Positions 1 through 64,000 of a DNA stretch of 64,000 bases are shown here, piece by piece. Both the position numbers and the translations under genes were made by a program. Each line of letters begins with the position of its first letter. The first letter of the stretch is position 1. The notes beneath the pieces were generated by a model. It had not been told where the DNA came from, did no database searches, and saw only the letters and a program-made list of their open reading frames with translations. The stretch lies in the NCBI GenBank assembly GCA_010015805.1, contig ML978128.1, positions 1,116,001 to 1,180,000 of the forward strand, written 5' to 3'. Origin of the DNA: Rhizodiscina lignyota. Taxonomy: Eukaryota.

Positions 1-1226
1 ATCGCGCGGAACAAGATGGCACGCGCCGGGTCGCCCATCCACGTGTTGAACTGCCTGTACGGCTTGTTCGGCCTCAGCTCCTCGTTGCCGTAATAGTATC
101 CCGCGGCCTGCGCCTTCTTGCTGAACGTCACAATGTCGGGCGGGGCGTCGAGGTTCCAGTGCTCGTGCGCCCAGAACTTGCCGGTCGCGCCGACGCCCGT
201 CTGCACCTCGTCGACGATCATGAGGATGTCGTGCTTCTTCGTCAGGTCGCGCAGGCCCTGGAAGAAGGCGGGCGAGGCGTGGTTGTCGCCGCCCTCGGAC
301 TGGATGGGCTCGACGATGATGGCGGCGGGTGGGGCGTGCCACTCCTTGATCAGGCGCTCCGTCTCGTCGAGGCAGCGCTGCTCTTCGGCGGCGTTCTCAG
401 ACGCGTGCTCTTCGAGTGGGTACTTGAGCATTGGGAAGGGCGCCTGGGGCCAGTCGAAGGCGGGAATGTCGAGCTTGTGGATGGGCTTGGAGCGGGTGGT
501 GGAGAGACTGCCGAAGAGACGGCCGTGGAAGGCGGTTTTGAAGGAGAGGATGGAAAGCTCGGGCGAACCTGGCAGTGCGTTGTTCATAGCAGAGTTCATT
601 TCCTCCTGGGTGAACTCGACATCCGCACCACGCTGTTGGCGCCGCTTCCACATGAAGGCAGCCTTATAGGCGAGCTCGTTGGCATCACTACCAGTTGTGC
701 CGGTGAAGACTTGGTTCAGACCCTTTGGCGCGACGGACAGGATGCCAGTAGTGAGGATCTCAGCCCAGTCATTGCTAGGGAAGTTACCCAACGCAGGACG
801 ATTGACGATGTGTGAAGCCATCTCCGGGCTAGTAGCTGCCAGCAGCAATGTAGGGTTGTTATATCCAACTGGAATTGAGGCAATCTGGGCATAGACATCG
901 AGCAGGACGTTGCCGTCAGGGTCTGCGATGTAGTTGCCGTATGACTTGCGGTAGTCGGCCATCATATTCAAGCTCCTTGTGTCAAACACCTTGTTCAGCT
1001 GCTCGATTGCCGCCTGGCTCTTTGGCCCAGGGATGGCAGTAGCAACGGTAGGGCCCGCAGCCTCGTCCGGGAAGAAGGCTGTCTCAGTCATGCCTCCGTT
1101 TGAAGTCTTTGTTGCGGCGGCGGCGGATGCGTATGGGCGGGTGTGACGAGCAATTGAGGCGGTTCGGAGGCTTCTCATAGAAGCATTGCGGGCTGAAGAG
1201 CCCAGGACACGGAATGCGGACGTCAT
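1..1226 (-). CDS. UGA1: 4-aminobutyrate (GABA) aminotransferase, mitochondrial-type; 3' end runs off the window
   Basis: Manual minus-strand translation from ATG 1226: an Arg/Ser/Ala-rich presequence (MTSAFRVLGSSARN...), then DVYAQIASIPVGYNNP, FHGRLFGSLSTTRSKPIHKLDIPAFDWP, IVEPIQSEGGD, DEVQTGVGATG and VTFSKK (PLP lysine). Missing from the ORF track because it has no stop in the window. Confidence 0.95.
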   Translation of the reverse strand, partial: MTSAFRVLGSSARNASMRSLRTASIARHTRPYASAAAATKTSNGGMTETAFFPDEAAGPTVATAIPGPKSQAAIEQLNKVFDTRSLNMMADYRKSYGNYIADPDGNVLLDVYAQIASIPVGYNNPTLLLAATSPEMASHIVNRPALGNFPSNDWAEILTTGILSVAPKGLNQVFTGTTGSDANELAYKAAFMWKRRQQRGADVEFTQEEMNSAMNNALPGSPELSILSFKTAFHGRLFGSLSTTRSKPIHKLDIPAFDWPQAPFPMLKYPLEEHASENAAEEQRCLDETERLIKEWHAPPAAIIVEPIQSEGGDNHASPAFFQGLRDLTKKHDILMIVDEVQTGVGATGKFWAHEHWNLDAPPDIVTFSKKAQAAGYYYGNEELRPNKPYRQFNTWMGDPARAILFRA

Positions 1227-2398
1227 TTTGGATGTCGTACTAGTGACTTGGAGGATGTGAGTGGGTGGTCGACAGAGGTATGCTGCAGGGTGAGTGGAGA
1301 GAGGGGTAGCTTGATATCAATGGAGCTCCAGCTCCAATGGCAAGCCTGTGTCTTTGAAGCTGCAGCACGTGTGGCTTTGACGTGGAAAGAATCGCTGAAG
1401 CAATTGAAAGAAGCAATTGAGGCTGAGAAGTGAGCTTTAAGAGAAACGACAGGCCGATGTCATGGTGAGGGGCACGAGCGCACATCTCCGCCAGGGTTTC
1501 GAGCTTGCTCGCGGTTGACTCGGCCAAAGCTTAGCGTCATCTAAGCCAGAACGAGTCAATGCATGCGAAGGCAAATTAATTTTGATATCTTTTCACTCCG
1601 AGCTCCTACTCCGTGATAAGTGCTTCGTTCATGTTATAGCTATATTGACTCCGGAGTCGAGGCAATTGGCACGAAGCTGCAGAATTTCTGAGTTCCACGC
1701 ACTGGCCCGGAGTCACGCCATGTGCCACCATGACGGTTGAGATAGTTAGGAATCACTTTTACAGTTTGACAACTGCCTCCTCAAACCTGGTCATTTTGTA
1801 ATATATGTGACTTCTGTAAGTTATCGCCCAGCTTCTGAAGCACAATGAGATCTCGGCGGCTCTACGAACTCCCAAAGGCCGCGACGGCTCTCAGTTCAAA
1901 TTATGAGCTAGTTGGAAGTTTCTTAATTTCGGTGGACAGTCTCTAAGGAGGCAACATATGACAAGAGATGTGTCTCCTTACATTCGGTAACTGTCCTTAG
2001 AAACTGAATACTAAGCCGAAGAGTGTTCCGCCAGTGAGTTCAAGATTGAGGAACGCATGACTGTGCTGAAGACTCAGCAAACGATGGCCACCCGTCCGTG
2101 AACGATGTCGTATCTTAATCTAGGCAAAGATCTCACCTACTGAGATAGAGACGAAGCGCATTCGAAGAGTATTTGATGCACAGACTTCTATGTCCATGCA
2201 AGCGACTCGATAGGCATTCCCTTATCCAACTCTTACTCCATCGTCCAGACGTCTCTCCGTACTCCCCCGGACCCAAAAAACGTCCCTATTATCTACAATA
2301 ATCCGTACAGCAGATCCGGCCGTAATCCGTTCCAAGTGGTATCTCAAAAAGAAAAGGCATCAGACATACGAAAAGCCAGACGTCCCTGTACACAACTG

Positions 2399-4017
2399 TC
2401 AGAACCCATGAAATCTCACGTTCCTAGCTGACTGACCCCTACTATGCATGTGTAACACATCCTCATGCTGCGTCGGACTGCTTGGCGGTCTCGGGCCGCT
2501 CAGACTCCCTTCACGACTCCTACCTGCGGTCTGCGGTCTCGAGAAGTTCGTGTGCGTACTCGGCTGTCTCGAGATGTAGAAAGTGCCTTCCGGTATCCTA
2601 GGCGGCGGTGACGAGCGGCCAGTACCAGCAGTCCTCACTCTCTCCAACTCAGGTATTTCGTCCACTCTCGTTAGATTTGCGGTGCTGCGGGCTTCTTTAT
2701 CGCCAATTCCCCCAACCGTAGGGCCTCTGGGGATGCCCATCGTCTCAGCTGCTTTCGGCGACATTGACCTCAGGGGCACACCTCTTTCTGCGTCCCGATC
2801 AGGACTCTCTTCTTCAAAGAAAGTCATGCTTCTTCTGTTCATTCCTCTGGAATTCCTCTTATTAGAATTACTCGCCTCGGTGTCCTGCGATTCAAGGCCA
2901 TATGGGGAACGTTTGCGCTGCACTTGACCGAGTTGGCCAGATCTTTCCAGATTCGAATTTGATTGGTGATAGTCGCGGGAGTTAAATCCGACGCGTGAGA
3001 GACATGAACGAAAGAGTGGGCGAAGCGTCGCAAGGCTAACTGCAGTGATGCCAATACCCGGCTCGACGCCGGACCAGATGGCGACATCAACAGTCGCAAC
3101 TACTAGAGCGTTAGCTATATCCTCAGACACGACGGAACGAGTAACAGAAGTATGGAGACTGGAGACATACAGAGAAAGTCCTCCGTCTGAGTCAGACTAA
3201 CGAGGTACGGGACCCTCACTATCGTGGCAGTGCTTGCAAGCGCTCCAAGGCCCAGCACAATTGCCACGCCAAATCGCTTTTGGGTGCTCATTTTCAAATT
3301 CCACACGATGAAGATCGGCAATATGCCAAATACCCAATCTGTGACGATGCTGAGCCCACTCTGTGCGTAGGTTGAGTCCGCCGTCATGCCCGGGTTGCAG
3401 TGTCCATGATTCCTGGGATCGAACCGCGTCCAGAAGTACTGGACTGGAATGCATTGGAAGACGGACTGAAAGAAGTAATAGATATTGAAGATGATATTGA
3501 GGTATACGAGTGTCCATATGATCCAGCGGTGTGGCTTTTGAGTGGCGATGCGTAGGAGGAATGCTCCGACGGCGCATTTCAGGACAGCTGTGCACAAGAT
3601 GTAGAAAGTCTCGCACCACCACCATCCCATCAAGGCATTCCGGAGAGCTTTGGGAGTAAGGGCGGTTACGTGTTTTCCAGTGCCCCAGTGTGCCGCATAG
3701 AAGACGAAGCCGCCGAATGTTGTAAACAGGAGCTATGAATCTTAGCACTGTCTCTCCCGAAAAAATATAGCCTTCGCTGAAGGAGTGCTGGAGTCTATCA
3801 GACTGCCTCAAAGGCCGGCAGCTTCTATACCGGGCAGCTGAGCTAGTGGTGATATACTTACCAATGATATGAAGGTTAAGAGGTCATCCAAGCCAGGTGC
3901 CCTTAGTATACGTAACCGCACCCACGCGCGCATTGAAAACGATATCCAGGTCAGGCAAAGAAAAAGAATCATGCTCGCTTTGACCGCAGGCGAACGGTCA
4001 TCGTGTGCTAACGCCAT
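2399..4017 (-). CDS. PTH11-like (fungal rhodopsin-domain) integral membrane protein, no CFEM domain; 3 exons
   Basis: Exons 4017-3862, 3732-3171 and 3099-2399 join in frame through GTAAGT/GTATGT donors and CTAAG/CTAAC branch sites. Motifs: R..VR...GLDD, GTGKH, FQCIPVQYFW, TDWVFGILP..IVWNLKM, WSGVEPGIGITAVSLATLRPL. Confidence 0.9.
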
Positions 4018-6375
4018 CGTTTTCGCTTCGGAAAGGGAGACACGCCCACCAGGGCGGTGGAGCGCACCTGAGGAAGAGAGAACGCACCGCAGGTCAACAG
4101 CCCGTCAAAGACATGGAGAAAAGATGTTCCAAAGGAGAAAGAAAAAAGAGCGAAAAGGAGAAGAACTGCGGTCCGAGGGAAGATGTATATTTGCTGAATA
4201 TGATCAAGTAAGAGAAATACGAAGCGAAAAAATGATTTTACTGTTTTACCACATGGCGGACATGGGGATAGAGATTCGGCTCCAGGAACCCACGGGAATA
4301 CCAGGAGGACAGTAAGATCCTCAATCAATCAGAATTAAGCCTTGCTTCTCGAAAGACCGAGACATGGCTGTGGTTCATGCCTCCGTGCGCATCGTCCCCA
4401 TAATGGCAGCTTGGCGATGCCAAAGAAGCTTCGCCCTATCTCGCAAATCTGCAATATGGCCGTGATGACGGCACGCGAGGAGCGGCCGGTTCATGCGGAA
4501 GATGCATGTAGCGCGTTCCAAAGTGCAGCACTAGTGCACGGGTAAGCAGCACAATCATCACAACTGTAAGCTCTGGCTTTGAGGAGAGCGATGTCATAGG
4601 CGTAGTGATACCCCCGCAGCTTCTTACACATACAGACTCGCTTTCCGAGGGATTGCTGGGCTGGATTGGGACGAAGCAAGTCTTAGGCCGTGTTCTTTTC
4701 GCCTCTGCTGATGCGTCAACGTTTCTGAACTTCCTAGATCGCAGGGGGTGGAGCTGGATGTGTGAAGATTTGTTAATAACAGATGTCAAGAAACGCATTG
4801 AAGTCCGTTTAATGCCCACCAAAGAAGCTGTGGACCTTCCCTCAGAGGTATGTTCAATCAATACCACTAAGGCCCGCTCTTCAGCCTCAGGAACGGTGTT
4901 CAGTGGATAGGCCGAGGCTTATAGTCGTTTAGAGATGTCTCCCATTGTTCAGGTACGAGGGCCTTCCCGAAAGCGAAGGAGGATCCGTCCAACCCAGCGA
5001 AGTGGGACCTCGTGGAGATTTTCGACTTGCCCGCCCATCGGTAGGTCGGGCCTGCACCGCCTGCTTCGGCGCTTTTCAGTTTGCAATTAATTCGTCATAA
5101 ACAGCCGGCGGTCGCCGGCGAAAGTCCTGGATCAGGCATGGGTGATTGTTAGGCGGAGCTTGGGGAAGGTGTCGAGGTTTTGGATACGAAGCGAGCTCAG
5201 AGGCCGATCAGCGATTGCGCAACCCTTCTGCAGGGGCTGCGGTGGAGATATCCGGGTGGAATGAACCTGAAGCTTGGGAGCGCCTGGTAAGGCGTGGTAG
5301 GAGTAACGTTGCAACGTCGCGTATCGCGTGGCAATGCGTGGGAAATCTCTCTACCTGAAATTCGGGCGAGAGGAGTATGTACCGCTGTCAAGCATGCAGG
5401 TGGTGACAATTCTTCCACGTTTCAGATGATGGTGCACCGGACGTACTCCGGATACGCCTATCGAGCATTTGAGTGATTATCGTCTAATGAAATACCCCAA
5501 TAACGCAAGTGGCGGGTAATATCGAATGGAACTACGCTTTCTTGGTACGTGGAATAGGACCATTGCTGCGAGGATGGGTAAAACCAGATTGGGAATCATT
5601 CCAATCAGTCCATTCGGAGGAGCATATTCGCGTTTCAAGCCATCGCTAAAATACTGCGGGAAGAGAACCGCATACCGGGTTTAGAGTCTGGATAGATTGA
5701 ACTGACCAGTCCTTGCAGGCAGGCCATGTTTCGAAGCCGGAGTGAGGATATAGTTCGTCCGATATTCCCCTGAGTTATGCTAGCCATATATATCTCCGTG
5801 TCCGACAGTTGGAAAGTTAAAAAGTTGCCGTTGACCTTTGTCACACTGCCAACTCACAATGGCCGGCTGTGGTGATCTTCTGCGATGACAAGGCGGACGC
5901 AATGATGCCCAGGTTTACCCAACCCGCCTCCAGTCCAATGATGAAACATCATATCGTGAGACACACTTTTGATCACGGCATTGCAAAGATCTAAGAGAAA
6001 GAGAGAAAGGCCTTTTCTACAACACCGCAAGTCCTATGTCCTGTATCCCAAAGCATCGTCAAAAGTAAAAAGGCTCCCTCGCCGTGCTCGTGTAGAAGAA
6101 CAAAAAGTCAGAGCGGGACAAGAAGAGCATGAGCATGGAATGTTATATACGCGCCGTGCTATGCGAGGGTCCCTTAGTCCCACAACCGAGGGTCGTTTAA
6201 AAGAAAGACGTCGTAACATGAGATACTAACGGGAAAGCCGTGACTGCTCTCATGAAGGGGTTCGGTTTGGCAAATCTCGGTACAGCCAAGAAGTAATCCT
6301 GGCTAGACATGTCTGCTCCGCTGAAAATAAAGCCTCTCCCGCGCAATAGCTGAAAAGGCCGACCCTGATACGCAA

Positions 6376-8420
<2,045 letters not shown>

Positions 8421-9703
8421 GTTGAGAGCCGTTCCGCTGCGGACGCCGGCCGGCGATTCGGTGGAGGGGATGCGAAGACGAGCGACAACGAAGAGCGCGG
8501 GCGCTTCACGCGTGCGATCGATTGATCGAGACGGCGGAGGGTGGGTTACACTTCATGGAAGAGGTACGGAAGGGGAGGTACTTTCGAGGCGGTGGATGAT
8601 GAGCGGGTTGGCGATCTGGTGTGCCCAAAACGTACCCTAGCCTCCTCCCACGGGGCCTTGACGTCGGAGGAAAGGTAGGTGCGGGTTTGGTGGCGGGTGA
8701 TTCGTGAAGGGCGCCGCTCATTGATTGGCCACGAAGAGAGAGCAATTATCGCGCAAGCGCTCGATTGCGCTCACAGCAAGCAGTCGGACGGTGAAGAGGC
8801 GACAGTTTCACTTAATGCCCGAGGAAGAAAGCTGGTCTCTGTGTGTGCAGCAGTGCTTAACTAATGTCAGCCGGTCGCAATGACGTTGTCCCACTTGCGC
8901 CTCCCCTTTGCCGTGCATACGGAGTACATACATGCGCGATATCAGGTTTCTGGCCTGTCTCTGTTACCTTCACCTTGAGCTGGGGTAGCGCTGCGAGAAG
9001 ATGCAGAATGCTTGCCGCAAGAGATAGAAGAGTTGTTATATCATCCTTCAACACTTCCTTGTGAGCACACACTCTGTAGTCACAACGTCGAAACACCCTC
9101 ACACCGTCTCCGCTCAATTCCGCACCTTCACCGACCCTAAAACAGATACTGGACGTCACTTTTATGGGTATATCCATTGCAACGCCCACAAGGGAAGAGC
9201 CAGGTTGCTAAGTCATCTCTCGTCGTTCAATCATCTTTGCTGCCAATCAACCAAACTATCTCTATGCTTTATTGAAATGAATCTTATATAAGGCGAACGA
9301 GGAGTCCTTTCTATAAGTTTAATTCTGCAAATAGGAATGGAATGGACCGCAGCTCTCCTCCCACAACCGCATTTGGCTCCGTGCATAAACGAATTTAAAG
9401 TGTACCAAAGTACCTTGGATCAACTCCGCGTTCAACGAGCGAATCATGCCTGGAATTAATCAACAAAACTGCATTAATAGGTTACCGTTGGACTTCTTGA
9501 GACACGGCTATAAATCATAAGTAATAGTGCTCCTATATACCTAGGCTTGCCATTCCTTCTTCCTTTTTGTTTAGGTTCGGGTTCCCCACAAATACAGCCT
9601 CGTTCCATTGTGCGTCGTACGACCTCCGTCACAACGTATCATCACTATTAGTGTGCTCCGCATCTCAGATATCTCAGACCGCAATTTTGGCCTTGGCAGC
9701 ACA

Positions 9704-10693
9704 ATGGGGCCGTCACAGTCTTCTTTTTGTCCTCGTGAGGCAACGGATACCACAGTGCGAAATCCTGCGGACACTGACGAAAATACTACCACTTGCTCGA
9801 CAGCAGACAGAAAGCACGAATATCCAACGGAGGTAGGAGATCAAAAGGAGAAAGTCAAGGTTGCCCAATCATGTAACACTCTGTACCCCAGAGCATCGCT
9901 CCTTGGACTCCCACGCGAACTCCGAGATCTCATCCTGGACGAAGTCTTCAAAGAATTCCCTTCAAAATCACAACTCTCAAGAGCGGATGGGCTTTACCAC
10001 CGCAACATTCTGCTCGTATGCCGGAAACTCTATTATGAGGAACATCTGCATGCTTACCGAGAAGGCATATTTCTCATAGGTTATTCCAATTCTCCTTTGC
10101 GAAACACGCCGTTGCGGATGTCGATTCAACCACAACATGCATGCGAGGTTGACACGTTGTGGCTGCAAGCTGCATGTAGTTCGCATATCTCCATGGTATG
10201 GATGAAGGACCATCCATTTATCTCCAGAGCTCAAATAAATGCCATGGTCAAGGCTGGGTTGAGACCAAAGACACTCGTTATCCTAGCGGACAGCCACATT
10301 GACTGCAGCTACCCCTGGATTCTCAATTCTCATCCGTGTATGGGACAGATTTTGAAGCTATTTAATTTGGCAGAATACGCCACGGCAAGGTTGCCGACAA
10401 TTGAACGAATCGAACTCGGATTAGACCGGCCAAAGGACCTCAGGCAGGACGACACGACTGCCGTGGTACGGTATGCGGAGGCGTTTGCCTTTCATGCCGA
10501 TCTTGGATTCTGGAGCTGTGAGTACGAATTGCAGAAAGGAAACGTTACCCGCTGCCAACTCGATTATACGGTGGGAGTGAGACCTTCAAGGCTAGTAACT
10601 GTTTACATCTATCCTTCATGGGAAATGCTTTGGGTGGCCCGAACTCAGGGTGCGAAGAACATGGTCACGCTTGAAAAGGAATTACCATGGTAA
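9704..10693 (+). CDS. Hypothetical protein with F-box-like N-terminal motif
   Basis: Long ORF, first ATG at 9704. It contains SLLGLPRELRDLILDEVF...ILLVCRKLYYE, typical of lineage-expanded fungal F-box-like proteins. Confidence 0.65.
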   Translation: MGPSQSSFCPREATDTTVRNPADTDENTTTCSTADRKHEYPTEVGDQKEKVKVAQSCNTLYPRASLLGLPRELRDLILDEVFKEFPSKSQLSRADGLYHRNILLVCRKLYYEEHLHAYREGIFLIGYSNSPLRNTPLRMSIQPQHACEVDTLWLQAACSSHISMVWMKDHPFISRAQINAMVKAGLRPKTLVILADSHIDCSYPWILNSHPCMGQILKLFNLAEYATARLPTIERIELGLDRPKDLRQDDTTAVVRYAEAFAFHADLGFWSCEYELQKGNVTRCQLDYTVGVRPSRLVTVYIYPSWEMLWVARTQGAKNMVTLEKELPW

Positions 10694-11581
10694 CGCAGGT
10701 ACCTACTGTCAACAATCAACAGTCAGCAGCTACTTTTAAAAATCTAAGGTCACTAAAGTTTGTGTTGAAGCGAAAGAGGTTTGAGAGAAGAAATTCAAAG
10801 GAAACGGGATGTAAATAAAAGCGTGCCATCACTTAGCAGCCATGCACTCAGAATAGATCAGATAAAGCAAGCGGCTCACACACCTTCCGACACTTTCGAC
10901 CATTGTTTCATGATGTACGTCTGACGTACTCTTCAAGACAATATGTACGAGAAGGTTGTGGAACGATGTAAGACATTTTCTGAAGAACCACCTACCGTAG
11001 TATCGTGAAATGAACTCGACTCGAGCATAGCAGGGAGATGATCAAAATTGTTGTTTCATAAGGTAGGCAGCTCTCAATCTGTCTCTGCTCCTCTCGTTCA
11101 GTATAGAATCTAGCCTGATGAAAATGCTCTCCGCCGTAAGAAGGCGACGATGTTTCGGATCGTCTTATATGCAGCTAGACCGCTTCGGGGTCCGTTGTCG
11201 TGGCACGGGCGCCAGTATTGAGGCTGTTCAGCAACAGGGGGGTTCCCCTTCGCCACCTTCTCGTTCTCCTCACCCACTCTGCTCCTTCAATTCTCCTCCA
11301 CCACACTTGCAATCCGCTACATCTTTCGCACTCCGCCTTACCTTCGCTCTACCAGTCCCACGGTCGTTAAACTCGCGTTCGTTCACGTCATTTCCGTTTG
11401 TTGAGGGGAGCCGCCAGCTTGTTGATCGACACGACCCCAGTCAGCCACGAAAAACTACAACAACTTCACCGCAAAGCAGAGCACCCTAAAAGTCGTCGCT
11501 GAGCGCGCTCGAAGCCTCACCAGGACTTCTTAATACAGCACAGGGCCTCTTCAGGCTATCACAGATACGCTCGCTCACAAG

Positions 11582-12596
11582 ATGAGGCACTTCCTACTTC
11601 TCTCGTTGCTCCTGGTGCTCGTCGCGCTCGCTGCCGCGCGGCGGTCAGAGGAAAATGCGGCCGCACAAGGCTTGAATCACGCTTTCCAGAGACGACAAGA
11701 TAGTGGTAATTCGGGCAATTCAGACAATTCAGACAACTCTGATAACTCTGATAACTCCGATAACTCTGGTATGCTATCAACCAAAGTCATCGCTGTATCT
11801 TCCCGGTTTCACTAATTATAGATCTCAGACTCCTCCTCCTCCAGCGAAAAGCACTCGGCCACATCCTCGGACAAGTCTGCATCTGAAACCAAGTCCTCTG
11901 ACTCCTCATCCACCGGTGACAGCAAGTCAGCATCTGGCTCTCACAAGACCACCGATGCACCATCTCGAACCAGCCACAAGTCCGCCAAGACCACCGAGTT
12001 TGACCCGCGTCTCCCTGCCGGCGGTATCTCGATGATCACTCCTGCTGCCCTCTCCGGTGCAGAATACTACAAGATTGGCGATTGGGTCACTTTCGCTTGG
12101 AACTACACCTCTCTTTCCGTCACTCCGAAGCACATCGATGTGCTGGCTTCCTGCAGCGCGAACCAAGAGACTTACACTCTCGCTTTGAACCAGAGCGTTC
12201 ACCCGACTGGTGTCGTCCTTTGGGATACCGGCGCCTACCAGAAGACCGCTACTGTGCCACTCTTGACGGAGACATACACCCTGATCATCTTCGACGCACA
12301 GAGCTCGATCAGCGCATCGCCGAAGGCTGGTTATTTGGGTGTCTTCGACCAGTGGACTTTTGGGATGTACGTCCCGCAGCAGTACACACCACTGAGCGGT
12401 ATGTGCCCCCCCGTAAATGGTTTCCACTGCTTGCAGCTTCTAACATTGACATCAATTAGGCTTCAAGTGTGCCACCTGCGGCAACAGCGCTGCGATGAGC
12501 TCCATGGAGCGCCAGACCCTCGGGTTCCTTTTCGGCATGGCAACCATCACGGTGCTCACCTTCACTTGGTTCGCAAATAGCTTTGGCGTCTTCTAG
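11582..12596 (+). CDS. Conserved fungal secreted/membrane-anchored Ser/Thr-rich protein; 3 exons
   Basis: Signal peptide MRHFLLLSLLLVLVALAAA. Introns at about 11769-11821 and 12399-12459 (GTATG...TAG). Conserved-looking domain DPRLPAGGISMITP...YYKIGDWVTFAWNYTSL...FGMYVPQQYTPL, then CATC and a C-terminal hydrophobic helix. TAG ends at 12596. Confidence 0.85.
11699..11768 (+). repeat. Coding 9-bp tandem repeat (NSG/NSD x ~7)
   Basis: aattcgggc aattcagac aattcagac aactctgat aactctgat aactccgat aactctg in exon 1 of the secreted protein gene. Confidence 0.9.
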
Positions 12597-12939
12597 ACGA
12601 CGTGATACCTTGACTGGCTGTTTTCATTTACACATTCACTGTACCTACTTTCACAATGCATAAGGAAAAGGCGTATCGGCGGCGTTTGGACTTCACTTTG
12701 TATAAGGCGGGGGATACCGGGAAACTTGCTCGTTCTTGACAATCCTTCAAAATAGCATTGCGTGGGCAGGGCAAATTAACAAAGGGCATCAAGGGTCCTC
12801 TATAAGCAGTGGAACTAATGATGGATGGAATCACGAAGTGACCTTAATAGTAGCCTCTACAACCTAATACATGTCTTCGCAGCATAGTCACTGGAAAGTA
12901 AATTTGCGTGCAGTGTGTATCTTGTTGGAAGTGAAGCGA

Positions 12940-14405
12940 GTGAGCAAACTGGCCTGAAGAAGGGGAAGCCACTCAAACACCATGCCTCTGAATCTAGTGC
13001 ACGTTCGGTGGAAGAAGGTAAACAGGACAGCTTGGGCAACTCCGCGTACAGGGCGAGGTAGATGGAAGAAGGGATCCTCATATTTAACGTAAACCGAGCA
13101 ACTTAGCGAACTTATGCTCATACTACAAGATCAATGGCATCCAGCTCGAGTTCGTGGATGGGGGCAAGAGCACGAGGCGGTGGCTGTTCGTCACCAAATT
13201 TTATAAGATGCGGGTATATCTACTTCTGGGGTGCGAGGGAAAAGCGCCTGGAGGAGAGGTCAGTAAATCAGTTGGCTTTCTACATAAGCTAGAAGTTTAA
13301 GGGTGAGATTCACAAGCATCTTACACCCGACGAACTGAAGAACTGCCGAGACGTGGCACAAGAGGCCGAGAATGCAGGGCTTGTTACGCATGACTCTCTT
13401 GATGACTAGGCATTCACCTTGCCTCAATAACAGCTACCCATAGTGTGAGGCAGATAGACAAAAGGCCTCTAATTCATGCATCGTGCCTCGACGTATAGCA
13501 CAAGCTGTCTGGAAGAAAGTGAACTGCTGAAAATAGCGAGCGTCTGAACATAGCGTGAACCATCTTGGAGAAAGTAGAGTTATCAAACATACATGCCTGG
13601 GAACCTAGCGCCATCTGACTTGAACAAGGCGAGGCTACGAGAATGGTTTGTCTCTGAATACAGCGTGAGCTGGCTTGAAGAAGGTAAAGCTAACATGACA
13701 CCATGCTGCTGGGCATAGCTCCGGCAGACTTGAATGAGGTAAAGGTAGAAATATAGTGCATCTGCAGATACGAGACGAGCCGACTCGAAGAAGGAGAAGT
13801 TGCAAATGGAGCGTGTCTGCGGGCGTTGCGCGAGCCTTGATGAAGAGAGTGATGCTAGCGAAACTGGGTGCCTCCGACCACAGTGCGAGCTGACTCGAAG
13901 AACACGGAGCCAAGGAAGCACTACGACTTGAAATATCGGGCCAGCTGGCTCGAAGAAAGGTGAACGCATAAACATAGCGTTCCTTTAAATGTAGCGTGAG
14001 GTAGCTTTAAGAAGGCGAGGTCGCTGAGACAGCAGATCTTTACGTACCGGGCGAGCTGACTTGAAGGTGAAGCTACTGAAATAGTATACATATTGATACT
14101 GCGCAAGCTGTGCCGAACAAGGTAAAGCCGTAAATATGATATACCTATAAATACAGGAGGAGCTTGGGGGAAGAAGGTATGGCGAGTAAACTAGCTTGCC
14201 TCCACGCACAGAGCGAGCTGGGTTGAGGAAATGTGAGTCTATGAATGCAACACACCTACACATACAGGGTGAGATCGCTCGAAGGAGGGATAAAGTTGTA
14301 AGATTAGCGTGCCTACAAATACAGTACGGGCTGGTTTGAAGAAGATGAAGCCGGAGCAATAGCGTGCCTTCGCGAAAAGTGAGAGCTCAGCCGAAGAAAG
14401 CAAAA
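12940..14405. repeat. Diverged 55-bp tandem array (minisatellite): about 18 phased units at 13441-14405 plus about 3 at 12940-13085
   Basis: GAAGAAGG-like cores at 12956, 13011, 13065, then 13457, 13512, 13567, 13622, 13677, 13732, 13787, 13842, 13897, 13952, 14008, 14063, 14115, 14170, 14225, 14281, 14338, 14393. Approximate consensus YAGCGCGAGCTGRCTYGAAGAAGGTRAAGCTAnnAAnAYAGCRTGCCTnYRAATA. Confidence 0.9.
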
Positions 14406-14460
14406 AGTCAAGTAGGTTTCCCGTTTTGGCCGTTTGAGTGAAGGGCGTGACTTCGCGCCT

Positions 14461-14478
14461 TCACGCGTCATGACGCAT
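14461..14478 (+). promoter_or_regulatory. MCB-like (ACGCGT) and CRE-like (TGACGCA) motifs upstream of RAD26
   Basis: tcacgcgtcatgacgcat lies about 180 bp before the RAD26 ATG. MCB elements are common in fungal DNA-repair promoters. Function is inferred only. Confidence 0.35.
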
Positions 14479-14646
14479 CGGCCTTGGCATTTCCTTCACA
14501 TTGTCATCCGTTGTGAATAGTACAATAGAGCCCGCCAACCAGCCACCCAGCCACCTTCGACGCCCAGCCTCTCCTACGAAGGCTTTGCGCAACCTTCAAT
14601 CTTTCTTTTCCCATTTCTCTTTTATCTTCTCAGAACCTAGTACACC

Positions 14647-17600
14647 ATGGCTTCTGATCCTGGCAATTTGCCTCAGGCAGAGGCAGCATCCGATGAAGGA
14701 GAGCAACTCGACTTCCTCGCCACAGCACGCGACCAAGACGACCTCGAGCGCGACATTGGCCGCCAAGCTGACCAAATCCTCACCGAACAAGCCGACGAGC
14801 GAGATAAGAAGAGGAGGGAGAAGACCGAAGCGAGCAAGGCGAAACTTACCACTCAAATTGAGACACTGAAAAAGCGGCTGGCGCAACCCGGCAGTTCGAC
14901 CGTCAAGAATCCGATCAGAGAAGATATTGCGAACTTTGAGGCGACCGTGCGAGAGCTGGACATCGAACTCGAGCAGATTCAGAAGCGCATCGATGACAGG
15001 CATAAAGGTGTGGAGGCTGGAGCGGCTGGTGGCGAAGCAGCGGCGGAGGAAGATGCGAATGGCAACAAGAGGCTTCCGACTGAAAGTCGCAGGGACTTTC
15101 TCATAAGGACGGGCAAGATCACACCGTTCTCTAAGATGCCCGGAATGTTGAAGACGAGCAGCGATTTGGCGGATGTCATGTTGGACGCAGAAGTCGAGGA
15201 TGTGGACGAGGAAGATGAGGAAGAGGAAGAGCAGACTGTTGCAGCCGGAGGACCTAAATCGCATAGAAACTTGCTATTGCCTGGTGGATTCGACGACGAA
15301 ACCAGCGAGACGAGTTCCGCTACTGCGGTCACACCACATCGAGCCACGAAGCGCAGGAGGGTCGAGACATCAGGAAAAGCACGAGAGCCCTCGAAGATAA
15401 TGGACAAGTCTACATCAGAAGAATCAGCAGTTGGAGAGTCCGATGCCTATGAGCCAGGCATGGATGACAAACAGCTTGCTGCGCTGGGCGAGACCGAGTC
15501 TGAGGAGATGGCCGCCGACGACGACGATGATGACTACCAGATGGATACCGAGCCTCATAAGCGGAAGAGAGCTGGCAAGAAGACAAAGCAGAAACAGAAA
15601 GCACAAGTCGAAGAAGCACATGAAGATCTTGCTGGTGTCGACGATGGCAATGAGACGCTGTATCAAGCGCGACTGCAGAATTGGGTTCGCAGGAGAAGCG
15701 AAGCGAGGCGAAAATCCAATGCTCGAAAGGCAATTGACGAAACCGAAGATGACTTGCCGGCGTATGAAGAAGAATGGAACTTGCCACATCCGACGCGACC
15801 AGATACCGTCCTCGACGGTGGGCTGCATATTCCTGGAGACATCTACCCTTCCTTATTCGACTACCAGAAAACTGGAGTACAATGGCTTTGGGAGTTGTAC
15901 ATGCAGCAAGTGGGTGGTATCATTGGTGATGAGATGGGCCTTGGAAAGACGATACAGGTGATCTCCTTCCTCGCTGGCCTTCATCATTCGAAAAAGATCA
16001 CAAAGCCGATCATCGTCGTCACTCCGGCTACCGTGATGAAGCAGTGGGTCAACGAGTTTCACCGATGGTGGCCTCCGCTTAGAGTGTCAATCTTGCACTC
16101 ATCTGGTAGTGGTATGATGAACGTTCGACGAGAGGCAGAAATCGAGGACGACCTTGAGCTTCAGTCTTGGGATGACCAGAGAACGCTGCCTCGAAGTCAC
16201 AAGTCGGCAAAGAAAATTGTCGATCGGGTTGTTCGAAGTGGCCATGTCCTCGTTACCACATACACTGGCCTTCAGACCTACGCCAAATTGCTTATCCCCC
16301 AGGAATGGGAGTATGCTGTCCTGGACGAAGGCCACATGATTCGAAACCCCAATACTGCGATTACTATCTACTGCAAAGAGCTGAAAACGCCGAATAGAAT
16401 CATTCTATCTGGAACACCGATGCAAAACAACCTCACAGAACTTTGGTCGCTGTTCGACTTCGTCTTCCCGATGCGACTAGGCACCTTGGTTAACTTCCGC
16501 CAGCAATTCGAGTTCCCGATCAAACAAGGTGGATATGCAAACGCATCAAACCTGCAGGTCGAAACCGCAATGAAATGTGCTGAGACGTTGAAAGATACAA
16601 TCAGCGCATACCTACTACAGAGATTCAAGGTTGACGTTGCAGCGGATCTGCCAAAGAAGACCGAACGTGTTCTTTTCTGCCGTTTGACCAAGCTGCAGAG
16701 AGATTCATATACCGCTTTCCTGGATTCCGATGAAATGAAATCGATCGAAGCTGGCAAGCGACAGGCTCTCTACGGTGTTGACATTCTTCGCAAGATCAGC
16801 AATCATCCTGATTTGGTTCAGCACAGAGTCTTGTCTAAGAAGGCCAGCTATAACTACGGCGATCCAAAGAAATCCGGAAAGATGCAAGTTGTTCGTGGCC
16901 TGCTCGAAATGTGGAAGAAGAACGGGCACAAGACCCTCCTCTTTGCTCAACATAGGATCATGTTGGATATCTTGGAGAAATTTGTCTCCTCTCTTGACGG
17001 CTTCAATTACCGCCGTATGGATGGTAACACATCCATCAAGGATCGCCAAAGCATGGTCGACGAATTCAACAAGGATCAAGATCTTCACGTTTTCCTTCTG
17101 ACGACCAAAGTCGGCGGACTCGGCGTCAACCTCACCGGTGCTGATCGAGTCATCATATACGATCCAGACTGGAATCCGTCGACTGACGTGCAAGCTCGAG
17201 AGCGAGCATGGCGTCTTGGACAAAAGCGCGAGGTTGAAATATACCGCCTGATGACCGCCGGCACGATCGAGGAGAAGATTTATCATCGCCAAATCTTCAA
17301 ACAGTTCCTCACGAACAAAATCCTGAGGGATCCAAAGCAGCGGCAGACATTCCAGCTGAGAGATCTCCATGACCTGTTCACACTGGGCGAAGTAGAGGGC
17401 AATCAAACGGAGACGGGAAACCTCTTCAAGGGCACCGAGGTCAAGTTCAAAGAGGAGAAGAGAGCCGCGTTGGAGAAGGGCCTACCGACACCTCCAACAG
17501 ATAGCGAGGTTGCCTTATCCAACAAAGTGCTGAAGTCGAAGTCCGCACCGGAGGATGTGAACGCCATTGCTGGCATTTCAAAGCAGGAAGACTACAATCC

Positions 17601-18345
17601 CGAGGATGCGACAACCGAGTCCACCGCAAGGCCTGGTGGAGCCTCTGCTTCAGCATCCAGTAAGAGCGGAGGAACTGCCGATGGTGATGGAAATCAGCAG
17701 AACCAACCGGATCGTATCCTGTCCGCTCTCTTTTCTCGCGCAGGAGTCCAATCGGCTCTCGAGCACGACGCCATCATTGGTAGCAATTCTGGCAAAACCA
17801 AAGTCAGAGCCGACCCGGAGATCATTGCTCGCGAAGCCCGTCGCGTGGCCGCAGAAGCAGCGCGGGAACTCCAGCGTGCAGGCGAGATCGCGAAGACGAT
17901 ACCAGCTGGCGTACCGACGTGGACCGGCCAGTTTGGCGAGGCGGGCCGACCCCCGAGCCCACCCGCACGGCGCATGGGCATGGGTCGTGGACGAGGCAGC
18001 GGTTTCGCTGGTGCTGGCGGGCCTTCCTCCTCATCTGTCCTTTCAAATCTCGCGCGTCGTCAAGGCACCGCGCTTCCGACTGTTCGACCGTCTCCTTCGT
18101 CTTCCGGCACCTCAACGCCGCAGACCCAGCCGAAGGGCAAGGAATTCCTTGTGCTGATCAGAGACTTTCTCAGGACGCATGGGGGCAAGGCGTACACGCA
18201 GATGCTGATTGATCACTTCAATCGTTTCTGCGGCACGCCGCAGAGGACTGCCGACTTCAAGGAGATGCTGAAGAAGATTGCGGTGTTGGAGCAGGGAAGG
18301 AGTGGAGGAAGGGGCCGATGGGTCCTGAAGGAAGAATTCCGTTGA
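14647..18345 (+). CDS. RAD26: SNF2-family DNA repair ATPase RAD26/Rhp26 (CSB/ERCC6 orthologue), intronless
   Basis: 1232-aa ORF: LFDYQKTGVQWLWELY..QVGGIIGDEMGLGKT, LDEGHMIRNP, LSGTPMQNNL, IKQGGYANASNLQV, LLTTKVGGLGVNLTGADRVIIYDPDWNPSTDVQARERAWRLGQ, and a C-terminal winged-helix-like region. Confidence 0.95.
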   Translation: MASDPGNLPQAEAASDEGEQLDFLATARDQDDLERDIGRQADQILTEQADERDKKRREKTEASKAKLTTQIETLKKRLAQPGSSTVKNPIREDIANFEATVRELDIELEQIQKRIDDRHKGVEAGAAGGEAAAEEDANGNKRLPTESRRDFLIRTGKITPFSKMPGMLKTSSDLADVMLDAEVEDVDEEDEEEEEQTVAAGGPKSHRNLLLPGGFDDETSETSSATAVTPHRATKRRRVETSGKAREPSKIMDKSTSEESAVGESDAYEPGMDDKQLAALGETESEEMAADDDDDDYQMDTEPHKRKRAGKKTKQKQKAQVEEAHEDLAGVDDGNETLYQARLQNWVRRRSEARRKSNARKAIDETEDDLPAYEEEWNLPHPTRPDTVLDGGLHIPGDIYPSLFDYQKTGVQWLWELYMQQVGGIIGDEMGLGKTIQVISFLAGLHHSKKITKPIIVVTPATVMKQWVNEFHRWWPPLRVSILHSSGSGMMNVRREAEIEDDLELQSWDDQRTLPRSHKSAKKIVDRVVRSGHVLVTTYTGLQTYAKLLIPQEWEYAVLDEGHMIRNPNTAITIYCKELKTPNRIILSGTPMQNNLTELWSLFDFVFPMRLGTLVNFRQQFEFPIKQGGYANASNLQVETAMKCAETLKDTISAYLLQRFKVDVAADLPKKTERVLFCRLTKLQRDSYTAFLDSDEMKSIEAGKRQALYGVDILRKISNHPDLVQHRVLSKKASYNYGDPKKSGKMQVVRGLLEMWKKNGHKTLLFAQHRIMLDILEKFVSSLDGFNYRRMDGNTSIKDRQSMVDEFNKDQDLHVFLLTTKVGGLGVNLTGADRVIIYDPDWNPSTDVQARERAWRLGQKREVEIYRLMTAGTIEEKIYHRQIFKQFLTNKILRDPKQRQTFQLRDLHDLFTLGEVEGNQTETGNLFKGTEVKFKEEKRAALEKGLPTPPTDSEVALSNKVLKSKSAPEDVNAIAGISKQEDYNPEDATTESTARPGGASASASSKSGGTADGDGNQQNQPDRILSALFSRAGVQSALEHDAIIGSNSGKTKVRADPEIIAREARRVAAEAARELQRAGEIAKTIPAGVPTWTGQFGEAGRPPSPPARRMGMGRGRGSGFAGAGGPSSSSVLSNLARRQGTALPTVRPSPSSSGTSTPQTQPKGKEFLVLIRDFLRTHGGKAYTQMLIDHFNRFCGTPQRTADFKEMLKKIAVLEQGRSGGRGRWVLKEEFR

Positions 18346-18695
18346 TTGACGGGACATTGGCATATCTTCAATATTGACATTGAAGAAATCTTGCCGAATC
18401 AGAAACTGGAGAGGAATCACTCCAGTATAGCTTCTATGATAAGCTCTAGATCACTTTTGGACGGAGCTCACAATGACTTCGTCCACTGAAATGAAAACAA
18501 TTCGTGCCATAACTACTTTTTGATTTTGATCGTGAAGCCTTCGGCTTTCGAATATCTATGCTTCGTTCTTTTGTCGAGTACCGAAAAGTACCGAAAGTGT
18601 CGTAGAAGTCATTTCCCCCTTTCTTCCAACTCCAAAGAGCGAGACATAAAGTCGTCTGTCCTTGTAATAGTCTTCGCCACGCCATGCTGAAGCAA

Positions 18696-21600
18696 TCATA
18701 GTAGAGTTGGTCCAACAGACCAGAGAGAGTGCATGCTCTCAAGATACTCGTCCTGCTCATCGTCAACCTCTCCTAACTTCTTAGCCCAACGCCGTGCCCT
18801 CTTCCAAGTCTTATCCTCTTTTTTCTTGCCGTTTAGACTCGAACGTACGCTCGCAGTTGGGTTCTCTAGCAGTTCGTATCCTAGCACGCCCATCTTCCAC
18901 ACTCCACCGCACTCACCACACTCGAGGAGAGCCGATGAATCTGAAACTTGCGCCGTGGCGCCGCATCTGAAGCACGCAAAGTTGCAGCGCTCACAGATCG
19001 CGGTTGCACCGTCCAAGCGAGGTCTGGCTGGTCGATTGCATTTCGAGCATCTGGCTTTGCCGGCCAATAGCTCTCCGTCCTGCACTGGCTTCGCCTCTCG
19101 CAGTGCGCCGGGAATCCTGTCGTGACTTCGTCCACTATCACCGCTCTCTTCCGCTGTGATTTTCAGACCGGCGCTATTCTTGTCGCATCCTTTGACGAGA
19201 CACTGATCGCCCTCTCGCATCTTCGCTTGGAACTCGGCGGCCGCCACGCGTAGCTCTGGAGCATCCATCGCGTCATCGATGAATGGAGTACTCATGTAGT
19301 TAGGGCCTTGGACTGCTTGTCTGATTGGGAGTGAGCCAATTTGACATAATGTTATTGCCTTTAACTCGACAAGGGCCTTCGCAGCGGATATTCCAGAGTC
19401 CGGATCATATGTGGGATCATTGTTCGTCGCACTCGGCTCGGGTGCCTTGCTAAGCTTGAATTGGCGTGCGTTGCGAATAGATCGATCGGCATTTCCAACC
19501 TCCAGCACGTCAACCCTGCCGCTCACAGATCCGATGAGCAACTTGTCCAAATCAGGGCTCCATGCTCCAGACATAACCCCAGAATCCAGTGTCACTACAT
19601 CTCTCACTCTCGCATCTTCAGCAGAACGATAAGGATCCCATGCGATGACTACGCCGTCGGAAGAGCCAGAATAGAGCCTCGTCCTGTCATGTCCCCAGGA
19701 ACAGAATCGTACACCTGTATCGAGCTGTTCGCGTTCTCGCTCATTATCATACTGGAGAGGCTGAAGCGGCTTGCCATGTCTGAAGGTATGCAAGATGTCA
19801 TTGTGTTTTCGGATGTCCCACATGTAGACGGAGCCGTTCGTGCACCCGACTGTGACGAGGAAGTGATCGTGGGGACTGAAGATTACGTCATTGATGTCTG
19901 AAGCAGGGCACTCCATGTCCATAGCGTATGACACCTTTTCTTTCCCCTTCTCTTCACCTAATGCGTAGAGCTTGACAGCACTCTTTATGCCTCTGTTTAC
20001 ATTGACGCCCGCCACGCAGGCTATAGCGAAATTGGATGCGTCTGGTGACCAACTTATATCAAAGACGTTACGGGTGTTTGGCCAGATTGAAATTTGAGCC
20101 TGGTGTGAAATGTCCCACAAGCAAATTTCACCAACAATATCCTGCTTGTCGTCATGCTGGTTGGAGGCAAATCCGCCAAGAAGGTAAGAGTGGACAGATG
20201 GATGCAAACCCCAGCGGAGTGCAGAAGGAAAGGTACGAGTCTCCGGGCGCGTTCGTGCCTTTTCCGAGGAAAGAAGAAGCGTGGTAAGTGGTCCATGCTC
20301 TTGACAGCCGACGATGCGTACGCTTCCTGGGCCAGATATTTGACAGCCTGTAGCAATCACGCTGCTTTCATAATCGGGATGGACAGCTAGGAGATCGACA
20401 GCTGCTTCGTGCTGGATGGCACCGACTAAGCCAGCATCGTCTGACGCCGCATCCCAATAACGCACAACGCCGTCATACCCAGCAGAGTACATGAGCTCTC
20501 CGCTTGGTGAAAAGTCAACTGCGGAGACAGTCATAAACAGCCTCGGATCCTGAGTGGCGTACATCTCGTCGCTGGCGTTGACTCCGGTCTCTTGCTTTTC
20601 TCGCTTGCTGAAATGTGCCGCCAGTTCTTTTACTTCCCCTGTCTCAACACAACCAAGCAGCAGATTGTTAGGCCTATTGTATTGCATGCTGTCTCTATCA
20701 ACCAAGCATGCGGAGCCAGCAGCAAACCTCTCGCCGCCTGAAGCCCATGCGACGGTTCCAACGTCTCCAGAGGTACCTGTGAATGCAATCGAAGGGCCGA
20801 TGGACTCAAAGCCATTCGTGCGAAGATTTGTGCGAGCCTTAATGCTGTTGCTGCCAAGCTCTCGGTTGCGAAGATTCGAGGAGAGCGTTCCAGTTGCGGC
20901 AATTGCACGAGTTACAGGCTTGCCCAGTCGTTGCTTCAAGGGGGTCTTGTTGACGTGACCATCTCTCAGGTCACCCAAGAAAGCCTCAACATCATCTTTA
21001 TGGCGAAAAGGGAGGTATTCGTTCTGCTGTACATGCCAGCCAATTTTATTGATGGCAACATCGTCAGCGTTGTGCATGATAGAGCTCAGCACTTTTAGAA
21101 GAGAGCCATGCTCGTTACCAGCATCTCCCAGAACAGAGCTTATGCTGTACTGGACGCCTTCTAGCTCGTCGTAGTCGAAATCAATGTGGAGCGGCGCCCC
21201 CTGCCATGCTTTGAGGCGTGTCCTGTCCCATTCGCCTTCCAATAAGCCCTGTTGCACTGCTTGTCGCTCTGCGTACGAGAGATATGGTTTTGGATATGGC
21301 TCTGGTGCCTTCTTAGATGCTCGACGGACTCTGCGACTTGGTTGCTCGGGGATGGAAGGGCCCGCTATTTCAGCCTCGGACGGCAGGAAATCTGATCTGC
21401 TGGTGTTTGTCTCTTCTCTGCTTAATCTGAGCGGTGCGAAGTAATTTTCCGGTCTAGCAACGGCTCTACTTGGACGAATTCCATGTTGAGGCGCGGCGGG
21501 CTCTTGTGGCTTTGGAGGCCGTCCTCGAGGTCTCGGTGGCAATATTTGAACGTTGTTCTGCGGCTTTGAGGGCCGTCCTCTCTGTTTAGGAACAGGAGCT

Positions 21601-23348
21601 GACGAAATCAAGGCGGCAACTTGGGCAGATCGGCTCTTTGGAGTAGCTGTCAAGTCCACAGGCGCATATGGTGTACCTGTGTGTCCAGGAGGCGTTTTCA
21701 GTGTGATATTCCTCTTCTTCAGGTCCTCTTTAATCTTCGGAAGATACTTTACTTGCTCCTCGGGAGTAAGCCATCTCTCCAGATTCTGCTCCAAGTATTT
21801 GTTCCATTTTGTTGCCATTGTGCCCGTCGATCGACCCGGATACCACTCTGCGATCTCGTTGAATGTCAGCCCATGGAATAGTCGAAGCTCAACTAGTTTT
21901 CGCAACTCTTCTTGGGTGAATTGTTGGAGTTTGCCACATGGTGGTCTGTTTGCCCATCTTGGCTTCTCAACTGCAAGTTCCGGAGGGAGTGCATCGTTCA
22001 TTCCACTTTGTGCCGGCGCTCGCGACGATGGTTGGTGAGGCGGTGGCGATTGTGGTGAGGGCCGAGCTTCTGATAGATCGACAATGTCTGGCTGCCGCCG
22101 AGGCGGGCCTCGGGGTCTATCCTGAGCGGAAGAGACATGTGTGGATGTTGGTATTGCTTGGCCGCTTCTGAGCGCATTCTGTCCGATTGCCGTATCATTT
22201 GCTTGCTCAGCCTGGACAACGATTGCAGAGCCGTTCTCAAACCGCATCTGAGGGGTATTCGGAGGTCTGAAATATGTCTGCCTTGCAACTTCGTTTGCTT
22301 TCATTTCCTTACGAGCGATTCGGGTAATGAGGGAAGGAGTTGGCAAATCCTTCTGGTGACTCGTCTGGGCTGATGCAAATGAGTCTGAAGAGTCTGAATC
22401 GTTCCTTGCTCGAGTACGTAACGCATTCTTCGAGCTCTCTGCAATCGTTGGGTGAGACTGGCGCTTGTTACTTCCTTTGAGGAAGCGATCTCGGTCACCG
22501 AAGCCGGCGCGCCCGATATCTCTGCTAAGAAGAGCGATGCCGCTCTGGGTCGGGCCTTTCTCAACTCCCGATCCCGACCCAAGAATACTATCGCTTTTGT
22601 CTTGTACATCTTCGTCTTCGGCGGAGTCTTTGGTATCCAGCTGGGCGGCCTGAATTAGCGCATCAAAGGACTTTCTTCCTTCGCCAAGCCTCTTTGCGCC
22701 CTGTCCAGCAAGCCGTGTACCTTCTCCTTCTAGCTCATCATGAGATCCGGAGTATAATCGTGCTCGCGGCCGTTCCTTCGGCGTCGATTCAGGCCAGAAA
22801 TCGGTAAAGCTGTTTCCAATGGATGTGCCACTACCGCTCTTGAGCAATCCACCCGCCGTTCTCTTTGCCGGTATATGCTCCCCTGTAGCGCCACCTGGCA
22901 TCGTCGAATCATCATAAGTTGGCACCAACTTCCGTGGCTTGTGCTCGCCTGGCCGTGGCGTGAAATCGCCAGCCCGCTGTCTCTGTTTCCTTTCCTGAAC
23001 GTATTGTGTCTTCTTGATGTTCCTCTCGATGGCTTTGTGAGCATCTTGCGTGTTATTCAATCCAGCTCTGAACCTCTGAGCCTCTGTCATGGGCAGTTGA
23101 CCGATATCATCCTCGTCGTGTTTGTTGAATAGTGATCGTCGCTTGGACCTTGTTGGTGTTGGAGCATCGTCGTCGGAATCCTCTGCGCCGACAGTCAGGT
23201 CGATTACGGATCCGAGATAGCTGCTCAGAAGTTTAGCCGTCTTCATAGTGCCTGGAGGTCTAGGAACAGGTGGAAAGTTGCTATGATGAGAGTAGTAAGA
23301 GTGTTATATACTGGGTTGTAAAGGAAGATATTACCTTGCTTGAACCAT
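18696..23348 (-). CDS. Large WD40 protein with Myb-like domain, AT-hooks and Cys-rich C-terminus; DCAF-like, resembling the Raf1/Dos1/DIM-9 class
   Basis: 1516-aa ORF 23246-18696, with a possible 14-nt first exon 23348-23335 spliced in frame to 23280. Myb-like FTQEELRKLVELRL...WYPGRSTGTMATKW; AT-hooks KQRGRPSK and PRGRPPK; WD repeats including the WDxR motif YMWDIRK; four CxxC pairs near the C-terminus. Orthology to Raf1/DIM-9 is inferred. Confidence 0.8.
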
Positions 23349-23948
23349 TGCATTTATAAACGCACTGGCAGCATTGCCAACTTAGCCGTCCATTCCGATA
23401 TTCACAGCTGAAGCTTAAAACGGCCAGGTAGAGTGGTGACAAGAAGTGTGAAGGTGAGGTGTAGGTAGCTAAGAGCGAAGGTAGTCGCGTCGCGAACTTT
23501 AACGATACGCGATCGCGGGTTAAGTGGCGGGGCAGTGGCGCTAACCTCACAAGCCACACCAGGGACACTTGAAGGTGACAAAATAATTGAGCCCGATGAG
23601 GGTCGAAAGGGTGGAGTATGAATGGATCTTGCTCTTATATCACTCAAAGCTGCGCATAATAAACTTTAGGTGGTAGGTATTAAGATTGTACTGTGTCAAT
23701 GAGTCTACCTTGGGTGAGGAGACTATGCTAATTCACTCTCCTCCGCTTCTCTGCCTATCAATACATGGCGAGAAATATTATGCACTGCAAGATCGTCCCT
23801 TTAAGTTACCCCTCAACGGCCCTCGATGTTTGCTCGATTGGAACGGAGGGCCATGCAATGAAACGCCGCCATAAACAACGCACCGCAATCTTAGCGGTGG
23901 TGCGGCGGCCTAAAAGATATACTGCAAAGATGATTGCTCCGGCGCTTT

Positions 23949-26900
23949 TTACGATCCTGACCCAACGTCCACCTGCTTTGCACCCTCAGTCTTAACAGCA
24001 TCGAACTTCTTGTCGTCGTAAGGATATGATCCGTTTGTCGAGGGTGTAGCGAGCTGCATCGGACTGTGGTGGCTCTCAACATTGCCATTGTCCGCTTTGA
24101 CTGGGTAAGCATATACGTCCTCCATCTTGGGACTGCTCTCTGCTGTGGTGCCATTTGCCGCATCTTGGCCTGTCAAATCCTCTGTCATTGCCGAGTAGTC
24201 AAGCACAGAAGAGTCATTCATGTCAGCTCCATGGACGGCAGCATCGTCAAGTTGGACTCCCTCTGGTCGTGGAGGTGGAGGTGGAGGGGGAGGCGGTGGC
24301 GGAGGTGGCGCCACGGCTTTCAGCTTCTTCGGCGAACTCGGGCTGTCCTCTTCATCCTTGGGCGAAGTTCCATCCGGCGTGACCTCATCTTCCCTCTTGC
24401 GCTTAAGATCGGGAGTCTCAGGGGTCTCGTCGCCATTATTCAACAGATCGGCCGGTGTCGTGTCTTTCTCATCATCCGACATTCCGCCCATATCATCGTC
24501 ACTCCCAACATCAACATTCCCGTCCTCCTTTTTCTTCGGAATGTTCGGCTCGCCGGGGGGCGTGTGTGACTCAACCCCCTTCGCCTTTACCTCCCGGTGC
24601 TTCTTATCTTCCCTCTTCTTCTTGTCCTTCTCTTTCGCTTTCGCTTTCTCGAAGTATGTCTGACAGTACTTCTTAACGGCCTTGACTTGTTTGTCAGAGA
24701 TATCTTTCGGGTCAGAGACACGGTTGTGCTTGTAGTCGGACTCGACGAGAGTCTTCGAAACTTCTTTTGCGAGGCGTTTGAGCTGGTCTTTTGGTATGTC
24801 GTGCCGAAATTTGTTCATTACGTGGTGGACATGAGGGAATATCTAGGAATAGAGTTAGCCGGAGCAGAATCCGGGAGCATGAACAAAACGTACAGTATTC
24901 TCATAAATCTTTTTCTGCTTTTCCAGAGAATAGGAGCGCCACTTCTCTTCTTTCTTGTCCTTCGGAGTCTCCTCGGCGGCGGATTGCGGGGTTGCAGCAG
25001 GACGCTTCTCGTTTGGCGTTGAGGCGTTAGTCTTTGTGATGTTGTTGATGATTTCTTGTAGCCTTTGCTCATGGGTCATGGCCTTCGGTGGTGGTGGAGG
25101 TCTGGGTGCCGGTGCAGTTGGCCGCTCCCATGTCGTGTCGGCGGTAGCAGAATAATAATAAGTCTTGCCACCTGACAAGGCCGAGAACCAGCCCTCAGGA
25201 AGAGCATTGAAGGCAGGACGAGGTCGGTAAGGAGGTCGTTGATAAAAATTAGCATTACGCTGAGGCATATTACTCCTTGGGCCTGATGGTGCGGCAGGTC
25301 CACGTGGAGCAGAGACGGATCGTGATCGCGAGCGTTCTCTTGATCGTGAACGTTCTCTAGGACGCTCTCTGCGCTCGTAGCGATCTGTTTGAGCAGCAGC
25401 GACAGCCTTTGGATCACGCTTTACACGCGGGATACGATATCCGACTTCAAGCTTGCTCCAGATTTCCAGCATTTCTGTTGCTTTGGTTTTGATGCGGTCG
25501 TCTTCGTTCCCCTTCAACTTCTCGACCGTCTCCTCGATCTTGGAGTCCTGTATTTTATTGCGAGTTATGCGTGGAAGACTGTGCAAGATGTCGAGCACCT
25601 GGAGGATAACATTGACATCTTCGATCCACGTTGTTATTGTCGACTTCAGAATCTGGTAGCCGTGCATCTTTACGACACGGTTGCGCACTTTCTCGTCATC
25701 GGCTCGTTGGATGCGGTTGAGCAGCTTGACGGCAATCCACTTCTCCTTGCACTGCATGAGAGTTGCCATGACTTTGGTGACAGCACCTTCATCCAAGCTC
25801 TTCGGTTGAACGCTGTCGACATACTCCTCATCGTCCTCATCCTTTCTCTTCTTGCGCGGCTTCTTCGCCACTGCAAAGTCCCAGCCATCTCCGTCGTCGA
25901 TGCCAAGAGCTTCAATAACAGCTGTCGGTAGCTGTGTCGCGCGCTCATCAGTTTGAGTCTTTCCGCCAATCACACCAATGCAGTTAGGTTCACCGCAATA
26001 GCAGACGACTTCCTCCGCACCATAGCGATCAACGTTGTAGTTGAAGACTAATTCCTCGCCCTTCTTGATGCGCCTCTCAGCGAAGATGCCCATGCGCAAC
26101 CGGTCGCCGACGACCCATTTGTCCACGTAGCAGTTTGGATTGCAGGAGTGGTTGCAGAATCGACCAAGGTTTCCCTTTCTGGTGGCGTCCACAAACTCAC
26201 CCTTGCTCAGGCTCATGAAGTAGAAATGCTTGATCTTTTCTTGGTCATATTGGATCGTCCGACGCCGGAACGCGGGTTCGTTGATGACTTCGCCGATATA
26301 TTCAAAAATGAAGTCGTTCGGGTTGAGGTCCGTGTCTGCACGGAGGCCGAAACCTTTCTTCTCGGTCTTGAAGACACTGACCTGGGCCCACTGGCGGTTC
26401 TGGAAGCGTTGGTTTTGGCATCCAGTGCCGCAGCGACAGTCGCCGATACATTCCATCTTCGTTGCGCGATTTATGCAGTCAGAATCCTCGCCGCAGGCCA
26501 AGTTGGACTGCGTCTTCGAATCTATGGTATTTGTTAGCAGTGTGATACATAAACACTTAAGAAGGTAACGGAGTCGCAATCATACCCCACTCATCGTCGC
26601 ACTCGCAGTCAAGAGCATGTTCAGTGGTGCCGATATATTTGTTTGCGTAGATGCACTCCTCGATAACCTGGAACACCGAACAAGCCTCCGCAGTCGTATC
26701 TGGCTCATGCAAGAAGAGTGGAGGCTCCCGCTTGACGATTTTCTGCGATTTTGTCCGCTCCAGTTTGGGCGCTTTTCCCGGCTCCATCTTCAGTGTAATG
26801 TCTCCGCCTACAGTCTCGATGTGCTCTCCGTTGTCCAGCGGTGTGTGGGGTTCGCTGTGTTGCTGTTTGATGGGAGACTGTGATGCGGAAGGTATTTTCT

Positions 26901-27081
26901 GTTTGCGAGGTGACCTGTTATTGAGCGCCGATGGAGGTGTTGGCGGTATCTGGTCTTCCTCCTCCAACTTGACCCTGGGTTTGGTCGTTCCTTCCTCGTC
27001 CGATGCGTGTCCGTCCAACTTCAAGTGTTGCACCTCCGACTCCAGCCGCTCCTCCTTTGCGTCACGCTCACTGTCCGACAT
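23949..27081 (-). CDS. SET2: Histone H3K36 methyltransferase Set2; 3 exons
   Basis: Exons 27081-26586, 26521-24894 and 24842-23949. AWS ([16 protein letters not shown]), SET (KKGFGLRA...[10 protein letters not shown]...ELVFNYN), post-SET ([10 protein letters not shown]), WW (LPEGW...TTWERP) and SRI domain. Confidence 0.97.
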
Positions 27082-30000
27082 GGTGGGTGAATGCGGCGTT
27101 GTTGACTCGCTCTTGTCGGCGGAGATGGACGAAAAGGCCGAGCGTTGTGAGAACGCTGACTTCTAAGCGAAGACCCGAAGACCTGACCGCGCAAGGGCAC
27201 AACCACAGCCTTTCTCACGAAGCGAGCGCATACGGCAAGCGCTTTAAGTGCTCAAATGATATATCGATATATTCTACGAGGAATCAGAGGAGGTTTTGGA
27301 GTTGTGAGGTGGTTGTGAGGATGTTTGCGGGGGGTGGAGGATTTTAAGGTGTGGAGTAGGTGGAGAGCGAACGCAGGTTTGTAGGTTGTAGTCACAGCAC
27401 AAGCCCCGCCACCGCATCAAATAAAGGTGTATTAGAGTGAGTAGCAGGCCGTGTCTTAAGCAATGAGTACAGCAAGACGTGTGATTGCGCAGGTCCGTTC
27501 GCTCGTTCAAGTGAAGGTGGAAGAAGTGGTGAGCGGCGCTCGGCTTGGGGAGCGAATGGGGCGATAGCGCGGTCGAGGTGAATATCGCATCCAGTACTCC
27601 AAGAGCTCGTTGCTCGGCTCCGGAACACACGCCTCAGAGAGATAGATATAGGTAGGAAGAGTGGGATAGACAATTGCGGGACTCAATGGCTCTGGATGAG
27701 TACAATAGAGGCTGCACTGCGGCTGGACAGTCTGCCGTGGTTTTGCCGGTCCCTTACCAGATTGGGAACGAGGAGGAACTGGCCTGGCTCACAATTGGAG
27801 AGTACTCATACGACAGGACGATCTACGAGATCTCCTTGCTCGCAAAGAAGTGTAATCGTTGTAAAAAATTCTTTATAACCGAGATTTAATTGAAAGAAGA
27901 GCATATTGAACGACTGTGCCTACGGAGAATACAGGCGACGCGTGCGATTAGCCTGGATATGGCTACAGTGAGGCATCGAGCGTCTGCCTTTCGGAAAGAC
28001 CCATAAGTAATAATGAATGTGTGATTGGTAGGCCTTTCGGGAGCATAAGTTGGACCCAAACCGACTTTCGTGGGTGCGTGGCATGGCAAGCATCGGTGCC
28101 ATTCTCCTCGTTTGCACTGCACACGATATCAGCCACATACAGCGAATGATTGATTGGGCGTCATAGCAAGTAATGTAGAAAGGCAGCTTGGCTTGGATCC
28201 TCGAGATTACAAAGGTCGTGGATTGTCACGGGTATGTATCTGTCCAGCGGCGTTGTAGCTTATCGACGCGTCAGAGACGGGCTGCGGTGCTTCAAGGAGC
28301 GGTCTGCATTTGGCAGTCGGCAACTCTGGCCGTTCGCAGGACTTCGGAGAAAAGATTACGCCATCGGCTGGCATCAGTGCAATTCCATTTGCCATGTCTT
28401 GAGGGGAGGCTGGCAGTGCCCAAGTTCATTTGTTGAGCGCCAGAGGGCAGGGAGCCCTAGGAAAACTTTAACGAGAGTTAGCATCAGCCAGGGCCCCAGT
28501 CTCGCTTTTCGGGCCGAGGCCCTGGAAGCAGCTCTAACGTTGGGCTGGGAAGGGATTTCATGCTCCTAAAATGTGACCGCGCCAGCGCGAGAATCATGAG
28601 ATTTCCTGCAAATGAGCGTGCCGCGTGCATGCTTGAGCTTACATCAGATACTCGCAATTGAGGTGGAGAGGGAACAAAAGTGCCGGATTGCCACAGAGCT
28701 GTGTGCAAACGTGGCTAAACTTTCAGAGCATGGGCGTCTCATAGCCCTGTGGCCCTATTCTGCCCGTCCAAATTGCCAGGCTCCATGGTGACGATCTAGC
28801 TGCGCGGCTGCATAGACGCGTGCGCGCGAAACGATAGTTTGATCCCGTTAAGAAGGTCGGACGCAAAGGACGATCCTTCACGAAACCTCAGCACGCGACT
28901 TAGCGCTGCAACGGCGCCGCTTTCAAGGGCGCCACGAAGCGAAGCCGTTCGCACAACGCGCACTGCTGCAAGGACAGCAAAGTGACAGCGGTCAGAGCCC
29001 CTGTGTAGACGTAGAGCGATGCAGGAACGACGTGTCAATTCAGAATACGCTCGGCGGTGCTGGGCAAGCGGTGAGGGCGGCGTGTATATAAGACGATAGA
29101 GAGTCCGTCGTCCATCATCAACGCACCCCACGAGTCGAGCTCGAAGGACCGGCCCGTGGGGACAGGTCACAGACTCCCTCCCGCCCTGCCGTCCGAGAGA
29201 GGGCGGTGGCCAGTCCTGGCATCTCCCCGTGATGCTGATGAAGTGAAACGGCAGGTCGACGTCCATCCTCCGTGGCGGCTCCGGCAGCTCCCAGCGCGGA
29301 CGAAGGCAGGCCTCGCGACGCTCAGTCGCTCGATGTGGGAGTCTGGTGGTGGAGAAAGCAGTTCGGCACTGCCATTAAAAGAAGAACATGCATCGAGTTG
29401 GTGTAGGGGTTGCGAATCGCGTCAACGGATTGGCCCAAGCTCTGGCGTGCTGCACGGAGGACGCGCCCGCTCTCGACTCCCTGGATTGGCCTCTACCGGT
29501 TATTTAGTACCGGCGTCGTGGGTCGGGGCAGCTATTATTACGATGACATGGCAAGTAACCTCTCACACCGTCGACTCACTGCGATGGGGAGTGCCGCCGG
29601 CGAGGTACGACGGCATCCGACTGCCTCCCATGCCTCTTTCCTCTCCCACGATGTGCCCCGAAGCGTCCATCGTCCACCTGCCTGTGTGCCTCTCACGCTC
29701 AACTACTGCGCGTCAATGCGTATGCAGCTTTTTGGCTGCATATCATCCCCCCTTGGCCTGCATATGTCGAGGCAAATCCATGCTTCTGCTTTCAAGGGTC
29801 TGGTCGCCCACTCCAATTCTCTACCTGCCTCTGTCTTGTAACCTAGAGCCTGACAGCTGCTGCGTGCTGTTGCTGCCTCTTCGCTTTCCACACCCGCCCG
29901 AGCGCGTGGTGGACTGACGCTCTTTGTCCTTCGTTCGTTAATTGTCTTAAGTTCTGTCGTTAACGTTTGAACTGCTCTGCCCATTCGTTTGTTACTTGCC

Positions 30001-30151
30001 TTAACCTGTCTCACGCTGGGGCGTATCGCGCGCGCTGGATCTGGAGCCTTGTGACCGGTACACTTCTCGATCCGTCAATTTGCATTTCACCACCTCGACC
30101 CTCGCCTCCAACCTGTTGTTATGTCCTCTCACCAGTTCTTTCAGTCCCCGA

Positions 30152-31174
30152 ATGATGGAGCGCCCTCCAGAGCGACCTTGGAGGGACTATGAGAAAGTGC
30201 GCGCCTCCCCCGGCACTTCTTGCGCTGCATCTTGCTAATCGCTGTCGCCCGCGCAGGTCGAGCTCTTCGCAAACATAATCAGGGCGTCTAATGTCAGTCC
30301 TGATGATCTTTTCCGCTTTATCGCTCAACAGCAGATTGGCCCACTGTGGGACCACACGCTGCTGCCTTATGGTGAGTCGCGAACCCGGCGCAAGCTGCTC
30401 ACATAAAGATCGTCAGCGCGCGCGAGTGCGTCCCTAACGCAATTTCTAGGCCGGACCAGAGCGGAGTGCGAAGTCCAGTTCGAGCAATATAGGCGCCAGA
30501 TGCCCTATCAACCGAGAGCTTCATTGTCTGGGGGACCAACGACTCAATATCCAGTGCCCACTGTTGGTTATGGGGTGCCCGCGAGAGGGCGGTCGATGTA
30601 CGATCCTCAGGCAATCGGTGGTCGTGTGCTCCTCCCAAAAACTACGCCATCGACGCCTTCGGAACCAGGTCCGGCGTTTCCACAGTCACCAGTGACAGAA
30701 GCGCCGGCGACAAGAAAGCGCGGCCGCCCGCCAAAGGAAGAAGTGTCGCGCCGAAGAGCAGAAGCAGAATTACGCGGCGAACCATATCCACCACCAAGGT
30801 CGAAGCGCAGAAACAACCGGCCATCCGGCACACAAGAGGCGCCCTCCCCTTTGACAATGACTCCTCTAACTGCAGCTCCACCTCCTGCCCTAATCGCTAC
30901 TCCAACCGGCGCACATCCTACGGAGACAGGCTCAGAGAGCTCAGGAAGTAAGAGAAGGAGAACAAGGCCAGCAGATATCGCAGTCGAACCGGCAGTACCG
31001 CACTCAACTTATGAATCTCCTCCGCAGACGAGCTTCACCCAGCAACCGAGTGCGTCAACGACGTCTGGGAGAGAGGATACCGATGTTAGAATGGAAGGCG
31101 CTGAAGAGGGCGCAGCACCAACCCGATCACAGTCATATCACAACATTGTCGGCATCACCAGGAGTTCTGCTTAG
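30152..31174 (+). CDS. Putative DNA-binding protein: N-terminal Myb/SANT-like helix bundle plus AT-hook; 3 exons
   Basis: Exons 30152-30196, 30257-30371 and 30450-31174 join in frame: MMERPPERPWRDYEK-VELFANII...PLWDHTLLPY-GRTRAECEVQFEQY. AT-hook RKRGRPPK, then a Pro/Ser/Thr-rich tail. Confidence 0.8.
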
Positions 31175-34100
31175 CAGTGACGACCAGCCACATCACCCGA
31201 AACCGTTCCACGCATACACATCCATCGGGGCGGTTATCTGAATTTCGAGCGACAACCAGCACACAATCAGCACGCATACACCACATCCGTAAACGTACCA
31301 TATGACGCTTTCAACGCAGTCATGTCTCATGCGAACATCAACGACACTATATATGCTTTATACGATACATGCGGAGGTCTAAATGTCTTCCTTGCATAGC
31401 GCTTGCCTTTGCGACTGCACGTACGAGAATTGCATTCGCGTCTTTCACCGTCAACGTCGATATACCGCACTCGATAATCCAGGACTATGAACTAAAACAG
31501 TTCTGCTAATGTCTACACACTTGTAATATAGCATTCCTTCCGTTTTTGGCCATGCGAGCATCGTCATTCCCGCTTCCAGAGCTACGGTTTTACGCCTGTA
31601 CCATAACGACCTTCTGCAATTGGTAAATGCTTTGCTTTATTTTGGATTGCTTTTTTACTTCTTCTGATGGCGTTCATTTTGTGGCACTGTAAAACGTACT
31701 TATTCTTATTGATACGTTAGTCGTTTCCTATGTTCATGCAGCAATGTATCTTAAAATGGCATCGAGATGCCCACGCGACACGACCCACCAGAAGGAGCTG
31801 GCACAAGATATGTATGAGCTAATTGCAAAATTTAAACGTTCTGCATTGGTCCCGTATTCTGTCTTTCTTTTGTCTTTCGTCACGGGGTGTTCACGCACTG
31901 ATCTACAGGCGTACACGAGCATAGCATAACCTTCCGCAAGGCGGATCACCATTGCATCAAGCGTGTGTGCCACGCTACTTTCAAAGCGGCAGCTTTCCAT
32001 AGAGAAGACGCGGCTCGGCTTGACGCACGTCTCCCTCCTTCTGCTGATGTCCTAGTGCCACAGGAATGGTTACAGCTGAACCGCGGCCATCGAGTTGGGC
32101 AGGTATCACGGCAACCACTGGGAGCACCAGCTGTAGCCTCAGGTGCAACAAAACACCACACGAAGAATACACGAGTTTATCCAATGATGGAAAATCACCT
32201 CGCTTATTCCACTGCAAGGAGCAAATTGCAAGGGGCAAGGACAAGCTACTGCAGTTTTTTGTCAGTAGGAACGTGTCCGAGAGGACGCCTCTGGGCCTGA
32301 GGCATGCGATCGAACTACATGGCTTGACGCAAGCTGCAGGTACTGGGAACGTGTAGAGTAACCCAGCACCGTCAGCCCTCGCCACGGCGGCCGCCGGGTC
32401 GTCATTTATCGATCATTAACTGCTCGTCGGACTTGTGGATCTGGAAAGGGACTCAGGAGAAGCCGAGCCGGCGATTGGCGAAGGCCAGCTCACGGCTGGC
32501 TGTGCAGTCACCGGTGCAGCAGTGTGCAGTGATTTCCAAGGACGAAATTTTGGATGCAGCCTTGCGGCGCGTCGCTGACGACTACTGCATCTGCATGGTA
32601 CCGTGCAAGCTGCAGGAGCGGCTAAGGCAATCGTAGCAATTCGCGCAAGAGAACTTGTTTCGAAGGCGGAACCTGCAGAGATCATTTCGTGCCTTCTGGA
32701 TCCAGTGGGGAGTTACGGCAATAGTCTACTGCAAGGCACACTGACTCCTCGCGGCAGCGGTCGAGGAAGCCGCAGCGGTTCCATGTCAGACAATAGCTGC
32801 AAGGGAAAAATACGAAATTGAACGGCGAATGGGTGGAATTGAAAGGCGACAGTGCTCTGCAGCAGCGCCGTCAGGTCTAACGGGGCCTACTGCAAGGTAC
32901 GACAGGGCCAGCTAGTAAGGCAGAAATTTCCCTCGGGCCCGGTACTCAATGAGAAGGAGAGTAGGTGCGGCTGCGCGGATTTTGGCGAGAAAAATAGCAT
33001 CATGCACGCTGCGGAGCTGCTGCAGGTACGCACGTCTGAGCATTTATTATGATGAAAGATTAAAGGCAATGTGAGGCCCGTGACTGGGACCACGTCAGAA
33101 GCCCCTTTTCTCCCTTCAAACCTAGCTGCTTTTTCTCGAGCCTCCCCGGGCGTCTAGCCGAAACACGGGAGCAGCCCACGCGGCTGCAGCTGTAGTGTCC
33201 GGCGCTTAATTCCATCCGTCCAGCGCTTATGACGATGCGCGCGACGCCCGCACGACGCCAAACGTCGAGTTTGCGGAACGTTCGCTGCGTGGCTGGCGAG
33301 AGTTTCTTCGACTTCCTCCTTTGGCCGCGGTCACATATAGATCTCTCCAACCCCCACAGTCCTCAATTGATGCCAAGTTTGACATGTCATATCCGCATTC
33401 TCTCGCTAGTGAAGTAGAATATGCACGGAGGCTGTTGAGCGGCTCCGCACCGCGATGGCTGGGGCGAGAAGAGGATGCGTGACATCCAGCTCTCCACGAA
33501 GACGGTTTGATTTCAGATTCTGTTTCATCATCTGCAGAGTAAGGTCATTCGGTTCTAGACTTGGCTTGCTTTTTTGCGGATAATTGGCTCAGTTTTATCC
33601 TAAAATGTCCATCTTTCTGACAGTGACTTGCGCTAACGGCAAATCCGACGATTTCATTGTTAACGCGACAGTCTACTACTGAGGGACTTAATACAGTAAA
33701 GCAATGGCCCTTGGCATGTACGGTAAGTACATATCATCTCTGTATCGCCGCTGCAAGTTCTCCACCGTGATTGTCCGGCGTACATGGCTGAGCAGACAGG
33801 TGGGTTAACTCGCAAGAAGATATTGACACTGATCCAGGTGAGAACGGGCACGAGCACATCGAGGACGACATCAAATGGGACACACCAACTCGAACGATGC
33901 GAACCATATTTCTTCCAAGGTAAACCTCAGAACGACCCATTGGAGCCCCCACACTTCCACATTACCAGACCCCAATGCTCCGACCAAAGCGGAAACCAGT
34001 CCCTCGAATGATACAACTTAGCCGTCTCCACCAAGCATACAGGCAATATCCCAACTTGCACTCTCACTACATTCCGCGATCAATCTACGAGCAAAATCCA

Positions 34101-34965
34101 GATGAAGACGCAACCGACAATTGCGAGGAAGAAGTGGAATCAAGGCCAAGGGATTTCCAGTCATTAGGAAAGCCGTAAGCTAAAGCAGCCAGCAGCGATT
34201 GATGGACATGGAAAATATCCAAAAGTGATTGCCCAGATTTGTTGTACACATGCTGACTGCAGCCTTTAATCATCCAGCGCAGCATAGGCGTACCTACCAA
34301 CGGCCCTGTCCGTCGACATCGCAAAGCGTTGCAAGACTAAGAAATTGATATTTGACGTCCCCTAAGACCTGACCAATACTTAGTGCTGTTGCGCGGAAAC
34401 ATCCCCCAGATATATGATAGCTGATCCTTAAGGATAGCGACCTCTAGCTCCAAGCTTCAAGGCGTTTTTGGAATAATAACGCTCAGCAGTGGTCTGCAAC
34501 GCAGTTCCAGTAGGTCAAATAACGATGGGAATGCTCGCCTATATGGGGCATCGAAACACTTGTAGACTCCGGAGCACATCGAACTGAACAGTTGCAACTC
34601 GTGTCCCACAGCTCAAAGCTAATGAGCTGGAGGACTTCGCCGTTTCAAAGCAAAGGAAACGCCCATATTCTCTCACAATGATGGATTTTATCACGCATCC
34701 CACTGTGAATAGTATATTCCAAGGATCCAAAGCACCGTAATGGTGTTGCTTTTCAAATTCTACTATCGAGAATTGCTAGAGTACAGACAAATCATTCTGG
34801 TATCGAACCAGCAATTCGTTAATGCCGGTTTGCCGTTGATGTCTCCCTTAGGTAATGCCAACCAAACGCCGTGCAATGCATGTCTTTAGTCGAAAGACAT
34901 CCCAATTTTCATCTTGTAAAAGTATGTTCAAGAAGTTTTTTCCAGCCGATTATCGATCGCACTTT

Positions 34966-35607
34966 CTACAGAAGCGCAACAGCAGCTCCCAGAGCGCCAA
35001 CCGCAGCACCCATCGCCATCACACCGGTCGGCTTCGCCATAGCCGCACCAGCGCCGCCACTGCTGCTGCTGCTTGATGCCGTATTTGTCGGAACCTTGAT
35101 TTGTGTCGACGTCCCCAGCACGCTCTGGTCGATGCTTGCAATCGCCAGCGCAGCGCTTGTCTGTATGCTCTTGATGCTGTCGATCAAGTCTGTGCCCAGG
35201 CCCGAGTAGAAGCTGTACGATGGGAACGTCAAGGGCGGGTCGGTCGCAAGAGACTGAAGGTCTATCGATGTGCCGGTGATCGGGAGGAGCTGCGATGGGT
35301 TTGCCTCGATTTGAGAAAGGACGTCGTCGCTTCCTCCGTTCAGCGCGAGGGCGATGCCGAGCTCGGTGAATTCAGGCGAGTGCTTGAGCGATTGGTAGTA
35401 TGAAGCTACTGCTGCTTTGAATACTGAGGTCTGTGCTTAAGTCAGCTCTGCTCAGCCTCGCAGTCGATTCGATGATGTTAGACGTACCTGCGACGGAGAT
35501 ACAGATGTGGATGAGTCCGCGCTTCCCGAGTCGCTAGAAGTTTGTTGAGGGATGGCCACCGACCCGACGGCCAGAAGTGCCAATGTGAGGAAGCTTTTGA
35601 TGCTCAT
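34966..35607 (-). CDS. Small secreted Ser/Thr-rich, probably GPI-anchored protein; 2 exons
   Basis: Exons 35607-35488 and 35430-34966 (GTACGT...CTGAC...CAG). Signal peptide MSIKSFLTLALLAVGSVA and C-terminal SSSSGGAGAA...GAAVGALGAAVALL. Confidence 0.85.
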
Positions 35608-36319
35608 GATGTGAACGAGTTGAAGACAGGAACGATGCGGATTGAACGAATGGCGGACTAATTTGCTTTAGACTCGAAGGAAGTGTCGAAGAACGAGGGA
35701 CAGAAGATTCAAATACAAGAAAGGAAGAAGAATTCGCGGCCGTTAGAGGCTGAAGCGTTGCTTTGTAGTTAGGATGGGGATTGTGAGACAATGAGACTCC
35801 ACAGTAATGGGGTGCATCGCCACAAGATTACGACGCCGTGGGCCACCCCCAAAATAGTGTCGGAGGCGAGGCTCGAAATGCGTACCATGTACCAACTGAC
35901 ACTGAGATCAATAATTTCTCAATAGTAGCATACTGCAGCATTCTACATAAAGCAGAGAAAAGATATGCAGCCCTGTGGACATTGAATGGGAACTGTCACG
36001 CGTGTACCCCTGGTACGTACCCGCCTTTCTGGGCATTACTGCGTACCATGACTCTCGAACATCAACCGCAGTCACCATCCAGTACATGTTTCACAAAGCC
36101 TCAGTTTTCCAAGAGAATGTCAAACATACTATTGACTTTGCGCCTAAACGTCGCTACTCCGTTGATTTTGGAGACTGTATCCGCCCCATCTCCAGTGTCC
36201 AGCCACATCTGACCTGATTGAGCGAACCACAAGGCTCAGTTCGACGCACGAATAGGCATTTGACGAGCAGCTCCAATCGGATAATTCTTCTCTCCTTGCA
36301 TTCGACTAGTTCTCCAAGT

Positions 36320-37066
36320 ATGGGCACGTCTCTGCCCTCTCCACGCCTGTTTCTCTCCAAACTCATCGCGTCGATTCCTTCTCGTCAAGCCGACTCATCA
36401 TCTCTCTCCTCATCTAATCCGTTGAAAGATTTGGAAGCTGAAGACCGCCAGCTGCTGCTGACGCTGCACGTTATCTTTCCGAATGAGCTCCTGCCGGCCT
36501 TGGATTTACTTGACGGCCGTCTTGTGACGCGCTTCAGAGTCGAGCGCGGCGCAGCGACCGCAGCGCGTTCTGACAGTAGCGAAGGTCGGTCCTTGGAAGA
36601 AGGTCTGAAGCATAGTCTTGTGCAGTCGGCGACTGTGTATTACGTCCAGTCTGCACAGCAGCGCTCGTCGTCGTACTCTCGATCAAGCAACCGCACGTAC
36701 GATCCCACGCCGACGAGTTATGAAGTGCGGCTTGACGCTTGGAACTGTTCCTGTCCGGCTTTCGCTTTCGCCGCCTTCCCATCTACGCTTGATGAGGACT
36801 CGGATACCGAGCACTTGAACCGCTCGTCCGGCGGTGCTCGCGTCGCTGCTGCCATTTCAGGTACGACATGTGAACCTTGTTCAGCCACTGGAGGAGACAC
36901 ATGGCTGTTCGGAGGGCTCTCGAGAGGTGATACGACTCCGCCGGTCTGCAAGCACTTACTCGCTTGCGTCCTCGTCGACAGGTGTAAGATGTTCTCCTCC
37001 TTTTTGGACTCGAAGACGGTCAGTGTCGAAGAGGCAGCTGGATGGGCAGCGGGATGGGGTGGTTGA
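36320..37066 (+). CDS. SWIM zinc-finger protein, Sws1/Shu2-like (homologous recombination)
   Basis: First ATG at 36320. LLTLHVIFPNELLPALDLLD and YEVRLDAWNCSCPAF...VCKHLLAC (CxC...CxH SWIM motif). Confidence 0.8.
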   Translation: MGTSLPSPRLFLSKLIASIPSRQADSSSLSSSNPLKDLEAEDRQLLLTLHVIFPNELLPALDLLDGRLVTRFRVERGAATAARSDSSEGRSLEEGLKHSLVQSATVYYVQSAQQRSSSYSRSSNRTYDPTPTSYEVRLDAWNCSCPAFAFAAFPSTLDEDSDTEHLNRSSGGARVAAAISGTTCEPCSATGGDTWLFGGLSRGDTTPPVCKHLLACVLVDRCKMFSSFLDSKTVSVEEAAGWAAGWGG

Positions 37067-38039
37067 GGAACAAGCTGAACTGACCAATGGGACATGCCCA
37101 TTTATGGACGTCGAAGAAATGAAGCTCGTCGGGGTCTGCGATTAGCAATTTCCGACATCTAGAACGATCAAAGCCGCCAGTCTCCACGGTCACACCACTT
37201 CTTTCCAGCGAAGGCTCCACCCTTGTCTTCATCTCCGTCCCGATATGAAGGTACAAAGAGACGTTCATATGGTTCGCCTCGTGGACACGCTGAAAGAGAT
37301 GATCGTTGCCGCATTGGGTGCGTGAAAGGAAGCATCAGGTGTCTCGGGTACTCATCCGATGGGCTACCTCTTCAAAGGATATACCCGCAATACTCGTGGG
37401 CAAGGAGGCAACTGCTGCCGAGCGACAAGGGTGCGAAATTGAAGCTGTCAGATGCAAGGGCGCTATGAATGCATCGTGCATCGAGAATGTAGCGTGGGAA
37501 ATGAGACCATTTGACGTCATGTATTTCACGAAGAATGGCGTTGCAATTGCGGACCAGAGATGCAAATTGTTGCAGAAAGTGCTCTAAGTGACCCACGATA
37601 CGTTTTACATTATATTACAGCATAGTATACATGATAATAACTATCGTACAAAAGTGCGCCCTGCGTGTCTGAGATGCCTCCACCTCCCCTCATTAGCTAT
37701 CTCGTACAATCAATGAAAGATTCATGTTCTCGTCCGTATGTACGTATTGTATGTATGAAGCAATACAGCGAAAGTATGTACCTCGGATTCGCAAAGATCA
37801 ATAGCATCGAGCGGTCCATTCTGTTCCATATGTTCAGTGAACGTCCTCCTCTTATTTCCAAAGGCAGCGCGCGGCATGCCATGCATCAATTTGACGTGGT
37901 GAGAAGCCTCTGCCTCAGAGGGCACACAGGTCCTCACCCAATAACTTGGTAAGGTCGGGAGGGCTCCTTCGAACCGCGGAGACACTTACTCCAGCTACAT
38001 CCCGCCCTACTTTACAAGTTCGTTGCTTGGCCTGGCATG

Positions 38040-39038
38040 TTAATGGCCAGACCTATACATCGGCCAGAGAGTCTGCATGCGCTGGGCCTGGTCGTCCGTA
38101 AAGCCCTGGTAGCAACTATCGAACGAGTAATCCATGATGTTGTGGATTGAGTCGACGCCCGGCTGATCTGGGCAGCTGTCCTTCGGCGGGCTGGTTGGGC
38201 AGCCGTCGGTCGATGTGCTCTGAGCAGGCGTGTCGGCGATCAAGTCTCCATCACCAGTGCAGCTGTTGCCTTCGAAGACATGCATGAGGCCGAGCCAGTG
38301 GCCGGTCTCGTGCACGGCGGTCTGGCCTTCGTTGTACATGTCGATGTTGCCGCCGGGCATGGTGTTGGCGTTGACGTTGCATCCATCGTTGGCATACGCC
38401 GACGGCGGCACGGTTCCGGTGATCTGACTTGGCAGCGTGCACTGGCCGAGGATGTCGCCGGAAAGGTCGGTCTGGAAGTAGATGTTCAAAGACGCGTACG
38501 TGCCCTGTCTGAGAGCGTTCTTCATGGCCAGGTCATCCGCCGTAGCGGCGCCTACGGCCCACACGTCGTTGGCCGTAAAGCTGGTGTTCAGCAGGTTGAA
38601 GTTGATATTGTACGCGCTGTACGCCTTGTTCAATGCCTGGATCTGATTGGTGGCCATGTCCTGCGTGACGCTGGAGACGCTAGTCGGGTCGGTCTTGGTG
38701 ACGATATGGAAGTACGTATCCACAGAAATGGGTGAAGACTGCCTCTTGTAGTGATACCGGTCCTTGCCTCCAGGGGCACCTTTGGCCTTGCTCTGATGCA
38801 GCTGTTTCGACGTTTGAAGAAAATGATCCGAAGCATGTGTGATGTTGGTGCCACAGTCGAAATGCTTGTAGACCTTCTTTGGACCTTGACCTGCCGTACT
38901 ATGCGAGGTGCTGGTGGCTTGGCTTCCAGTCTGCGCAGATGTACTGGCCTTTGACGATTGGCCGAGGGAAGACGAGCTTGCGGCGTTCGCGACGCTGGCT
39001 GCAATGCCGAGCGATGCAAGGATAAGCGATATGTACAT
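38040..39038 (-). CDS. Secreted metzincin metalloprotease, peptidase family M43 (pappalysin/MEP1-like)
   Basis: Signal peptide, CGT cysteine-switch-like propeptide, KR processing site, zinc motif HETGHWLGLMH, DTP and Met-turn NIMDYS. Confidence 0.92.
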   Translation of the reverse strand: MYISLILASLGIAASVANAASSSSLGQSSKASTSAQTGSQATSTSHSTAGQGPKKVYKHFDCGTNITHASDHFLQTSKQLHQSKAKGAPGGKDRYHYKRQSSPISVDTYFHIVTKTDPTSVSSVTQDMATNQIQALNKAYSAYNINFNLLNTSFTANDVWAVGAATADDLAMKNALRQGTYASLNIYFQTDLSGDILGQCTLPSQITGTVPPSAYANDGCNVNANTMPGGNIDMYNEGQTAVHETGHWLGLMHVFEGNSCTGDGDLIADTPAQSTSTDGCPTSPPKDSCPDQPGVDSIHNIMDYSFDSCYQGFTDDQAQRMQTLWPMYRSGH

Positions 39039-39726
39039 GGTTGGGTCTTGTATTTACGTGATGCCCAGAAAGAATGTACAATACGAAATCGTCACCGGAG
39101 TTCGGTGAAGGTAGATTTTGAGAGGGTAAAATATTGACAGTAATTTTTGATAATTGATTTCTCGTTGAGAGTAGAGAATGACTGACTTGACGAGATGGAA
39201 AAGGGGAGATCGTGAGACATCTTATACCGATGACGATGCTCGGTCTGGAATTCATCCATCATCACACTTTTCCTTTCCCAAGCTATCCACGAGCACGCTT
39301 TTCCTTTCCCAATTTTTTTTTCTTTTGGCAAGTGGAACCACGACAGAACCAAATCGTGGGGTCCTTTGTAACACCTTGATATTTCTGACGCAAATAGCAA
39401 AACTTCACTTGAACAAAGATTCAGGATCTTCAGTCTTGGCTCGTAGCGCCACCCCTAGCCTGTACACGAGCTTTCTAGACCAAGGTCCACCGCATCAATT
39501 GGATAGTAAGAAAATACAATTGACATCAATTGAGAAAATTTGCTTTGCACGAGAGAGCAGGGCGGCGAAATAAATGACGATTTACATATCTCATTGCACC
39601 GCAACAAAGAAGACTTAAAAGGGGGGCCTCCCAACTCCCACTGCGCCGGTAACCCATCCAAACCCATTTAGGTGAGGCTCTCATAACAATTGCCGAAGAA
39701 CGGCATGAACGCGCGCTGATCTGATC

Positions 39727-41299
39727 TTATGCCCGCATTTCCGCTTCACCAGGTCGCAAGCTCCTGCCGGTCGTGGTTGCCGTCGCGGGTTGATCGAAAG
39801 TGAGGTACGTGTGATCGCCAAGTTTCCTGCGACGCAGCAGTTAGATCCGAGATCTACGTTCTTTGTCGCGCACGGTGCGATGGGGGCGTCATACCTTGGT
39901 TTGATGAGGTGCAGCACCGTGAAGAGCGCACCCAATACGATGCAAAGGCCACCGACCACGACGTACGCAATACCTAAGAATGGGTTCTTTCCGCCCATGA
40001 CAGTCCTTGTTGAAATAAGGACCGACTTTGTTCCGCCATACTCATTGACAGGGAAATCTGAGACATTTCAGTAAAGGAATTCTGAAACATTTGATGGGTC
40101 GGGAGCTTACTGTCTTCGATGGTGATCTCGTACCTGCCGGCCCGCATCGTCTCATTATCATTCCTCAGCGCCAGTTTGCTGAACCTTGGCAGCCCAGCGG
40201 TTCTCATCCAGACTTGAAACGCTTCCCAGGTGTGGAGGTCGGGGATTGGGTTGTTATCAGTGTAGTTCTTGGGGAATTTGGTTTTCCAGTTGGGAGGCGG
40301 CACCACTTCATCATTCGCGTATTTAGTCTTGCCGTACAAGTCCTTATCACTGCTCCATGCGATGCCCGTTGATGTCATGTTGTACGTTACGTTTTGTGCG
40401 TTGAGCAGTATAGGGTTGGTATAGGAATCGTTGAAAAGCGAGTTCGCGATCAGACCGCAGGGGTATATGGCCTTGCCATCGACCGTTTTGAGTGGGTCGC
40501 AATCGCTTCCATCGATCGTGGAGTTGCTTCTGAAGTCTCCCTTCAACTGGTTCTGATCAAAGCTCTTGACATATCGGCGATGGTTCTGGTAGAACTCCGT
40601 CAAGCGATAGTAGAGAAGAACTGGCGGCCCAATATCGTGCTGGATTTCGAACTGTATCTGGCACTGTGGGATGGGAGTGCGCTCGCCGTCGAACAACTGG
40701 ATAGTATTATTCCGCCTCCACTGTGCCGGTTGTGGTGCTCCAGAGTTGTTCGAAGATTTGAAATAGCTGCTGACTTTATTCGAGGGAATGTCTGCCCAGG
40801 TGTTGTTTGGCGCGTCGTTAAAGCAGTTTGAGTAGTCTATCGAAATCTCCTCAACCTACCGGACGTTGATGTATCAGCCACGTGTATCTCCATAACGGTG
40901 CAGTTTAAGTCCCACCTGTGAGCTTGCCCATAACAACAGGCCCCCGATAGGAGCAAAGATGACTCCAACGATGTATAAGAGTGGTAGGACAGTCTTCGGC
41001 GTGAGAATAGGTCTGTGGAAACACCAAGTATCAGCAACAAGTTCCGGCGCATGTTCAACCAGATGCTCCACTTACTGCCATGCCTTTAACCGCTGCTGCC
41101 TGAACGCAGTATCTACACATCCATAAGCCACAATGTATCTTATACCTCAGGCCCAACATTGTTTGCCTGGGCCTCTATCGAAAGACGACGTACTTGGTGG
41201 CCTCCTGCTCTTCGTCTTCTGCTCATGTTCCTGCTCGTTCGGGTCCTGGCGCTCTATCGAGCTCGCGCGGCCTGGGATTTCTAGGTCTGTCTGCGACAT
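39727..41299 (-). CDS. CDC50: CDC50/LEM3 family flippase beta-subunit; 6 exons
   Basis: Exons 41299-41194, 41112-41076, 41012-40916, 40855-40111, 40057-39895 and 39826-39727. Motifs: [74 protein letters not shown]. Confidence 0.93.
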
Positions 41300-42121
41300 C
41301 TTGAGTGTCGCCGGGGCATCCGGCTTGTGAAAAAGGGCGGGGTTGAGCTCTGTGGAAGTTGTGAGGTTCAACTGTTGTCAGCGCTGAGGTTGAAACGCAT
41401 CCGCGCTACTCACGTCTTGGGATCCGTCCCGGCCGTGCAGCCGCCATGGCTGCGCCACGCAGAGCGTCAGCAGTTATTCAGCGTCACAATTCACACTTAA
41501 TCACATTTCAAATCACATTTCAAAAATATTATTTCAATGAAGATTTGATTTATCAAGGAGATCAATCGTTCTATTGGGGGGTCATGCATGTGAACATGCA
41601 TGTGAACATGATGAAATTCAGGGCGTATTATCGCCATCCATCTCAGTGAATCATTCTGAGCCGTTTCCATGGTGCCATTGCCAATGATGCTACCAATGCC
41701 AATTCCGCCGTGCTGTGCTGTGCTGGGGGTATCGAGAGGAGTAGTACATAAAATAACAAAGGAAATCATCCGAGACGCAATGCCGTGTAACCATCAGAGT
41801 GTAAGTACAATAATGAAAATGTGCTGTTGCAGGGAAGCACCCGTCAGTGTCCCGCATAAACAAGCAATTTCCGAGACAACCTTATCCTGAGCTCCAATCC
41901 TGCGTTGACAAGTGTCGCTGTGCTTGGATATTGCCAAAAAGTAAAGGCAACCATCGATCTCGATGGGAGCCCGAAAAAGAAAGGCATGATGAACATCTCA
42001 TAACCATGCATATCAATCGTGAGTGAATGTCGTGAATGCAGCCGTTGCTGCCCGTTGAAGCCAGTCCCAATCTGTTGCAATGCCGCCGAAACCAATCTTA
42101 ACCTAGGGGACAAGTCCTGAT

Positions 42122-43264
42122 TTACAAGTATTGCTCGAAGTACTTCGGATTGAACCATCCGACTTTGTCAAACGCCGTCCACAGCTTGCTTGCCTTGTTG
42201 ACGTCAATCTTGCAGGCCTGCTGAGCATCGGTCTTTCGGAACTCTTTACCGATACGGAGCGCACTGAGGCGTGCCTGGAAGATTCGTCGCTTGCTGCAGA
42301 GGTACGTTGCACATGACAGTCTAAGCCGAGCGGCGCAGTAGAGTTCAGCCTCGTGGAGGAGATGACGATCCGGATCAGCTGACAAATCAATTGTTCCGAC
42401 TCTCCAGTCAACAGAAAGGCTCTTGTTATTGTTTGGTGGAAGAGAGCTGACGGGTGGAGAGTAGTCGGGAATAGCATGATAGTCAACGTCGTCGCGGCTT
42501 GTCGGTGCCTTGACAGGCTTCGGCGAGGGACTCTCGTAGAGGTCGAATGAGTCAGAGATAATGCTCTTCGGAGTATCGCGCGGTGCACGAGGGATGCGAA
42601 CTGGTCGAGGCGCCCTCGGAAGTCGTGGAAGGGCGATTGGCTTCTGCTTTCGAATCGTCGTGAATGGAGCAGGCGCCAGTTTCCTCAGAGGCTGACTCGA
42701 AGTGATTGTTCGCTTTGCCACTCGGTTCTTCGGACCATACCGGTCCAAGTGCTTCCTCTCTCTTGCCAGCCACGCCTTCGGGTCTTTGTTGTAGGCCTTC
42801 GCAACGCAAGATACGGCGAGGAGGTATTCATCGCGAGTTGGTCGAAGCGGAGCCGGACTAGTTCTCATGTGCTGCTGGATGACCTCGTCGAAGGTGTTGC
42901 TCTGCTCTTGAGGGAACAATGGGAAGTCCGAGCCAATTGTGCCATCCTGGCTGAAGAGCTGAGGATCCTGGACTGCTTCGTCGACATCCTCAATGTTCTC
43001 TTTCTGCTCGGAAGGCGACACAGGCGGCGAAGGAGGAAGAGGATCGGTTGGGTCGCGATGCAGCTTGGTGGCAGTCGATTGGGGCGTTGGAAGCTGTCGA
43101 CCCTGGGGGAAGGCGTCAGAGGCGAAGGAGGAGAGAGGCGTCAGCGCGTTTGCTGGATTAATTGGCGAGCTGAAGCTGTCCATTTTCTTCAATTCTGGTG
43201 GTGAGAGTAGAGAGGAAACTGAGAAAGACTTCATCGAAAGAGGGTTTTGAGAGGAAGATGCCAT
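42122..43264 (-). CDS. SWIRM-domain protein (Fun19/YOR338W-like)
   Basis: 380-aa ORF with C-terminal DPDRHLLHEAE...LRLSCATYLCSKRRIF...FRKTDAQQACKIDVNKASKLWTAFDKVGWF. Confidence 0.9.
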   Translation of the reverse strand: MASSSQNPLSMKSFSVSSLLSPPELKKMDSFSSPINPANALTPLSSFASDAFPQGRQLPTPQSTATKLHRDPTDPLPPSPPVSPSEQKENIEDVDEAVQDPQLFSQDGTIGSDFPLFPQEQSNTFDEVIQQHMRTSPAPLRPTRDEYLLAVSCVAKAYNKDPKAWLARERKHLDRYGPKNRVAKRTITSSQPLRKLAPAPFTTIRKQKPIALPRLPRAPRPVRIPRAPRDTPKSIISDSFDLYESPSPKPVKAPTSRDDVDYHAIPDYSPPVSSLPPNNNKSLSVDWRVGTIDLSADPDRHLLHEAELYCAARLRLSCATYLCSKRRIFQARLSALRIGKEFRKTDAQQACKIDVNKASKLWTAFDKVGWFNPKYFEQYL

Positions 43265-43542
43265 TGCTCGTTTGTAATGCGTATGCGCAGTCGCCCGTCG
43301 TGTGCTCTGGAAGCGCGTGGTATATTATGTCGTGCTGCGAAATGCGGATTGCCGGCGTTAAGCGGACGTCGGAAGCCGGTGGAAAGTCAGCGTATAAGGA
43401 TGAGTCGAAGGCTGACCGCTGTGGCGAGGCGTGTTATAACTAGGCTGCGGCGCGGTGCGTGTCTTCGAAGTTCCTTTTGGCTCTGTTGGTGCCTGGCGGC
43501 GTCGCTGTGAGGAGTCACAAATATCGGTGGAGTGGCCTGGTG

Positions 43543-46338
43543 CAATTGTCGATGTGGTACAATCGGTGCTGGCACCGTCGATCAACCCATGTGAAAGCGG
43601 CAGTCAATTGAGAAGCGGCACTCGTCAATTCGCCAGCGACGCTCAGCGTAAGGGTGGAAGAAGGCGGAAAGAGGACAGAAAGCTGGCACAAAGAACAAAG
43701 GGGCTGAGCTTATGTAGTATATGGGGGGTCAGGCTGTTCTTGTGTCGCAGTCAATAGGCAGGCAGCAGGACAAAGCCCATGACGCGAAGCCTCTGAAACA
43801 AAGGGCAGCCCGAACAAGAATAGAATCAGGGAACAGGATAAGGAAAGGCGGCGACAGCCCCAGGCCACGGCGGAGAGGGCGAATAGAGAGGAGGCATCGC
43901 GGCGCTTCGATGGCAGTCGTCGCCGCCTGACAAATGGACAGCTGGACTGCTGTTACACTCGCTCGCGCTGGAAGGGAGCGTGTGCGAATGGCCGCGCGCT
44001 TTGCCACCCCTGAATGGCGAGGGGAGGGCCCGTCTCCGTCGCCAGGATCAGGCAGGCTTACAGGGCACACCCCCTCGCATCTCACGCTGGCGCCGAGGGA
44101 GGAGAGTGTGTGTGTGATGTGCTCGAATGAGCGCGCGGTCGCAAAGGTCGAGATGGGATGGGCGAGTGCCGGAGTTGGATGGCTGCTAGCGTGTGGCGCC
44201 GAGTGCAACACCCTTCCCTGCCAGCCTTCCCCACTGCATGATCTCGCCTTGCGCGATGCTCCCTTCAATTGACCCCTTCAATTGACCTCTGCCCATTGCT
44301 CAATTGATGCTGCTGTGTCGCATACCCTCCTCTCCGCGCTCAATCACCCGCCAGCTCGCCGGTGCCAGCGCAATTGGCCTGCTGCGCCCGACGCCGTCGA
44401 CACACCGTGTCCCGACACGTGGCTGCCAGCTTAGCTGGAGTCACCGGTACCCAACTGCCTGCCTGTAGCGAGGCTGCGCTCGCTGGTACCTCTGCCATCC
44501 ACCGCCAGAAGCGCGGCCTTCTGTTTGCTGCCTCGCAATCAGCCGACCAAGACATCGCGGTGAGCGGTCATGCACTTAGCCATCCCATCTCCGCAACCGC
44601 GAGACAAGGTTGCCTCACACGACGCTGCTGCACACCCGCTCACAAGGCTGAAGTCATGCGCAGTCATCAATTGGACTGTTCGCAATCCTTCATACAACAC
44701 CACTCGCGGACGAATTCTGGGGCTCCCCATTGATCCACGCGGACAGTATCTGATCCGCGTCGTAGTCATCCTTGCAGCACTCCGATTAGGTATTGCGGCG
44801 TTAAGTAAACCCTCCGAGCTCCATGCCACTACCATCTGCCTGGCGCATCCGGCAGGCCACCGTTTGCAGGCGGTCTTATACGAGCCTGTTCTATGCGCTC
44901 TCGAATCGAGTAGGTAGGCTGCCAAAAGGGGCTGCTTCCAATTGCTCCAATCGCGGCGCGCCCGCTGGATGTTTGACACGTCTCACCACCTCCCAATGGC
45001 GTCATGCCACTCCTCCAATTCCGCCTTTTGCTGGGACCAACTGGCAGCTAGCCTGCGGCTGGCTCCCCACGCGCGAGCTAACGGATACAATAAAACGCAT
45101 GTGAACCTAACAGCATGGAGCCAAGTGTCCATCTGACAATAGCACCCAAGCGAACGAACAGCATAATCAATCGCGCACCACCGCTCCCGAGTCAGTCTGG
45201 GTCGGTCTGACAAGTGCAACACCTGCCAGGTCCCATTCCCCCGAACGAGCAGCTCGAGCGAGGCACGAGACCCTGTGGTGGTGTGCAGTTTCCGCCGATC
45301 GTGCCTAAACGCCCCCATTCCGCGGCGGACGTCTAGTCGCGATACGAGCGCCCGTCCGGCTACCGAGAGACGTGATTGTGTGGGGTGTTCCGGTGACTGA
45401 TAGCGTTATCGGGGCGTGAGCCTTTAGTGATCACCACGACCCAGATGCCGCCGTTTGCACGCTCAATTGGGCTTCAATGGCATGATCTGGTCGCTGAGGC
45501 ATGTGCAATTGACCCTCCTCCCCTTGTGCCTCCATGCCAATTGAAGGTGCGAGTGCAGGATCTAGGTGCTGATTTGCCGTATTGCTTGCATTTGCGTGGC
45601 GCTGTGCCCGAGATCATCCCGCATGATTGGCGCCAGCCCTCCTGCGTTTTGACAGTGTGGAGGCGGGCCTGGCGGCGGCACGAACCCTGAGCCAATTTGC
45701 ACCTTGCGCAACGGCGACCCGTTCCTGGGTACCCCATCGGACGCGGCGCGGCGAACAGACCACTGTCCCGCAACGGCAATGCGATTCACCTGGAGATCTG
45801 GGATATATGCTCGCCGTCTCGGCCGCTGCACAATTATTTGCATGCGCTGCTAAAAGCTGAGCTGCACCTTTGCGCCCTCTAGACGCTGCCGGCATGAATG
45901 TGTAATCACGCGAAATGATCAGCCGAGCCCTAGGCGTGAGAGCCAGAGTAAGCCGGCCAGGTGGTGATATCCGCCAGGTTGGTGTTTCAATGCCGCGGCA
46001 ATCGAGATAGGGGGAGGCTGAAGAGCCTCATCGTAAGACGGGAAAAAGGTAGTTCATGTCGCTATGCAGGAGGGCAATGCTATTTCACTGCTGTGACGGA
46101 AAATTGGACACGACATACGACGTGCTTGGTTTGCTCTTTCTGCGGGACGTTTCAGAGTGTGAGTTCTCGTACGACCATGAATCGTTTAATTGTGATTAGT
46201 CTATGAGAGAACTAATCTCAATGCTTCCGGATGTTTGCCAGCAGAGCCAGGCTCAAAGACTTCCGCTCTGACCGTTGGTGCGAATTCATATCGAATGTTA
46301 CACTTACCTAACTTCTCTGCGCGAAGCAAGAGCAATTG
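43543..46338. promoter_or_regulatory. Cluster of CAATTG palindromes in the long upstream region of the SWIRM gene
   Basis: CAATTG at 43543, 43605, 44266, 44279, 44301, 44371, 44668, 44939, 45464, 45506, 45538 and 46333. A regulatory role is inferred. Confidence 0.5.
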
Positions 46339-47084
46339 AGGCTATTTAATCTTAGCTTTCAGTCATCAACTCTGATAGGTGGACACGCTAATAGTGTAGG
46401 TATTGACAAGCTGTACAATGTAGGTGGGTTGATCCGTTTGAGTGGATGCTATTCGACATCAAACCGGCTGGGATCGACGGATATGCTCCCTTCGGAGCTG
46501 AGGCGCGCTGCACGTAATCGCCCACAAGTCATCTTCAACTATTTCCTATCAATTCATTAGACTTTCCACTTTTGTACAATCAGTTGTTCAGTCTTAGTCC
46601 GTTCGAAGGGCACATTACAAATGCGGGCTAGTTAACCTCCCGTCCACCTAAGCTCACGGAAGGGTGAGGCTGTGACGGATGACGGCGGATGGGGTGCCCA
46701 TGAACTCTGAAGTCATTAGGAAGAGCATTATATGATATGAATGCTATATGCCGCATCTCGTTCGTGTCTTCGTTCGAATTTCCAATCAAGCCGAAGGAAC
46801 TTCCCATGTGTCCCCGCAATGAATAGGATTCCGAGTCATCTGGCTCGCCAATCCGTCTCTTAGTCCGTCCCAACTCTTACACTGTCTGACTCTATACGCG
46901 TGCCCGCAAGCCTTTCCCGTAAACGCAATCCGATCTAAATACGAGCATTGTACAATCTCGCCGACTCCGTGACTGCTCAAAAGCCTCCGAACCATCTCCG
47001 AACCCGCTTGCACAGCCTCATACGGGAGGCAGGTGGAAAGAAGTTCAAACGATGGTAAGTCCAAACTCAACTCTCATTGAGAGG

Positions 47085-48686
47085 TCATTCAGCGGGCGGC
47101 GCCACGTGAATCTGCCAATACTTTGTAATGTCCTTCCCCATACTCTCCTTTCTATCCTCAGTTCTGTTATCTCGACCATATTCGGGATGTGTAATCTCCT
47201 CCGCGAGAATACCCTTGCGCTCTCCTGTTTTCAGATATTCGAAGAATTCGCTCGTGACTTTGACGTACTCTCTCAAGCCTTCATACACGTTGATACTGGC
47301 TCCAGTGGTCCAGCTGAGCAGCAATGGCTCGATCAAAGGTGCGTCTGTGACGCTGGGATGGCTCGTCTTCAGACTGGTTACGAACCAGCCTGCTCCGACA
47401 CGATCGAGCACACTGTCGACGAGATCTCTGACCGTATCAAAATGTGGACGTCCCTCGAAGAGAGAGTACTTGGCCGACCAAGAATCCGAGTGAACCACAA
47501 GCAGTGGGACGTCTACTTTATGGTTCAATGGCCCACTGCTCTTCCCTGGATCAAGGGCTACGCCTCCAATAGCCGGAATACTCGTTGAATTCGGGCCAGC
47601 CTTGAGAGCTTGTAGCGCACCAGTAGCTCCGTACGAATGACCACCGATAATCAGGTGATTCAGGTCGATACGATCACCCCAATTATGCAGACAATGGCCT
47701 TCTTTTCGGAGATTATGTTTGTAAACATCTGGCCCTTCTCCTGCATTGATCCTGCGAAGGACAGCAATTGTCTCCTCGATCTCCGCCTCTCGGAATGCAA
47801 GCTGTTCCTTTTTGAGCTGTGGCTCATCCATTGGCGGGTCTGATCTGAGATGACTCTCTCCAAAATGGAAGATTTTGCGTTCTTTCTTCTGCTTGGACAG
47901 GATATTCGTCGCCGGGCCGCTTCCATCGCGGTGTTCGAGAGCAGCGACAATGTAGCCTCTGCTCGCTAGTTCGCCGCAGTAATTGGAGTAATCTGTCCTC
48001 GATGCTACGGTTCCATGCGAAAACACCATGACCGGATATGCATCATGGTTCTTCTCGTCATCTGTCCCCAGAATAGGCACGTCGACTTTGGCGGGAATCT
48101 CAATGCCGCCAACAACTACCCAAAGTCCAAATGTAAAGATCCCTCGAGTAATGAAGTTGTTCATATGGATAGCTTGGGCATATCCCTCTGCTCTAAGGGC
48201 GATCGGTTTCGGCACCCACGTGTGCCTCTTGTGTGCCTTCGCGCCTTTGATTGCCGGGTAGTAGAGGGAGAAAAGTACAGTCTCCACTTGAAAAGCCGGG
48301 CCGGTTCCATCTTTGAATTGGGTATTGCTAATCAGTCTAGGCTGTTTCAATGGTATTTCGAGGTCGATGGTGCCTACTTCATGCTGCCCAGTGTATGCGG
48401 GAAGTTTTGAAGCGAACAATGGAGAGCCGCGAATGAAGCAGTAAGAGATGTAAATAACAACGGTGGAAACCAGGAGATATCTCCAGCTCAACCGTGGCCG
48501 CAAAATGATCGCGGCGTCGTGTAACAGTGAGTGCCAGCGAGTTGTCCTATGCAGGATCCATCTTGGCTGTTTGACATGATGCTCCATTGCGGGCACGGGA
48601 GGAGGCAGAGGGGAATCCGGATCGTCTAATTCCTCGTCGATAATGTCCAGCTCAAACTCGTCTTTGTAATGTCCTTGTGAATCCAT
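47085..48686 (-). CDS. PAF-acetylhydrolase isoform II-like alpha/beta hydrolase with N-terminal TM helix
   Basis: First ATG at 48686. LPAYTGQHEVGTIDLE, PVMVFSHG...ELASRGYIVAALEHRDGS, nucleophile motif GHSYG, ALDP. Confidence 0.88.
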   Translation of the reverse strand: MDSQGHYKDEFELDIIDEELDDPDSPLPPPVPAMEHHVKQPRWILHRTTRWHSLLHDAAIILRPRLSWRYLLVSTVVIYISYCFIRGSPLFASKLPAYTGQHEVGTIDLEIPLKQPRLISNTQFKDGTGPAFQVETVLFSLYYPAIKGAKAHKRHTWVPKPIALRAEGYAQAIHMNNFITRGIFTFGLWVVVGGIEIPAKVDVPILGTDDEKNHDAYPVMVFSHGTVASRTDYSNYCGELASRGYIVAALEHRDGSGPATNILSKQKKERKIFHFGESHLRSDPPMDEPQLKKEQLAFREAEIEETIAVLRRINAGEGPDVYKHNLRKEGHCLHNWGDRIDLNHLIIGGHSYGATGALQALKAGPNSTSIPAIGGVALDPGKSSGPLNHKVDVPLLVVHSDSWSAKYSLFEGRPHFDTVRDLVDSVLDRVGAGWFVTSLKTSHPSVTDAPLIEPLLLSWTTGASINVYEGLREYVKVTSEFFEYLKTGERKGILAEEITHPEYGRDNRTEDRKESMGKDITKYWQIHVAPPAE

Positions 48687-49461
48687 GACGGAAGGTAGAC
48701 GTAAGCCGGAGAACACTAGTTAATACATAGGGCTGAAGGAAGGATTATGGGTTGAAGTTGAAGGTGTGGCGCTTATCGTGACGTTAAGGACGCGCAAGTG
48801 GAAGTCGAAGTGGCGATCGGTGTTAAGCTGCCAAGGCAATTTAGGCTTAATTGATATACGCGTTCATCTTAACTCCTTTCTCAAGTACATATCAATGATC
48901 CAAAAGACCGCAATTTTCGTCCGCCGGAGAAACTCAAGAAGATTTTCTGCACTACAAATTCGTCGTCTGAAGTGAGATCATGATCAGCTCAAGGAACTGA
49001 CTTAGTGAACGCCGCCGATCAATCTCTGAAGACGCTCACTCTGTTTCTGGTAAATATATTCCATTTACCAAATTGATTAAAACTTTTGGGTCACAGAGTC
49101 TGAGCATTCCTCTCCTATTTTCGAACTGTGGCACATGGTGGCAGGACAGTGCATTCGCTAAAGTTCCCACAATAAGAAATGGATGCAGAAGTCTGCTCGC
49201 GGCTGCAACGTATTGGTCCACGAATATGAAGTATTTATGTTACAATGGAGCCAAGTATAAGAGGCACCTCTCATACTTAAACCGGCTTCCATGCATGCGT
49301 TCAGACAATGGAGGAGGCTTGCAACGTAGTGTTGTGGTCAGATCGAAAGGCTGAGAGACGCAGTGTTTCGTCAACATTGAAGACTGCCGGGACACTCATT
49401 TTTTTTGTGTTGAAGTAAATGTGTGCATCCAGCAAATCAACCTTGTCTCTATATCAAGAGT

Positions 49462-50139
49462 TCACACCAATGCCATCTCTTCTTTCCACCACTGACGGAA
49501 GATCCTCAGCCGCTCAGTCCTCTCCTTGGCCAGGCGTCTGCCAGTCTCAGTTTTCATCATACCCTCTAGTATTTCCAACTTGTCTACAAAATGTTCGATG
49601 CAGCCGCAAAGTCCTCTTTGAGGCATCCTCGCGGCCCCGAACGCGAAGACCCTACCAATGCCAACGGCACCTATCGCATCCAAACGATCGGCATCTTGCA
49701 CGATTGCGAGTTCCGGATTCCGTCGCAATGCCGCCTCTGCTTGCTCTGGATTAGAGATCTCCTTAGAGAATGAGACGTATTCAACTACATCGTTTACATC
49801 TTCTGCGAAATCACTGGACCAGCCATGCCTTACTAGGAGGTCGTGAAGTCCCTTCTTCTCCGGGCTGAGGTCTGGATTGTATTTCTTGTCAAACACATCG
49901 TGGGTGAGAGCAGCAACATGGATAAGGCTCGAATTGTATTGTTGTTCGGTGCGGGATTGCTCTTCCTTCAGTATGTATTGGGAGAGACTGATGACTCGAT
50001 GGATGTGTGTCGCGTCGTGAGATGGGTCGTTCTTCGACATAACTTCGTGGACATCCCGCCTCAAGTTTTCTAAGTCGGGTAGCTCCTCTTTTGCTATAGT
50101 CGTGGGAATTTCTATGTTCGGATTCACGATAATGGTCAT
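49462..50139 (-). CDS. HD-domain phosphohydrolase (YedJ-like)
   Basis: DPSHDATHIHRV, AALTHDVFDKKY, IVQDADRLDAIGAVGIGRVFAFG, MKTETGRRLAKERT. Confidence 0.9.
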   Translation of the reverse strand: MTIIVNPNIEIPTTIAKEELPDLENLRRDVHEVMSKNDPSHDATHIHRVISLSQYILKEEQSRTEQQYNSSLIHVAALTHDVFDKKYNPDLSPEKKGLHDLLVRHGWSSDFAEDVNDVVEYVSFSKEISNPEQAEAALRRNPELAIVQDADRLDAIGAVGIGRVFAFGAARMPQRGLCGCIEHFVDKLEILEGMMKTETGRRLAKERTERLRIFRQWWKEEMALV

Positions 50140-50837
50140 TTCGAAGAGGTGTATGGGATTGATCGACTGGTGTTGAGGGCGATCTCAGTAGTCTCGATGT
50201 TGATAAGAAAGTGAGCTCGATAAAGTCGAACAAGTCCACTATCAACGAGTCTTTCTCTTTAAAAATAAGCAAGACGGTCTCTGAAAGGTTTGACTTGATA
50301 TGATTCAGGGTGTATTTATGAAGGAGGCACAGTTTAACTGAATAATCGACATAGGAGAAGAGGGATCAGCATTGTAGTAGTTTAACATATCGTCTATGGC
50401 TCAACAGTTTAAAGGCCGTGAGACTTTTGAAAGCAGGGCTATTCGCTCTAACTGTTGAGGGTCCAGATGTATGTCAACAGTCAATAGAAAGGATCCTCAG
50501 GTGTCTTCATCTGAAAAGGTGGAGTTTGATAAGATGTGAAGTCTGATTGCGAGATGAACACATACACGAGAAATCAAAGTATAGCTAATGAGTCCAGATG
50601 CGAGTTCTTTGGGCCTCTCGAACGCGTAGCGGCAGGTGAAGGAGATGTGAGCACACGATCACGCCGCCGAAATTGGAAGGCCAGCGCCAAGCCCTCGGCA
50701 AGTGGTGCGGTTGGAGCGAAGACGCGGGCGCGACTGAAGTCATCCAAGGCGCTCCCTTTTGGGATCGACTTGAGAGCTTCGACCTTCCAACCTCCACGAC
50801 AACCAACCCGCTGGGAAAGAGTGCGCTGCGGCTCGAG

Positions 50838-52178
50838 ATGTCGTCGCTGTACAAACAGGTCTCCAAGAGCGTGCCAGAAGCGTTATCGCTGCCACCAAAA
50901 TGGATGGACATGTACGGCGACTTCATTATCAAGAACGCGAGCGCGGTCTCGCAGATTGAGTCGGCGCTGCGGAGCTTGACGTATATCATTCCTGGTAGGT
51001 CGCGCTAGCTGAGCAAACTGCTATGAAGCATACTAATTGTCTTACAGGGCGATTCAGAGACGCAGAGATAGCTTCCGAGTGTGGTACGGCGCTCCACGCC
51101 ATCTTCCGATGTACACCGTATGGTACATGGTATACTGACTGATCGATATAGTCCATAGCGGTGTTCAACTACTATCCCTTTACCATGATTCCCTCCTTGC
51201 GCGCGCCGTCGCCGCCCTTCCCGTTACTCGAAGACCTCATCCGACTCCTCACAACCGCTACACCCGATTCTGGACACAAAAGTCGCCGACCTATCGGAGA
51301 CTGGCTCTGATGCTCCAGATGATCCAGTATACCGAACTACTCTGGGAGATGGCAGCAAAGCGCAAGGGCGAGAAGATGCGATGGAGGGTTGTCGTACTGC
51401 TCGAAGTCATCAAGTCCATTTGCCGGCTGCTGCTCCTCAGATTAACAAATTCGCGGCCACTACTATCACCCCCGCTCCCACAGCGCGAAGTCGACCCAAG
51501 CACTTTGGAGGAGTCTTCAAACTCGTCCTCAGTATCCTTGGATGGAGAGCCCGTCATCGAGACACCCCCAAGCGAAAGGTCAGACGATGCACATTGGACG
51601 ATGCCCCGGACAGGCCTCTCAATGCCTAGCCTGCCAGATTCATCAGACATATCGAGCTATCTGCTCTCGAAGGTCCTCACGGCTGATGACATTAAGCCTC
51701 CAAAGGCGCTACTGCATAGAGTGACAGGCAAAGGCGAGCTGGCTGAGATCATGTACATTCTGCGGCCGGTCATCTATGCCATTGCGATGCAGCACTGGAG
51801 TGGGGACAAGAAAAGCTGGAGGCCTTGGCTGTTGGGCTTAAGCATCGAGTATGGAGCGCGACAATTAGCAAAGACAGACTTCCAGGAGAGGCTAGCAGGA
51901 GGCCTGAGAGGGCTGACACAATTAGAAAGGGAAGAACTCAGGAAGCGAGGCTGGGCATTGGGCTGGTGGGCAATGAGAGGGGCGTTTTATGAAAATATCA
52001 CGAAGTAAGTGCAGTCCTCGATGAGGACGTAATTCTGGCTAACAGTAACCGCAGAGCTTGGATACACTCATTCACGCGAAAGTTGAAAGGCAAGCCACTT
52101 CTGGATCTTGTTGCTGGTGTCATCGAGGACTACGAATTTCTTTGGGACGAATACTACTTTCCTACTGCGACACTGTAA
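50838..52178 (+). CDS. PEX16: Peroxisomal membrane biogenesis factor Pex16; 4 exons
   Basis: Exons 50838-50994, 51048-51083, 51152-52004 and 52055-52178. Motifs: KNASAVSQIESALRSLTYIIPGRFRDAEIASE, YTELLWEMAAKR...RWRVVVLLEVIK, MRGAFYENIT, DYEFLWDEYYFPTATL. Confidence 0.93.
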
Positions 52179-52359
52179 AACAAATGCTGGGGCTTACAGG
52201 CCACCCTTTGATACCGGTTCTAAGAAGGCCTGCTATCTTAATTCAAGACATATTCCGAACGCTTTCCACAACCTTCGCTACCATCTGGGGTATCGAAATT
52301 GCTGTCCTCGCTTCTACGTGACTGTGAGTCATTACTGGCGATTCCACCTCATGCTGATT

Positions 52360-53805
52360 CTATAACTTTGGTACGGGCTGTGCCGGCTCCACCTTTCCTT
52401 CCTTCTCCTCGCCTTCTCTCCTTTTTGCCTGAAATTCTTTCATCCTCCTCCTTACCTCATCTTCACTGAGGACATCCAACTTGCTCAGGTCCAAGTTCTG
52501 TCTCTCCAACTTCTTGGCAGTAACCCAAGTCCCGCTCGTCTTCACCTCCTCAGGCCTCTCCACAACATCTTTAATGAACTTTCCCCAGCTCTTATAAGCC
52601 ATCTTCGACGCCTCGATCCATTCCATCATCATGATGAAATGGTGTGGGAGCGCCTCATATTGTTCCCACACGACTTTGACGCCTTGCTTGACAGCTTGAC
52701 CAGCGATAACCTTGTTCTCATCTTCGAGCATCTCCTGCCCTAAGAGAAAGAAGATTGGCGGAGCACCAGCCCAAGATTTTGCTGCGAGAGGAGACACAAG
52801 CGGGTGGGACATGGCACTGCCGTCGCAGTATATGTCGACGCGCGGTGGTTTCGTGGGCCAGATGTCACAAGTTGGGAAAGTTTTGTAACGTGAATTTGAT
52901 GGTGGTGGGAGGTAGTCGAATTTAGCGTTAGTTTCGAGAGAGGGAAGACTGCGCGTTACGTCTTCCCAGGGAGAGCTTGTTGCTACTCCAGCTGGTAAAC
53001 GGACGGTTACGTCTTGTCCATAAAACTTCAATGTTTGACCGTTGATATGAAGTAACAGCTGAAGCAGTGCCATGCAGAGATTCCCACCGGCAGAATCTCC
53101 TGTTAGGACAATATTCGAAGGAGAGACAGGTTCATGTAGAGCCCCTGCAGGTGGGCACAAGAGCGCCAGATACGAAACCAGGGCGTCCAAAAGAGCGGCC
53201 GGGAATGGCCCCTGAGGAGAGAGGCGATACCTGACAGAGTAGGTTCGTCCCCCGCTCAAGTTTGCGAGCGTCGATTCCAGACCACGGTGAGTGCAAGGGT
53301 CCATCAAATACATAGCGCCTCCGTGAAAGTAGAGCATAGTAACCTTGCTCTCCACCTCGCCCATAAGATGCTCGTACTTTTCGGATTCAGAAATCGATGG
53401 CTCGGGTGCGTTCTTATCAACATTGCTTCTATAGCCAACCCATTCGGCTTCGACAGGCAGGAGGTCTGGTTTCGTGTATGTCTCGTCTCCCTCTTTCATC
53501 TCTTCGATGACCCTGAAAAGAAGCTGTCGTACGTCGTCTTCTGGTGGTTTCGGCACAGTCACTTTACTGACCCACATATTGCCCTTGATTCCGGGATCTT
53601 TCATGGACAGCTTCTGCATCTTTGAGAGAGGCATTGGATTGGAGCCATCCATGAACGATCGTATAATCGCGATGAGCAGCTCGGTCTGAAGGTCCTGTTT
53701 CGATGCTGTTTCCGACCATCCCAGAGTATGCAGAACAGTCGTTTTAAGGATGAGAGGCATCCTCGGCCCTAGCGTTTTCAACATGGCTGTTGGTGACATA
53801 TCCAT
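52360..53805 (-). CDS. Alpha/beta hydrolase, HSL-like lipase/esterase (Abhydrolase_3)
   Basis: YFHGGA oxyanion motif, YRLSPQGPFPAALLD, GDSAGG nucleophile, HPLVSP. First ATG at 53805; the start is uncertain. The protein ends in -PKL. Confidence 0.88.
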   Translation of the reverse strand: MDMSPTAMLKTLGPRMPLILKTTVLHTLGWSETASKQDLQTELLIAIIRSFMDGSNPMPLSKMQKLSMKDPGIKGNMWVSKVTVPKPPEDDVRQLLFRVIEEMKEGDETYTKPDLLPVEAEWVGYRSNVDKNAPEPSISESEKYEHLMGEVESKVTMLYFHGGAMYLMDPCTHRGLESTLANLSGGRTYSVRYRLSPQGPFPAALLDALVSYLALLCPPAGALHEPVSPSNIVLTGDSAGGNLCMALLQLLLHINGQTLKFYGQDVTVRLPAGVATSSPWEDVTRSLPSLETNAKFDYLPPPSNSRYKTFPTCDIWPTKPPRVDIYCDGSAMSHPLVSPLAAKSWAGAPPIFFLLGQEMLEDENKVIAGQAVKQGVKVVWEQYEALPHHFIMMMEWIEASKMAYKSWGKFIKDVVERPEEVKTSGTWVTAKKLERQNLDLSKLDVLSEDEVRRRMKEFQAKRREGEEKEGKVEPAQPVPKL

Positions 53806-54554
53806 CTTGACGACTGGCTGCGGCAAATCGCTCTACTGGCAGATCTTGTGCAATAAGCTTGAAAGAGTCGAGTCTCTGAGCGCCCAGGATCTAAGCTCTT
53901 GTCCTTTCTAGTCTCAAATATATCTGCTCATTTAAAGATTCGTACAACTGACAGGAATTGAACAAGGGCCTCGTAATGAAGACTAAGGACTCGTGAAGTG
54001 TCTGAGGCTGGGAGAGCGCAGCGAGAAGCATGAACATGAAGCTGAAGCATGGGCAGGCATAACTACTTTATATGTGGCAGCAGGGGCCCATGGACGGGAG
54101 AATTCATGATACCATGACATAGCTCAGCATCCAATCGAACGGCAGGCCAAATCCGGATCCGAGGACAAAGCCACCGATGCAGGGATGGTGTTATAAAAGT
54201 ATATATTTAAATATTGATACTACACAATTTCTGGTACTTCTGGAGTCCAGCACGTTATGAATGAACACCGTGGAGCATTTCCTACACTATAAGTAGCGCT
54301 AAATTACAAGACGACCTGAGTTTGAAAGGTCTCCAGTTGAGGATCATTCAAGTGCTCTGGAGTGAGCGTCTCGCTTAGTCAAGACTGATCGCATCTCAAG
54401 CCGAGGCTCAAGTTGCGCCACTACCCGCCTCCGGATTTCTCTTGCGAGCACGCGCAACGTCACGCCCGTGTATCTCAATTCGCACTTATACAGAGTACAG
54501 TACAGGTGTATGCGCTCCAGGAGTTCTTGCTGAGCTGGTGCGCTCTTCAACAAC

Positions 54555-55827
54555 ATGGCGATCCGTGAGGATCTCGTCAACTCTGCTGTATGCTTCTCCG
54601 CATTCCCATCGTGATATCCAACTGACTTCTGATAGGTCTCATGTATGTGCTTCGGATACTGCTAATGGATGCTTCATGGACTCCTAACAATTGCTTCCAG
54701 TCCTTCAAGACCCCTCTGTCGCAGGCGCCCCGATAGAGAAGCGAATAGCCTTCCTCCAGTCAAAGAACCTCACACAAGAAGAAGTCGATGTGTCATTAGC
54801 CCGAGCAGGAGGCGGCGACGATACTGCAGCTGTTGCGGCACCGACAGCGACAAACCCTCCGTCACATCAATACCGACAACCTCCACCTCCACCAGCCGGG
54901 TATGGATCGTATCCGGGCTACTGGCCGCAGCAACCGCCGCCGCCGCCTGAGTAAGTCACCGTCAACCGGACGCGAAGATGTTTCCAAGAGCTTATATCAA
55001 ATAGAGTGCCGAAACGGGACTGGAGAGACTGGTTCATAATGGCGACTGTCATGGGCGGCGTTGGGTATGGTCTTTACTTCACCGCAAAACGCTATATCAT
55101 CCCTCTTATTGCTCCTCCTACTCCTCCACAACTCGAATCCGATAAAGCGCATGTCGATGCCTCCTTCGAACGTGCATTCGCTCTCCTCGACCAACTCTCC
55201 ACCGATACAGCCACTCTCAAGGACTCCGAAGAACAGCGAACCAGTAAACTCGACGCCGCCCTCCTAGACCTGGAAGAGACTGTGAAGATACTGAAGGACG
55301 CCGACAGAAGACGAGACGATGACGCAAGAAGAACGGCAGATGAAGTGAGAGGGCTGAGAGACCTTATCCCGAAGGCACTTGACGCAAACAAGGAGTCTCA
55401 AGAGAGCAGGCTCCGTGAACTGGGAACCGAACTCAAGAGCCTGAAGACACTGGTCGGAAATCGCATCGGCGGTCCGAGGCCTGGCGAAAGTGCTGTTAAT
55501 GCAGGTGCCCTGCGCTCGCAGTCCAGCTTGTATGGGAACAGTCAGACACAAACGCAGCAGACGAGTCAACCAAATGGCACTCCTGCTTCCACCGCGCAAC
55601 CATCGACGCCGAGCACAGATGTCCCAGCAGGCGGGAGCAGCAGTAGTCCAGCTGCGTCCAATGTTGCTGCCTCGGAGGTGCCACGGACATCAAGTCCATA
55701 TGGCAGACTTACGAATGGGAAGGCAGCGATTCCAGCATGGCAGATGGCGGCTGCCAAGCAGACTCAGGAGGAGAAGAAGGACACAAGTGAGAGCGGGACG
55801 GTTACTGAGACTACAGTTGGAGCTTGA
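54555..55827 (+). CDS. PEX14: Peroxisomal docking factor Pex14; 4 exons including a 7-nt micro-exon
   Basis: Exons 54555-54587, 54636-54642, 54701-54950 and 55005-55827 give MAIREDLVNSA-VSFLQDPSVAGAPIEKRIAFLQSKNLTQEE, RDWRDWFIMATVMGGVGYG, a coiled coil and IPAWQMAA. Confidence 0.95.
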
Positions 55828-57481
55828 AGATGACATGAGAAACTCTTGGAAAGGGAGAAAAGAAGCTTTAGGTTCTATGCCTTTTACCCTTTAGCCCACC
55901 GCGTCTTGCGGTCCTTAAAATCTCTTAATCTTTGCAGCATTCAAGGACATCCAGTCGTTTCATATGAGTGATTATAGGCTCTTATTTTGGTAGCAAAATC
56001 CTACCTCATTTAAAGAAGTTCCGTCTAGATCCATTGGTCTCAAATACAGAACATAATCCTTTACGCATAACTGATACATTTCTTAGCACTGACTTCTGAG
56101 GCATGTTGGATCAGGTGCAGACTATATATTACGACATGTACAAGGACTGACTGGTAGAGCTGATATTGCTGGTAGAAGCTACAGAACGATTGAATGTGTC
56201 CAGCACTAAAGCAAGGCACAGTGGTACATTTGGGCATGGATATGAATAGAGGATAATGGATTCTATCTAGTATTGAGAGGTGCTACGTAACATAGAAACA
56301 TGCCATACCGACTGACCTACTACCGAAGCGCGGGTATCAAGCTCTATTTGACATGATATATCTCAAGATGCTGGGAGGCAGGTCGAGCAAACCGAAGTCC
56401 GCATAGTAGCAAAGAGATGGCTGCGGAATGAGAAACATGGTTCGGAGTCTACAAAATATGAGTATGACAAAAGTGATTGGAGAAAACCACCACTCTCAAT
56501 CAACGACATGGAAAGGGAAAGCGATTTGATAGGGGACAACTAAGCGGATGTGGCTGTCTAGTGGCTCGGCTTCATAATGCCACTCATGCGCGTTCTCGTA
56601 GATAGGTTTGGTTAGTGCGGTGCGTGTGAGAAGAGAGAGTTTCTTGTTCTTCAAAGGAGGTAGATTAATATGTCTAAAGAACGAATTTTCGAGACATTCG
56701 GATATCGAGCATGAGCTTCGAGATATTCTTAAAGCGGCGCTCTCGAAGCTGCTTGCGCCCAAGCAGTTTCAGGTACGGCATGCTTAAGGCCAATGCGGTC
56801 TGGCATAAGGCCCCTAGCTGAATTAAATGGGATTTCCAGGGAACAATCTTGGGATGTAGAGATATTCCGGCAGTTTGGGATATCCAAGGAGGTACAGGTC
56901 TGTAACCAGTCCGTGAAAGTTGCATTCGTCCGAAGTCCTTCCCTTAAGGAGGAAATGTTACGTGGTAGCTCTCATAAAGACGAATTACAGTCCACATTTC
57001 TATGTGCGAACAAGGCTAATGTTGCGAGAGGCAGTGACTTAGACTGATTTGACATCGTCGAAGCACATAGGGAGCAAAGTCCTTGCAAACTTGGAGGGTC
57101 TAAAAATTTGATTCACGTGATCACGCGTTGGCGCTAAATTTGGTGCCTGCGCTTAACCCAATTCGAGCATCTGCCTAACACCTCAACTTACATAAATACT
57201 CTTCGACTTCTTTCTTTGCTTCTCAACAATCCCACACAAACACCACTTCCTCAAGAGCTTCTTCAGTGGTGATTCACTCAAGCTTACTCTCGAAGCGAAG
57301 GGCCATTTCAAAAATCGGCCCTTCAGCGAGAGTATTTCCTTCAAGCGCTCTCCAATTACCTCAAACAAGATCTAAGGGTGTTTCTTTCACCTGTGAGTTC
57401 CAATATTCCTAACTGACCGTGCAAGCATACGCCTGCTATCTCATTTTTATCGTGCAATAAGTTCTCAGAAAATCCCACATC

Positions 57482-58942
57482 ATGGGCTTAGACACCCTTC
57501 CTTTGGAAATTCTCCAATCCGTCACGAATGAGCTCAACACGGTCGAATATGGCAATCTCCGCCTGGTGTGCAAAGCCATTGAAAAGCAATGCTTTGACGA
57601 CTGGGCGAAGGAGTACTTCACCACCAGGCAATTCTCATTGACTCGCTTTAGCCTGCAAGCCCTGGTGGATATCTCATTGGACGTGGCCATAAGTCCATAC
57701 TTGCATCGACTAATCCTGTCCACGGACAATGTGGAACTGAGTGTCCCGTGGCCACCTGCACAAGGCGCCCAGGCGTTGCTGCAGTATGAGCGGTTTATCG
57801 AATACCAGGATGAACAGGTGCACTTTCGCTCTACCGGCGCAGACCACGCAATGCTCATTGACGCCATGCGCCGGCTGAGAAACTGCAAGACGTTGGAGAT
57901 CAGGGACTACTACTCTCGGTTTCAGGGTGGTCGGACGCGCGACAACACTTCGTGGAAGAGCTACGGCGCTACAACATTCCGGAAAGAGGCCGGGCGTGAG
58001 CTGACGTTCGGATCCATACATGGCGTGGAACAGAGGGTGTCGAACGTGTTCGCCGTTGCCATTTCTGCTGCACAAGCGAGCCAGCTTCCTCTGAAGACAT
58101 TCGTTGCCAGCCTACGAGTTCATCATGGTCTACTCAACCTTGCATCAAGCGTCTTCTACATACCCCCAGCGGAGACTGCCTCGTACGCTCGACTTCTGGG
58201 ATCTCTGGAATCCTTTACATTACATGTGGGCATCCACGGAGAAATTACCTCAGGTCCGCATGACCTTTTCATGAGGAAGAAGACCAAGGCTTTCGCCGAC
58301 TTCATGTCGCTCGCGCCGAACCTTCAGAGCCTTCGTTTGAATTGCAACGATGGAACTCCGGCGTCTGCATTCTTCACCGAAATCGGCCCTAGACTACCCC
58401 ATGGAGTGCTGTCATGCCTTGAATTGGGGCGCATGAGGATCACTGAGGATGCGCTCATCACACTCCTCAGCCGCTTCACTGCTCTTCGAGATGTCACATT
58501 CTTCAGGGTTGGCCTGTCTGAGGGTGCTTGGACCTCCCTTCTGGGGGAAGTTTCGTCGAAGCTCGCCAGTCTTCGCTCTCTTCGACTAGTTCACGTCACT
58601 CAAACTGGTGAATATCACCAGCAGAGTAATGTGGTCCCGGTGCGGTTCAACACTTCCGACGCAGAAGTACAAAGCTTCTCTGATCATAGTCTGGTTCCAG
58701 ACTGCACTATCTCCGACAAGTTCGATTTCAAGTCTAAGCTGGACGCCACCATCCCAAGGATAGTGGTGTACGATGATGATTTCCGCAATGCTCACAAAGA
58801 TGCATCCCCGTCTGGGAGTGAGATTTTGGGTAGTGGTGTTGACGGTGATTCGATGGATGATTCGGGAGAGGAAGATTTCTTAGGAGGTGACGGAGGTGAC
58901 GATGACTCAGGAGGTGACGAAGATGACGACTCTGTGTTGTGA
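57482..58942 (+). CDS. F-box domain protein with LRR-like repeats and acidic tail
   Basis: MGLDTLPLEILQSV...NLRLVCKAIE (F-box), LxxLxL repeats (PNLQSLRL, LSCLEL, LRSLRL) and a D-rich C-terminus. Confidence 0.8.
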   Translation: MGLDTLPLEILQSVTNELNTVEYGNLRLVCKAIEKQCFDDWAKEYFTTRQFSLTRFSLQALVDISLDVAISPYLHRLILSTDNVELSVPWPPAQGAQALLQYERFIEYQDEQVHFRSTGADHAMLIDAMRRLRNCKTLEIRDYYSRFQGGRTRDNTSWKSYGATTFRKEAGRELTFGSIHGVEQRVSNVFAVAISAAQASQLPLKTFVASLRVHHGLLNLASSVFYIPPAETASYARLLGSLESFTLHVGIHGEITSGPHDLFMRKKTKAFADFMSLAPNLQSLRLNCNDGTPASAFFTEIGPRLPHGVLSCLELGRMRITEDALITLLSRFTALRDVTFFRVGLSEGAWTSLLGEVSSKLASLRSLRLVHVTQTGEYHQQSNVVPVRFNTSDAEVQSFSDHSLVPDCTISDKFDFKSKLDATIPRIVVYDDDFRNAHKDASPSGSEILGSGVDGDSMDDSGEEDFLGGDGGDDDSGGDEDDDSVL

Positions 58943-59247
58943 AAGCGAGGTTGAAGTAACCAATTTCGAGCATGGCGTTTACGATGATGATGAAACCATC
59001 ACGGCGACGATAACTACATTTGCTTTTCAGAGGTCTTGCACGACGTTTTCGGTTACCCCACGAGGCTGCCGTGATGCTTAAGGGCATTATGTATTCTAGA
59101 TCGGGGAAGGCTTTGCTCACTCCGAGAGAAAGGACTTGATAAACACCTTAGCCAGCTTGGAGCAAATCAACACCCTAAAATTGCCACTGGAATGCAGACC
59201 AATTTATGACTCTTGACACTTCCATTTGATGTAAAACGTGGTGTACG

Positions 59248-61333
59248 TTATATATATCCCTGCCGTCTGGCTTTTCGCGTTGCTGCAGAGCTGGTATACA
59301 TACCAGCCTTCGCGGTTCTCGCTCCAAGACGTAGTAGGCCCGATAAATGATGCACACCAGCTAATACTCCGTCTATCACGACAACATCTTCACCCACAGT
59401 GTCCTCTACAGCTTGTTTCAACTTCGTCATGCCTGCGCACCCCAGCGTAAGAGTATCAGCACCATCTGCGACCAGCTGCTCGGCGACGCCGCACATGATA
59501 CCCATCACCTCCTTCTCGCTCCTCGATTCCAATTCTAGCACGCCCAGCTTGCAGCTCCGCACCCCGGCGCAAAAGCTGTCCAATCCGTATGCCTTTACTG
59601 AGTCTTCGAGAGTATATTTGGCACGATTGGACGTCGCGATGATACCGAATCTTCCACCGAGTGTCCGAGCGGCGTACAGACTTGCTTCCATAATTCCGAC
59701 CACAGGCTGCGACAGCTCCTCTCGAAGCATCTTTGTGAGCGTATGATCGCTGTAGCATGCGACCAAGAATGCGTCGTATTCGTGTGCGATGGGTATTATT
59801 GCGCGTGCGGCAGCAGCAGAAGACATGACATCGTCGAATTTGCCTTCGATAGCAGTAGGACCAGGATATGGACAAGTGAAGCCCACGACTTCGACATCGG
59901 GAGGGAGGGTAGGCTCGACCATCTCGACACACTTGTCCGTCATGAATTTAGTCGCATTGGGATTGCAAAGGAGTATTCGAAACGACTTCCTAATTCATTC
60001 TCATATCAGAACAAGCGCTAAATACAAAGAAACTCAGGCACCAGCGAGAAACGGAAACGGCTTACTTGGGCGCGGTTCCGTTTGTTGCTGCGCCATTCGT
60101 CGCATGTCCATTCGTCGCATGTCCATTCACACCATTCGTCGATGTTGTCTCTAGCATTGGTGGCTCGATGACACCGACCTGGGAGGTGATCCTTCCATAA
60201 TGCTCCAATCGTCGATGGCGCTTAAAATCAAACGTTCGCTCCTTTCCAGGCTTGCAGAGGTCTAGGTCGCATTCTGCTACCACTACCTCATCGCCCATTG
60301 TCTTCGTCTCAGCAATGATCTGTCCTTGTGGGTTCGTAATGCAAGAGTTGGCGATCATGAGGAACTTGCCATCGTCATAACCGCATCGTGCAGCACTAAC
60401 GGAAAAGCAGGAGTTGGTGTACGAGTGTCCTTGCATGCTCAGCTTGTGTTGAAATACCGCCATCTCCTCTGCCTCCTTTGGCGCCTGGTCCTTGGGGCTG
60501 CCCCACATATCGGGAGCCCAACCGGTGGTATTGAAGCCGCAGAGAACAACTTCGACTCCTTGAAGGCCTAGGACACGCCAAGCCTCTGCCCATCTACGGT
60601 CATTGCAGACTAGAATCGAACAGCACATATCAGCCGGCAGCTACACTTGTTGAACGCATAGGTCGAGCAAGATTTACCCAAAGCGCTCAGAGTAAGGGGA
60701 AACAAGGCTGAGACGCTTCTGCAGTTGGACGATAAAGACATAGAGCTGGGCCAAAATCGATATAACGCGTATTGCAGGTTACTTACTCATCATTCCGAAT
60801 ATTGGTTGGCCTTCAAAGTCAGGGACGCGGAAGGCTTCAAATCCCAAGTTACCAGGCTTGAAATACCGCTTCTCGAGCTGATTAATAGCATCTGGGTCCG
60901 GGAATGGCTCGTAGTCTCCAGGCAGATGGACTTTCCGGTATTTAGATAGGACCGCACCGGTCTTTGCGTGGTAGTAAATGCAGGTATTGAAGCAGTCTCC
61001 TCCGTCCTTTGCAAGCACCTTCGTCCCATTGACAGCCTCCGCGTACCCTACACAGATGTCGACGCCAAGCTCTCGTGCCTTATCGAAGATTGGTTTCGTG
61101 TCTGGGTTCGTCGTGACATCGCCGTCCTCGAACCATTTCTCCAGCTCCGCCTCTGGGATCAAGAACCGCGGAAAGAATGTTGTGAATGTAACCTCCGGAA
61201 AGCAAGCAACGTCTGCTCCTTGGGCTGCTGCATCTTCGAGCAGCTTGATGAGTCTGTTGAGCGTCTTCGGCCGCGGATCATTAGAATTAACTGCACCAAC
61301 TTGGCAGGCTGCGAGTTTCAGTATTCTCGTCAT
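59248..61333 (-). CDS. Bifunctional N-carbamoyl-D-amino-acid hydrolase (nitrilase superfamily) / hydantoin racemase fusion; 3 exons, ~610 aa
   Basis: Exons 61333-60787, 60609-60066 and 59989-59248 join in frame. Carbamoylase triad motifs FPEVTFTTFFPR, YRKVHLPG, LEKRYFKPG and MICNDRRWAEAWRVLGLQG; a TNG-repeat linker; racemase motifs RILLCNPNAT..MT, AFLVACYSDH, PVVGIMEAS and LGCAGM (both catalytic Cys). Confidence 0.88.
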
Positions 61334-61771
61334 CTCTTCTGTGTTATCTGGAGGATCTAACACTTCTGGTCTCTTCTCCGAGGGCGACAGTGATAAACTT
61401 AAAGGATATATGATTGCCGTTCAGTAGCCGGAAACGTAACGCTAGTGGAAGGCATTAGACAACATATATCAGACGCAGTTCACGGTTTGGTAACCAACAT
61501 CCTGCGGTTCCTCCATTCCGCGGTCTTCTATCCTATAGGAAGACGAGCTAATAATCTATGCCTATCAAAGACACATCTCTTACGTGGATTTTCTTGGGTT
61601 TTGGGCGGGCCGATAAGATAGGATTGCTAAAGCATGCAACCGTCCCGTGCCGATGTACCGAATTAAGCTATTGGGTCCCAGGAAGAGGATGAGCTGCATC
61701 AAAGGTGATGGGGCTGGTTACTATAAACTCTGCGGCTCTTGGAGGCATGATCTGGTGTGAATTCCGGAACG
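61334..61771. promoter_or_regulatory. Divergent promoter with multiple HGATAR (AreA/Nit2-type) sites
   Basis: 438 bp between the two ATGs. HGATAR at about 61344(-), 61391(+), 61562(-), 61611(+) and 61616(+). TATAAA at about 61722. Confidence 0.55.
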
Positions 61772-63316
61772 ATGGAGGTTGAGCTCCTGGTTAAAAATGC
61801 TACCATAGTAAGAAATCTATTCGCCAGCCCCTAAATCTCCCGAGGCCGGAGCTAACCGTTTCAGGCCACAGCTTCAGATGTCATCCTGGACCAGCAGATC
61901 GCTGTCAAGGATGGAAAGATCTTTCTACTGGGCAAGGATCTCTCGAACATTGTAAACGCAAAATCCACAATTGACGCCTTTGGTGCATATGTGACTCCCG
62001 GTGGTGTCGACTCTCACGTCCATCTCCATCAAGACAACGCTCCGGCAGGGGACAATTTCGAGACAGGAACCCGGTCCGCAATTGCAGGTGGTACGACAAC
62101 AATACTTGCATTCGCATCGCAGAAAAAGACGGATGAAAGTATCATCCCGGTAGTAGAAGAGTACCACCGACGTGCCTCCGGAAATGCGTATTGCGACTAT
62201 GGCTTCCACCTCATCCTGTCCAAACCCAATGCTACCATCTTGGAGAAAGAACTTCCCACTCTGGTCAAGGACGGAGGGATATCCTCAGCAAAACTGTACA
62301 TGACGTATGCTCGACTAAAATTATCGGACTATGAAGTCTTAGACATAATGAACGCAACGAGGAAGTTGGGTATGACTACCATGATCCACGCGGAGAATGG
62401 CGACATGATCGAATTCATTTCCGAGCATCTCGAGAAGCAAAGGATCACTGGACCTTATTCACACGCTTTGAGTCGTCCAGGTATCGTTGAGGATGAGGCA
62501 ACCTACCGAGCGATCTCCCTATCCGAGCTTATGGACATACCACTTCTAATCGTTCACATGTCGCAAAAGACTGCGGCTAGTCATGTTCGCAATGCACAAA
62601 CACGACTCCTTCCCATCCATGCGGAGACGTGTCCGCACTACCTCTACCTTACAAGTACGCGGCTCAAAGATCCTGGCGATTCTGGCTTTGCTGGCGCGAT
62701 GTGCGTGTGCTCTCCTGCTCTACGCGATGATCCGATGGACCTCGAAGCTATGTGGGCGGGCCTGAACAACGGCACTTTCACAACTGTTGCGTCGGACCAT
62801 GCACCTGACAAGTACGACCATCCACAGGGAAAGAAGGCAGGTCTTATTGACGGTAAAGGCCACTTTCGGAAGATCCCTAACGGTTTGCCTGGGCTGGAGA
62901 CGCGCATGCCGCTGCTGTTCAAAGGTGTACTAGATGGCAGGATCAGCATCCAGAAGTTTGTGGAGTTGAATTGCAGCAATCCGGCGAAGCTGTATGGGAT
63001 GAGCGATCGAAAGGGCACCATTGCGCCGGGGATGGATGCAGATCTGGTTATTTGGTATCCGGTCGAGGGGGATAAGAAGATGGGATCGTTCGCGCTGACG
63101 AATGAAATGTTACACCATGACATTGACTATACGCCGTTTGAAGGAACAGAATTTGCGAACTGGCCGAGGTATACGATTTTGAGGGGCAAAATTGTGTGGG
63201 ATCGAGACGGCGTCGGTTTGGCTGGCGTTAAAGGTGATGGACAGTATCTGAAGAGGGGGAGCAGCACGTTAAGCAAGCCTAGAGATATCTGGGTGAATGA
63301 TTGGAGACCTTCGTAA
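61772..63316 (+). CDS. D-hydantoinase / dihydropyrimidinase (cyclic amidohydrolase); 2 exons, ~495 aa
   Basis: Exon 61772-61807 (MEVELLVKNATI), intron 61808-61864, exon 61865-63316. Metal-ligand motifs PGGVDSHVH, SAKLYM, IHAEN, IVHMS and ASDHAP, plus AETCPHYL, PNGLPGLETR and NPAKLYG..KGTIAPGMDAD. Confidence 0.93.
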
Positions 63317-63521
63317 CCTGATTATTTGTAGGGGTAAGGAGGTATCGTCGTGACTTTTCTTCTAATTACTATCAGCGGCACATCGCAACGCATGGAATGA
63401 GCGAGGAGAGTTATGCTATTGAACGAGATCGCAATGCATTATGAATCACTCATCGTTTCGTAGATGAGATCTCTTTCCGACTTGACAGGTCATGCTCTAT
63501 TAGTCCAGTTCCAGTACCATA

Positions 63522-64000
63522 TTAAGTCTTGACATCTGGCTCCTCTCGTCCGATGAACTCTTGCAGCTTCAGAAGCTTGACGGCAGTCTTCACGTTCGCC
63601 TTCAGATAGTCTTGAGCGTCCAACTCGTATGTCTTGGGGTCTGTCTCGTGCTTCTCGATGTAGAGGCGAATTGTAGCGCCGCTGCTTCCCGTTCCAGACA
63701 GTCGTACAACATAGCGGCTGCCGTCGTCAAACTTGACGAAGATGCCCTGGTTCTTGCTGACACTTCCATCGAGATCTGTGTATGAGAAGTCGTCCGCCTC
63801 AATGACCTTCTTGCCATCGATGCTCGAGCCCACAAACTCTGACTTCTTCGGACCGATAAACTCCTTCATGTGCGCAATCATCTTGTTCGCACCCTCGCTC
63901 TCACATCCCTCGTAGTCATATCGAGTGAAGAATGTGCGGCCGTAGGTCTTCCAGAAGTCAAGTTGGATGCTCTTGATGCTCGGAGTCGTACCACTCTGTT
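63522..64000 (-). CDS. PGM2: Phosphoglucomutase, C-terminal part (5' end beyond the window)
   Basis: FWKTYGRTFFTRYDYE, DDFSYTDLDGSVSKNQG, RLSGTGSSGATIRLYIE, GREEPDVKT*. Confidence 0.93.
   Translation of the reverse strand, partial: QSGTTPSIKSIQLDFWKTYGRTFFTRYDYEGCESEGANKMIAHMKEFIGPKKSEFVGSSIDGKKVIEADDFSYTDLDGSVSKNQGIFVKFDDGSRYVVRLSGTGSSGATIRLYIEKHETDPKTYELDAQDYLKANVKTAVKLLKLQEFIGREEPDVKT

Follow-up and report, generated by a model that had tools for sequence, protein, structure and literature searches.

A carbamoylase-racemase fusion gene head-to-head with a hydantoinase-family gene in the fungus Rhizodiscina lignyota

The bacterial hyu clusters of Agrobacterium, Sinorhizobium and Arthrobacter, which stand for the 'hydantoinase process', comprise a D-hydantoinase, a D-carbamoylase (EC 3.5.1.77) and a hydantoin racemase. 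In the yeast Saccharomyces (Lachancea) kluyveri, the pathway partner of the PYD2 dihydropyrimidinase (2fty) is PYD3, an M20-type beta-alanine synthase and not a CN-hydrolase, and, unlike in the gene pair described here, no racemase is involved. Yeast DCG1 is grouped with the allantoin racemases as a related system. The bacterial process has been reviewed (PMC7431475; PMC7247363), and the description of the TIGR02033 model treats D-hydantoinase and dihydropyrimidinase as one enzyme family. For D-carbamoylase, PMC11503299 gives Glu47/Lys127/Cys172 as catalytic triad, Asn173 and Arg176 as hydrogen-bond partners of the substrate and His144 as a ligand-contacting residue outside the triad, and reports the enzyme to be inactive on the N-carbamoyl-L-amino acids tested. 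For the allantoin racemase KpAllR, PMC12661438 numbers the catalytic cysteines Cys79/Cys184 and names Asn/Asp12, Met17, Thr/Ser118 and Thr119 as ring-binding residues typical of allantoin-hydantoin racemases. The same paper describes OpaE, a fungal epimerase from the family of Asp/Glu racemases, as a stand-alone protein within the biosynthetic cluster for oxepinamide, with hydrophobic pockets whose residues differ from those of the allantoin-hydantoin racemases.

The gene pair analysed here spans positions 59248..63316 of a 64,000-nucleotide stretch of Rhizodiscina lignyota ML978128.1, hereafter called the window. It consists of a PYD2-family hydantoinase gene on the + strand (61772-63316; 495 aa, one 57-nt intron) and, head-to-head with it on the - strand, a fusion gene for a D-carbamoylase-type CN-hydrolase and a racemase (61333-59248; 610 aa, three exons). 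The ATG-to-ATG gap of 438 bp (61334-61771) bears out the shared divergent promoter of a preliminary description of this DNA, and every other element described there was found in place. Its three domain identifications agree with the Pfam and TIGR02033 scores and with the solved relatives given below, alignments to which have the catalytic residues intact in all three domains, and the parallel it drew to the hydantoinase, carbamoylase and racemase of bacteria is likewise supported. The module's neighbours in the window are an F-box protein and a phosphoglucomutase; none of the 23 large ORFs tested within the window is a permease or other transporter, or a regulator.

The hydantoinase gene starts with the ATG at 61772 and a first exon of only 12 codons, MEVELLVKNATI (61772..61807), which is followed by the intron (61808..61864; GTAAGA..CAG, CTAAC branch site) and by exon 2 (61865..63316 including the stop, coding to 63313); the length of 495 aa excludes the stop. 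Exon 2 carries the motifs DSHVH (H63/H65), SAK (K155), HAENG (H187), VHMS (H243) and SDHAP (D323), whose residues we take to be the HxH, carboxylated Lys, His, His and Asp of a binuclear metal site. All six are kept, align with 2fty and fall in columns conserved in both fungal hydantoinase clades discussed below. Scored alone, exon 2 lies above the cut-off of the TIGR02033 D-hydantoinase model (412.5 bits; cut-off 393.25), whereas the hydantoinase stays below those of the allantoinase model (200.7 against 357.85 bits), the dihydroorotase model (214.6 against 452 bits) and PRK13404, the NCBIfam 'dihydropyrimidinase' subfamily (527 against 647 bits). The locus thereby differs from the allantoin racemase systems, as the amidohydrolase adjoining the racemase scores as a hydantoinase and not as an allantoinase. 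The closest solved structure is 2fty, the S. kluyveri dihydropyrimidinase (E 1.8e-126), with which the protein described here has every metal ligand as well as the motif of the carboxylated lysine in common; the yeast protein is longer (559 aa with extra segments), the match being split into two stretches. The 12-codon first exon and the intron position recur in loci L029 (intron of 58 nt) and L023 (59 nt), and the intron position is common to both fungal clades.

The fusion gene is built from three stop-free frames on the - strand (60779-61420, 60062-60640 and 59248-59994), joined by GT..AG introns. Exon 1 (60787..61333) encodes the N-terminal half of the CN-hydrolase with the Glu of FPE, the Lys of YRKVHLPG and LEKRYF. 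Intron 1 (60610..60786; 177 nt, GTAAGT..TAG, phase 1) lies immediately 5' of the catalytic Cys codon, and exon 2 (60066..60609) provides the C-terminal carbamoylase half with CNDRRW (catalytic Cys, Asn, Arg-Arg) and the low-complexity linker TNGVNGHATNGHATNGAATNGTAPK, whose counterparts vary in length and sequence among homologues. Against Pfam CN_hydrolase (PF00795), exon 1 covers profile positions 1-141 (3e-15) and exon 2 positions 149-253 (1e-15). The closest solved relatives are D-carbamoylases, namely 6lcg/1erz for exon 1 (E 1.7e-31 to 1.1e-28) and 8i99/6le2/1erz for exon 2 (E 2.7e-34 to 1e-30). The next family follows at 6.5e-5 or worse for each half, with 3ivz (exon 1, 6.5e-5) as best CN-hydrolase outside the D-carbamoylases in the structure comparison, and no animal beta-ureidopropionase was found among the solved relatives at E <= 1e-3. 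The positions Glu47, Lys127, Cys172, Asn173 and Arg175/176 are kept and invariant in 10/10 fused homologues, C-N-D-R-R-W is identical to 8i99, and the carbamoylase motifs listed in the preliminary description (TTFFPR, YRKVHLPG, LEKRYFKPG and ICNDRRWAEAWRVLGLQG) are all present in the translation. The His144 position is Gln here (..NQLEKRYF) versus His in 6lcg (..QHLEKRYF); all fused fungal homologues of the set have this Gln, and so do the bacterial relatives found by the pattern [NQ]QLEKRYF. By sequence, the domain is of the D-carbamoylase type and would presumably share the D-stereochemistry of that type.

Within the linker lies intron 2 (59990..60065, - strand; 76 nt, GTAAGC..TAG), after which exon 3 (59248..59989; coding 59989-59251, stop 59250-59248) encodes an allantoin/hydantoin-type racemase with NPN..M and the cysteines of ACYSD and GCAGM. 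It matches Pfam Asp_Glu_race (PF01177) at 4.6e-55, and its closest solved relatives are the allantoin racemases 5lfd (1.4e-30) and 3qvj (1.6e-24), whereas glutamate racemase reaches only 3e-6. In the alignment with 3qvj, ACYSD/GCAGM correspond to ACFGD/GCGGM, both Cys being invariant in 10/10 fused homologues, and the equivalents of Asn12 (NPN), Met17 (KFMT) and Thr119 are kept, while position 118 is Ala (..IIATS..), followed by an invariant Ser. The domain thus has the two-cysteine site and the Asn12/Met17/Thr119 positions in common with KpAllR/HpxA (3qvj) and P. fluorescens AllR (5lfd), from which it differs as C-terminal part of a carbamoylase polypeptide and by Ala in place of Thr/Ser at position 118. 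In contrast to OpaE as portrayed in PMC12661438, it is fused and keeps the residue set of the allantoin-hydantoin racemases.

The fusion itself is real, as the preliminary description had read it. The spliced coding sequence is open over 610 aa without the stop, and its exon junctions match the homologues without gap ('..PIFGMM-I-CNDRRW..' and '..K-K/x-xRILLCNPN..'), with GMM-I-CNDRRW present in all 10 aligned. Loci L001 (632 aa), L002 (640) and L005 (614), all of which lack intron 1, carry the fusion as one uninterrupted ORF, while L029, like the gene described here, has an ORF break in the linker with a GTGAGT donor. Both Pfam domains are present in 118/120 of the best longer homologues listed, among which fused forms span Dothideo-, Eurotio- and Sordariomycetes as well as Gloeophyllales. 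An Atlas cluster of 65 members, which likewise speaks for the fusion, is 100% eukaryotic.

Like the fungal pair, bacterial hyu clusters encode the same three enzyme families together, and the catalytic and carboxylate-binding motif of their carbamoylase is identical to the fungal one. Our comparison covered 80 bacterial loci, in 24 of which a hydantoinase and in 20 of which a racemase adjoins the carbamoylase. The fungal carbamoylase is 42-49% identical to alphaproteobacterial genes, the adjoining hydantoinases are 23-27% identical to the fungal one (39% in one case) and the adjoining racemases 27-32% to the fungal domain. The gene order carbamoylase to racemase is also found in bacteria: in five loci checked (L038, L085, L123, L136 and L149) both are adjacent on the same strand, as separate ORFs in 5/5 cases, and three of these five have no hydantoinase within 6 kb. 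In contrast, the module described here is eukaryotic and intron-bearing, joins carbamoylase and racemase in one polypeptide, forms a divergent pair instead of an operon, has no permease gene nearby and contains a hydantoinase of the fungal PYD2 lineage, which is not the type that accompanies the nearest bacterial carbamoylases. We rejected a copy of the whole module from a bacterial operon, since closeness to bacterial genes is limited to the carbamoylase, and likewise a common descent of all three genes from a hyu operon, given the identities of the adjoining genes and the intron shared among fungi. The bacterial ancestry considered in the preliminary description may therefore hold for the carbamoylase at most, while the PYD2-like hydantoinase and the racemase argue against it.

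Across fungi, the head-to-head arrangement of hydantoinase and fusion gene is repeated in the independent metagenome locus L029. In addition, both genes lie on one contig in 14/17 named species present in both match lists, and on one further contig, although contig sharing (the same 'longest_contig' value) does not equal adjacency. Because of these two observations, the arrangement appears to be more than chance. Adjacent locus tags were found in only two named species, for fusion and hydantoinase in Aspergillus nanangensis (FE257_005703/005704) and for unfused carbamoylase and hydantoinase in Pycnora (M1827_000326/000327); in Xylographa parallela the tags are four apart. Seven fused metagenome loci (L001, L002, L005, L006, L007, L029 and L039) extend 2.3 kb or more upstream, and among them only L029 has a hydantoinase. 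L005/L006/L039 look like one sequence, which puts a hydantoinase at one of five distinct fused loci and leaves four without a nearby one; at unfused loci with such flank it is present in only 5/9. The pairing is neither obligatory nor universal, and the expected synteny holds for contig sharing and for L029, but not for most distinct fused metagenome loci.

There is also a sister module, in which carbamoylase and racemase are separate genes, often with a hydantoinase gene and one for a fungal transcription factor alongside. At these unfused loci the racemase adjoins the carbamoylase in 11 cases and a Fungal_trans factor is present in seven; the hydantoinase is head-to-head with the unfused carbamoylase in L009/L010, L015, L016 and L023, and both share a contig in five named species and on four further contigs. 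In the hydantoinase tree, 17/17 fusion-linked sequences belong to clade A (60 rows, support 97) and 12/12 sequences linked to an unfused carbamoylase to clade B (63 rows, support 88), both clades together making up most of the 120 matches listed for the family. The carbamoylase tree requires a single change of state to account for the fused forms, and 17/18 unfused rows group in one clade (support 85). The neighbourhoods of the module are unrelated among L001, L005, L007 and L029, and cytochrome P450 genes adjoin it in L027 and L029.

The divergent promoter and 5' UTR region of the R. lignyota pair (61334..61771) contains five HGATAR sites (at 61344, 61391, 61562, 61611 and 61616), presumably sites of AreA/NIT2-type GATA factors. 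Their density is 11.4 per kb versus 2.12 per kb across the window, and at least five sites occur in 0.9% of the window's 438-bp tiles. In related loci the enrichment is lower (2.4-5.4 per kb), and the promoters of the R. lignyota pair and of L029 share no 9-mer or longer. A GATA-rich shared promoter fits the expectation for nitrogen-regulated catabolism, and these predicted sites suggest that the pair may be under nitrogen regulation. Recurrent clustering in several arrangements, the parallel tree splits and this promoter thus support a functional link between hydantoinase and fusion genes.

We consider it slightly more likely than not that the pair constitutes an inducible route by which nitrogen is scavenged from chiral cyclic ureides, namely 5-substituted hydantoins or close analogues. 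Read from one GATA-rich promoter, the two genes would supply a PYD2-family metallo-amidohydrolase that converts one enantiomer by ring opening into an N-carbamoyl amino acid, a racemase domain that interconverts the ring enantiomers via two-cysteine 1,1-proton transfer, so that the whole pool becomes usable, and a carbamoylase domain that strips the carbamoyl group by a Glu-Lys-Cys thioester mechanism, yielding amino acid, NH3 and CO2. We infer the order of steps and the substrate class; substrate and stereochemistry would follow from homology, which for the carbamoylase amounts to the 42-49% identity given above. Several observations count against this reading. The steps united in the fusion, presumably the first and the third, are not consecutive, and the only characterised fungal member of the hydantoinase's family is a dihydropyrimidinase (2fty). 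Furthermore, the His144 position is Gln and the Thr/Ser118 position of KpAllR is Ala, the window lacks a permease or regulator, the pairing is not obligatory, and related loci show less enrichment of GATA sites.

Less likely, yet the strongest of the alternatives, is a role in dihydropyrimidine catabolism, in which the hydantoinase would be PYD2, the carbamoylase-type enzyme would replace a beta-ureidopropionase (PYD3) missing in filamentous fungi, the racemase would serve chiral dihydrothymine or a side role, and beta-alanine or beta-aminoisobutyrate would be released along with NH3 and CO2. The closest solved relative of the hydantoinase, its PRK13404 match and the common family of D-hydantoinase and dihydropyrimidinase all fit this role, and linkage to a carbamoylase-type gene is seen in both hydantoinase clades, which a general two-step pathway would predict. 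However, dihydrouracil is achiral, yet both types of module have a conserved racemase. Since dihydrothymine is chiral, this argument, which the preliminary description had raised against pyrimidine catabolism, holds for dihydrouracil but is weaker than stated. Besides, the PRK13404 score stays below its cut-off, and the carbamoylase is distant from other CN-hydrolases, animal beta-ureidopropionase included, and keeps CNDRRW with the Asn and Arg that contact N-carbamoyl-alpha-amino acids according to PMC11503299. The partner present is of the D-carbamoylase type instead of the PYD3 type, with no M20 enzyme found within the window.

It is improbable that the racemase acts after ring opening, on the N-carbamoyl amino acid or on the freed D-amino acid, which would be turned into the usable L-form. 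We know of no member of the racemase superfamily that racemises N-carbamoyl amino acids. If it did act there, the two fused steps would follow one another and could proceed in the absence of a hydantoinase, which would suit a carbamoylase-racemase coupling that is tighter than that to the hydantoinase: both are fused in nearly all of the best homologues listed and adjacent at the 11 unfused fungal and five bacterial loci, and the hydantoinase is missing within 6 kb at three of the latter and near four of the five distinct fused metagenome loci. Fungal enzymes of the racemase subfamily can also take other substrates, OpaE being an example (PMC12661438). On the other side, a hydantoinase may sit elsewhere in the genomes of unpaired loci, and the domain is nearer to allantoin/hydantoin than to Glu/Asp racemases and has retained Asn12, Met17 and Thr119, whose positions the same paper assigns to ring-binding enzymes.

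Very improbable is a tailoring role in secondary metabolism, in which the racemase would act as epimerase on a cyclic peptide-like ring that both hydrolases process. OpaE in fungi and NozR in bacteria play such roles in the racemase subfamily (PMC12661438), and P450 genes flank the module at two loci, as mentioned. However, the window contains no NRPS, PKS or other core biosynthetic gene but housekeeping neighbours, the module sits in unrelated neighbourhoods elsewhere, and the racemase keeps polar Asn12-type residues that differ in the hydrophobic pocket of OpaE. Hardly credible, finally, is an artefact of the gene model, with two separate genes or a racemase pseudogene: an in-frame TAA (60064-60062) sits exactly at the intron-2 donor, so that intron retention would end the protein after ..GTAPK as a 364-aa carbamoylase, but exon 3 has no ATG ahead of its conserved NPN motif, the spliced frame is open throughout, relatives carry the fusion as a single ORF and the catalytic residues of the racemase are intact.

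Our literature search found no published characterisation of a fungal hydantoinase/carbamoylase-racemase pair. Novelty is limited, since public fungal genome entries already contain the proteins under the automatically assigned names 'carbon-nitrogen hydrolase', 'N-carbamoyl-D-amino acid hydrolase' and 'dihydropyrimidinase'. We tentatively raise the possibility, on which we would not yet rely, that filamentous fungi and some wood-rot basidiomycetes possess a dedicated eukaryotic hydantoin pathway in two old forms that evolve separately, one of them with the fusion. If this is true, the fusion would perform dynamic kinetic resolution and decarbamoylation in one polypeptide, and most 'dihydropyrimidinase' annotations in Pezizomycotina would suggest the wrong pathway. 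A route so far unrecognised would then lead, in the fungi concerned, from natural hydantoins, e.g. oxidised nucleobases or further ureides, to ammonia and perhaps also to free D-amino acids.

Exons 1 and 2 of the - strand fusion gene encode the two halves of the CN_hydrolase profile, and exon 3 encodes Asp_Glu_race (4.6e-55; both Pfam). Against solved structures, each carbamoylase half matched N-carbamoyl-D-amino-acid hydrolases exclusively in the range of E 1e-29 to 1e-34, and other families followed only at 6.5e-5 or worse. The racemase part was closest to allantoin racemases (PDB entries 5lfd, 1.4e-30, and 3qvj, 1.6e-24), with glutamate racemases far behind at 3e-6. Alignment revealed the Glu/Lys/Cys triad of the carbamoylase and the Asn-Asp-Arg-Arg stretch after its Cys, residues whose roles are described in passages of PMC11503299. 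Both catalytic cysteines of the racemase were present in the structure-hit alignment as well, corresponding to Cys79 and Cys184 in the numbering of the allantoin racemase KpAllR (excerpts of PMC12661438). Two departures were found: Gln stands in place of the carbamoylase His144 and Ala in place of the racemase Thr/Ser118. In the deposited chain of 5lfd/5lg5, a P. fluorescens allantoin racemase, Gly (..QAGYGEH..) occupies the column of the first catalytic Cys, where the window and 3qvj have Cys; this may be a variant or a differing local alignment. In addition, the window's carbamoylase carries an insertion of about eight residues (NGTKVLAKDGG region) that is absent from 10 aligned homologues.

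The + strand gene (start 61772, stop 63314-63316) comprises a first exon of 12 codons, followed by an intron of 57 nt that contains a CTAAC branch site, and encodes an Amidohydro_1 protein (Pfam) of 495 aa. It scored 412.5 for the NCBIfam D-hydantoinase/dihydropyrimidinase equivalog (cut-off 393.25) and far under the NCBIfam cut-offs for allantoinase and dihydroorotase. Its best solved relative is the S. kluyveri dihydropyrimidinase PYD2 (1.8e-126), followed by bacterial D-hydantoinases (3.8e-91 and weaker), and its metal site is complete in the alignment (HxH, Lys, His, His, Asp). Re-reading the coordinates placed the two start codons 438 bp apart, the same distance as in the preliminary description. 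As a class of function, we consider a three-activity module for chiral cyclic ureides somewhat better than an even prospect. The hydantoinase would open the ring of the cyclic ureide, the racemase would convert the unused enantiomer, and the carbamoylase would then remove the carbamoyl group, in putative analogy to the bacterial trio of hydantoinase, racemase and carbamoylase working together. To our knowledge, no natural substrate of the bacterial hydantoinase systems has been established.

The fusion is real and widespread. A homologue search with exon 3 for longer relatives scored 8000 candidates, of which 236 proteins passed E ≤ 1e-10. Both PF00795 and PF01177 were found in 118 of the best 120 of these 236, most of them about 600 aa in size, and the other two, from Aureobasidium pullulans, have PF01177 only. 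Those of the 120 with a named source stem from Dothideomycetes (Alternaria, Stemphylium, Bipolaris, Hortaea, Phyllosticta and others), Eurotiomycetes (many Aspergillus species, Paecilomyces, Thermoascus, Emmonsiellopsis), Colletotrichum and the basidiomycetes Gloeophyllum trabeum and Neolentinus lepideus, and their names, for example 'carbon-nitrogen hydrolase', are all automatic. In ESM-Atlas, a cluster that combines both domains comprises 65 members, and every one of them is eukaryotic.

Synteny of the pair across fungi, which the preliminary description had proposed to check, held at contig level in most of the named species compared but in only one of the fused metagenome loci with sufficient flank. 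For the former, the 'longest_contig' values of fusion and hydantoinase entries were compared in the named species on both lists of matches. The two genes share one contig in 14 of 17 such species, namely G. trabeum, N. lepideus, Saccharata proteae, Phyllosticta citricarpa, and Aspergillus desertorum, californicus, unguis, cavernicola, spinulosporus, egyptiacus, stella-maris, mulundensis, nanangensis and crustosus; a shared contig is not adjacency, yet several such contigs are merely 77-150 kb. In A. nanangensis the locus tags are neighbours (FE257_005703 and FE257_005704), and one additional contig of 12.6 kb carries both genes. The contigs differ in Delphinella strobiligena, Colletotrichum eremochloae and Meristemomyces frigidus, and Aureobasidium pullulans was omitted from the count as its rows come from different strains. 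The metagenome sample consisted of 80 loci from one scan, searched with the window's three protein parts. Twelve of them contain the fused form, seven with at least 2.3 kb upstream of it (L001, L002, L005, L006, L007, L029 and L039, where L005, L006 and L039 appear to represent a single sequence). Among these seven, L029 alone has a hydantoinase near the fusion, head-to-head at 538 bp and 70% identical to that of the window. No hydantoinase was found upstream in L017 and L031, where a partial carbamoylase lies at the contig end.

Further eukaryote-like loci (GC 0.46-0.56, sparse ORFs) encode an unfused carbamoylase, 50-57% identical to that of the window. The upstream flank reaches 2.3 kb or more in nine of them, and in five of these nine a hydantoinase lies head-to-head (L009, L010, L015, L016, L023; L009 and L010 are near-identical). 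A separate racemase gene adjoins the carbamoylase in 11 loci, mostly in convergent orientation. In seven loci the unfused module is adjoined by a Fungal_trans transcription-factor gene, located next to the racemase (L009/L010, L011, L014, L015, L019, L021) and 72-100% identical among them, which is probably a pathway-specific regulator of this module; none was detected near the fused form in the window, L001, L005, L007 and L029. Among the matches listed, many unfused carbamoylases are named 'N-carbamoyl-D-amino acid hydrolase', and carbamoylase and hydantoinase occupy one contig in Phialocephala subalpina, Coleophoma cylindrospora, Xylographa parallela (MMC32_003701, 003705), Pycnora praestabilis (M1827_000326, 000327) and Polychaeton citri as well as on four additional contigs; in Scytalidium lignicola they are on different contigs. 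The loci L027 and L028 were considered as independent fusions and rejected, as the carbamoylase ends in a stop and the racemase possesses a Met of its own, which makes them separate genes. Their separate racemases (L027 9625-10944, L028 3193-4839) bear a Pro/Gln/Ser-rich N-terminal extension of 190-290 residues with no Pfam match. An MFS transporter gene adjoins the hydantoinase in L016 (2368-3264, - strand), and cytochrome P450 genes adjoin the module in L027 (5792-7483, - strand) and L029 (3742-5214, + strand); such neighbours could be further pathway members or chance. Among the matches listed, a fused carbamoylase occurs together with an unfused one in Meristemomyces frigidus and in Lophiotrema nucula (the two of M. 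frigidus have different locus-tag prefixes and may stem from different assemblies), and Coleophoma cylindrospora has two clade B hydantoinases. With apparently several versions in one species, the versions may therefore differ in substrate.

The relation of both module types was addressed by two trees. The hydantoinase tree (FastTree; 126 rows, comprising 120 listed hits, the window and four loci, with a single bacterial sequence as outgroup) resolved two fungal clades, A with 60 rows (support 97) and B with 63 rows (support 88). Clade A includes the window, L029 and all 15 rows on a contig with a fusion; clade B includes L009, L016, L023 and all nine rows on a contig with an unfused carbamoylase. 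The carbamoylase tree (IQ-TREE quick search, unrooted) was built from 82 rows: 25 of the 120 listed fused proteins, the window, six fused and 18 unfused loci, and a bacterial set of 32 loci out of about 125. It split bacterial from eukaryote-like rows with support 100 and required one change of state for the fused label. In one clade (support 85) 17 of the 18 unfused rows are found, and the 18th, L022, sits on a very long branch. Judged from these sequences, the hydantoinase and the carbamoylase have split in parallel into two module types, with a probable single origin of the fusion. The Gloeophyllales copies (G. trabeum, N. lepideus) are about 70% identical to the window proteins. In the hydantoinase and the carbamoylase tree alike, Colletotrichum is placed with Botryosphaeriales-type Dothideomycetes, and thus the two genes may have moved jointly; this placement and the Gloeophyllales identity hint that the pair as a whole may have passed from one fungus to another.

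The link of both hydantoinase clades with a carbamoylase-type gene would also suit the main alternative, namely that the pair is a filamentous-fungal route for dihydropyrimidine breakdown. However, the D-carbamoylase-specific CNDRRW site and the conservation of the racemase argue against such a route, which we regard as unlikely. Comparison of the clade A and B hydantoinase consensus in the active-site stretches gave no clear interpretable clade-specific difference. Another alternative concerns the order of steps: since the racemase is coupled more tightly to the carbamoylase than either is to the hydantoinase, it might act after ring opening, although we consider this quite improbable.

The 438-bp intergenic region contains five HGATAR sites, HGATAR being the binding motif of the nitrogen regulators AreA/NIT2. 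This equals 11.4 per kb compared to 2.12 per kb window-wide, and five sites are reached in 0.9% of the 438-bp tiles of the window. Such density is weak evidence that would fit nitrogen-regulated catabolism. Related loci have only 2.4-5.4 sites per kb, the intergenic regions of the window and L029 have no words of at least nine bases in common, and CGG..CCG pairs were not enriched in the promoter comparison. The module is flanked by genes for an F-box-like protein and a phosphoglucomutase, and further out the 64-kb window contains housekeeping genes and, among 23 large ORFs tested, no transporter or regulator; a role of the module in secondary metabolism appears very unlikely to us. Located elsewhere in the window are an SNF2-family helicase (14641-18345, + strand), a WD40 protein of 1535 residues (18696-23303, - strand) and a Set2-type histone methyltransferase with AWS, SET and SRI domains (23949-26579, - strand). 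Further right there are Pex16, CDC50, PAF-acetylhydrolase-like and M43 peptidase genes, and together all these form an ordinary housekeeping context. A class-III aminotransferase gene (Aminotran_3, 3.9e-90; 3-1316, - strand) runs off the left end. Class-III aminotransferases include beta-alanine/GABA transaminases; the distance of 58 kb argues against a link to the module.

A gene-model artefact is hardly credible: the whole fusion is one uninterrupted ORF in L001 (632 residues), L002 (640) and L005 (614) and consequently does not depend on the splice model. Read directly, the fusion gene (- strand, 61333-59248) consists of three stop-free frames joined by two canonical introns: exon 1 (61333-60787), intron 1 (177 nt, GTAAGT..TAG, phase 1), exon 2 (60609-60066), intron 2 (76 nt, GTAAGC..TAG) and exon 3 (59989-59251, then TAA). 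After splicing, 610 codons form an open frame throughout. Both exon junctions are gap-free when aligned to 10 full-length homologues ('..PIFGMMICNDRRW..', and a variable linker, then '..RILLCNPN..'). This interdomain linker (60075-60140, - strand) is of low complexity (TNGVNGHATNGHATNGAATNG), is coded by a short direct DNA repeat and varies in length and sequence among the aligned homologues. Exon 3 offers no ATG 5' of the conserved NPN motif, and the racemase part consequently cannot be produced alone. At the intron 2 donor (60062-60067, - strand), AAG|TAAGC lies in frame and its TAA stops an unspliced transcript at once. A retained intron 2 would yield a stand-alone carbamoylase of 364 aa, and such retention could serve to alternate between the fused and the unfused form.

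The window's carbamoylase was compared with those of 80 bacterial loci, and the closest come from Alphaproteobacteria (Roseomonas, other Acetobacteraceae, Bradyrhizobium, Methylocapsa and others), with 42-49% identity. A hydantoinase-like gene is nearby in 24 of these 80 (23-27% identity; 39% in Robbsia) and a racemase in 20 (27-32%). Where the racemase comes after the carbamoylase on one strand, which is the case in five loci, the two are invariably separate ORFs. The hydantoinase intron after codon 12 (phase 0) is common to the window, L029 and the clade B locus L023 (L009 and L016 unresolved). Because neighbour identities are low and this intron occurs in both fungal clades, the sequences argue that the module is not a transplanted bacterial operon. 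The bacterial ancestry considered possible in the preliminary description thus does not extend to the module, but the carbamoylase alone may have a bacterial origin; its tree is unrooted and the bacterial sample was picked by similarity.

The proteins and their domain architecture are already public under automatic names, and the enzymology of the module is expected. In Creative Commons PMC papers and bioRxiv, neither the fusion in fungi nor the gene pair nor the unfused cluster was found to have been studied; prior characterization, which the preliminary description had allowed for, did not turn up there. The closest paper, PMC12661438, concerns OpaE, an epimerase that belongs to this racemase subfamily but to another of its fungal branches.

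As a conserved module in two versions, with a natural fusion and a possible misassignment of fungal 'dihydropyrimidinases', the system merits a bench test, and our reading is directly testable by expression and growth assays. If true, a widespread fungal gene pair or triplet, now named by automatic similarity only, would be assigned a pathway, and the fused pair would provide the industrial 'hydantoinase process' with a compact eukaryotic counterpart of two genes, in which carbamoylase and racemase come already fused. The two co-diverging types, one fused and one unfused with its own transcription factor, offer a natural comparison for the evolution of substrate range and of gene fusion in a catabolic cluster. 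Furthermore, the reading would then correct the default view of fungal PYD2 homologues as enzymes of pyrimidine breakdown alone.

What the first reader, a model, noticed from the sequence alone, without database searches (positions are those of the whole stretch)
59944..60160. Hidden intron at the apparent stop codon fuses carbamoylase to racemase
Seen: the ORF track ends the carbamoylase at ...CCC AAG TAA (60062), but this sequence is also a splice donor, CCCAA|GTAAGC (GT at 60065). A CTGAT branch motif and a TTAG acceptor (59990) follow, defining a 76-nt intron. Splicing gives T-A-P-K-K-S-F-R-I-L-L-C-N-P-N-A-T-K-F-M-T, which restores the conserved racemase N-terminal strand (RILLxNPN). That strand has no ATG of its own: an in-frame TGA lies just upstream, and only about 70 bp separate the ORFs, leaving no promoter space. 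A low-complexity TNGVNGHATNGHATNGAATNG segment sits exactly where an inter-domain linker is expected. Inference: a ~610-aa bifunctional enzyme. Intron retention would cleanly yield a 364-aa stand-alone carbamoylase, so this could act as a splice switch. An in-frame TAA within GTAAG is common by chance, however.
Basis: partly seen in the sequence, partly recalled or inferred. Interest (0 to 1): 0.8.

Follow-up and report, generated by a model that had tools for sequence, protein, structure and literature searches.

The report
Ordinary intron joins carbamoylase and racemase
A normal 76-base fungal intron sits in the linker of one gene that encodes a two-domain enzyme (D-carbamoylase plus hydantoin racemase), an architecture already annotated in many fungi, so the finding is correct but ordinary.

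Summary
On the minus strand, the carbamoylase frame ends AAG-TAA (stop 60064-60062). GTAAGC starts at 60065, CTGAT lies at 60009-60005 and TTAG ends at 59990. Removing these 76 nt gives one open 1833-nt CDS of 610 aa. The racemase's first strand (RILLCNPN) lies upstream of its first ATG and just after an in-frame TGA.

The fusion reading is well supported by comparison:
- 118 of 120 listed longer homologues carry both CN_hydrolase and Asp_Glu_race.
- The spliced product aligns end to end at 60-68% identity with 14 of them.
- 6 of 6 full-length related metagenomic loci encode the whole two-domain protein as one uninterrupted ORF, with no intron.

No RNA data exist for this organism.

The "splice switch" idea has no support. 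A stop at a phase-2 GTAAG donor is automatic, and the six intron-less loci cannot have this switch.

The gene sits head to head with a D-hydantoinase gene. Together they form a plausible hydantoin-to-D-amino-acid module.

Verdict: a real, correctly read intron in a member of an annotated but biochemically undescribed fungal family. Low interest.

The parts
60787..61333 (-). Exon 1 (ATG 61333-61331): N-terminal half of the N-carbamoyl-D-amino-acid hydrolase (CN_hydrolase) domain, containing the FPE and YRKVHLPG motifs
   Evidence: PF00795, 3.3e-15. PDB 6LCG, N-carbamoyl-D-amino-acid hydrolase, 7.2e-31.
60610..60786 (-). Intron 1: 177 nt, GTAAGT...CTGAT...TAG, phase 1. Its removal restores MM-I-CNDRRW, which holds the catalytic Cys
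   Evidence: The junction matches the consensus GMMICNDRRW of 12 homologues.
60066..60609 (-). Exon 2: C-terminal half of the carbamoylase domain. 60066-60169 codes the variable, low-complexity inter-domain linker
   Evidence: (PF00795, 3.3e-16). PDB 8I99, 8e-35; the solved chain ends at the residues aligned with window ...RITSQVGV. One search shows the linker columns are variable.
60093..60128 (.). Perfect 15-nt tandem repeat (2.4 copies) that codes the repeated HATNG motif of the linker
59990..60065 (-). Intron 2: 76 nt, phase 2. Donor GTAAGC 60065-60060, which overlaps the apparent TAA stop at 60064-60062. Branch CTGAT 60009-60005. Acceptor TTAG 59993-59990
59248..59989 (-). Exon 3: last linker residues plus the complete Asp/Glu/hydantoin racemase domain (stop TAA 59250-59248). 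The first strand RILLCNPN is coded at 59979-59956, upstream of the first ATG (59943-59941)
   Evidence: (PF01177, 4.5e-55, profile 1-210 of 211). PDB 5LFD 1.3e-30 and 3QVJ 1.6e-24. Chain residues 1-2 align with window residues 2-4 of exon 3.
61772..63316 (+). Divergently transcribed neighbour, D-hydantoinase/dihydropyrimidinase. Proposed exon 1 61772-61807, 57-nt intron 61808-61864 (GTAAGA..CTAAC..CAG), exon 2 61865-63316
   Evidence: TIGR02033 D-hydantoinase, 412.5 bits against a cutoff of 393.25. Amidohydro_1. Exon 1 and the intron are read from the sequence and are inferred, not tested by homology.

Best explanation
Window 61333-59248 (minus strand) is one three-exon fungal gene. Splicing of two ordinary introns (177 nt and 76 nt) gives a 610-aa protein. 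It has an N-terminal N-carbamoyl-D-amino-acid hydrolase domain of the nitrilase superfamily, a ~38-residue low-complexity linker, and a C-terminal hydantoin/allantoin-type racemase domain. The second intron lies inside the linker. Its phase-2 GTAAGC donor overlaps what an ORF scan reads as the carbamoylase stop.

Proposed function (inferred):
- The racemase domain interconverts the D and L forms of a 5-substituted hydantoin.
- The D-hydantoinase encoded head to head at 61772-63316 opens the D-hydantoin ring to an N-carbamoyl-D-amino acid.
- The carbamoylase domain hydrolyses that product to the D-amino acid, ammonia and CO2. This would give access to the nitrogen of racemic hydantoins.

Shown here: the gene structure signals, the reading-frame restoration, the domain identities, the conservation of catalytic motifs, and the existence of the same fusion as uninterrupted ORFs in relatives.

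Inferred: that splicing occurs in this organism, the substrates, and the pathway.
For: (1): joining the three exons gives 1833 nt and 610 aa with no internal stop. The product aligns over 583-602 columns at 60.3-68.4% identity with 14 homologues of 590-624 aa. The linker is variable and K-x-x-R-[IV]-L-[LI]-x-N-P-N is conserved directly after the junction.
(2): searching only longer proteins with the racemase part gave 216 hits at E<=1e-3. Of the 120 listed, 118 carry both PF01177 and PF00795 (442-663 aa). Every source name is fungal by my knowledge of the names.
(3): of 31 metagenomic loci, 6 cover the full length (L001, L002, L004, L005, L006, L011). All 6 encode both domains in one uninterrupted frame with 0 internal stops. 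This evidence does not depend on any splice prediction. L001 also carries a partial Ras-family match nearby, so it is probably eukaryotic genomic DNA.
(4): the racemase profile starts 12 residues upstream of the first Met; residues 1-2 of the solved racemase chains align with that upstream strand.
(5): this is the only consensus-quality in-frame GT..AG pair. 507 of 200,000 shuffled spacers reproduce such an intron.
(6): solved D-carbamoylases match at 1.7e-73 (homologue P0005) and at 7e-31 and 8e-35 (window exons). FPE, YRKxHLPG and CNDRRW align.
(7): both racemase cysteines (in ACYSDH and LGCAGM) align with the Cys of 3QVJ's ACFGDPG and LGCGGM.
(8): the neighbour passes the D-hydantoinase equivalog cutoff.
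Against: No transcript evidence exists for this organism. The single public run that holds the stretch is DNA and may be the assembly's own source.

Stand-alone racemases of this family do exist in fungi. 33 of 120 near-length hits have their own Met within 25 residues of the NPN strand. Loci L008 and L009 encode ~290-305-aa stand-alone forms at 59-62% identity. Fusion is therefore not obligatory in the family.

Most of the annotated fused fungal proteins are themselves gene predictions.

The hydantoinase is not adjacent in any of the 14 fungal-like metagenomic loci. tblastn hit only 1 of 31 loci, the bacterial-like L016, although flanks were at most 3 kb. The three-enzyme pathway is therefore weaker than the fusion itself.

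The substrate is unknown. The racemase domain scores better against an allantoin racemase (1.3e-30) than against the putative hydantoin racemase (1.6e-24).
Confidence: 0.9

Rival explanations
1. There are two independent genes. The carbamoylase stops at TAA 60062 (364 aa). A separate racemase is translated from ATG 59943 (231 aa) or from a non-AUG codon just after the TGA.
For: This is what a plain ORF scan gives. 25 of 120 near-length database entries likewise start at the homologous internal Met, the closest at 88% identity.
Against: The 231-aa form lacks the first strand, RILLCNPN. That strand is position 1 of the Pfam profile and residues 1-2 of the solved chains. Only 67 nt separate the stop from the reopened frame. 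The Met is an internal residue in most of the fused homologues shown. The 25 truncated entries come from ORF callers on contigs and are better explained by the same intron. A full set of in-frame intron signals arises in only 0.25% of shuffled spacers.
Confidence: 0.04
2. The racemase is a stand-alone gene. Its transcript starts inside the carbamoylase gene, or in an unrecognised 5' exon that supplies an ATG and splices to the acceptor at 59990.
For: Stand-alone fungal racemases with short or long N-terminal extensions exist: 33 of 120 hits, plus L008 and L009.
Against: No in-frame ATG lies between the TGA (59997-59995) and the RILL codons. The carbamoylase tail and exon 3 align co-linearly with the linker of the fused homologues. 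A promoter inside the upstream coding region is an extra assumption.
Confidence: 0.03
3. The gene is fused, and in addition intron 2 is retained in a regulated way. That yields a 364-aa stand-alone carbamoylase under some conditions.
For: Retention would end the protein just after a complete carbamoylase domain plus linker. Solved carbamoylases end at the residues aligned with ...ITSQVGV. The intron lies exactly in the linker.
Against: The stop is an automatic result of a phase-2 GTAAG donor. 6 of 6 full-length related loci have no intron here, so those six relatives cannot have this switch. By general knowledge of nonsense-mediated decay, a retained-intron mRNA carrying a stop followed by ~800 nt would be expected to be degraded (inference). 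No RNA data exist to test it.
Confidence: 0.07

Closest known systems
Annotated fungal 'carbon-nitrogen hydrolase' proteins of ~600-625 aa with CN_hydrolase + Asp_Glu_race. Examples: P0004 (Stemphylium lycopersici, 611 aa), P0050 (Bipolaris maydis, 612 aa), P0034 (Gloeophyllum trabeum, 607 aa)
   Same: They share the domain order, the length, a variable linker, and the conserved K-x-x-RILLxNPN after the linker. Identity is 60-68% over the whole length.
   Different: The window's linker has its own HATNG repeat. Here the linker is interrupted by a 76-nt intron, which six full-length metagenomic relatives lack. The best fused hit is only 76% identical in the racemase part, so no close orthologue is annotated as fused.
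Bacterial N-carbamoyl-D-amino-acid hydrolase (D-carbamoylase; PDB 6LED, 6LCG, 8I99, 1ERZ, 1FO6)
   Same: The whole ~305-residue enzyme aligns with exons 1 and 2. The motifs FPE, YRKxHLPG and CNDRRW are conserved. These hold the Glu-Lys-Cys triad and the Arg pair; their roles are recalled, not tested here.
   Different: The bacterial enzymes are stand-alone ~304-316-aa proteins. Here a linker and a racemase follow the C-terminus.
Bacterial allantoin racemase (PDB 5LFD) and putative hydantoin racemase (PDB 3QVJ)
   Same: The full-length alignment starts from chain residue 1-2. Both Cys positions of 3QVJ are conserved in the window.
   Different: The bacterial proteins are stand-alone ~242-245-aa proteins with their own start codon. 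The window's domain has none.
Bacterial carbamoylase-racemase gene pairs in Alphaproteobacteria. Examples: L048 (Gluconobacter kanchanaburiensis), L087 (Gluconacetobacter azotocaptans), and the MAG loci L073, L102 and L105
   Same: The order is the same: the carbamoylase is immediately followed by the racemase on the same strand. Gaps range from a 4-nt overlap (L073) and 9 nt (L105) to about 100 nt.
   Different: These are always separate ORFs: 0 of the 80 loci examined are fused. L105 looked fused to tblastn but has an in-frame TAG. The carbamoylase part is 46-50% identical to the fungal query P0005 (39% over the L105 read-through alignment) and the racemase part 28-33% identical.

Membership tests
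Spliceosomal intron (fungal type) | GT..AG ends with a GTRAGY-like donor, a CTRAY branch 10-35 nt before a YAG acceptor, and a length of about 50-200 nt | tested here: met
   GTAAGC, CTGAT 16 nt before the acceptor G, TAG, 76 nt. Intron 1 of the same gene uses GTAAGT, CTGAT and TAG. The consensus forms are recalled.
Spliceosomal intron (fungal type) | Removal restores one open frame that is co-linear with homologues | tested here: met
   610 aa with 0 internal stops, aligned end to end with 14 homologues.
Spliceosomal intron (fungal type) | Spliced junction seen in RNA | not testable with these tools
   No RNA run is listed. The one run that holds the stretch is DNA.
Fungal CN_hydrolase + Asp_Glu_race fusion proteins | Both Pfam domains in one polypeptide, carbamoylase first | tested here: met
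   Window pieces: PF00795 on exons 1 and 2, PF01177 on exon 3. 118 of 120 listed longer homologues have both. The uninterrupted L001 ORF has both.
N-carbamoyl-D-amino-acid hydrolase (nitrilase superfamily) | Close full-length similarity to solved D-carbamoylases rather than to other nitrilase branches | tested here: met
   D-carbamoylases score 1.7e-73 to 4e-65. N-carbamoylputrescine amidase scores 2e-16 and nitrilase-like proteins 1e-8 or weaker. No NCBIfam equivalog cutoff is reached.
N-carbamoyl-D-amino-acid hydrolase (nitrilase superfamily) | Glu-Lys-Cys catalytic triad and CNDRRW motif | tested here: met
   FPE, YRKVHLPG and (I)CNDRRW align with the same motifs of 6LCG and 8I99. The assignment of catalytic roles is recalled.
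N-carbamoyl-D-amino-acid hydrolase (nitrilase superfamily) | Hydrolysis of N-carbamoyl-D-amino acids | not testable with these tools
   Needs an enzyme assay.
Asp/Glu/hydantoin racemase (PF01177), hydantoin/allantoin racemase branch | Full-length domain match above the gathering score | tested here: met
   187.1 bits against a cutoff of 31, profile 1-210 of 211.
Asp/Glu/hydantoin racemase (PF01177), hydantoin/allantoin racemase branch | Two catalytic cysteines | tested here: met
   The window's ACYSDH and LGCAGM align with 3QVJ's ACFGDPG and LGCGGM. The catalytic role is recalled.
Asp/Glu/hydantoin racemase (PF01177), hydantoin/allantoin racemase branch | Substrate: 5-substituted hydantoin versus allantoin | not testable with these tools
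   Best PDB match is allantoin racemase at 1.3e-30; the putative hydantoin racemase scores 1.6e-24. This does not decide the substrate.
Regulated intron-retention switch | Condition-dependent retained fraction and a stable short protein | not testable with these tools
   No RNA data. The intron is absent from 6 of 6 full-length related loci.

The most novel reading that the evidence does not exclude
In this lineage an intron was placed, or kept, exactly in the inter-domain linker. Its retention, which stops translation at once, could then be used to tune the ratio of stand-alone D-carbamoylase to carbamoylase-racemase fusion, for example according to nitrogen source. Together with the head-to-head D-hydantoinase, this would be a self-contained eukaryotic hydantoin-to-D-amino-acid module with splice-level control.
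Probability: 0.06. Interest if true: 0.5.

Novelty: new member of a known kind. Interest (0 to 1): 0.2.

Why it matters
The practical value is for annotation. An ORF-based reading splits this gene into a complete carbamoylase and a racemase missing its first strand. The same truncated racemase 'proteins' are present in public collections: 25 of 120 near-length hits.

The natural fusion of a D-carbamoylase with a hydantoin-type racemase next to a D-hydantoinase has modest biotechnological interest. These are the three enzymes of the industrial hydantoinase process, described as such in the review PMC7431475, of which I saw only the search listing, the abstract start and two passages. Five full-text searches found no paper describing a natural fungal fusion.

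It changes no general concept.

Tried and rejected
RNA evidence. The look-up of sequencing runs listed no RNA holder. The single run X1, laid, is a DNA contig that covers the whole stretch, introns included, and may be the assembly's own source. It says nothing about splicing.

Own genome. None is held (error), so paralogues and genome-wide intron consensus could not be examined.

Earlier notes of this scan. There was nothing by place or by sequence.

Hydantoinase synteny. tblastn of the window's hydantoinase against the 31 metagenomic loci hit only L016, which is bacterial-like. Pfam on 11 flanking ORFs of the fungal-like loci gave only a Ras fragment and DUF3533. The two-gene cluster could therefore not be shown to be conserved.

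Bacterial fusion. L105 first looked like a single fused ORF, with one tblastn alignment covering residues 1-562. Direct reading showed an in-frame TAG at 3949-3951 and a GTG start 9 nt later. It was rejected: 0 of 80 bacterial loci are fused. Only the best 80 of 596 confirmed matches were kept by the tool, so rarer fused forms are not excluded.

Alternative splice pairs. Three other in-frame GT..AG pairs exist (donors 60178, 60172 and 60130 joined to acceptor AAG, first exon base 59985). They have non-consensus donors and a poor acceptor.

Literature. Five searches found no description of a natural fungal fusion. Subscription journals are not covered. No supplementary files were consulted.

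Full report
**What is in the sequence**

The region is eukaryotic (fungal-type) DNA read on the minus strand. A CN_hydrolase frame runs from ATG 61333. It is interrupted once by a 177-nt intron (60786-60610, GTAAGT...CTGAT...TAG). Removing that intron restores the motif MM-I-CNDRRW.

The frame ends at CCC AAG TAA, with the stop at 60064-60062. This is where ORF listing closes the ORF.

The G of AAG and the TAA are the first four bases of GTAAGC (60065-60060). CTGAT lies at 60009-60005 and TTAG at 59993-59990. The interval 60065-59990 is 76 nt.

Downstream, a second frame opens right after an in-frame TGA (59997-59995). Before its first ATG (59943) it codes K-S-F-R-I-L-L-C-N-P-N-A-T-K-F.

**Is it more than chance?**

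- Joining the exons by coordinates in a script gives 1833 nt and 610 aa with no internal stop.
- Four in-frame GT..AG pairs could bridge the two frames. Only 60065/59989 has a consensus donor and a YAG acceptor.
- The intron has stops in all three frames. Its GC is 0.42, against 0.53-0.54 in the flanking exons.
- Only 507 of 200,000 mononucleotide shuffles of the 82-nt spacer produce a GTAAGY donor at the stop, a CTRAY branch 8-35 nt before a YAG, the correct phase and no stop. The figure is 3164 of 200,000 if the donor is granted.
- Pfam Asp_Glu_race matches the exon-3 translation from residue 5, at profile position 1 of 211 (4.5e-55).
- The solved racemase chains align from their residues 1-2 with this pre-ATG strand.

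The racemase therefore cannot be complete without an upstream coding segment.

**Comparative evidence for the fusion**

I searched only longer proteins with the racemase part. This returned 216 hits at E<=1e-3. Of the 120 listed, 118 carry both PF01177 and PF00795 and are 442-663 aa long. The two exceptions are 674-aa and 677-aa Aureobasidium proteins with PF01177 only. All source names are fungal: Alternaria, Bipolaris, Aspergillus, Colletotrichum, Hortaea, Gloeophyllum and others.

The spliced window product aligns with 14 of these over 583-602 columns at 60.3-68.4% identity. There is a variable linker, and the motif K-x-x-R-[IV]-L-[LI]-x-N-P-N is conserved immediately after the junction.

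Those database proteins are mostly gene predictions, so I looked for DNA. A metagenome scan gave 31 loci. Six of them cover the full length (L001, L002, L004, L005, L006, L011). In all six the entire two-domain protein is one uninterrupted frame with no internal stop. L001 also has a partial Ras-family match on the same contig, so it is probably eukaryotic genomic DNA, and its ORF carries both Pfam domains. This evidence does not depend on any splice model.

**Evidence on the other side**

No RNA data exist for this organism. The one public run that holds the stretch is DNA, covers the introns, and may be the assembly's own source.

Stand-alone racemases of this family exist in fungi:
- 33 of 120 near-length hits have their own Met within 25 residues of the NPN strand.
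- L008 and L009 encode ~290-305-aa forms with an N-terminal extension.

A further 25 of the 120 near-length hits start exactly at the Met homologous to 59943 and lack the first strand. The closest is 88% identical. I read these as the same ORF-caller truncation in relatives that also have an interruption here. That is an inference, because their DNA could not be fetched.

**What the domains are**

N-terminal domain:
- The homologue P0005 matches solved N-carbamoyl-D-amino-acid hydrolases at 1.7e-73 to 4e-65. Other nitrilase-superfamily branches score far weaker.
- The window's exons 1 and 2 match these structures at 7e-31 and 8e-35.
- FPE, YRKxHLPG and CNDRRW are aligned. Their roles as triad and substrate-binding residues are recalled, not tested.
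- The solved chains end at the residues aligned with window ...RITSQVGV. This leaves about 38 residues of linker, which includes a perfect 15-nt tandem repeat.

C-terminal domain:
- It matches allantoin racemase 5LFD (1.3e-30) and a putative hydantoin racemase 3QVJ (1.6e-24).
- Both cysteines of 3QVJ are conserved.

Neighbour:
- The divergent gene at 61772-63316 passes the D-hydantoinase/dihydropyrimidinase equivalog cutoff (412.5 against 393.25 bits).
- Its first exon and 57-nt intron are my reading.

**Mechanism**

The best-supported reading (confidence 0.9) is a single gene for a bifunctional D-carbamoylase-racemase.

The inferred pathway has three steps. The racemase equilibrates D- and L-5-substituted hydantoins. 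The neighbour's hydantoinase opens the D form. The carbamoylase domain then releases the D-amino acid, ammonia and CO2.

The pathway is weaker than the fusion itself. The hydantoinase was not found next to the fused gene in the fungal-like metagenomic loci, and the substrates are untested.

**The splice switch**

Retention would indeed give a 364-aa protein ending after an intact carbamoylase domain. Three points argue against a switch:
- A phase-2 intron with a GTAAG donor always reads G-TAA when retained, so the stop is not a designed feature.
- The six intron-less relatives show that a retention switch cannot operate in those relatives.
- A retained-intron mRNA with a long 3' region would be expected to be a target of nonsense-mediated decay (general knowledge, inference).

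I give the switch about 0.06-0.07.

**Comparison with what is known**

In bacteria the two enzymes are separate proteins. I examined the best 80 of 596 bacterial loci that encode a close carbamoylase homologue. These are 46-50% identical, mainly Acetobacteraceae and Bradyrhizobium.
- 8 of the 80 have a racemase homologue within 3 kb.
- In 5 of those the racemase lies immediately downstream on the same strand, in the same order as the fungal domains. Spacing ranges from a 4-nt overlap (L073) and 9 nt (L105) to about 100 nt.
- None of the 80 is fused. L105 looked fused to tblastn but has an in-frame TAG.

The fungal protein therefore looks like a fusion of such a gene pair. Origin by transfer is speculation.

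Five full-text searches found no paper describing a natural fungal carbamoylase-racemase fusion. Of PMC7431475 I saw the listing and two passages, which mention only engineered fusion proteins in general.

**Verdict**

The fusion is supported by strong comparative evidence but not yet by RNA. The splice switch is unsupported.

The feature is an ordinary intron in a further member of an already annotated, biochemically undescribed fungal two-domain family. Interest 0.2.

Noticed in passing
window 61772-63316 (+): A D-hydantoinase/dihydropyrimidinase gene is transcribed divergently, about 440 bp from the fused gene's ATG. It has a short first exon (61772-61807) and a 57-nt intron (GTAAGA..CTAAC..CAG). 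With the fused gene it completes the three activities of a hydantoin-to-D-amino-acid route. It was not found adjacent in the fungal-like metagenomic loci.
   Followed up: partly
window 60093-60128: A perfect 15-nt tandem repeat (2.4 copies) codes the HATNG repeats of the linker. The linker appears to have grown recently by slippage.
   Followed up: partly
proteins P0124-P0243: 25 of 120 near-length database entries begin at the internal Met homologous to window 59943 and lack the first racemase strand. These are probably ORF-caller truncations of intron-containing fused genes in relatives. The closest is 88% identical to the window.
   Followed up: partly
L008:1804-2682 and L009:2752-3741: These loci encode stand-alone fungal-like racemases. 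The open frames are 293 and 330 codons, ~290 and ~305 aa from the first Met, at 59-62% identity. Each has its own Met and a 40-60-residue N-terminal extension before the RILLCNPN strand. No carbamoylase homologue lies in the upstream flank held.
   Followed up: partly
L073:3939-3942; L105:3949-3963: In these bacterial loci the carbamoylase and racemase genes abut in the same order as the fungal domains. L073 has a 4-nt overlap. L105 has an in-frame TAG followed 9 nt later by a GTG start, and tblastn read through that stop, making L105 look fused.
   Followed up: yes
proteins P0034, P0065: Fused homologues named from basidiomycetes (Gloeophyllum, Neolentinus) are 72% and 70% identical to the window's racemase part. 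That is as close as many ascomycete ones, so transfer between fungal lineages is possible.
   Followed up: no
PDB chain 5LFD_A, alignment: The solved allantoin racemase chain has Gly (AGYGEH) where the window (ACYSDH) and 3QVJ (ACFGDPG) have the first cysteine. I did not check whether this is a mutant construct or a natural difference.
   Followed up: no
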